The notes beneath the pieces are model-generated. The model was not told where the DNA came from. It searched no databases and was given only the letters and a program-made list of their open reading frames with translations. A stretch of DNA of 63,404 nt, counting the filler, from Scyliorhinus canicula (taxonomy: Eukaryota): NCBI RefSeq assembly GCF_902713615.1. It is 4 parts of 4 records of this genome, joined end to end, with 100 filler letters (N's around TTAATTAATTAA, not from the genome) between each part and the next. Parts side by side here need not be neighbours in the genome. Positions count along the whole stretch, not along the records: positions 1 to 30,026 come from NW_024056014.1; 3 more parts are not named here. The stretch is one strand, 5' to 3'. Below are positions 1 through 63,404 of the stretch, piece by piece. Both the position numbers and the translations under genes were made by a program. Numbering within the stretch: position 1 is the first letter of the stretch; the number at the start of each line of letters is the position of its first letter.

Positions 1-44
1 CAGGCGTCCAGGCTTGATCGTTACTGTTCTTAAGTCGATTAAAT

Positions 45-301
45 TGATGGAACCATCAATTCACCAGACACGTGTTTCCGATATGAATCTAGGCTTTAAT
101 CGACTTACTTCAAAACCAGCCTGTTACCCGTTGATGAACACTTAGTGAACTCAGGCTGACGCTGGACAAGGGTATTTATACATCTGCACTAGGGGGAGGA
201 GTCGTGGGCGGAGCCAAGGGTGGAGCCCAGTACAAGTTCCTGAGTACTCCCAGAGCTACTCCCCCTAGTGGTAGGATAGCGCTACTGCGCTTATAAAGAC
301 A
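45..301 (-). mobile_element. LTR of an LTR retrotransposon (probably the 5' LTR; internal region runs off the window start)
   Basis: Minus strand reads TGTC...CATCA, with TATAAA (plus 174-180) and ATTAAA inside; followed directly by a PBS-position sequence ATTTAATCGACTTA. Confidence 0.6.
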
Positions 302-345
302 GTGTGAATGATCATATATACATATATATATTACATTCACCACAG

Positions 346-640
346 TGTCCACTCGGATGTCGTGTTCATTCAACCAGAGGCAGACAGTCAACAAACCGTA
401 AGACTGGCCTGCAGAAGCAGCGGGGTCAGTCTTGGAAATCAGCGAATGTCCTGGTACCGGCAGACTCCCGGTCAAGCCCTGCACTGGATACTTTCCTACT
501 GTAGCGAAGGCAGCAAGCAGTACAATCCACAGTTTTCGGGACGCTTTACTGCTTCCAAAGACCTTTCAAAGAATATATTCGCTCTGGATATCAAGGGCTT
601 GAGACCGGAAGGCAGCGCCATTTATTATTGTACGCGGGAC
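346..640 (+). CDS. IgH-like V gene segment exon (IgHV/TAILV type); leader not in window; probably non-functional
   Basis: Acceptor cacag at 341-345; open frame VHS-DVVFIQPE..RLAC..MSWYRQ..RFTASKDLSKNIFALDIKGL..AIYYCTRD with IgH-type FR3; FR1 about 3 aa short. Confidence 0.8.
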
Positions 641-679
641 AACAGTGAGACAGATCAGAGGCATACTTGTACAAAAACT
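641..679 (+). other. 23-RSS with defective heptamer
   Basis: AACAGTG + 23 bp + ACAAAAACT; the essential CAC is broken. Confidence 0.85.
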
Positions 680-1859
680 GTTCAAGTCCAAATCCAACAG
701 TTTCCGAACCCAGTGTGTGTTTCCTTTCACCATTACCTTATGTCTGCTTCTTGGCGCGGGACCTTCAGTTTCTTGGTCTCTGCTCAGCAAATCTTCGGCC
801 AACAGTCCCAGTTTGTCCGTGTTCACTCCCTCAACGCTTCTGATGATTTGTAACCTTCTATCAAATCATTATTTAACCTTTAATATAACGAACAGGCGAG
901 CTCCAGTTTCACCAGCTTGTCTCCAGAAGCGACTTTCGTAACTGTTACTATTCCAGTAAATCTCTTCAGCACTCTCTAACATCCTCCATACATTTGTGTT
1001 CCCAGAACTCGGAAGGATGCTGCAGATTTGAGTAACCAATGTTTTCCAAAGTGTCACCACAACTTCTTTGCATTTGTAGTTGGCACAAAGTAGACAACAT
1101 CTGATAGGGTTGAACGTTAATCAGCAAAACCTACAATTAAGATCTCCACTCTGTAATGGATACCATGAAACCGCTATCGATTTCCCTAACCACCCATCTA
1201 GTTTAAGGAAAGAGTTGACATGTGGATCAACCAGGATCGAATGGCCTACTCCTGCTCATTTTCTATGCGAACAAGTCTAGCATGTGATGTTGGGCAGTAT
1301 GGTGGCCCAATGGTTAGCACTGCTGCCTCCAGCGCTGAGGACGCGCGTTCGATCCCGGCTCAAATAATTCAGTACTTGAAATTCCGTTTTAAAAAATGCG
1401 ATGTTTTATCAAGCATCATTGGCATGTGCGCATGCGCAGTATAAGCATGTATTCCTGAACTGTGAGATTAAGCTAACGCGCCAATAAAAAAATACGATTT
1501 TAAAAAATAATCTTTATTAGTGTCACAAGTAGGCTTACATTAACAGTGCAATGAAGTTACTGTTAAAACCCCCTAGTCGCCACATTCCGGCGCCTGTTCG
1601 GGTACACTGAGGGAGAATTCAGAATGTCTTGGATCGGCATCTGAAGCGCTGCAAGCTGCAAGGCTACTGATCAAATGCTGGAAAGTGACTTTAAAATGAC
1701 CGGCAATAACTAACATTCCAACTCCCAAAGCCTGCCCACAAGGAGCACATCGGAATTCCGATGGAATACTCTTCACTTGCTGGGATCAGCGCCATTTCAA
1801 CAACACCCAAGATGCTCGACAAAATCCAACTTGGTAATCATAGGCCAGTTCGCTTAACT

Positions 1860-3170
1860 TCGGTAGTAGGGAAGATGTTGGAATCTACCATCAAGAAAAA
1901 ATAGCGAGGCATCTGGATGGAAATTGGCCCATTCCGGCAGACGCAGCATGGGTTCATAAAGGGCAGGTCGTGCCTAACTAATTTCGTTAATTTTTTTGAG
2001 GACATTACCAGTGCGGTAGGTAGCTAGGAGCCAATGGATGTGGTATACCTGGATTTCCAGAAATTGACAAGATGCCACACAAAAGGTTGCTGCACAAGAT
2101 AAAGGTGCATGGCATTAAGGGTAAAGTAGTAGCATGGGTAGAGGATTGGTTAATTACTAGAAAGCAAAGAGTGGGGATTAATAGGTGTTTCTCTGGTTGG
2201 CCATCATTAGCTAGTGGTGTCCCTCAGGGACCAGTGCTGGGCCCACAATTGTTCACAATTTACATAGATGATTTGGAGTTGGGGACAGAGGGCAATGTGT
2301 CCAAGTTTGCAGACGACACTAAGATGAGTGGTAAAGACAAAAGTGCAGAGGATACCAAAAGTTTGCAGAGGGATTTGGATAGGTTAAGTGAATGGGCTAT
2401 GGTCTGGCAGATGGAATACAATGTTGGCAAATAAGAGGGTATCAATTTTGTTGAAATAACAGCAAAAGGAATATGATTTAAATGATAAAATATTAAAACA
2501 TGCTGCTGGTCAGGGAGACCTGCTAGTGGATGAGTCGCAAAAAGTTGGATACAGGTGCAACAGGTGATTAAGAAGGCAAATGGAATTTTGTCCTTCATTG
2601 CTAGAGGGATAGAGTTTAAGACTAGGGAGATTATGCTGCAATTGTATAAGGTTTTAGTGAGGCCACACCTGGAGTATTGTGCTCAGTTTTGGTCTCCTTA
2701 TCTGAGAAAGGACGTATTTGCGCTGGAGGGTGTGCAGAGGAGATTCACTAGGTTAATCCCAGATCTGAAGGGGTTGGATTACGGGGAGAGGTTGAGTAGG
2801 CTGGGACTGTACTCGTCGGAATTTAGAAGGATAAGGGGGATCTTATAGAAACATATAAAATTATGAAGGGAATAGATGATATAGATGCGGGCAGGTTGTT
2901 TCCACTGGCCGGAGAAAGCAGAACTAGGGGCCATAGCCTCAAAATAAGGGGAAGTAGATTCAGGGCTGAGTTTAAGAGGAACTTCTTCACCCAAAGGTTT
3001 GTGGATCTATGGAATTCCTTGCCCAGTGAAGCAGTGGAGGCGCCTTCATTAAATATTTTTAAGATAACGATCGATAGTTTTTTGAAGAATAAGAGGTTTA
3101 AGGGTTATGGTGTTCCGGCCGGCAAGTGGAGCTGAATCCACAATAGATCAGGTATGATCTCATTGAATGG
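1860..3170 (+). mobile_element. CR1-type LINE, 5'-truncated, degenerate RT and 3' end
   Basis: GVPQGPVLGPQLF, KFADDTK, LVRPHLEYCAQFW, TRGHSLKI and FFTQRFVDLWNSLP motifs spread over frameshifted ORFs. Confidence 0.9.
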
Positions 3171-3266
3171 CTGAGGAGGCTCGAGCGGCTGACTGGTTCT
3201 TTATCCAATACCTTAAACATTCACTTCCTCCACCAGGAGTGTGTATTGGTTCAGCGTGTACCACCA

Positions 3267-3469
3267 GGGGCTGGTTTAGCTAGGGGCTGGTTTAGCTCAC
3301 TCGGCTAAATCGCTGGCTTTTAAAGCAGACCAAGCAGGCCAGCAGCACGGTTCAATTCCCGTACCAGCCTCCCCGGACAGGCGCCGGAATGTGGCGACTA
3401 GGGGCTTTTCACAGTAAATTCATTGAAGCCTACTCGTGACAATAAGCGATTTTCATTTCATTTCATTTC
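3267..3469 (+). mobile_element. tRNA-derived SINE (GGGGCTGGTTTAGC head, CATTT tail); further copies near 9707, 11386, 21853, 22944, 27905, 30510, 47946 and 60496
   Basis: Near-identical ~180 bp sequence recurs at least 9 times in both orientations, with A-box/B-box-like head and simple-repeat tail. Confidence 0.85.
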
Positions 3470-4091
3470 ACCTGCAAGGTTCACTGAAGCAAGTCACCAA
3501 GTCTCATTTGATAATGCTTTGAATGCTGCAAACTCTACTCTCTGGAAAGACAAGAACAGCAGATACCCGGGGACATCCCCACTTGGACGTTGCTCTCGCA
3601 AGTCATTATCCTGACGTGGAAAAGTGTTGCCGTTATTTGAAAGTCCTGGAACACATTTCTGAATAGCACCGTGAGCCTAATAAATCACAGAGATCGTGAC
3701 GGTTCAAAAAGGCAGCTTCACATAACCAGTTCATGGGTGATTATGAATCTCTGAGAGATAAAGCAACGTGTGTTGAAAAAGCAAAGAAAATGGCACCTGA
3801 GCCGTGAGGATAATCTGACTGGAGTCACCCATCCATATTTCTATCCAGAAAATGAGGAAAGTTGGATCCTTGAGAACAAATTGACCGCGGTTAAAAATGA
3901 TTGCATGAAGGTACCTGAGCTTCCGGATCACAATAACCTGGCGCTGTTTCGAACGCACCAACTAGTCTTTAAACCCGGAACCATCCTCTCTGTGAACACA
4001 GTGGCTGCAACCCAGCTTCGGTTGTTTCTAATCACTGCCAGCAGATAGGCACCGACCCCTATCTGATGGCACCACTGGGGTCACACGGAAC

Positions 4092-4099
4092 TGACGTGA
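4092..4099. promoter_or_regulatory. CRE-like motif upstream of V leader
   Basis: TGACGTGA 100 bp 5' of the ATG; perfect TGACGTCA sits upstream of two other V genes in the window. Confidence 0.5.
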
Positions 4100-4191
4100 C
4101 AAGCTCCTGACATCCACCAGCAGATTATTGAGAGCGGCGATTGGACAGACTGTCTTCAAATATCCAGCTCCCCTTTTACAGAGCAGTGACT

Positions 4192-4647
4192 ATGTTCATC
4201 CTCCTGGTTGTGTGGGGAGCATTACTGGCAGGTAATTTTATAATGCATCCGTTTCATCGTTGCAATCATGTCCAGCCCATGGTTTGAATTAAATATTAAA
4301 CATATGTTGTCCGATTTCGATACGTTTGTTTTTTCCAGATCTGAGCCATGGTGATTCTGTCACTCAGCCTATCTCCTCGGAGGTTAAGACAGAAGGAGGA
4401 GGGGTGACTTTAAACTGTACCTATGATACTACTTTGAGCAGCTATAGCTTACTCTGGTACCGACAACACCCAGCCACTCAGCCCACATATATAATCAGGA
4501 AAGATTCTGATGGTTATGAAGACAAAGCAGGTTTTGCTGAAGATCGTTTCTCTGTCGATCTCCAGACATCGAAGAAATTCATCAGTTTAAGTATATCGAG
4601 GCTGAAGCTGACTGACACTGCCGTGTATTATTGCGCTTTCTGGGACA
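4192..4647 (+). CDS. TCR alpha/delta V gene, intact: join(4192..4231,4339..4647)
   Basis: Leader MFILLVVWGALLA/gtaat; ttttccag acceptor; DSVTQ..TLNC..LLWYRQ..DTAVYYCAFWD. Confidence 0.93.
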
Positions 4648-4686
4648 CACAGTGATAAAAAGCAGCAGCATCCCAGTACAAAAACT
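4648..4686 (+). other. 23-RSS, canonical
   Basis: CACAGTG + 23 bp + ACAAAAACT. Confidence 0.95.
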
Positions 4687-5789
4687 GTAGGTGGAAACTG
4701 CAGACTGTTGAAGCATTTTGAGGATCGCGGTCTGCTGCAGCTAAATGAGCTGTCAACCACTCAGACACACAGAGAGGAAACCACATCAACCTCCCATCAA
4801 ACTGTCAACTAACTGTATCCAGAATGGGCTGAGAAAACAAACTGATGAACACAATCCGATGAACCGACATATCAGAGAATCATAATTTATTAGATTTCCT
4901 CCAATCCCCACTCTTTCTAACCTGCTGCGGTGTGAGACTGGCCTTTGGTGAGCAGAATGTCACTGAATGTCCATTACGAACTGTGGTACTATTTCCTTGC
5001 AAAAGCAAAAGTTTCATTATAACCAACAAAACTACCTGCACTGCAAGCATTTCATTATAACAAACAAACCCACCAACATTACAACCCTAATGCCAACCTA
5101 TTCCTAAACTACAACCTGCCCCAACCATAGTCTTAGAATAAGAGGTAGCAAATTTAAAACAGAGTTGAGGGGAAACTACTTCTCCCAAAGGGTTGTGAAT
5201 CTGGAATTCAATACCCCACATTGCGGTGGATGCTGTTACAGTGAGTACATTTAAGCTGGTGTTAGGCAGATTTTGAATTTGTAATGTGTTGAATGGTTAT
5301 GGAAAACGGGCAGAATGCTGGAGTTAAAGCCAGGATGAGATTAGCCATGATTGAATGTTCCCGTACTATGGATGCCACCACCACTGACAGCATTTGCTAC
5401 CCATTCCTAATTGCCATTGAACTGGATGGTCTATTCGGCTTTTCCAGAGGGCATTGTGTAAACCACATTGCTGGTTGTCAGTCTGGAATCACAAGTATGC
5501 CAGGCCAGGAAGAATGGCATATTTATTCCCTAACGGACAGTGACGAAGCAGCTTGTTCTCTGCAACACCCAATGCTAATTACGAGCTATCCATGACAGAG
5601 GCTGCCTTTCATTACCTAAATTCAATTACACAAGCTGCCATGATCGGATCTGAACCCCTGTTTCAGAACATTAGCCTAGCTCTAGATTACTTGTCCAGTG
5701 GCACTACACCTCCTTCTGTCGCGCGAACATTGTTTAATTATTAAAATACTTCATGACATCATGACGAGCTTTAGGCAAGCATTCCGAAT

Positions 5790-6270
5790 GCTGTCTTGCC
5801 TACCTTGTCCACAGGTCTTGCCACCTTTAAAGATCTGTGGACATGCACGCCCAGATCTCTCTGACTTTCTATATTTCTGAGAGTTTTGCCATTAACGGTA
5901 TGTTTCCCCTCTATATTAGACCTACCAAAATGCATTAACTCGCATCTGTGCTGATTAAACTCCATTTGCCATTTATCTGCCCAAGTCTCCAACCTATCTA
6001 TGTCCTGCTGTATGGTCGGACAATCCTCACCCATATCTGCCACTCCACCAACTTTGGTGTCATCCGCAAATTTACTAATCAGACCAGTTACATTTTCCTC
6101 CAATTCTTTTATGTACACTACAAACAATAGAGGCCCAAGCACCGATCCCTGTGGAACACCACTAGCCACAACCTTCCATTCAGAAAAACACCCTTCTACT
6201 GCTATCCTTTGCCTTCTGTGGCAGAGCCAGTTCTGTATCCATCCTGCCACCTCACCTCTGATCCCGTGTG
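5790..6270 (-). mobile_element. CR1-type LINE RT fragment
   Basis: GVPQGSVLGPLLF, SKFADDTK and WQMEFN motifs. Confidence 0.88.
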
Positions 6271-6499
6271 GCAGATAAAAAAACATTTTTAACGTTTGCG
6301 GAAAGAGCGGTGGGTGGGGGCAAATGATAGCCCTGTCATCTCTCAACACTGACACATTGTGCGTTAATTGCAGTATCCTTCAATGGTGCTATAATGAAGA
6401 GATGGAATTATTGTTTACTGATATCGCCCGTATCAAATTACTTTCTATTTATTTATTATGTGAAAGATTGGGTTATTCAGGTTCCATTAAATAACCTAG

Positions 6500-6773
6500 A
6501 TCATCAGCATTATTTGTGGAGAATGACTGAATGGTGTTGACCTGTTCGGACTCCACATACAGCCGCCGATATGATCTGCTCTGGTATCGACAAAATCTGG
6601 GGAACAGCCGGTATGTTTAAACAGAAGGAATCCTGATGGGGGACTAGAGAAAGTGGAGCATGCGGGAGACCGATTCCTTCAACACTCTGAGTATGAGTTG
6701 TACAGCTGAGTGACAGTGGGACCTTTTACTCTGTGCTGAATATTCACAGTGATAAAGGCCCCGTACAGAAACT
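6500..6773 (+). pseudogene. TCR V pseudogene with a 13-bp-spacer RSS
   Basis: VLTCSDST..DLLWYRQN, in-frame TAA, QLSDSGTFY, then CACAGTG (6745-6751) + 13 bp + ACAGAAACT (6765-6773). Confidence 0.75.
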
Positions 6774-7108
6774 AGCTGGATATAACATAACCCTAGTGAT
6801 AGGAGTTCATTTTGTGATCACTGAATCTTCACCTCTTGCAGAATCAGAATCAGACACCGACCATTTCCGCGTGTGTGAATAACGTAAATAAAGCGTTACC
6901 CGATGTAAAAAGGGCAATACCCAATGATTGAGTTTCTGAACAAAATAGGTAGAGAGAAAGGCAAGGAAGAGTAAATATAAAGAGAGAATAAGGCAGAGAT
7001 AAAAAGTGAGCAGAAGGCTGTGAGATGTGAAGAGACAGTGGTGGACGCAAAGATCGATTGACGACGGAGGTAGAATGAGAAAGCCAGAAAATGTGTGGAG
7101 AGATGGAG

Positions 7109-7116
7109 ATATATAT

Positions 7117-7148
<32 letters not shown>
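7109..7148. repeat. (TA)n microsatellite
   Basis: Direct reading. Confidence 0.95.
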
Positions 7149-7153
<5 letters not shown>

Positions 7154-8065
7154 GGAGAGAAAGCGAAACAAGGACAGAGACAGCTTCGCAATTTTCAGTA
7201 ATCTGATTCGATTTCTGATTTCCAGCGAAGTGTGATTTCATCTTGACCAATTATGTGATTTCAATGTGACTCATTAGGATGCTACTAATGAGCCGGCATT
7301 GAGCTACCAGCTGCCGCATTGCAGAAACCGCTTGATTAACTGTTCTGGATGAAAATAGGGAACTAAATAGTTAACAGGTGCGCATCTCTCAGATACTGCC
7401 GTTTGAATGTGGGGAATGTGCTGATTTTTGGAAAATGAGAATCTTTGGACAGTTTATGTCACGGCCCCATTACTAATTGACAGCTGTTGTTACTGAATCA
7501 CAACAACGTGTGAATCAAAGATTAGAGAAGTTCAACCTCGTGCACAACATAAGTTAGCAAACGCGATAAGATTTTTTATTTTTAAATCTAAATGTGTTCC
7601 ATGCATTCCTAGGTTTCCAAAAACATCTTTTATTCTCTTCACAGAACTGCATTTCTGACCTTTTACGAAAAAAATGATCATTATTCTTCTATCTCTCTCT
7701 CCCTTTCCCTCTCTATTTCTGTCTCTGCATATTTCTCCGCCACTCCACCTACAGCTGAATAATTCGAATTAGCCAGATTAAAACTGGAGAAGGCCGATCA
7801 GCCCCCCGAATCCGCTCTGCCATTCCATAGGAGGATTGTCCGTCAACTCATGTGTGCTCACTGAATGGCTGCCTCCATCGGCAAAACTTTATCTGAACTT
7901 CAGCTGACCCAGGGCCCATATTTGAATCTGGTTTAAATATAAGGTGAGTTTGCCTGCAAACAATGCGAGAGGAAGTGATTTTTACCAAGATTCCCCTGAC
8001 AGAAGCTGTTCTGTTTCGGATTTGATTTCATAAAGGGAGTGAAAGGCTTGGGCCCGGTAGCGGCC

Positions 8066-8536
8066 ATGCAGATATTCAGAGCCTGGATTGTGTTTGGCCT
8101 ATTTATTGGCGGTCAGAATTACTCCAATCGTGTCACATTCAAACTAAAGTGTTAATATTGTTTAACTGGCACCATTTAATTCTTGATCTTGTCTTGTTCC
8201 TGAACTCTACACATCTGAGTGATGAAGATTCTGTTACTCAGCCCTAGGCATCGAAGAGTGGGAATAAAGGAATTCCGTGACTCTAAAATGACCTATAGTA
8301 CTACGGAAGAGGGTATTATATATATTGGTACTTGCAGCAACCAGCGAAGGAGCCCGTTTATTGTGTGGAGACGGTCTTGGGATGTTGTGGAGGTTCGGGA
8401 TTAGGAAATAATCCAGCTGTCAGACTCCGCTGGAAGTTTAAACGTCACGGAATTGCAGGCGATTAACACTGCCGTGTATTACTGCTCTCCCTGAGACTCA
8501 CACTGATATAAAACATGACCAGACTGTACAAAAACT
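8066..8536 (+). pseudogene. TCR alpha/delta V pseudogene
   Basis: Leader MQIFRAWIVFGLFIG/gtcag; acceptor AG mutated to AC; DSVTQP followed by a stop and frameshifts; YWYLQQ; TAVYYC; CACACTG + 22 bp + ACAAAAACT. Confidence 0.85.
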
Positions 8537-10899
8537 GCCTTCCGATTGAAACTGCAGTTCCTGGCTGTTGAGGTTGTCTAGAATCTGGGACTGAGGCTGA
8601 CAGCCACGCAAACACACAAGGAGCGGAAACCTATTGCTGCCCTGCTAATCCCTGCAATGGACTCTGGCAGTAATCACATCTCTGGACACCGTCTCTGTTT
8701 ATATTAATCTCGACCCTGTATCAATAAACAGGGCGGTAGACACTTTCACGTTTCAATTAATCTAGACTCTGGAACAGTCATCATTGTTCTAGATCCTGTC
8801 TCGGATTAAGTTAATGCACGCTCTATATCTGTAGCCACTGCGTTAAAATCTGCCTGGGTGTGGATTAATTCGACGCTGTCCGGTAATCATTGCACGAGGT
8901 TTCCTCCCACAGTCAAAATATGTGCAGGCTAGGTTGGTTGGCCCACAGTAATAAGATGTGCAGGTTAGATGGATTGACTATGATAAATTGTTCCTTAGTG
9001 TCAAAACCTTTGTTGGTTACGGGGATAGGGCCAGGGAGTTTTTTTATATCCGTTCACTGGACATCGCTGGCTGTGCCAGCATTTATTGCCCATCCCTAAT
9101 TGCCCTTGGATTTGTATTTGTTTATTGTCACATGTACCGAGGTACAGTGAAAATTATTTTTCTGCGAGCAGCTCAACAGATCATTAAGAACATGGGAAGA
9201 AAAGAGAATAAAAGAAAATACATAATAGGGCAACACAAGGTGCACAATGTAACTCCATAAACCCTTGAGGAGGCAGTTAAGAGCCAACCACATTGCTGTG
9301 GGTCTGGAATCACATATACTCCAGACCTGGTAAGGACGGCGGATTTCCTTCACTCAAGGGTATTATTGAACCAGATGGGCATGCACGACAATGGTTTCAT
9401 AGTCATTGATTACACTTTTAATTCCAGATTTGTATTGAAATCCGGAATTGAACTTGGGATCCAGCCCAGCAGTCTGAGTCTTTGGGTAACTAGTCCAGTG
9501 ATAATACCACTACACCACCGCCTTCCCCTAATACACGGCACCATTCATCGGCTGCAATTCCATTTTGGTTAAACGTCCGGTGGAGTGGGCGGAAGTAGGG
9601 TGCTCTCTCAGGGGGCCGAATGGCTTCTTTCTGTACTGTAGAAAATATATTTTACTGTACTGTACTGTACTGTAGAAAATATATACTGTACTGTAGAAAA
9701 TATAACCAGGGGCTGGTTTAGCTCACTCAGCTAAATCGCTGGCTTTTAAAGCAGACCAAGCAGGCCAGCTGCACGGTTCGGTTCCCGTACCACCCTCCCC
9801 GAACAGGCGCCGGAATGTGGCGACTAGGGGCTTTTCACAGTAACTTCATTGAAGCCTACTCGTGACAATAAGCGATTTTCATTTCATATTCCAGTCTCCG
9901 CATTTGTAGTGACTTCAATAGACCATTGTCTCAGCTTATATCAGTATCAGTATTTTCTGCAAGAGATCCTGCCTTGGTTTATATTAGACTCTGTATCAGT
10001 ACTCACTGCACTAGCCCCGGTGTCATGTTATAGCACCCAGCCCCTGTGTCACTGTTCAATGCACTAGGTCCTGTCTCCGGTAGATTTAATTCACGCCCTG
10101 TGTCAGTGATGACTGCACCAGGCTCTGCTTCAGTTTTTGTTAATGCTAATATTGGACGTAATCAAAGTCGACGTAAAGATGTATCTTCCGTGATTTTTAT
10201 GTGTTTGTTCAATCAGATATTTGTTTTAGGTAAAGAGAGGAAGGATTCAGAGTTTTCAGCATGGGATAGATTTGATCTGTGTGAACGAAGATTGAAGCAT
10301 TCCCAGAAGAGAGAGCTGGCTGGGACAGAATGACTCTCCAATCTCTTGTGTCTTTACTTATCCATTAGCATTTCACTCTGTCTTTTACCGTCATCCGATT
10401 TGATATTTGGCCACTCTTGTCTCTCATCCTATCTCGAACCTTTTCCACTTCTGATGGAGGATCATCCGCCTGAAACCTTAACCCTACTTCTCTCTCCACA
10501 GAGGCCAACTGACCTACTGAGGATTTCCAGCATTTTGTGGTCTGTTACAGAAGTGACAAAATGGGTGAACTGATCATGTTTAGTGATTGTTGATGGCTGC
10601 CGGTCATTTCCGTGCTGCACTTGTGGTTAGGACACGTCGCTTTCATGGCCGTGGCCCAAGTTCAGTGGCCGGCCGCAGAATTAGCTTTTTCTTTCTGTTG
10701 TCTGAGCGGTTGCAATTCGAAAATGTAAACCAGGATACGTCTGGAGAGTGAGGAACATGGTTGCTATTCCAACTGCACGTTATTTTCACCAGAATTGTAA
10801 AAGTTTGAGATTTATGAAGTGAAAATCATGCACAAATCGGAGGGGAATCTGAGACAAATCTGAGACAAATTTTCAACTCATCGCTGGGCACAGCCGAGG

Positions 10900-11350
10900 T
10901 GCCAGGGGGCTCATGGACAGCTGATGTGGTACCATTATTCAAGGAGGGGAGTAGTGAAAAGTCTGTCAATTACAGGCCAGTTGCTCTAAAATGAGTGGTA
11001 GGAAAATTATTGGAATAAGGACTGAGGGAAAGATTTAACTCTAGTATGGAGAGGCAGAGATTAATCAAGGATAGTCAGCATGACTTTGTTACTGGAAGAT
11101 CATGTCCAACAAATTTGACTGAATTTTCTGAGGAGGTGCTTGGTATGTGGATGAGGGAAATGCGTTGATGTACTTTACATAGACTTCAGTAAGGATTTTG
11201 ACAAGATCCAGAATGGGATACTGATCAAGAACGTAATAAGAACCCATGGAGTACAGCAAAGTTTTCTTTCAGCATCCAAATCATTACAGCTAATTTTATT
11301 AGCGACAGGCTGTCTAACATTCACCGGTGTTGGGAACACAGGATATCTAG
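10900..11350 (+). mobile_element. CR1-type LINE fragment, degenerate
   Basis: Similar to the CR1 RT upstream region seen at 1860-2100 (NYRPV.L, SQHGF, DF.KAFDK-like). Confidence 0.7.
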
Positions 11351-12429
11351 ACTTTACAGTATATAACACAAAATCACAAGAATAATGAAATGAAAGAAAA
11401 CCGCTTATTGTCACGAGTAGTCTTCGATGAAATTACTGTGAAAAGCCCCTAGTCGCCACATTCCGGCGCCTGTTCGGGGAGGCTGGTACCGGAATTGAAC
11501 CGTGCTGCTGGCCTGCCTTGGTCTGCTTTAAAAACCAGCGATTTAGCCCAGTGTGCTAAACCAGTCCCTTTCTCCCTCCAACTCGTGCATGATTTTCACT
11601 TCTTAAACCTCTAACTTTTACAATTCTGGTGAATACATGCGTCATCTGCCATTGAAACAAATCATAAACTGATAATTGCTTCAGCAATTGGTAGCTATAC
11701 GAGGGACTGTTAAATAATCGAAATCCGTGCAAACTAAGCCGTACATTACTCAGTGCCAATCAGGTATAAGAGGCGTGTCAGGTTAAATAGTCAACTCTGG
11801 ATATCCAAATGAACTCCGAGGGTTCAAGCTGTTCCATTTATTTTTATAAACGTTATGATTCCCACTCATCCGACTGGGGCGATCAATAACACTGTCTAGG
11901 ACTCCTTGGTATTCTTTTTATTTATGAATTTGAAGTACCCAATTATTTTTTCTTCCCAATTAAGGGGCAATTTAGCGTGGCCAATCCACTTATCCTGCAC
12001 ATTGCCCCTAACAACAATATATTTCCCAGTGAGGATGATGTGAGGTTTGGGGCAAAAGTTTCAGGTGTTGGTGGTCCAATGTGTATGCTTCCCTTTCTTC
12101 TGTTTGATATAACACCAAGCTCTATGTCAGCTATCACTGCAACAGACAGTGCCTCTGTTTGTAATGCACTGTCCTATAATAGATATTCAAATCTATGAAG
12201 TACTGACATTGATGGTGGGTTATACAGAAGCCAAGGACAATTAAAAACCTCCCGATTTCATTTATTCTTATATACCACATGTTTCTCGAAGCTGAATGAA
12301 AGCTGCAATGCCAGTTGTGGGGTGCGATGCACGCAGACACAGAAACGTGCTCACCACTGTGCCACCATACCGTCCTGACTCCTTGATACACATAACGAAC
12401 TGGATTAAACAACTCGAATGATCAGTATT

Positions 12430-12650
12430 TGGAAATAACATATAAAGTACTGGATCGTGAACTTAAATATTTCTCACAGATTTGTTTCGAATCACTAGTT
12501 TTTGTAGCACAGCGCCTTCTTCATGTGAAGCCTGAGGAATGAGCTGCTCTCCGAAAGCTAGTGATTCGAAACAAACCTGTTGGACTTTGACCTGGTGTTG
12601 TGAGACTTCTTATTCTGCTCACCACAGTCCAACGCCGGCATCTCCAGATC
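12430..12650. mobile_element. Two head-to-head Penelope-like element termini with degenerate hammerhead motifs
   Basis: CTGAGGA..GAAAGCTAGTGATTCGAAACAAAC on plus, with its inverted copy immediately upstream. Confidence 0.6.
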
Positions 12651-14869
12651 ATAAATATTTATCATCTTATATAGTCGCATTGAGAACACAGGATTTTAAG
12701 AAAGTAACTCCTCAGGTGAAATATCATGTAAAATTTGCATTTCGTGAGCGTTTGAAAGAAAATATCGTTGCATTTTCATTCATAGCATTTTTATTGCCCA
12801 TCCCTAATTCCCCTTGGGACGGTAATATTGAGCTTCCTTCATGAACTAGCTGCGCATGAGGTGTAGGTACACTGACAGTGCTGTTGGGGAGGTAGTACCT
12901 GGACATGGCCCCAACAACGTATTTCCCAGTCAGGATGATTTGAGGATTGGAGCGAAATGTGCAGGCGTTGGTGTTTCAATGTGTGTGCTTCCCTTTCTTC
13001 TGCGATACCAATTATGTTTGATATAACACCGTGCTATGCCAACTATTACTGCAAAAGACAGTGCCTCTGTTTGTAATCCACTGTCCGATATACATATTCA
13101 ACATCTATGCAGTACTGACATTGGAGATAGGTCATAAAGAAGCTAATGACAATGCAAAACCTCCAGATTTCATTTATTCTTCCATGCCACATGTTTTCTA
13201 AGCTGAGTGAAAGCTGTAATGCCACTACACACGACAAATGCATTTTACACATGACTGGTCTTAAGTTTTTGTCAATGTGCATTCTCCCTGCATATCACCC
13301 TGGGAGCTTTGAATCCGTTACCCGCTCTCTGTTGAACAGAGGAGTCCAGGTGGCTTCAGCTTAGATGTAAGGTAGTCACACGTTTGATTGTGTCTAGTTC
13401 TGGAAATCAATTCTGTCGTGCTGCTGCAGGACTGTTGTCAGAGGAAATAGACGTGGCTGTGCAAAGTGCCTTCAACCATTCATTGGAATCAAGTAGACCT
13501 GAACATTGACTTTTGTGAGAAGATAATTGGATTAATTTAAAAGGGAATAGTATCTACTGCAGCGGCGCGTATAGTGTTCTAAATTCAAAATTACACAAAT
13601 AAAACAGTAGTTCCCCTGGAATGGGTGGAGGAAGGCTTAATGGGAGAGAATAAAGGTGGCATAATTATTGTTATTGCAATTCTACCGCTTGCAATGAGGG
13701 GTCAGTGGAAGGCTAGTTGATTTGTGCTGATTGATCATGAGACAAGAGTTGAGCACTTAATATTTGCTCTCTAAACATGAGAGGGAATAAAGAGGAATAA
13801 TGTAATTAGTGAAAATAGCACGTTGAAAGAAGATCAAAGTGCAATGGTTGATCCAGTGATTGTGAACATTGGTCGTATTTTAGGAGATGGAGTTCGGACC
13901 TGGGAAGGTGTGGAAGACTGAAGTTTAATACAATTGTAACCTCTTTTTCCAGTTCCAGGTGAGACAGGAAACTGCATTTGAGTCATAATCATACTTGTAA
14001 GAAAGGTGGGGAAATGGCTTGATTTGGCCTTGAGTAAGAAACATTATACATATCCTAGAGAAACCCAGACTTTGCTGGGGCAAATGAATTTAAAAACGTT
14101 TATGTCTCCTTAGTTGAATGAAGTGAGAGACGTTGAAAGAGCAATTATTCAATTTACGAGCAAAGTGACATAGGTAGATGATGATCTGACGGTCAGAGAC
14201 AGGTCAGAACATCACTAGAAAAAAATAACGGTCTATCCTGGTAGGTGATGTCCATGTTGACCATCTAGGGTTGAGGGCCAGAAAACTTGACACTGTCCAT
14301 AGTGGGGCCAGCATTAGATGAGGCACGAACGGAGGTGGGAAGAGGATGAATTAGACGTTTCAAACATTCAAGCACACTGTACAATACCTGTACAAATAGA
14401 ATGAAATATAAAGAAAACATCTGGTGCGGCCATAGTAATACTGGGTTCAGGTAGTCATATGGACAGTGACTGGAGATTTACTGAACTATAACTTCCAGAC
14501 CAAATACCAAAACAAAAAACAGTGATGCGTAAACCTCAGTAAAAAACAAATATTCTGGGAGCTTGTCGCCGGGCCCCTCGCACCTGAGTACGAGATACTA
14601 AGAGACCCGCTCTTAATTTTCTTTTTTTTCTGGTTTATTTCAAGTCAACCAATAATTCAGCGAAGTTGCCCAGCCCATTATGACAATAAATGTGTTGAGC
14701 TGCACCTTCCGCTGCACTCATTCTGAATTGAATCTCGTCGACTGAAAGTATAAATTTGCTTGTTGGAGTAAAGTTATTGGCGTTGTCACAGTGAACATAA
14801 TCGTTTTCATATGTCTTCACTACACTGAACCTTGCTGAAGTAGATCTGCTCGCGCGTATGGGAAGTTTT

Positions 14870-17800
14870 CTTTATTCATTTGCGGGATGTGGGAGTCGCT
14901 GGTTAGGCCAGCATTTATTGCCCATCCCTAGTTGCCCTTCAGAAGGCGGTGGTGAGTTGCCTTATTGAACCGCTGCTGTTCTTAAAGTACAGGTACACCC
15001 ACTGTGCTGTTAGGGAGGGAGTTTCAGGATGTTGCCTCAGCGACAGTGAAGGAGTGGCAATATATTTCCAAGTCAGGGTAGTGAGGAATTTGTAGGGATA
15101 TTCCTGGTGGTGGGGTCCCCAGGTATCTGCGCTCTTGTCCTTCTAGGTGATAGTGGTCGTGGGTTTGGAAGGTGTTGTCTAAGGAACCTTGGTAAGTTGC
15201 TGCAGTGCATCGTGTAGATGGTACACACGGCTGCCACTGTTTGTCGGTGTGGGGGGTTTGAATCTTTGGAAGGGAACAATCAAACGGTCTGCTTTGTCCT
15301 GAATGGTGTCAAGCTGATTGAGTGATGCTGGAGTTGCACTCATCTAGGCAAGCGGAGAGTATTCCATTTCACTTCTGGCGTGTGCCTTGCAGATGGTGGA
15401 CAGGCTTTGGGGGTGGGGTGGGGTGTTAAGAGATCAGTTACTCACCGTAGGACTCCGAGTCTTTGACCTGTCCTGGTACACACAGTATTAATGTAGCTAG
15501 TTCAGTTCAGGTTCTGATCAATGGTAACCCCCAGGATATTGATTGAGGTGGATTCAGCGGTGGTAATGCCATCGAATGTCATGGTGCAGTGCTTAGATAC
15601 TCTCTTGGAGAACATGGTCATTGCCTGGCACTTGTGTGCGCAAAGATAACTTGCCACTTGTCAGCCCAAGCCTGGATATTTTTACGGTCTTGCTACATTT
15701 GGGCATAGACTGCTTCATTATCTGAGGAGTCACGAATGGTGCTGAACATTGTGCAGTCATCCGCAAACATCCCCATCTCTGGAAGGGAGATAATTTATGA
15801 AACAGCTGATAGTTGGGCCCAGGGCACTACCCTGAGGAACTCCAGGCGGTGGAGTTCCCGGGTATCTGATGCACTTCTCCTTCGAGATACTAGTGGTCGT
15901 GCATTTGGAAGGTGTTGTCAATGAACCTTGGTGAGTCCCTGCAGTGCATCTTGCAGATGGTACACACGGCTGCCACTGTTCGTCGCTGGTGAGGGGCTTG
16001 AATATTTGTGGAAGTGGAAGCAATCACGCAGGCTCCTTTGTCCTACACGGTATCGAGTGATGACCTGGAAATTAGCTTATTGACCTCCAACCACCACAAC
16101 CATCTTCCTTTGTGCCAGGTTTGACTTCAACCAGCGAAGACACACACCGCCACCCCCCCCCCCCCCCCCGATTCCCATTGACTCCAGTTTTGCTATGGTT
16201 CCTTGATGCCATACTCGGTCAAATACTGCCTTGATGTCAAGGGCAGTCATTCTCCCCTCACCTCTCGCATTCAGCTCTTTTGACCATATTTCAACCAAGG
16301 CTGTAATGAGGTCAGAAGCTGAGTGACCCTGGGGGAACCCAAACTGAGCCTCCCTGAGCAGGCAATTGCTGGGTAAGTACTGCTTGATAGCGCTGTTGAT
16401 GACTCCTTCCATCACTTTGCTGATGCTGGAGAGTAGTCTGATAGGGTGGTAATTGGGTGGATAGGGTTTGTCCTGTTTCTTGTTCACAACACACACGGGC
16501 AACTTTCTACATTACTGGGTAGTTGCAGGCTTACAGTTGTACTTGAACAGCTTGGGGGTGCGGCACGTTCTGGAGCACAAGTCTTCAGTACTATTGCCGG
16601 AATATTGTCGGGGCCCATAGCCTTTGCAGTGTCCAGTGCCGTCAGCCATTTTTTCGTATTGGCTGAAGACTGACATCTGTCATGCTGGGGACATGGACAT
16701 AGACATAGACGTAGAATTTACAATGCAGAAGGAGGCCATTTGGCCCATCGAGTCTGCACCGACGCTTCGAAAGGGAACCCTACTTGAGCTCAGACTTCAC
16801 CCTACCTATCCCCGTAATCCTCCGAATCTTTTTTGACACTAAGGGCAATTTAGCATGGCCAATCCACCTAACCTGCACATTTTTGTACTGTGGGAGGAAA
16901 CTGGAGCACGCGCAGAAACCCACGCAGACATGGAGAGAACATGCAGACTCTTCACAGACAGTGACGCATGCCAGGAATCGAACATGGGACACTGGAGCTG
17001 TGAAGCCGCAGTTCTAACCATTGAGATACCTTGCCGCCCCTTCATACCTCCGGAAGAGACTGAGATCGATCATCTACTCGGCACGTCTGGCTGAAAATTG
17101 TTGCGACTGCCTCGGACTTTGTATTTTGCACATATGTGCTGGGCTCCTCCATCATTGAGGATGAGGGTATTTGTGGAGTCTCCTCCTCAAGTAGTTGTTT
17201 AATTGTCCACCATCTTTCACGGCTGGATGTGGCAGGTTTACAGAGCTTAGATCTGATGTGTTCATTGTGAAATCGCTTATCTCTCTCTATTACTTGCTGC
17301 TTATGATGTTTGGCACACAAGTCGTCCTGTGTTGTAGCTTCATCGGGTAGACACCTCATTTTTTGGTATGCCTAGTGCAGCTCCTGGCATGCCCTCCTGC
17401 ACTCTTCATTGAACCAGAGATGATTCCCTGGCTTGGCGTTAATGGTAGAGTGGGGATATGCCGCACCATGTTTGTGGTTGCAGTTTGTGGTTGAGTACAA
17501 TTCTGCTGCTGCTGATGGCCCACAGTGCCCCATGGATGGCCAGTCTTGAGTTGCCAGATCAGTTCGAAGTCTTGGGCTGCACAGTAGCACAGTGATTTGC
17601 ACTGCTGCCTCACAGCTCCAGGGTCCTAGGTTCAATTCCAGCATCAGGTTACTACCTGTCTGGAGTTTGAATTTTCTCCCCATGTATGAGCAGGTTTCCT
17701 CTGGGTCCTCTGTTTCCCTGCCACTGTCCAAAGAACTGCAAGTTCGGTGGATTGGCCATGCTAAATTGCCCCTTAGTGTCCAAGCATTGGCTGGGGTTAC

Positions 17801-18140
17801 TGGGTTACGGGGATCGGGTGGAGGTGAAGGCTGAAGAGAGGTGCTCTTTCCAAAGGCCTGTGCAGAATCGATGGGTAGCATTGCCTCCTTCTGCACTGTA
17901 AATTCTCTGATTCTATGGTTGTATCCCATTTAGCACGGTGCTAGTGCCACACAACCCGATAGAGGCCATCCTCAATGTGTAGACACGACTTTGTCCACAC
18001 AAGGACTGTGCGATGGTCACTTCTGACGAAACTGCCATGCACCGATATACCTGCAGCAGGCAGATTGGTGAGGATGAGGCCGAGTATGTTTTTCCCTCTT
18101 GTTCCTTCCCTCCCCACCTGCTGCAGTCCCAGTCTTGCAG
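14870..18140 (-). mobile_element. Nested degenerate non-LTR retrotransposon fragments interrupted by SINEs
   Basis: NYHPIRLLSSISKVME, AQFGF, LDIKAVFDRVWHQG and GVPQGSALGP RT motifs; recurring LINE 3' end sequence. Confidence 0.8.
16690..17035 (-). mobile_element. V-SINE (HE1-like); other copies near 8890, 17570, 18145, 19600, 21715, 22652, 33920, 55512, 56020, 59063 and 61945
   Basis: tRNA-like head, central CTCCCCGTGTCTGCGTGGGTTTCCTCC domain, GGATTGGCCATGCTAAATTGCCCCTTAG block and short-repeat tail. Confidence 0.8.
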
Positions 18141-19799
18141 GTATAGAATCATAGAATCATAGAATCATAGAATTTACAGTCAGAAGGAGGCCATTCGGCC
18201 CATCGAGTCTGCACCGGCCCTTTGAAAGGGCACCGTATTTAAGCCCCCGCCTCAACTCCATCCCCATAACCCAGTAACCCCACCTAACGTTTTTGGACAC
18301 TAAGGGCAATTTATCCTGGCGAATCCACCTAACCTGCACATCTTTGGAATGTGGGAATGTGAAAACTCGGAAGAATATGACATTTGAAACATGAAAGTGA
18401 CACTGAGAGTGCCTGAGGCTTTATGAATCAAAGGGAGATGTCCCACAAGGGGTTAAAGGAAGCAGCCTGTTTTGAAAACAGACAACTTCACAGACAGGAA
18501 AGAAAACAGATAGGAGCTTTATTATAATCTATAAATTAGAAACGTCCTTTGACTGACTTAAACTCTCAAACGTTATGTGAAAGGAAACAGTATTTCACAA
18601 ATCTTTAAGCAATGGATTTTATTGAAGAATTAAGGAAGGCAGCCAGAATCTAAAGTGTAAAGATAAGGAACAACTGCCAAGTATGGAAAGATGCTGATAC
18701 CGGTAATAAAGTGAAACAACTGATTTACAAATTAAGAAAATTAAAAGGTGACAAGGCCATACTATAGCTTATATCATTTTGAAGTTAAAACCTTGTAGAA
18801 GATTAACAAGGCAGATAAAATTAGAGTCAGAAGGGATAACCCAAACATGACATTAGCTTAACCCAAAAATGACCCGGGTCGAATCTGAGAAAGCTCATTA
18901 AAAAAGACATAAATCCAAAAAAGGGCTAACTAAGACACAAACAAATTAATTACACGTCAAGCAAAGCGAGAAAGGTACAGTCAGGAATGGCGAGCTGGTG
19001 AGGAGGAAGCTGCGCTGTCTCGATTAAAGTAGCGCCACGCTACTTTAAAACTTAGCTTTCAAACTGTCAAGCAGGCCGTCTGAAGGGTGCCAGGTGGAGA
19101 GGTTAAGGGGCCCCAAATTACTATAAAAACTGGAGAAAATGAACGGACAGTTGAATCTTCCTCGGTGATGGGACGAGCACCCTCGACAGACCGAGCAGCC
19201 CAGAGAAGTGAACAGAAGACCAAAAGTTAAAGAAAACTGATTGTCAAGAGAGACTTGAAGGTCTGCAACTTGTCCGAACAAGATAAGATCTTTTTAACTT
19301 TCTGTAAAAGTAATTATTATCTTTTAACTTGAAAATAAAGTTAAGCTCAAATTGATAACCTGAAAGAGTGGTTATAATTATTTTCTTTAAAAAGTTTACT
19401 TTACTTCACTTAGCAAGCTGGACCCGCGTGTAAGTTACTAAGTGGTAAGTAAATAAAATTCTTCTCCGAAGATACGCGTTATACCGGGGGATAGCTTGAA
19501 ACGCTAGTTTGACCTGAATAGCACGCGCCAAAGTCTGTGTAGGAGTCAGTGAGTGAGAATCCCTGCTCACCATCTAGAATAAATCAACCCTTGTTGGTAT
19601 AGGGGGAAGTCTAAGGATAGTGGTGAGGTTAAAACTACAGAGGAAACCGGAGCACCCGGAGGAACCCCACGCACACACGGGAGAGCGTGCAGGCTCTACA
19701 CAGGCAGTGACCCAAGCCGGGAATCGAACCAGGACCCTGGAGCTGTGAAGCAACTGTGCTAACCACTGTGCTACCGTGCTGCCCACAATGTCCTTTAGG

Positions 19800-20220
19800 A
19801 CCCTGCCAGCTCAGTCTGCTGTGGTACTACTCAGCCATTCTTGGTGATCGACATTGAAGTCCCCGACCCAGATCATATTCTGCGCCATTGCTACCCTCAG
19901 TGTTTCCTGCAAGTGGCACTCATCATAGAGGAGTACTGATTCATCAGCCGATACTTCGTAATTAGCAGGAGGTTTCCTTGCCCAGTTTAAGCTGTCGCTA
20001 ATAGCCTTCATGTGGCCTAGAATCGATGTTGAGGACTCCCAGGGCAGCATTCTCCCGACTGTAAACCACTGTTCGGCACTTCTGCTGGGTCTGTCCTGCT
20101 GGTGAGGCAGGACATACCCAGTACGGATAGATCTGGTGATATTGAACGGATGCAGGCCAGTTTTAGTATGTACACGCGGATTGTAACCAAACTGCTGACA
20201 TTCCATTGAGCAGGACTTGT
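19800..20220 (-). mobile_element. LINE apurinic-endonuclease fragment
   Basis: IWVGDFNVDHQEWL APE motif. Confidence 0.7.
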
Positions 20221-20584
20221 CAATACCTAACGCATCAATGTAAAATTGGATATTTTCGCTCTGAAATTAAGTATGATGATGTCCACAAATTTCTGGGCAA
20301 CCGGAGCTTTACCTCCTGAATGTAAAGGCAATAACCTGGGAAAGTTCACACGGAATATATTCATGAAGACGTGAAACTGTGCATCCATGGTCTAGCCACA
20401 CCAATCTGGGCCTGTCGATATTGAATAGATTTAGATTTATTGTCACGTGTACAAAGGTGCAGTGAAAGGAGAGTTCTGCACATAGTCTAGGCAGATAATT
20501 ACATACATGAAAAACTAGTTTCATCCAGAATATAATAAATACACTATGTAAATACGTGGCCATAGACATCGGGTGAAGCATATA

Positions 20585-20915
20585 GAACATAGAACAGTAC
20601 AGGCCCTTCGGCCCTCAATGTTGTGCCAAGCCATGATCACCCTACTCAAACCCACGTATCCACCCTATACCCATAACCCAACAACCCCCCCCTTAACCTT
20701 ACTTTTATTAGGACACTACGGGCAATTTAGCATGGCCAATCCACCTAACCCGCACATCTTTGGACTGTGGGAGGAAACCGGAGCACCCGGAGGAAACCCA
20801 CGCACACAGGGGGAAGATGTGCAGACTCCACACAGACAGTGACCCAGCCGGGAATCGAACCTGGGACCCTGGAGCTGTGAAGCATTTATGCTAACCACCA
20901 TGCTACCCTGCTGCC
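20585..20915 (-). mobile_element. V-SINE, young full-length copy
   Basis: Nearly identical to the copies at 56020-56356 and 59063-59448. Confidence 0.85.
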
Positions 20916-21316
20916 CATATGGAAGCATATGTTTTCGAATATACAAACGGATGGGTAAAATTTGGGCTCTTCTATGTGAGAGATTTGGAACCAAGTTACA
21001 GCTTTTGAATTGATCTGGATTTTGAACTTTTTGTGTGTTTTGCTCGGAATATTTGCATCTCTGAGCTCAGTTAGAAGTGGACAGCAGTTATTTGTCCTGA
21101 CACCAATATCCAGGCAGTTATTGTTTAAGACCAGGATGCTCGTCGAATTTCTGGCTATTTCCAATTAGGGGATTGTGTGATTTCATTTTTTTAAAAACAC
21201 ATTGCATTCCATAAAAAGATAAGCATCAATGGGTAGCAGCTGCACTGAGTCGTTTGTCACAATAAATGCTAATAATGTGTTTTAAAAAACAATCTAATCA
21301 ATTCCCTGGAGCCGCC

Positions 21317-21333
21317 TATAAATCACCTATAAA
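21317..21333 (+). promoter_or_regulatory. Tandem TATA boxes upstream of the GPCR
   Basis: TATAAA at 21317 and 21328, 51-67 bp before the ATG. Confidence 0.55.
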
Positions 21334-21383
21334 TGTTGCATTGTCTTGTGTCATGCAGAACGCACCCAGAGCTCCTGGTAGAA

Positions 21384-21453
21384 ATGCATGTACCACCAAA
21401 AGGTCTGGTGTTTGCCATTTATTATCCTGTCCTTGCAGTTATCGGGGTTCCAG
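21384..21453 (+). CDS. GPR139/GPR142-like GPCR, exon 1
   Basis: MHVPPKGLVFAIYYPVLAVIGVP + G/gtaaag phase-1 donor; supplies the first part of TM1. Confidence 0.85.
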
Positions 21454-24140
21454 GTAAAGTATTGTAGTTTTAATTTTGTTATCATATAAATTACTTATTC
21501 GGCTGCACGATTTTCGAATTGTATCAGCAGCGTTTCCCCACGATTCAGTTTTCGTTTCTACGATTTCCTATCATACATTTAAACGTATGCATTCTTCCAG
21601 TCCACTGACAATTTTTCCTCTTTGATAGGATCATTTGATCAATTTTGACGTGATGATTTCATATTAATGGTATAATAACTTGCATCTAATGGCGCAGTTT
21701 CTTGGACCTAACGGTGAACTATAGAATTTACTGTGCAGTAGAGGGCCATCCGGGCCACCCAGTCTGCACAGGCCCTTGGAAAGAGCACCCGAATTAAGCT
21801 CACGCCTCCACTCTACCCGTAACCCAGTAACCCCACCAAAACTTTTCGGACACTCACTGGGCTAAATAGCTGGCTTTGAAAGCAGACAAAGGCAAGCCAG
21901 CAGAACGGTTCGATTCCCGTAACAGCCTCCCCGAACACGCGCCGGAATGTGGCGACTAGGGGCTTTTCACAGTAGCTTCATTTGAAGCCTGCTCGTGACA
22001 ATGAGCTATTTTATTTCATTTTTCAATTTAGCATGGCCAATCCAACTAACCTGCGCATCTTTGGACTGTGAGAGGAAAATGGACCACCCGAAAGAAATGT
22101 ACGCAGACACGGGGAGAAAGTGCAAATTCCACGCAGTCACCCGAGGCTGGAATTGAACCCGTGTCCCTAGAACTGTGAGGCAGCACTGCCAACCACTGTG
22201 CCACCGTGCCGCCCCTTAACAGGGTCTTTTCACCCCTTAAATGGAAGAGCGTTGTCAAATTATAATGTAACTCCTTCAACTGCGTGTTTTTATCTATGAT
22301 CTGTACCATGTTTTCGCTTCTGCTGCACCAGCGCCCCCCCCCTCCCCCCTGCCGCAACACTACATCCACCAGTCCAATTTACCGCTGCTATCTCAAGTTG
22401 GAAACGCAGTTATATTGTGTTCTTGAAATGCTATTATCGGAGGATTAACACAAAGTTATTATGTTGTAAATGTAGTTCGGTACTGCACTGACACAGCGTT
22501 CATCTGAATTTTCACTCAAATACCACAGCACAAATACAATTCAGTGGTGTTATTCGAATGGTGTTATTGAAGAATGACATGGTCATTCCAGTGCAAATGG
22601 TGTTAACGCTCCTATTGTAGTGCGTGAATTATCACATTGATACTCAGTGTGGGTGGCACGGGTAGCACAGTGGTTAGCACTGTTGCTTCCCTGCGCCAGG
22701 GGCCCGGGTTCGATTCACGGCTTGGGTCACTGTCTGTGTGGCGTCTGCATGTTCTCCCCATGTCTGCGTGGGTTTTCTCTGGGTGCGCCTCCCACTGTCA
22801 AAAGATGTGCGTGTTAGGTCACGCTAAAATGCGCCATAGTGTCCAAACATTAGGTGGGGTTACTGTTGAGGTGTGGGTTTAGGTCAGGTTGCTTTTCAGG
22901 GGTCGGCGTAGACTCGATGGCCACCTTTTGTATGAAAAAGTGAAAACTGCTTATTGTCACAAGCAGGCTTCAAATGAAGTTACTGTGAAAAGTCCTAGTC
23001 GCCGCATTCCGGCGCCTGTTCGGGGAGGCTGGTACGGGAATTGAACTGTGCTGCTGGCCTGCCGTAGTCTGCTTTCAAAGCTAGCTATTTGGCGCTGCGC
23101 TAAACCAGCCTCTGTCCTGTAAATTGTATGATTCTCAGTTATGAGGGTGTAATGTTAGAAATTTTGAGTTGCTGACATTGACAGTGATGGATTGATTCGT
23201 ATAAACGATCCAATATTTGAACAGATGGAATCATTGGTAATTTGCTGACTAACACAATAGAGCATGTTATTGAACAGACTTTATATGGCTTTATTTCAGT
23301 TTTTTGACAGAGGTGCGGGAATGTCAAATTTCAAAGGTGGCGATTTGGTGAAAGATGTCCCTAATTAACAGGGTACAGGGTGCTTTTTCCCTAGTCTCGA
23401 ACATTTACTGAACAAGCGGGCACTTCTCTCCATTACTTTTTTCACTGTGTTCTCTATGTTTACTGAGGCCCTATAACAGGCGGCATTTTTTGCATCAAAT
23501 GCAAATACTGCTGAGGTCAAATATCCCCTGCAGGTCATATTTGCTCACTGGTCCCCACAATGAGTGTAGCAACCTATCCATTTGTGACTTCGTCGGTAAT
23601 TACCAGATAATAGTCGACCGTAGGACTGCATCCTCTCAAACTTCCTTCTGGAAATTCAGAGAAACACCGATTTTCCATTCCCTATTGGATTGAAGATGGT
23701 TTTGGAGAAATTGACTGCAGGTGTTTCCAACAGTGAATAATTTAACCATAATTGATCAGATGGCACAACTTCTGAAATCGAGATAGCAGAATCTTTCCCG
23801 TTGAATTTTACAATGATCTCTTATGATTTCCTATTCAGTCTGTTCGATAATAGTTTGCTGACTACGCCTATGGCTGCTTTGATGGGATTTCGACGTATTA
23901 TTTTTCTCCATTATATTTCATTGTATTGTTATACAGTCCTATTTTGCTGTTTCAGCTTTCTTTTAAGTTCTGTGATTATTTTAGTGGAATCGGAAATACG
24001 GGATCACGTCGCAAACGTTTAAATTTCATGCACAATCTTGCTAAAGCGTAATTTTTTTCGAAGACGGGAAGACGACATGTTTTCTCTCGTGTTGTCTCAC
24101 ACATTCTCCGTTTCTTTTTCTCTCTTTGTTTCCATTACAG

Positions 24141-25051
24141 CTAATTTGGCAGTGATTGTGATCCTATATCGAAGAAGCTGTGGCCTCTCCACATGTATAG
24201 CTTACTACGTGGTGTCCATGGCGGTGACGGATCTCTTGGTCATTATCACAAGCGTGATATTAAGCCGGATTGCTGGTATTTATTTCCCAGGCAGTTTCCT
24301 GTCAATCACACCAATATGCAGTCTGCATGTTGCGATAATCTACGCAACAATTGACAGTTCTGCCTGGTTAACGGTTGCTTTCACCTTTGACCGATTTGTG
24401 GCCATTTGCTGCCAGAAGCTAAAAATAAAGTACTGCACGGAGAAGACAGCGGCATGGGTCATTGGGACTGTCTGCACATTGAGCTCCCTGAAAACTTCCT
24501 TTCTGTATTTTATTTATGAACCGTTGTACATAATTAATAACATTCCCTGGTTCTGCGTTATAAAACAATTATTTTACACATCTCCCGTATGGGATGCGTA
24601 CGATTTGTTTCGAACAATTTCAATGCCCTGTATCCCATTCATTCTGATTTTATTCTTCAATGTTCTGACTGTCAGACACATTCTAGCAGCCAATAGGGCC
24701 CGCAGGAGACTCCGGGCCCAGAGTAATGGAGAGAATCAGAGTGATCCAGAGATGGAGAAGCGAAGAAAGTCAATTGTTTTACTCTTTGCCATCTCAGGCA
24801 GTTTCATTCTCTTATATTCGTTATTTTTTGTCACGATCCTTTATGTCCGAATTGCAAAAGTTCCTTATTTCTCAGTTCCTGATATTAGTGAATCTTCATT
24901 TATCTTGGAGGAAAGTGGATATATGCTTCAGTTTTTGAGTTCTTGCATCAACCCTTTTATTTATGCAGGGACACAGAGCAATTTCAGAGCCGAGTTAAAG
25001 AATGCGGTGAATTATCCACTGAGATTATGCGTTAAATTGTTTAATATTTGA
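24141..25051 (+). CDS. GPR139/GPR142-like class A GPCR, exon 2 (spliced product 326 aa)
   Basis: Polypyrimidine tract + ag acceptor in matching phase; ANLAVIVIL, MAVTDLL, FTFDRFVAIC, ECL2 Cys, NPFIY; no stops. Confidence 0.92.
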
Positions 25052-25243
25052 TTATATATATATTGGAAAATGCATTTTTCATTAAACTCCAACAATTTCT
25101 CGAATTCTCAGTGCCTCACAAAGACTCCCTTCCCAGGTGCTCTTGTTCAGAGACATGTACACAATATGCCAATATAAGAATGCATCACCGGGAAAAAAAA
25201 AATCTCGTTTTGTAAACTGGATAATTTTCTTTGCAATGCACGT

Positions 25244-25310
25244 TCCCTGATGCCGTGTGGATCTAGTGGTCAGGATTCAGCTGCCTCACAACTTCTACCC
25301 CATTTCGATT
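25244..25310 (+). pseudogene. Degenerate tRNA-Glu-like relic (a similar relic lies near 10610-10670)
   Basis: TCCCTG..TCTAGTGGTCAGGATTCAGC..CTCAC..TTCGATT resembles tRNA-Glu. Confidence 0.4.
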
Positions 25311-25827
25311 AATATAATCAACTAATAGCGACGATTTCCATTTTCTCCTAATATAATGTTGTGACTGAAGGGAAATGCAAAAAGGTCCCACAATCGGTGG
25401 CGTGAGAGTTGAACATATGAACAAGGAGTAGGAGTAGCCTAATCAGCCTATACAACGCGATCCGCCATTTAATAAGATCATGGCTGATCTGATAGAAACC
25501 GCAAACCTGGACTTCGCCTTAACCCATCACCCACTTGTTTACCAATAATCGATCCACCCCGCCTTTAAAATGTTGAAAGACTTTGCCTTCGTCGCCTAAT
25601 CAGAGAGTTTTAAACACTACACGCCCCTGCGAGCGAAAAAAATCGCCTCATATCCGTTGCACATGGGTGACACCTTGCACCTTAGCAGTGACCCTTTCCC
25701 GCCCCCACGCGCACCCACCGACCCAAGCCTACGCATTCCACATTTAACCTGTCAGGACCCCGAAGGATATAGTACGTCACAATCAAATCCCCTCTACCCT
25801 TCTAAATTCCCTGGCATTCCCAGGCAT

Positions 25828-25864
25828 TCACCTGAAGAAGGAGCCGTGCTCCGAAAGCTCGTGT
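25828..25864 (+). ncRNA. Minimal type I hammerhead ribozyme motif at a Penelope-like terminus
   Basis: CAC-CTGAAGA-A-GGAGC(cgt)GCTCC-GAA-AGCT-C-GTG: intact core, perfect stem II, palindromic stem III. Confidence 0.65.
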
Positions 25865-25996
25865 TTGAAACAAACCTGTTGGACTTTAACCTGGTGTTGT
25901 AAGACTTCTTGCTCTTCTAAATTCCAGCAGGTGTAAGCCTAGCTTGTCCAACCTTTCCCCTGAAGCCATCGCACCCATTACATGTATTAATGTGAT

Positions 25997-27680
25997 ACGC
26001 CGGCCCTAGGGTTGCTGGCGCCCCGGGCAAGCTGAACTTCGGCGCCCTTGCAAGTATAATCACGATGAAAAATCAGTGATCACAGCAAATAACTTACCGC
26101 TCAAGGACAAGATTCTTGTTGTTTTAATTGCTTCTCTGTCCGAATTTGCCAACGCAATTCAGCAAATTGCCATATTCGCCATTTGAGCGGTGCAGTTATT
26201 TTTAAAAGTTTGGGCTTTTTGTTCAAACTAGATCCGAAAATGTTTAACAACGCAGTGCAAGTTACCTCAACATATGCAGCAGAAAATAAAGCTATGAAAC
26301 GTGATGTAATGATTTTAGATACAGAATTGTACGGATCAGTAACACGTTTATTTCTAAAAGTCTGAAAATGGATTGTAATGATAACATTGTTCTATCGTGG
26401 TTTCATTATGGACAGCCAACTGTGGCAAACACACTAACTTTGAAAATACACTAAAAACGTACTTTGTTATAAGTGCACATATATCCCAACTAAAGCTAGC
26501 CTCGTTGTCCATAAAAGACAGAGGCAGATAATGTGGGAAGGTGTGGGCAGATGTGGAATGTCAAATAATACATGAGAGAAAAAATATGATTACGAATTTA
26601 ATCCACTCTGGTCAGTCCCCGCTTGAACATGGTGCCTGTTTTGTCGTGGTACAGAAGTATTTTTACCGATCGCCCGGGGAGAGAGAAAACACGTTTCCCT
26701 CAAGTGCTAAATGGACAACATTCCAACGTCCTGACGCCGAAGCAAACGTGTCCTCTTCTTTCCTCTTAGCACGATGTTAATTCATCAACCAAACTGGTGC
26801 TTTGCACAAAGAAGTTTCAAACATCTGTGTCTATATTAATGTGGAGATGGAACTGTGATGATACAAGGTGTAGTTATCATGTCGCGGATTTGTGTTAAAA
26901 CAAAGGAAGAAAACGATTCGTTGCAAATTTAAAACGCACAATTTTAATTCAACCCATTCCTGTATTCCCTCGCTTCCAAACATGCTTTGAACTTCGAAAG
27001 ACATTGCTTTTAGTCAGCACCAGGCTGTCAAAGGAGAACTGGTTTTAAAAAAACACATTGACAAACTGTTCGATTATAATTTCCGTAGTTCAGTCATTAA
27101 CCCCTCCCAGAATGATTTGGGATGGTCAAACTTTATGACATGATAATACGACAACATGGACACCGCCCAAAACATTTCTATTTTACTTTGGTGCTCAATT
27201 ACTTTTTAAATTTAAAAAACGCCAGTTAAATAAAATGTTTACCACCGGGAGACAAGCCTCACTGAGAGTTTCTCTTTGGGTGGGAGGGGGCGACGGAGAT
27301 CACAGGTTGCATTCTGTATTGATGGGAGTCTAGAATTAAATCTGGCAATTGCTAAAAACACAATATTTTCCTGTGCTGTTTTCCATGGGGACAGTTGGTT
27401 GAGTGGTAGATTTTAAAGAAACAAAGCTTAAGAGTTATTTCTTTACCCGGTCTCTGTTTCCACGTGTGCAGGCCTGCATTCATTAACGCAATTCCTCCAC
27501 ATTTCAACATCAATTCACAGGACAAACCCAGGAGCTGCATGAGGGAGAGAGAGAAAAAAAATCATGAATATTTAAGCTCCCTCGCTACCTTCCAACCAAA
27601 GGCATCACTCCTTGATGGCGCCCCCTAGCACATGGCGCCCCGGGCGACTGCCCGAGTTGCCGGTACCTTGAGCCGGTCCT
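25997..27680. mobile_element. Degenerate DNA transposon with GC-rich hAT-like ends
   Basis: GCCGGCCCTAGG..GGCGCCCCGGGC at the left; GGCGCCCCGGGC..GAGCCGGTCCT at the right (imperfect inverted ends); AT-rich interior with no intact ORF. Confidence 0.45.
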
Positions 27681-27839
27681 CCATTGAACTTCAGAAGCCC
27701 AGTTACATCTTTCCTGAAAAATGTCACTGGTGCCCTGCACAGCTGGAATGTCATCTCCTTAATTACATGTCGTATGTGTACAGCACCCTTCTGTGCTCAA
27801 GGACACCCAAATCCCTCTGCACCTCAATCGTGCAGCTGC

Positions 27840-29190
27840 TGTAGTTTACATGGATTTCAGCAAAGTATTTGACAAGATGGGACATGGGAGACTTATAAGT
27901 GAAATTAAATGAAATGAAAATCGCTTATTTTCACGAGTAGGCTTCAAATGAAGTTACTGTGAAAAGCCCCTAGTCGCCACATTCCGGCACCTATTCGGGG
28001 AGGCTGCTACGGGAATCGAACCGTGCTTGCTGGCCTGCTTGGTCTGCTTTCAAAGCCAGCGATTTAACTGTGTATAAAGAAGACACAGGGGAATTTGATA
28101 AGGTGCATTCGAAGCTGGCTGAGCTGTAGGAAACAGAGGGCGATGACAGACGGCCGCTTTACTGACTAGACGCCGCGTCCAATGGCGTACCACAGGGATC
28201 TGTGCTGGGTGCCCTATTATTTGTTATTTATATAAATGTCTTAGATGACTATGTGGGCGTAGGATGAGTAAGTTTGCAGATGACACAAAAATAGGCCGGA
28301 TAGTTAACAGTGAGGCTGAAAGTCTTGGATTATAGGAAGATTACCGGACTACGGGCAGAAAAGTGGCAGATTTAATTTAATCCTGAAAATTTCGAGGTGT
28401 TAAACTTTGGCAGGAGCAATTTGACAAGGAAATATTAAATGAATGGCACAGCACTGGGAATTCTTGAGTAACAAAACGACCTTGGCTTGTTTGTAAATAA
28501 CTCTCTGAAGGCAGAAGGGCAGGTGAATAGGATGGTGAAAACGGCATATGGTACACTTGCCTTTATAAATCGTGGCATAGATTACAAAAGCAAGGAGATA
28601 GTGTTGGAGTTGTAGAGAACATTGGGTGAGGCCACAGCGGGAGTACTAGGTGCATTTCAGGTCGCCACTTTATAGGAAGGATGTGATTACACTGGAGCGG
28701 GTGCAGGGGCGTTTCACCAGGATGTTGCCTGGGATGGAACATTTTAGTTATGAAGAGAGGTTGGATCAGCTTGGGTTGTTTTTTTCTGTAGCAGAGAAGA
28801 CGGACGGACGGCCTGATTCAGGTGAACACGGTTATGAGGGGCAAGGGCAGGGTGGATGGGAGCAGCTGTTCCTCTTCGTTGAAGGACCAGTTACGAGGAG
28901 ACACAAGTTAAAGGTGAGGCGAAGGAGGTTTAGGGGGAATTTAAGGGAAACCTTTTTACCTAGAGGATGGTGACGGTCTGGAATCCACCTCCTGGGAGGG
29001 TGGTAGAGGCGAGTTGCCTCACATCCTTTAACAAGTACTTGGACGAGCACTTGGTGCATCTAAATATTCGAGGCTATGGGCCAAATGTTGACAAATGAGA
29101 TTGACATTGGCAAATGAAATGCCTTTCATGCGGTGGTGAAGAGTCGATGGGCCAAAGGGCATTTTCTGCAATGCATTGTTCTATGATTCT
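27840..29190 (+). mobile_element. CR1-type LINE fragment with SINE insertion
   Basis: GVPQGSVLG, KFADDTK, LERVQGRFTRMLPG and TRRHKLKV motifs. Confidence 0.85.
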
Positions 29191-30026
29191 CTTAACTCTG
29201 GATTCTCTCGTGATTCAGATAGTATGTTTCTGTTTTATTCTTCCTGCTAAAATGGACACATTTACATTTTCCCAAATTATACATCATTTTTCAGATTTTC
29301 TCACACACTTGGCTAATCATATTTTTGTAACCTCTTTATATGTTATTCTCAAATAATTTTCCCACTTATTTTCTGCTGGTCCTCCTCTCCGACGCATAGG
29401 AATCGCTTCAGAGATCTTCATATTAAATTTAAATTCCAGCTGTCATTTGTCCACCCAGATGAATTTACTAAAGAGCCAGAAAGGAGAACCGACGCAAAGT
29501 CGAAATGAAAGAATGAGGATGAAAGAAGAGAAGTGCCGGGTTTTGTAGATCTCGGGGGAAGAAATCTCCAGGTTCAGTTCATTGCCCCAGTTCACACAGC
29601 AAGCAGGTGAGCGCCGCATAACAGCAAGTTTAGATAAAACACAGAAGAATTGTTCAGTTGATTATGCATCCCTGCGTTTCACATGAACGTGAGGTGAACA
29701 GTGAGGAAAATATTGCCACAATCTGCTAATTACAACTTTCAATTTCCAGAACCCACCAACCTCGACATGGGAACTGACTCTTCCTGTTCTATGACACTTT
29801 CAACTCCTTCAGCCACGTGCAGTCCGGGCTGAGTTTTCTCTGAGTTGTCCAGCATACACTTTAGCATCTGGCGAACACGAAAATGCAGTTCGGCAAATCT
29901 GTGTTTTTACTAGAGCCTCCTTCCAATGTGATAGCCTTTTCCACCCTGGCATATATCTTCCTCCTCTCTCCCTCCTACACTTTACAGGCCTCTCCTTAAG
30001 TGCAGCTATAATTGATTAACCTCTCT

Positions 30027-30125
30027 NNNNNNNNNNNNNNNNNNNNNNNNNNNNNNNNNNNNNNNNNNNNTTAATTAATTAANNNNNNNNNNNNNNNNNN
30101 NNNNNNNNNNNNNNNNNNNNNNNNN
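30027..30125. other. Assembly gap with artificial linker
   Basis: N run around TTAATTAATTAA (stops in all six frames). Confidence 0.97.
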
Positions 30126-31458
30126 NTGTGAGCACAGACCCCCGAGCACAATCCACATATACACCATCTAAAATGATTCACATCGAAGACAGATTCAGTC
30201 CCATTATCGCATTTACTGGGAGCAGAATTAGTTGATGCTGATGTGAGGAGATTTGTGAACTCGTCGCAACCATTGAGAAAACAAACTGTGAAGGTGGTCG
30301 AGAACTATTTATATCACTGACCGCGGTTCAGGAAATCTCTGAAGGACCAGTAATTTTGGGTTTGAAATATGAGTCTGTAGTGCAAACCAATGCCCACCGG
30401 GTGAGGAAAATCTTAATAATCATAATAACCCGATTTCTCAATGTTAATGTCACTGACATATATTAAAACTGAGAATGCTTAATATGGCTGAAAAAATACA
30501 TTTTGAAATGAAAAATGAAATGAAAATCGCTTATTGTCACGAGTAGGCTTCAATGAAGTTACTGTGAAAAGCCCCTAGTCGCCACATTCCGGCGCCTGTC
30601 CGGGGAGGCTGGTTCGGGAATCGAACCGTGCTGTTGGCCTGCTTTAAAAGCCAGCGATTTAGCTGAGTGAGCTAAATCATCCCCTTTTCGATTGTTTCCC
30701 CTGACATTGCTGTTCTTACCATTGTCCTGACGAGTACAGGACGATAAACGTCGATATTTATTTTCAGCAATGCTCAGGTCTGTGCTCACAAACAATCAAT
30801 CCTTAATTTAGAAAATGTACAGGAGTTATTTTCCGGACATGATTAGAAGTTGATGAATAATGCTAAATAAGTAAATTATCCTTAAGGTCAGATTTCGCGC
30901 GTTCTAGACACCTCGACTAATGGTAACTTCAAAAGTCAAATGGAAAAGAACATCAGAAAGCGCCAGGAGCGCGGTAGCGAATCTGAACACACCGGACAAG
31001 ACTTTATGCACAAAGTTTTTGTACTTTTGTCCTGAGCTCCCCTCAGTGTTATATGCCTGCTACTGCATTTACGCCGTTTGTGTCACTGCTTTAAAGACTG
31101 GAATACAATATCAAATATTTTCATAGCATTTTTGTCGCAATATATTTAATTTGGAAACTGGAACAAATGCTCTAAAAACATATCATAACGTTATGCTCAG
31201 AATGTATTCGATGTAAAATGGAGCAGAGGAAACCTCCTCAGCGCTGCCCGGACAGGCGCCAGAGTGTGACGACTAGGGGATTTTCACAGTAACTTCATTG
31301 CAGTGTTAATGAAAGCCTACTTGTGACAATAAAGATTATTATTATCTATTGCTTGTCAATCATTTGGATTTATTTCAAATCAGAAAAATCTGCTGATTGG
31401 TTCGCAAAGTCCAGCTTTTCGCCCTTAGCCATCTGTTCTCTTTGTCACACTGCGGCAG

Positions 31459-31497
31459 TGTTTTTGTACGAGGCTCTCTCGAGTTGTTGTCACTGTG
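31459..31497 (-). other. 23-RSS, canonical
   Basis: CACAGTG + 23 bp + ACAAAAACA. Confidence 0.93.
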
Positions 31498-32012
31498 TCT
31501 CTCAGTCCGCAGAAATACACCGCGCTATCAGACAGCCGCAGCTCCCGGGTGGTGAAATTCCCCTCACTTTTCGAAGTGTTTATTGATGAAGAAAATCGAG
31601 ACTCCACACCCACTGCTCTGGGAACGTTTCCGTAGTTATAGATGTAGATCAATAATGTGGGGGCTTTGTTCCTGTCCTGCCGGTACAGCTGTAAATAATA
31701 TGAAGCAGCTGTGATCAAATACCTGTAATTAATGGTCACCGAGTCTCCTTCAAATTGTGTCACTGCAAGCGGCTCCTGAGAGACAGAATCTTCACTTCTG
31801 ACCGCTGAAAACATTTAGAAATAGAAGACTTTATTTTTTAATTGTCACGATTGTTTCAAGTTAAGGCAATAGATTGCAAACGGAGGAGAGATGCATTTAA
31901 ATGATGATTTATATGTCGATATCACGAGCAAAGTGAAAATGGTGCAACTTCGGAACTTACCAGTTAAGAGAACTGCGGCTGCGAGAAATGTGTAAAAGAT
32001 AACAGCCAACAT
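31498..32012 (-). pseudogene. TCR alpha/delta V, open frame but lacking the first Cys and conserved Trp: complement(join(31498..31804,31961..32012))
   Basis: Leader MLAVIFYTFLAAAVLLT/gtaag; DSVSQ..VTINY (C to Y), LQLYRQ (W to L), DSAVYFCGLRD. Confidence 0.85.
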
Positions 32013-32218
32013 GTTCACAGAGCTGGTGGTGGATTTAAACAGAGTGAGTTGAAGCTGAATTGTTTCAGATAAGACTTGACAAGATGTTGAGTCATATCCC
32101 ACCTCACGACTGATTGGTTCGTTCCTGACAGAGTCTAAAGACGGCACCCAATCAGCCCTGAGCTCCTGTGCCCTAAATTTCATCCAATCAACTCAAAGTT
32201 TCTTTGTTCTCAACTCCA

Positions 32219-32226
32219 TGACGTCA
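32219..32226. promoter_or_regulatory. CRE palindrome in V promoter, with nearby CCAAT boxes
   Basis: TGACGTCA about 210 bp upstream of the minus-strand ATG. Confidence 0.6.
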
Positions 32227-32778
32227 GAACAAGGGTCCTGGAACCACATGAAACTGTTCTCAGAACAATGAACTGAACTGAATAGCTTCAGAGAATAAGA
32301 AACAGGAGCTGCAGGGGACCATTTGCTCCTTCACTTGGGCCTGGTCTGTCATTCAATAAGATCATGGCTGTTCTACCTCACATCTACCCTCCTGCACTAT
32401 CCACAACTGTCTATTTGCCTTAATATCCGCAGATCTTTGGAACCATCCTTGAAGAAACTCAGCGACTGAACAACTACGTTCTCTGTGCTACAGACTAATA
32501 ATAAAACGAGCATTAAAACAAATGTTGGTTCTTTATCGGGGTTAACATTCGAGATGGTGCACGGATTGTAACAGTTCATGTTGTTCTGATAACAGAATCA
32601 GAGCCTCCCATTTACAGAGCCGCTCGGAGTCCAGTAAATCGGAATGACAAACATTCAGCACCACAGAAAAAGATCATTCGGGCAAGCTGTCATTTATAAT
32701 ATTGTTTTATTAATATTAGCAGTTCACAATTCTACTGACAGATCTGATTCCGTGAAGAGGAGGTGAGAGTGCATTGCA

Positions 32779-32817
32779 GGTTTTTGTACGGGTTGACTGT
32801 GCCTCTGTAACAGTGTG
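32779..32817 (-). other. 23-RSS
   Basis: CACACTG + 23 bp + ACAAAAACC. Confidence 0.92.
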
Positions 32818-33255
32818 GGGCTCAGAGCACAGAGATACACGGCAGAGTCAGAGACACGGACCCCGGTGATATTTAAAGGAACTGTTTTCCTATCCTGGTC
32901 CAAATCAGCAGAAAACCGGTCAGAGAACTCTGGTGACTTATCACCCTGTCCCTTGCTGAACATTTTCAGTAAATATCTCGGAGCTTTCCCCGGGTAGTGG
33001 ATATACCAGAAGAGAGTTGGAGAGGAGAATTGTGCTTTGTAACTGCAGTTCAACATTGCTGTCTGTTCTTCCTGAACCATTAATTCAGGCGGCTCCTGGG
33101 AAACTGAATCTTGGCCACTCGTTCCTGTAACAACATACAGAATGTGTCAGAAATCTGGGAGTAAATATAACCCATGAAACACAGACTGAGGATTTGAGTT
33201 CCGACTCACCGGGCAGCAAGACCATTATTATCAGTAAAGCACACAGCGAGCACAT
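32818..33255 (-). CDS. TCR alpha/delta V gene, intact: complement(join(32818..33124,33210..33255))
   Basis: Leader MCSLCALLIIMVLLP/gtgag; QDSVSQ..MLNC..LFWYIH..DSAVYLCALSP. Confidence 0.92.
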
Positions 33256-34452
33256 GGTTCCTGGTTGTAAAATGAACAGCAACACTGTTTCAAATATGTT
33301 GGTGCTTCTAGTCTCATATCACAGAGTAAACTCAGATCAGAGGCAGATTTCACTTACTGGGAATTTGAGGGGCGTTCCTCCGTGCTACGATTGGCTTGTC
33401 TCGCAGCTTTTATGTCAGCTGTGGACCAGCCTGTTAGTTGAGGACTAAACACAACTAATTCTGTCCAATCAGATTCCACCCCTGGTTGTGTTTTTCAGTT
33501 TGTTCCCTTTTCTCTGTCTCATATTATCCGTCATTTTGTCTTTTTCTGGGTGTAACTCGCTTTTCTTCAAAATTAATATTGATCTATTTGTTTCGGTAGA
33601 TCTTTATCTCTAATCAAGCTGGAAGGTGAAAGAAATCATTTTAGATCAGCCTAATGCACAATAATGAACGATTAATGCAATCCAGTGCATGAGCATTATT
33701 AATAGTTACTGTTTTGAGGAGACCAGGGATAAATAGTGAACCAACTCCACACCGAGATGCGGTTCCACTCGGGTTACCTTTGTAAAGTACTGATTTCCAT
33801 CATTATTTTTACGACAGGATCTTTACAATATGATAACTCTGACTGTGCCATTAGCTCACATTTCGAAGATGCCAACTGACAAATAGGCACCAGACCCAGA
33901 GCCTTTGCAAGTACAGCTTTGTGACGTTGTGCGCCAATTCACGTACCCTGAACATCTTTGGTTTGTGGGAATGAGACCCACGCAAACATGGAGAGAATGT
34001 GCAAACTCCACACAGCCAGTAACCCGGGGCCGGATTGAACCCAGGTCTTCAATGCCATGCGACAGCAGTGCTAACCACTGCGCTACCCAGTGTTTATACC
34101 GAGTTGATACTATTTGCTATTATCTGCGAGTTTATGTGGAATCTCCCATCTAGACACTACATAGATATTACCGATCGTTAATTATATTTTGGCCCATGAC
34201 TCCTAATAGTTAGTCCGGATTGATGAGCATTACTCAATGTGCCACAGCGCCGCCAGTATTGCCAGAAACATTTCCAACTTAATCTCTCTCAGTGAATTGG
34301 ACTGGACTCAGTCAAAGATTGGGAAGGAGAAAGCGAACCAGGGCTCTATTCAGCTCAGTGCAGTGCGCGAGTTGTGGAGGGGAGTCTATTGTGATCTCAT
34401 TCGCCTCCCATCCCACCGGAGTTTGTGAGTTTGTGAAGCCCGTGCATGAATT

Positions 34453-34468
34453 TGGCGCCCTCTGCTGC
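34453..34468 (-). promoter_or_regulatory. CTCF-like motif
   Basis: GCAGCAGAGGGCGCCA on the minus strand matches the CTCF core. Confidence 0.5.
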
Positions 34469-34990
34469 TGGATTCTGCTAACTCTGCGTCAGAATTCTGC
34501 TACTGAGTGGATTCAGAGTTTACTGCAATACACACCAGGGCGGGAAACCGAGCCAGAAATCTACATTTCAGCTGTTTAGACACTGTTGTTGTTACTGTGG
34601 GTGTTTTAAATCAGACAATGATGCTTAATTTGTGCAAATGACCGTTGGAGTTCTCTGTTTAGCCCTGGGAGGACGAAGTCAAAAGATTGCCAAGAATTTG
34701 GAGGACAGGCGGAGGTTATAAATCAGAATGATAACAGGGCTGAACAGACTAGTTTTGTTCATTTTGATCATAACGAAGCTACAAAAGCGAGTAAACGGAT
34801 GCTCTCAGAATTTTGTTTTTATCAGAGACTCGATTATACAGAATTGTTTAATTAGCTGAAAGCACAACGTCCTAAAAAGAAGACAGGAAGGGGTGAATGA
34901 CAGTTCATGTTTGTGGGCGATAATGAAGCATGACAGATAATTTTCAATGTATCAGTACAAAGTGAGCTGAGGGTTCACGCAGCCGCACCG

Positions 34991-35062
34991 AGGCACAGGC
35001 AAGACTTAAACCCGCGACTTTTGGTTTACAAAACCAACGTTTTCCTTCTTGGCCACCGCACC
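34991..35062 (-). pseudogene. tRNA-Thr pseudogene (anticodon TGT)
   Basis: GGTGCGGTGGCCAAG..GGTTTTGTAAACC..TGTGCCT; B-box and T-loop mutated. Confidence 0.7.
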
Positions 35063-35849
35063 ATGCACTATCAAACAGCATTTATTGTACTGTGATTTGA
35101 TACCATTTGGCGTCTGGCGCCGAAATTGACGAGGGAAGAAGAATCAATAGAACATGTCAACAGGTAGGAACTTGAGAACGGAAAACATCACGGGGTTGAA
35201 ATGCAGGGTAAAAAGGGCAGTAGAAAAAGCTCTTTCAAATAGGCATATGTAGTGTCAGTTGAATCTGGCCCCTTACGGCCCCTCCGACACAATATTGTTC
35301 TCAGTGAGTTGACCCGTGAGCAGATGCAGGATGGTCAAAGGCGGTTGGATACTCAATTGTCGCTATTTCCGCTCCATCACTTGTTACTGCAGCTGATCAT
35401 CGCCGCACACATTTTGAACTTTGAGTCTGCGGTGTCCCTGGTCACAGTTTCCGTTTGCTGGTCGCACTCCAACATCATTGTGATACTCGCGACTCTTGTG
35501 TCTGGTTGGATCAGCAGTGCAGTGGGACCTGAATCTCAGCTCTGACAGATAATTGCCTGCCCTGAAGAGCGATTGGATCTGGAACTATCGCGGAGAACAG
35601 CTTCGCCGCTCTCCTCGTTATGATCTCGCTACTCAGTGTTTTCTTCACGGCAAAACCCCCATTCTCCACTCACTGTGGAACCAGGTATTATTGTTCATTA
35701 AATTGTAATGATGATGCTGCAGGTGAACGTGATGTTGGTCGACATGAGGCTGATTGTGAATTTTGCAAGTATTTTAATTTTCTGTTGGTTTCTATCAGAC
35801 TGGAGCCACCAAGACCCAGTGGAGCAGTTGGATACTGAAATATGAGTTG

Positions 35850-36420
35850 AAGAGGATATTAATGCCACACATCAAGTTTTGGTCTCCTTACTTGAGAAAG
35901 GACATACTGGCACTGGAGGGTGTGCAGAGGAGATTCACTAGGTTAATCCCAGAGCTGAAGGGGTTGGATTATGAGGAGAGGTTGAGTAGACTGGGACTGT
36001 ACTCGTTGGAATTTAGAAGGATGAGGGGGGATCTTATAGAAACATTTAAAATTATGAAGGGAATAGATAGGATAGATGCGGGCAGGTTGTTTCCACTGGC
36101 GGGTGAAAGCAGAACTAGGGCCATAGCCTCAAAATAAGGGGAAGTAGATTTAGGACTGAGTTTAGGAGGAACTTCTTCACCCAAAGGGTTGTGAATCTAT
36201 GGAATACCTTGTCCAGTGAAGCAGTTGAGGCTCCTTCTTTAAAAGTTTTTAAGGTAAAGATAGATAGTTTTTTGAAGAATAAAGGGATTAAGGGTTATGG
36301 TGTTCGGGCCAGAAACTGGAACTGAGTCCAGAAAACATCATCCATGATCTCATTGAATGGCGGAGCAGGCTCGAGGGGCCAGATGGCCTACTCCTGCTCC
36401 TAGTTCTTATGTTCTTATGT
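35850..36420 (+). mobile_element. CR1-type LINE 3' fragment with GTTCTTAT tail
   Basis: Closely similar to 2660-3170. Confidence 0.9.
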
Positions 36421-36529
36421 AATCGATCCTGACGATCCTGATACAATGTCAACATCCGGGCAGCCTGCACGGTTCATGTTCCATCTGATTGTAGAGAATC
36501 TGTGTAGCAGCAAAGGTAGAAGTGATCTC

Positions 36530-37260
36530 TGACACACTGCCTACCTTTGTTCTGCCATTAACACATTCTGACCGCTTGATGCGCCATCAGCACCTTTCAT
36601 AGCCTTGATTAGCCTCATTTGCATTCCCTTTTTCATTCTGCCCGAGACATTTTCGTCATTTCCCACCTATTGCTAGCCCTCTATCGAGGCCCAATACAGC
36701 ACTCCACGACCCCCACCCCCCACCCACTGAATTGAACATTAAGGCCCAAGCACTGAATTTTCGGCAGGCAATGAGAGGTGAAGAATTTTCATACATTGGC
36801 ACAGCTCGGATATTAGCAGCTACTTCATCCACAACAGAATTTCAGCGATTTCCAAATGAACATATTTAATCACCATCTCAAACATGTCTAAATGTGTGAC
36901 AAATGCAACTTACTGCTGATGCTTCAAACGGAAACAAAAACAGAAAATACTGGATAATCTCAGCAGGTCTGACAGCCTCTGGGGAGCGAAATGGCAGCTG
37001 TCGTTTCCAGTCAAGTGGACTCTTTGTCAAAGCTCGAGAATTGGAACTGGAGATTCAGACGATTGTGGGTGGGGGGTGGGGGTGGTGGAGTGCTGTATTG
37101 GGCCTCGATAGAGGGCTAGCAAAAGGTGGGAAATGACGAAAATGTCTCGGGAAAGAAGAAAAAGGGAATGTAAATGAGGCTAATCAAGGCTATGAAAGGT
37201 GCTGATGGCGCATCAAGCGGTCAGAATGTGTTAATGGCAGAACAAAGGTAAGCAGTGCGT
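36530..37260. repeat. Inverted repeat of Penelope-like 3' sequence (arms about 200 bp)
   Basis: 36530-36728 is the reverse complement of 37062-37260. Confidence 0.85.
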
Positions 37261-38000
37261 CAGATAACAATTACAAACAGGGATCAGATTGCTGAAGTAG
37301 GATGGTATGTGCTGGTGGGAGGTGGGCGATGCTGAGGGTAAAACATATCAATGGAAGGGATGATAAGTTGATGGAAAAAACATGTGGTGCAGGGGGAAGT
37401 GAGAGTTCACAGTCTGAAGTTGTTGAACTGATAAAATGAAAGGAACAAAGAGCTGTCTGAGTCCACCAGAATTAGTCATTAAAATGCCCACACATAGACA
37501 AGCTTCTCGGGAACGTATTGGTTCCATGCAGTTTGAGCTCAGCTTCTCAAAGCAAACCCAATGTGAATGAATCCCGCCGTCTACTCTTCGACAAAGAGTC
37601 ACCCAGGCTCGAAACGACACTTGCCATCTCTCTCTACAGAGGCTGTCAGACCTGATGAGACTGTCCTGTGTTTTCTGTTTTTCTTTCACATTGACGCATA
37701 CGCAGTAAGTTGCTTTTATCGTACATTTAGTCATGTTTGAAAGGGCGATTAAATATGTTCATCTGCATGTGTAAACCCAAAAGATTCTGTGGTGGATGAA
37801 CAAACTGCTAATATCCGAATCGTGGCAAAATAGGGAAGGCTTTTCTTCCCCAGGCGTCTTGAATATTCCGTATTTCTGACTTTGTTGCAGGAATTTTAAT
37901 ATCTCATGAGAGACCAAATCTCATGTTCCTCGAACGTGCGAGATTGAGAAAGAAAGTTATTTTGTGCAAACATTCGTCACACAAAATGAGAAGCACGCAA

Positions 38001-38073
38001 TGTTTCTGCCCGGTTTCGAACCGGGGACCTTTCACACGTGAGGCGAATGTGATAACCACTACACCACAGAAAC
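38001..38073 (-). tRNA. tRNA-Val(CAC) variant
   Basis: GTTTCTGTGGTGTAGTGGTTATCACATTCGCCTCAC..GGTTCGAAACCGGGCAGAAACA; position 37 is G. Confidence 0.75.
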
Positions 38074-38405
38074 TGCTGGAAGCATCGCAATCAGTGGCCC
38101 TGTGCAATGTTGAACCTCAATGTACTGTTGCAGCTTCTAACTGTTCCGCTGAGAGGCCATGTAACTTATTGGAATAAGCCGTTTCTTTAAAACTGATGTC
38201 TCAACTTATCAAAAATCAGATATTGAACTTTGCTGAACTGGAGACAAGTTATGTTTTGCTTGAAGTTAAATTGTGAGGGCAGGGCTTTCAAAAGTAACCA
38301 CAGCTGAAACGAGAATTGATGATGCCCTGCTCAATTTGCTCTGCATCAGGAACCAGCTGTCCAATCCACTGAACGAAAGTGGACGCCAAAACCAGGAGTT
38401 AACTG

Positions 38406-38478
38406 CGAGCCAGCCAGGAGTCGAACCTGGATTTTCCTGATTCGTAGTCAGACACATTATCCATTGCCCCACTGACCC
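38406..38478 (-). tRNA. tRNA-Arg(ACG) variant
   Basis: GGGTCAGTGGGGCAATGGATAA..CTGACTACGAATCAG..GGTTCGACTCCTGGCTGGCTCG. Confidence 0.75.
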
Positions 38479-63224: not shown

Positions 63225-63232
63225 TGACGTCA
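63225..63232. promoter_or_regulatory. CRE palindrome in V promoter
   Basis: TGACGTCA 150 bp upstream of the minus-strand ATG, near ATTGG. Confidence 0.6.
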
Positions 63233-63404
63233 GCTGTTGACGAATCACTGTTGAGGAATAAATACAGCTGGCTTTCCCCAATCATACCACATCCATGATT
63301 ATGCTTTTCCGTCCTCCCTCACTTGCTGTCTCATATTACCAGTCATTCTGTCTCTTTCTCGCTTCAGCTCACTTTACTTAGAAATTAAAATATAGACAGA
63401 TGGA

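Follow-up and report, generated by a model that had tools for sequence, protein, structure and literature searches.

A gene on the plus strand of positions 1-30026 (NW_024056014.1) of the window, the whole 63,404-nucleotide stretch of Scyliorhinus canicula DNA that was analyzed (filler included), is probably, judging from its sequence, a functional member of a shark clade of GPR139-related paralogs that is only incidentally linked to the V segments found in the same piece. The predicted product is a class A (rhodopsin-like) GPCR and a member of the very large elasmobranch 'probable GPR139' expansion, which constitutes this GPR139-related paralog clade.

A complete two-exon receptor gene

As the first-pass annotation had noted, exon 2 is the only part of the gene that is visible among the open reading frames: the sole entry at this location, 24038-25051 (+; 337 aa, TTG start), consists of exon 2 and a read-through from the 3' end of the intron. 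The complete model is that of a predicted intact two-exon gene with a TATA promoter of its own:

21317-21323 and 21329-21335 (+), two TATAAAT boxes, 12 nt apart, 49-67 nt 5' of the ATG
21384-21453 (+), coding exon 1, 70 nt (23 codons and 1 nt), ATG at 21384
21454-24140 (+), intron, 2,687 nt, phase 1, GT..AG (GTAAAG ... polypyrimidine tract and CAG)
24141-25051 (+), coding exon 2, 911 nt including the stop codon, encoding the remainder of TM1 through TM7 and helix 8
25081-25086 (+), ATTAAA, candidate polyadenylation signal from a pattern scan, 30 nt past the stop codon

The tandem TATAAAT boxes, which had been recognized previously and are presumably the core promoter of the GPCR gene, span 21317-21335, and the second one is conserved in the whale shark R. 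typus, where the 'tataaatgt' context is equally far upstream of the ATG, at ~55 nt (~9944-9954 of the whale shark locus L001). In translation, exon 1 covers the N-terminus, which is very short, and the first half of TM1; its 3' end reads GVP + G, followed by the donor gtaaag, and the acceptor is ttccattacag/CT at 24140/24141. The intron contains copies of tRNA-derived SINEs. The joined coding sequence of 981 nt yields 326 aa and a stop codon, and the splice sites together with the S. torazame gene model bear out the earlier proposal of a 70-nt exon 1 that is spliced in phase to give an intact receptor. The exon 1 call is not a product of chance because its 23 residues form the N-terminus of the independent S. 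torazame model. A single-exon model starting from the in-frame ATG at 24077 was also considered and was dropped, given that the orthologs back exon 1. Downstream of ATTAAA, the next candidate polyadenylation signal in a pattern scan is AATAAA at 26285.

No S. canicula protein model for this gene was found in the protein collection searched. In four runs from one study, 47-74% of the exon 2 words are present, and these runs are absent among those that hold the adjacent 1 kb of the intron; the exon 2 words without the intron possibly represent a transcript of the gene.

The 326 aa product matches the Pfam 7tm_1 domain (PF00001) over profile positions 2-260 of 260, with an E-value of 2.5e-24 and 86.6 bits versus the cut-off of 30.5. 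All core class A motifs are present, namely N1.50, D2.50 (within TDLL), the cysteine pair of TM3 and ECL2 (Cys3.25 and the ECL2 Cys, within ITPICS and PWFC), helix 8 F-R, and both motifs listed in the first-pass annotation, DRF (residue 107) and NPFIY (residue 294). In the alignment of 121 sequences, D and R of DRF, as well as N of NPFIY, are found in 121 of 121. In TM6, LYSL (residues 248-251) replaces CWxP, such that both the toggle and the kink residues are missing; this motif is common in class A receptors but is not obligatory. The Tyr and the lack of Pro had been pointed out before and are indeed present, but they are not peculiar to this gene: among the 121 closest sequences of the shark family, the toggle position is occupied by Tyr in 100, by Trp in 12 and by other residues in 9, whereas position 6.50 is Leu in 94 and Pro in 10, with 111 of the 121 lacking Pro, which makes the odd TM6 a family-wide property. 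W-x-P is retained in a divergent S. torazame paralog and in the salamander relative. Without Trp6.48 and Pro6.50, signaling could conceivably be atypical or weak.

The map of variability across the family is biased because the 121 sequences on which it is based are the closest matches. With this bias, variability is highest in outer TM3, TM4/ECL2, outer TM6, ECL3 and the beginning of TM7; ICL1, ICL2, TM2, TM7 and the signaling motifs are near-invariant, and ICL3 is strongly conserved as well.

Orthologs, selection and the shark receptor family

The S. torazame ortholog is annotated (XP_072363804.1, 'G-protein coupled receptor 15-like') and has the same length of 326 aa, the same two-exon layout and motifs, and the same N-terminus, with an identical 23-residue exon 1 peptide; the identity is 97% for the protein and 97% for exon 2. 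This gene spans 3,263 nt and has no called neighbors within 10 kb. The sister gene in the whale shark (XP_048475297.1, 'probable G-protein coupled receptor 139'; 326 aa, 74% identity) likewise shares the length, exon layout and motifs. Its exon 1 is also 70 nt long, with 82% DNA identity to the S. canicula exon, and its intron of 3,469 nt interrupts TM1 in the same position and in the same phase 1. Both proteins are automatic predictions. In the tree, the S. canicula gene joins that of S. torazame with an SH-aLRT support of 100, and this pair is the sister group of XP_048475297.1 (94). Compared with the whale shark sister, from which it is 23% diverged at the DNA level, the gene shows dN of 0.16, dS of 0.67-0.90 and omega of ~0.2; it has been subject to long-term purifying selection.

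The homolog search (E<=0.001) yielded 2,101 matches, the best 120 of which are listed; all but one of these 120 are shark sequences, with identity ranging from 58 to 97%, nearly all at 67% or more. At E<=1e-30, the family comprises 105 clusters at fifty-percent identity. There are 27 Atlas clusters of this kind, and the best three consist of 82-190 members each and are labeled 'probable GPR139'. The S. canicula gene is placed inside the shark family tree with support and displays the hallmarks of the family: a length of 325-327 aa, MHxxPKGL-(F/Y)YP-GVPANL at the N-terminus, SNGENQSDPEMEKRRKS in ICL3, TQSKFR in helix 8, and two coding exons that split TM1. Among the matches listed, nine whale shark paralogs, including the sister gene, share a contig of 11.7 Mb. 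In each of S. canicula and S. torazame, the listed copies occupy a single chromosome-sized contig; no further copies of the GPCR were found within the 30-kb piece. Literature searches on GPR139 in sharks, on the expansion and on 'GPR139-like' returned nothing relevant.

The description of the gene as GPR139/142-like holds insofar as this label fits the nearest characterized relative, but the gene is an ortholog of neither receptor. A single-sequence search of PDB did not reach GPR139 at E<=1e-5, and a family-profile search ranked human GPR139 first (9.6e-13, 51 bits) barely above TRHR (1.5e-12, 50.5 bits), with GPR15 at 1.3e-9; on these grounds, orthology to GPR139 or GPR142 was rejected, GPR142 being outside the PDB comparison as it has no solved structure. 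The nearest non-shark relatives come from coelacanth, salamander and a teleost and show 31-33% identity. For these proteins, GPR139 is the clear first match in PDB (1.8e-18 versus 2e-10 for the next), at 53-70 bits only, so that they are to be regarded as GPR139 paralogs; those of coelacanth and salamander bridge GPR139 and the shark family. The shark gene and GPR139 share the TM1 pattern YY..L...G.PAN..vI.ILS, DR(Y/F), an alignment that extends from TM1 to helix 8, and short loops. They differ in TM6, where Trp241 and the Pro of human GPR139 (LWAP) have Tyr249 and Leu as their counterparts in LYSL; furthermore, the N-terminus of the shark receptor is much shorter, and GPR139 is a single-copy gene whereas the shark family is very large. 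Human GPR139 (PDB 7VUG-7VUJ, 9M42) senses L-Trp and L-Phe, and its W241 is Trp6.48 of the ligand pocket, a residue that matters for agonists according to mutagenesis studies; with Tyr249 in this position, the shark receptor lacks the pocket Trp.

Linkage to V segments

Four V segments, all 5' of the GPCR gene (0.35-8.5 kb) and on the same plus strand, are present in the piece:

350-679, coding to 640 (+), V1, VH-like; Pfam V-set, 1.9e-13
4192-4686 (+), V2, intact and TRAV/TRDV-like; leader exon 4192-4231, V exon 4339-4647; V-set, 6.9e-15
6470-6773, V part ~6470-6744 (+), V3, pseudogene with several stops; RSS spacer shortened to 13 nt
8066-8536, V to 8498 (+), V4, pseudogene; leader ATG at 8066, stops and frameshifts in the V exon

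The nonamer ACAAAAACT with a 22-23-nt spacer is found in three of the four segments. The RSS of V1 has a 23-nt spacer between a non-canonical heptamer, AACAGTG (641-647), and the nonamer (671-679); that of V2 consists of CACAGTG (4648-4654), a 23-nt spacer and the nonamer (4678-4686), and that of V4 of CACACTG (8499-8505), a 22-nt spacer and the nonamer (8528-8536). The best solved relatives of V1 are V domains of antibody heavy chains and nanobodies. For V2, the best single-domain PDB matches are TCR delta/alpha V domains (71-73 bits), with an antibody heavy chain close behind (70 bits); a homolog search with V2 recovered two V-set proteins only, one of which, from the bamboo shark, is 66% identical and is itself located within a V array. 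With V-set exons and RSSs in series and no J or C in between, the four segments form an array. Such an array without intervening J or C is of the translocon type, whereas shark Ig genes are organized in clusters instead. Neither a J-like FGxG segment nor a C exon was detected anywhere in the 30-kb piece, and no further V segments are present in it: between 8.6 and 30.0 kb, there is no V-like sequence or RSS, just the GPCR gene and transposon fragments.

The four segments, putatively of TCR type, do lie on the same contig as the receptor gene, as originally reported: the piece is gap-free, with no N in 1-30026, and in a check for a contig misjoin, the 9-21 kb interval was found to consist of LINE and SINE debris. 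The distance from the end of the nearest RSS (8536) to the TATA boxes is 12.8 kb. The claim that the gene resides inside the V region is not supported, however, because the V segments are on its upstream side only; no V, J or C was found downstream, in 25-30 kb, where the piece stops 5 kb past the gene. The linkage was not seen at two loci from other sharks. No V segment occurs within +-10 kb of the whale shark sister (L001), which adjoins a pseudogene of the same family, and the bamboo shark V array (L002; 30 kb, 8 kb of it N) contains no GPCR; this comparison is weak because both loci fall short of the 13-21 kb scale observed here.

In mammals, the 5' TRAV genes (TRAV1/TRAV2) are interspersed with olfactory receptor (OR) genes, such as human OR10G2 and OR4E2 and mouse Olfr1507-1509; this synteny is conserved across mammals, and an immune function of these ORs is not known (PMC4574546). 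The mammalian genes are likewise class A GPCRs of a large multigene family located beside alpha/delta V segments. They belong to another GPCR family, however, in which the coding region is a single exon, in contrast to the two coding exons of the shark gene, and they lie between V segments, whereas the shark gene, as seen in the catshark, has V segments on one side. By this mammalian precedent, and from the +-10 kb view in the whale shark, the linkage of the GPCR gene to V segments is most likely incidental.

Alternative readings of the locus

The first-pass annotation had proposed a candidate lymphocyte receptor within a TCR V array that may share thymocyte enhancers and whose dosage would depend on deletion or inversion during V(D)J rearrangement. 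This is a very improbable reading, even though the four same-strand V segments 13-21 kb upstream have their RSSs pointing toward the gene, an orientation that would place it inside the deleted interval if D, J and C were downstream. The automatic name of the S. torazame ortholog, 'GPR15-like', points in the same direction on a weak basis (GPR15 at 1.3e-9); GPR15 is a homing receptor of lymphocytes. Neither expression in lymphocytes nor a sharing of thymocyte enhancers finds any support. Against this reading, a TATA promoter belongs to the gene itself and is kept in the whale shark, and no V, J or C is located 3' of the gene in the piece. The whale shark sister, with a pseudogene of its own family next to it, has no V within +-10 kb, and the gene is but one among many paralogs, the nine listed whale shark ones sharing a contig. 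Rearrangement-dependent dosage is no sign of a role either because any gene embedded at this site would be lost as a by-product of V rearrangement. Similarly placed mammalian ORs are not lymphocyte genes (PMC4574546). Equally hard to sustain is the view that the copy is not expressed, or was inactivated recently, and that its open frame survives for lack of time: LINE and SINE debris is abundant in the region, the family yields pseudogenes, as in the whale shark, and the protein collection searched holds no S. canicula model, but omega is ~0.2 at 23% DNA divergence from the whale shark gene, length and motifs are identical in two catsharks, the splice sites and the TATA box are conserved, and exon 2 words occur without the intron in four runs.

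An undescribed chemosensory-type repertoire of elasmobranchs, large and quick to turn over, with a diversifying ligand pocket, expression in sensory cells such as olfactory ones, and a position that mirrors that of the ORs at the mammalian TRA locus, appears possible, although on the whole unlikely. The presence of very many copies, with bursts specific to single lineages and with pseudogenes among them, would fit this reading, as would the very short N-terminus, similar to that of odorant-type receptors, and the concentration of variability in the outer parts of the receptor combined with near-invariant signaling motifs; however, the variability map is biased toward the 121 closest sequences, and large expansions are known for peptide and amine GPCRs in other animals, too. 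The small size of the classical chemosensory repertoires in sharks is also in line with this reading: the canonical OR, TAAR and V1R repertoires are known to be very small (PMC6368271). On the opposite side, no GPCR is found in the top 50, that is, the most abundant and specific genes, of the catshark 'brain & olfactory epithelium' library (PMC11979771), although this counts for little, given the low expression of chemoreceptors in bulk tissue.

Implications for receptor function and evolution

As a functional member of the GPR139-related clade, the receptor would bind a small extracellular ligand in its transmembrane pocket, possibly an amino-acid- or peptide-like one by analogy with GPR139, and would couple to G proteins. 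Its activation would proceed without the classical Trp6.48/Pro6.50 switch, with Tyr/Leu in its place. Variation that maps mainly to outer TM3, TM4 and TM6 and to ECL2 and ECL3 suggests that the paralogs differ in ligand specificity. Should D, J and C lie 3' of the gene, its loss would be a by-product in T cells using these V segments or more distal ones.

A broader evolutionary scenario, which should be considered speculative and rather improbable, is that the shark repertoire stems from an old vertebrate GPR139-like paralog of which coelacanth, salamanders and some teleosts would retain a few copies; in sharks, its TM6 would have been rewired and its ligand pocket diversified for a chemosensory role, in a TCR V neighborhood as in mammals. 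If this is true, a placement of chemosensory-type GPCRs next to TCR alpha/delta V segments would be common to sharks and mammals. The linkage to TCR segments is of importance only if conserved, in which case it would be the second case of GPCRs among TCR alpha/delta V segments; if the expansion is sensory, it bears on how sharks smell with few classical receptors.

The view based on open reading frames only is corrected here to a complete gene model, one that is apparently missing from the S. canicula protein sets, and an immune reading is not needed to account for the locus. The gene can be considered a handy entry to a large elasmobranch expansion that is subject to purifying selection and lacks the canonical TM6 switch.

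Structure, orthologues and selection

The only long frame in the ORF listing at the receptor gene of the window is 24038-25051 (+), which matches the entire Pfam 7tm_1 profile (2.5e-24, 86.6 bits). The first-pass annotation had described a gene of two exons with a 326-aa product and tandem TATA boxes, and proved accurate in every sequence-level detail:

21317-21323 and 21329-21335 (+): two TATAAAT boxes, read in the sequence
21384-21453 (+): predicted exon 1, 70 nt, ATG at 21384, ~2.7 kb upstream of the exon-2 frame, donor end ...GGGGTTCCAG/GTAAAG
24140/24141 (+): predicted exon-2 acceptor, ...ttccattacag/CT

Exon 1 encodes 23 residues, MHVPPKGLVFAIYYPVLAVIGVP, the codon spanning the predicted junction is GCT (Ala), and the spliced coding sequence of 981 nt yields 326 aa and a stop. 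The gene is already predicted in the sister species Scyliorhinus torazame: the top database match, XP_072363804.1 (326 aa, 97% identity), has the N-terminus MHVPPKGLVFAIYYPVLAVIGVP-A-NLAV, exactly the proposed exon 1 and junction codon, and its gene spans 3,263 nt and therefore also contains one intron of similar size. In the tree of the 120 best homologues, these two proteins are paired (SH-aLRT 100), with XP_048475297.1 of the whale shark as the sister to the catshark pair (SH-aLRT 94). In the whale-shark gene (locus L001), a 70-nt exon 1 with the identical CCAG/GTAAAG donor is separated from a 911-nt exon 2 by 3,469 nt of phase-1 intron; the product is 326 aa, and a TATA box (tataaatgt) is as far from the ATG as in the window. 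Comparison of the two genes (dN 0.16; dS 0.67-0.90, depending on the method; omega ~0.18-0.26) indicates purifying selection. Judging from these comparisons, the window gene is a real receptor gene kept by selection, with a predicted splice junction.

A collection of 15 billion proteins contains no S. canicula protein at least 90% identical to the product of 21384-25051, so the annotation of its own genome apparently includes no protein model for it; the S. torazame orthologue is the only member of its 90% cluster. Four runs from a single 2021 study, each with ~250-300 million contig letters, contain 47-74% of the exon-2 words. The last 1 kb of the intron, adjoining exon 2, is contained in nine runs, all of genomic DNA, and these do not include the four; this distribution is compatible with a processed transcript but is no proof of one.

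Receptor motifs and variability

The core class-A motifs, namely N in GVPANL, D in TDLL, the TM3/ECL2 cysteines, DRF and NPFIY, are present in the window protein and nearly invariant throughout the family, and ICL3 (SNGENQSDPEMEKRRKS) is almost invariant among the shark members (P0001-P0120, the best 120 homologues, in the family alignment A1). In the alignment with GPR139, Trp241 and Pro243 of LWAP correspond to Tyr249 and Leu251 of LYSL. The Tyr in place of Trp and the missing Pro in TM6, reported previously for this gene, are a family trait: of 121 sequences, 100 have Tyr and 12 have Trp at the toggle, while 94 have Leu and 10 have Pro at 6.50. The W-x-P motif is retained in one divergent S. 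torazame paralogue and in a salamander relative, which makes the TM6 loss a derived state that arose inside the shark expansion. Column entropy, in a sample (121 sequences) biased to close relatives, peaks in outer TM3 (residues 85-95), TM4/ECL2, the start of TM5, outer TM6 (250-256), ECL3 and the start of TM7, and is minimal in ICL1, TM2, ICL2 and TM7. For such a sample of close relatives, this is the pattern expected if the paralogues differ in ligand specificity.

The shark 'probable GPR139' family

The window protein retrieved 2,101 matches at E<=0.001. The best 120 of these are all from sharks, except for one unnamed sequence, show 58-97% identity (nearly all at least 67%), and are nearly all labelled 'probable G-protein coupled receptor 139'; many are located on single chromosomes of Heterodontus francisci. 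Exhaustive search yielded 105 fifty-percent-identity clusters at E<=1e-30, and the Atlas 27 clusters of this kind, the best three of which have 82-190 members each and are also labelled 'probable GPR139'. We found no paper describing this family in a literature search.

'GPR139-like' is a fair description of the gene but does not extend to membership in the GPR139 or GPR142 orthogroup. In a PDB search, the window sequence alone reaches only the melatonin receptor MT2 (8e-6), whereas a profile of 27 family members retrieves human GPR139 as the first match (9.6e-13, 51.2 bits), narrowly ahead of TRHR (1.5e-12) and then the PrRP receptor (2e-11). Outside the sharks, the closest relatives (31-33% identity) come from coelacanth, three salamanders and a teleost and bear the label 'probable GPR139'. 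For the proteins of coelacanth and a newt, human GPR139 is the clear first PDB match (1.8e-18 and 2.6e-13; neurotensin receptor ~1e-10), and at 53-70 bits they too are paralogues rather than GPR139 orthologues. Relatives in salamanders, coelacanth and a teleost (P0231, P0235, P0242) are low-copy, which hints at an ancient vertebrate paralogue absent from the usual mammalian GPCR lists. Given the distant relation to GPR139 and these paralogous relatives, the shark genes can be read as one lineage, now expanded, of an ancient paralogue related to GPR139.

Linkage to V segments of TCR type

The four V segments previously noted on the contig of the receptor gene are, like the gene, on the + strand of a gap-free piece (1-30026):

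350-640, to 679 with RSS (+): V1, VH-like V segment (V-set 1.9e-13; closest solved relatives, antibody heavy-chain V domains); 23-spacer RSS with heptamer AACAGTG, first C replaced by A
4192-4231, leader, and 4339-4647, V exon (+): V2, intact TRAV/TRDV-like gene, canonical 23-RSS
~6470-6773 (+): V pseudogene with stops/frameshifts, RSS spacer shortened to 13 nt
8066-8536 (+): V pseudogene with stops and frameshifts

With this heptamer, RAG cleavage at V1 would presumably be less efficient; no leader exon of V1 was located. A low-complexity TA/TATA-rich microsatellite at 6807-7250 causes spurious overlapping minus-strand ORFs. Scanning of the piece detected nothing resembling J or C among the V segments or beyond them, an arrangement that corresponds to a TCR locus of translocon type and not to a shark Ig cluster. 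Similarity alone gives no firm alpha/delta call. The VH-like V1 next to the TRAV-like V2 agrees with a published account of IgH-like V segments in shark TCR delta (PMC12227049).

The gene follows the last RSS at a distance of 12.8 kb, downstream and on the side to which the RSSs point. It had been placed inside the V region; in this piece, V segments are seen on its upstream side only, and the intervals 8.6-21.3 kb and 25.1-30.0 kb yielded SINE copies, fragments of LINE reverse transcriptase and nothing else. The RVT_1 fragments occupy most of the stretch from the V array to the receptor gene, and tRNA-derived SINE copies are present upstream of and within its intron. The repeats are:

20716-20910, 22024-22205 and ~22640-22880: SINE copies upstream of and within the intron
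2072-3135, 5771-6355, 16077-17929, 19811-20206 and 28650-28973: further SINE/LINE copies

If D, J and C are located downstream, a rearrangement that employs these V segments would remove the receptor gene from that chromosome, as it would any other gene in that interval. The proposal of a lymphocyte receptor with rearrangement-dependent dosage is unsupported, and the mammalian TRA locus, where GPCR genes likewise lie near V segments, provides a precedent: human OR10G2 and OR4E2 and mouse Olfr1507-1509, whose synteny is conserved, are found among TRAV1 and TRAV2, and these olfactory receptor genes are not lymphocyte genes (PMC4574546). Conserved linkage gains no support from the two loci inspected, views too narrow to exclude it: the +-10 kb around the sister gene in whale shark contain no V segment, and a 30-kb bamboo-shark V array contains no GPCR. 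The whale-shark locus contains another member of the family:

L001:2402-3031, NC_063373.1 (+): GPCR pseudogene with several stops, 38% identity, 7 kb upstream of the sister gene

Among the matches listed, nine whale-shark paralogues, the sister gene included, are on this 11.7-Mb contig. The literature search returned no paper on GPCR genes at TCR loci of sharks.

Altogether, the remaining interest is in the shark 'probable GPR139' family itself, which is large and unstudied, has an altered TM6 switch, and possibly has a sensory function.
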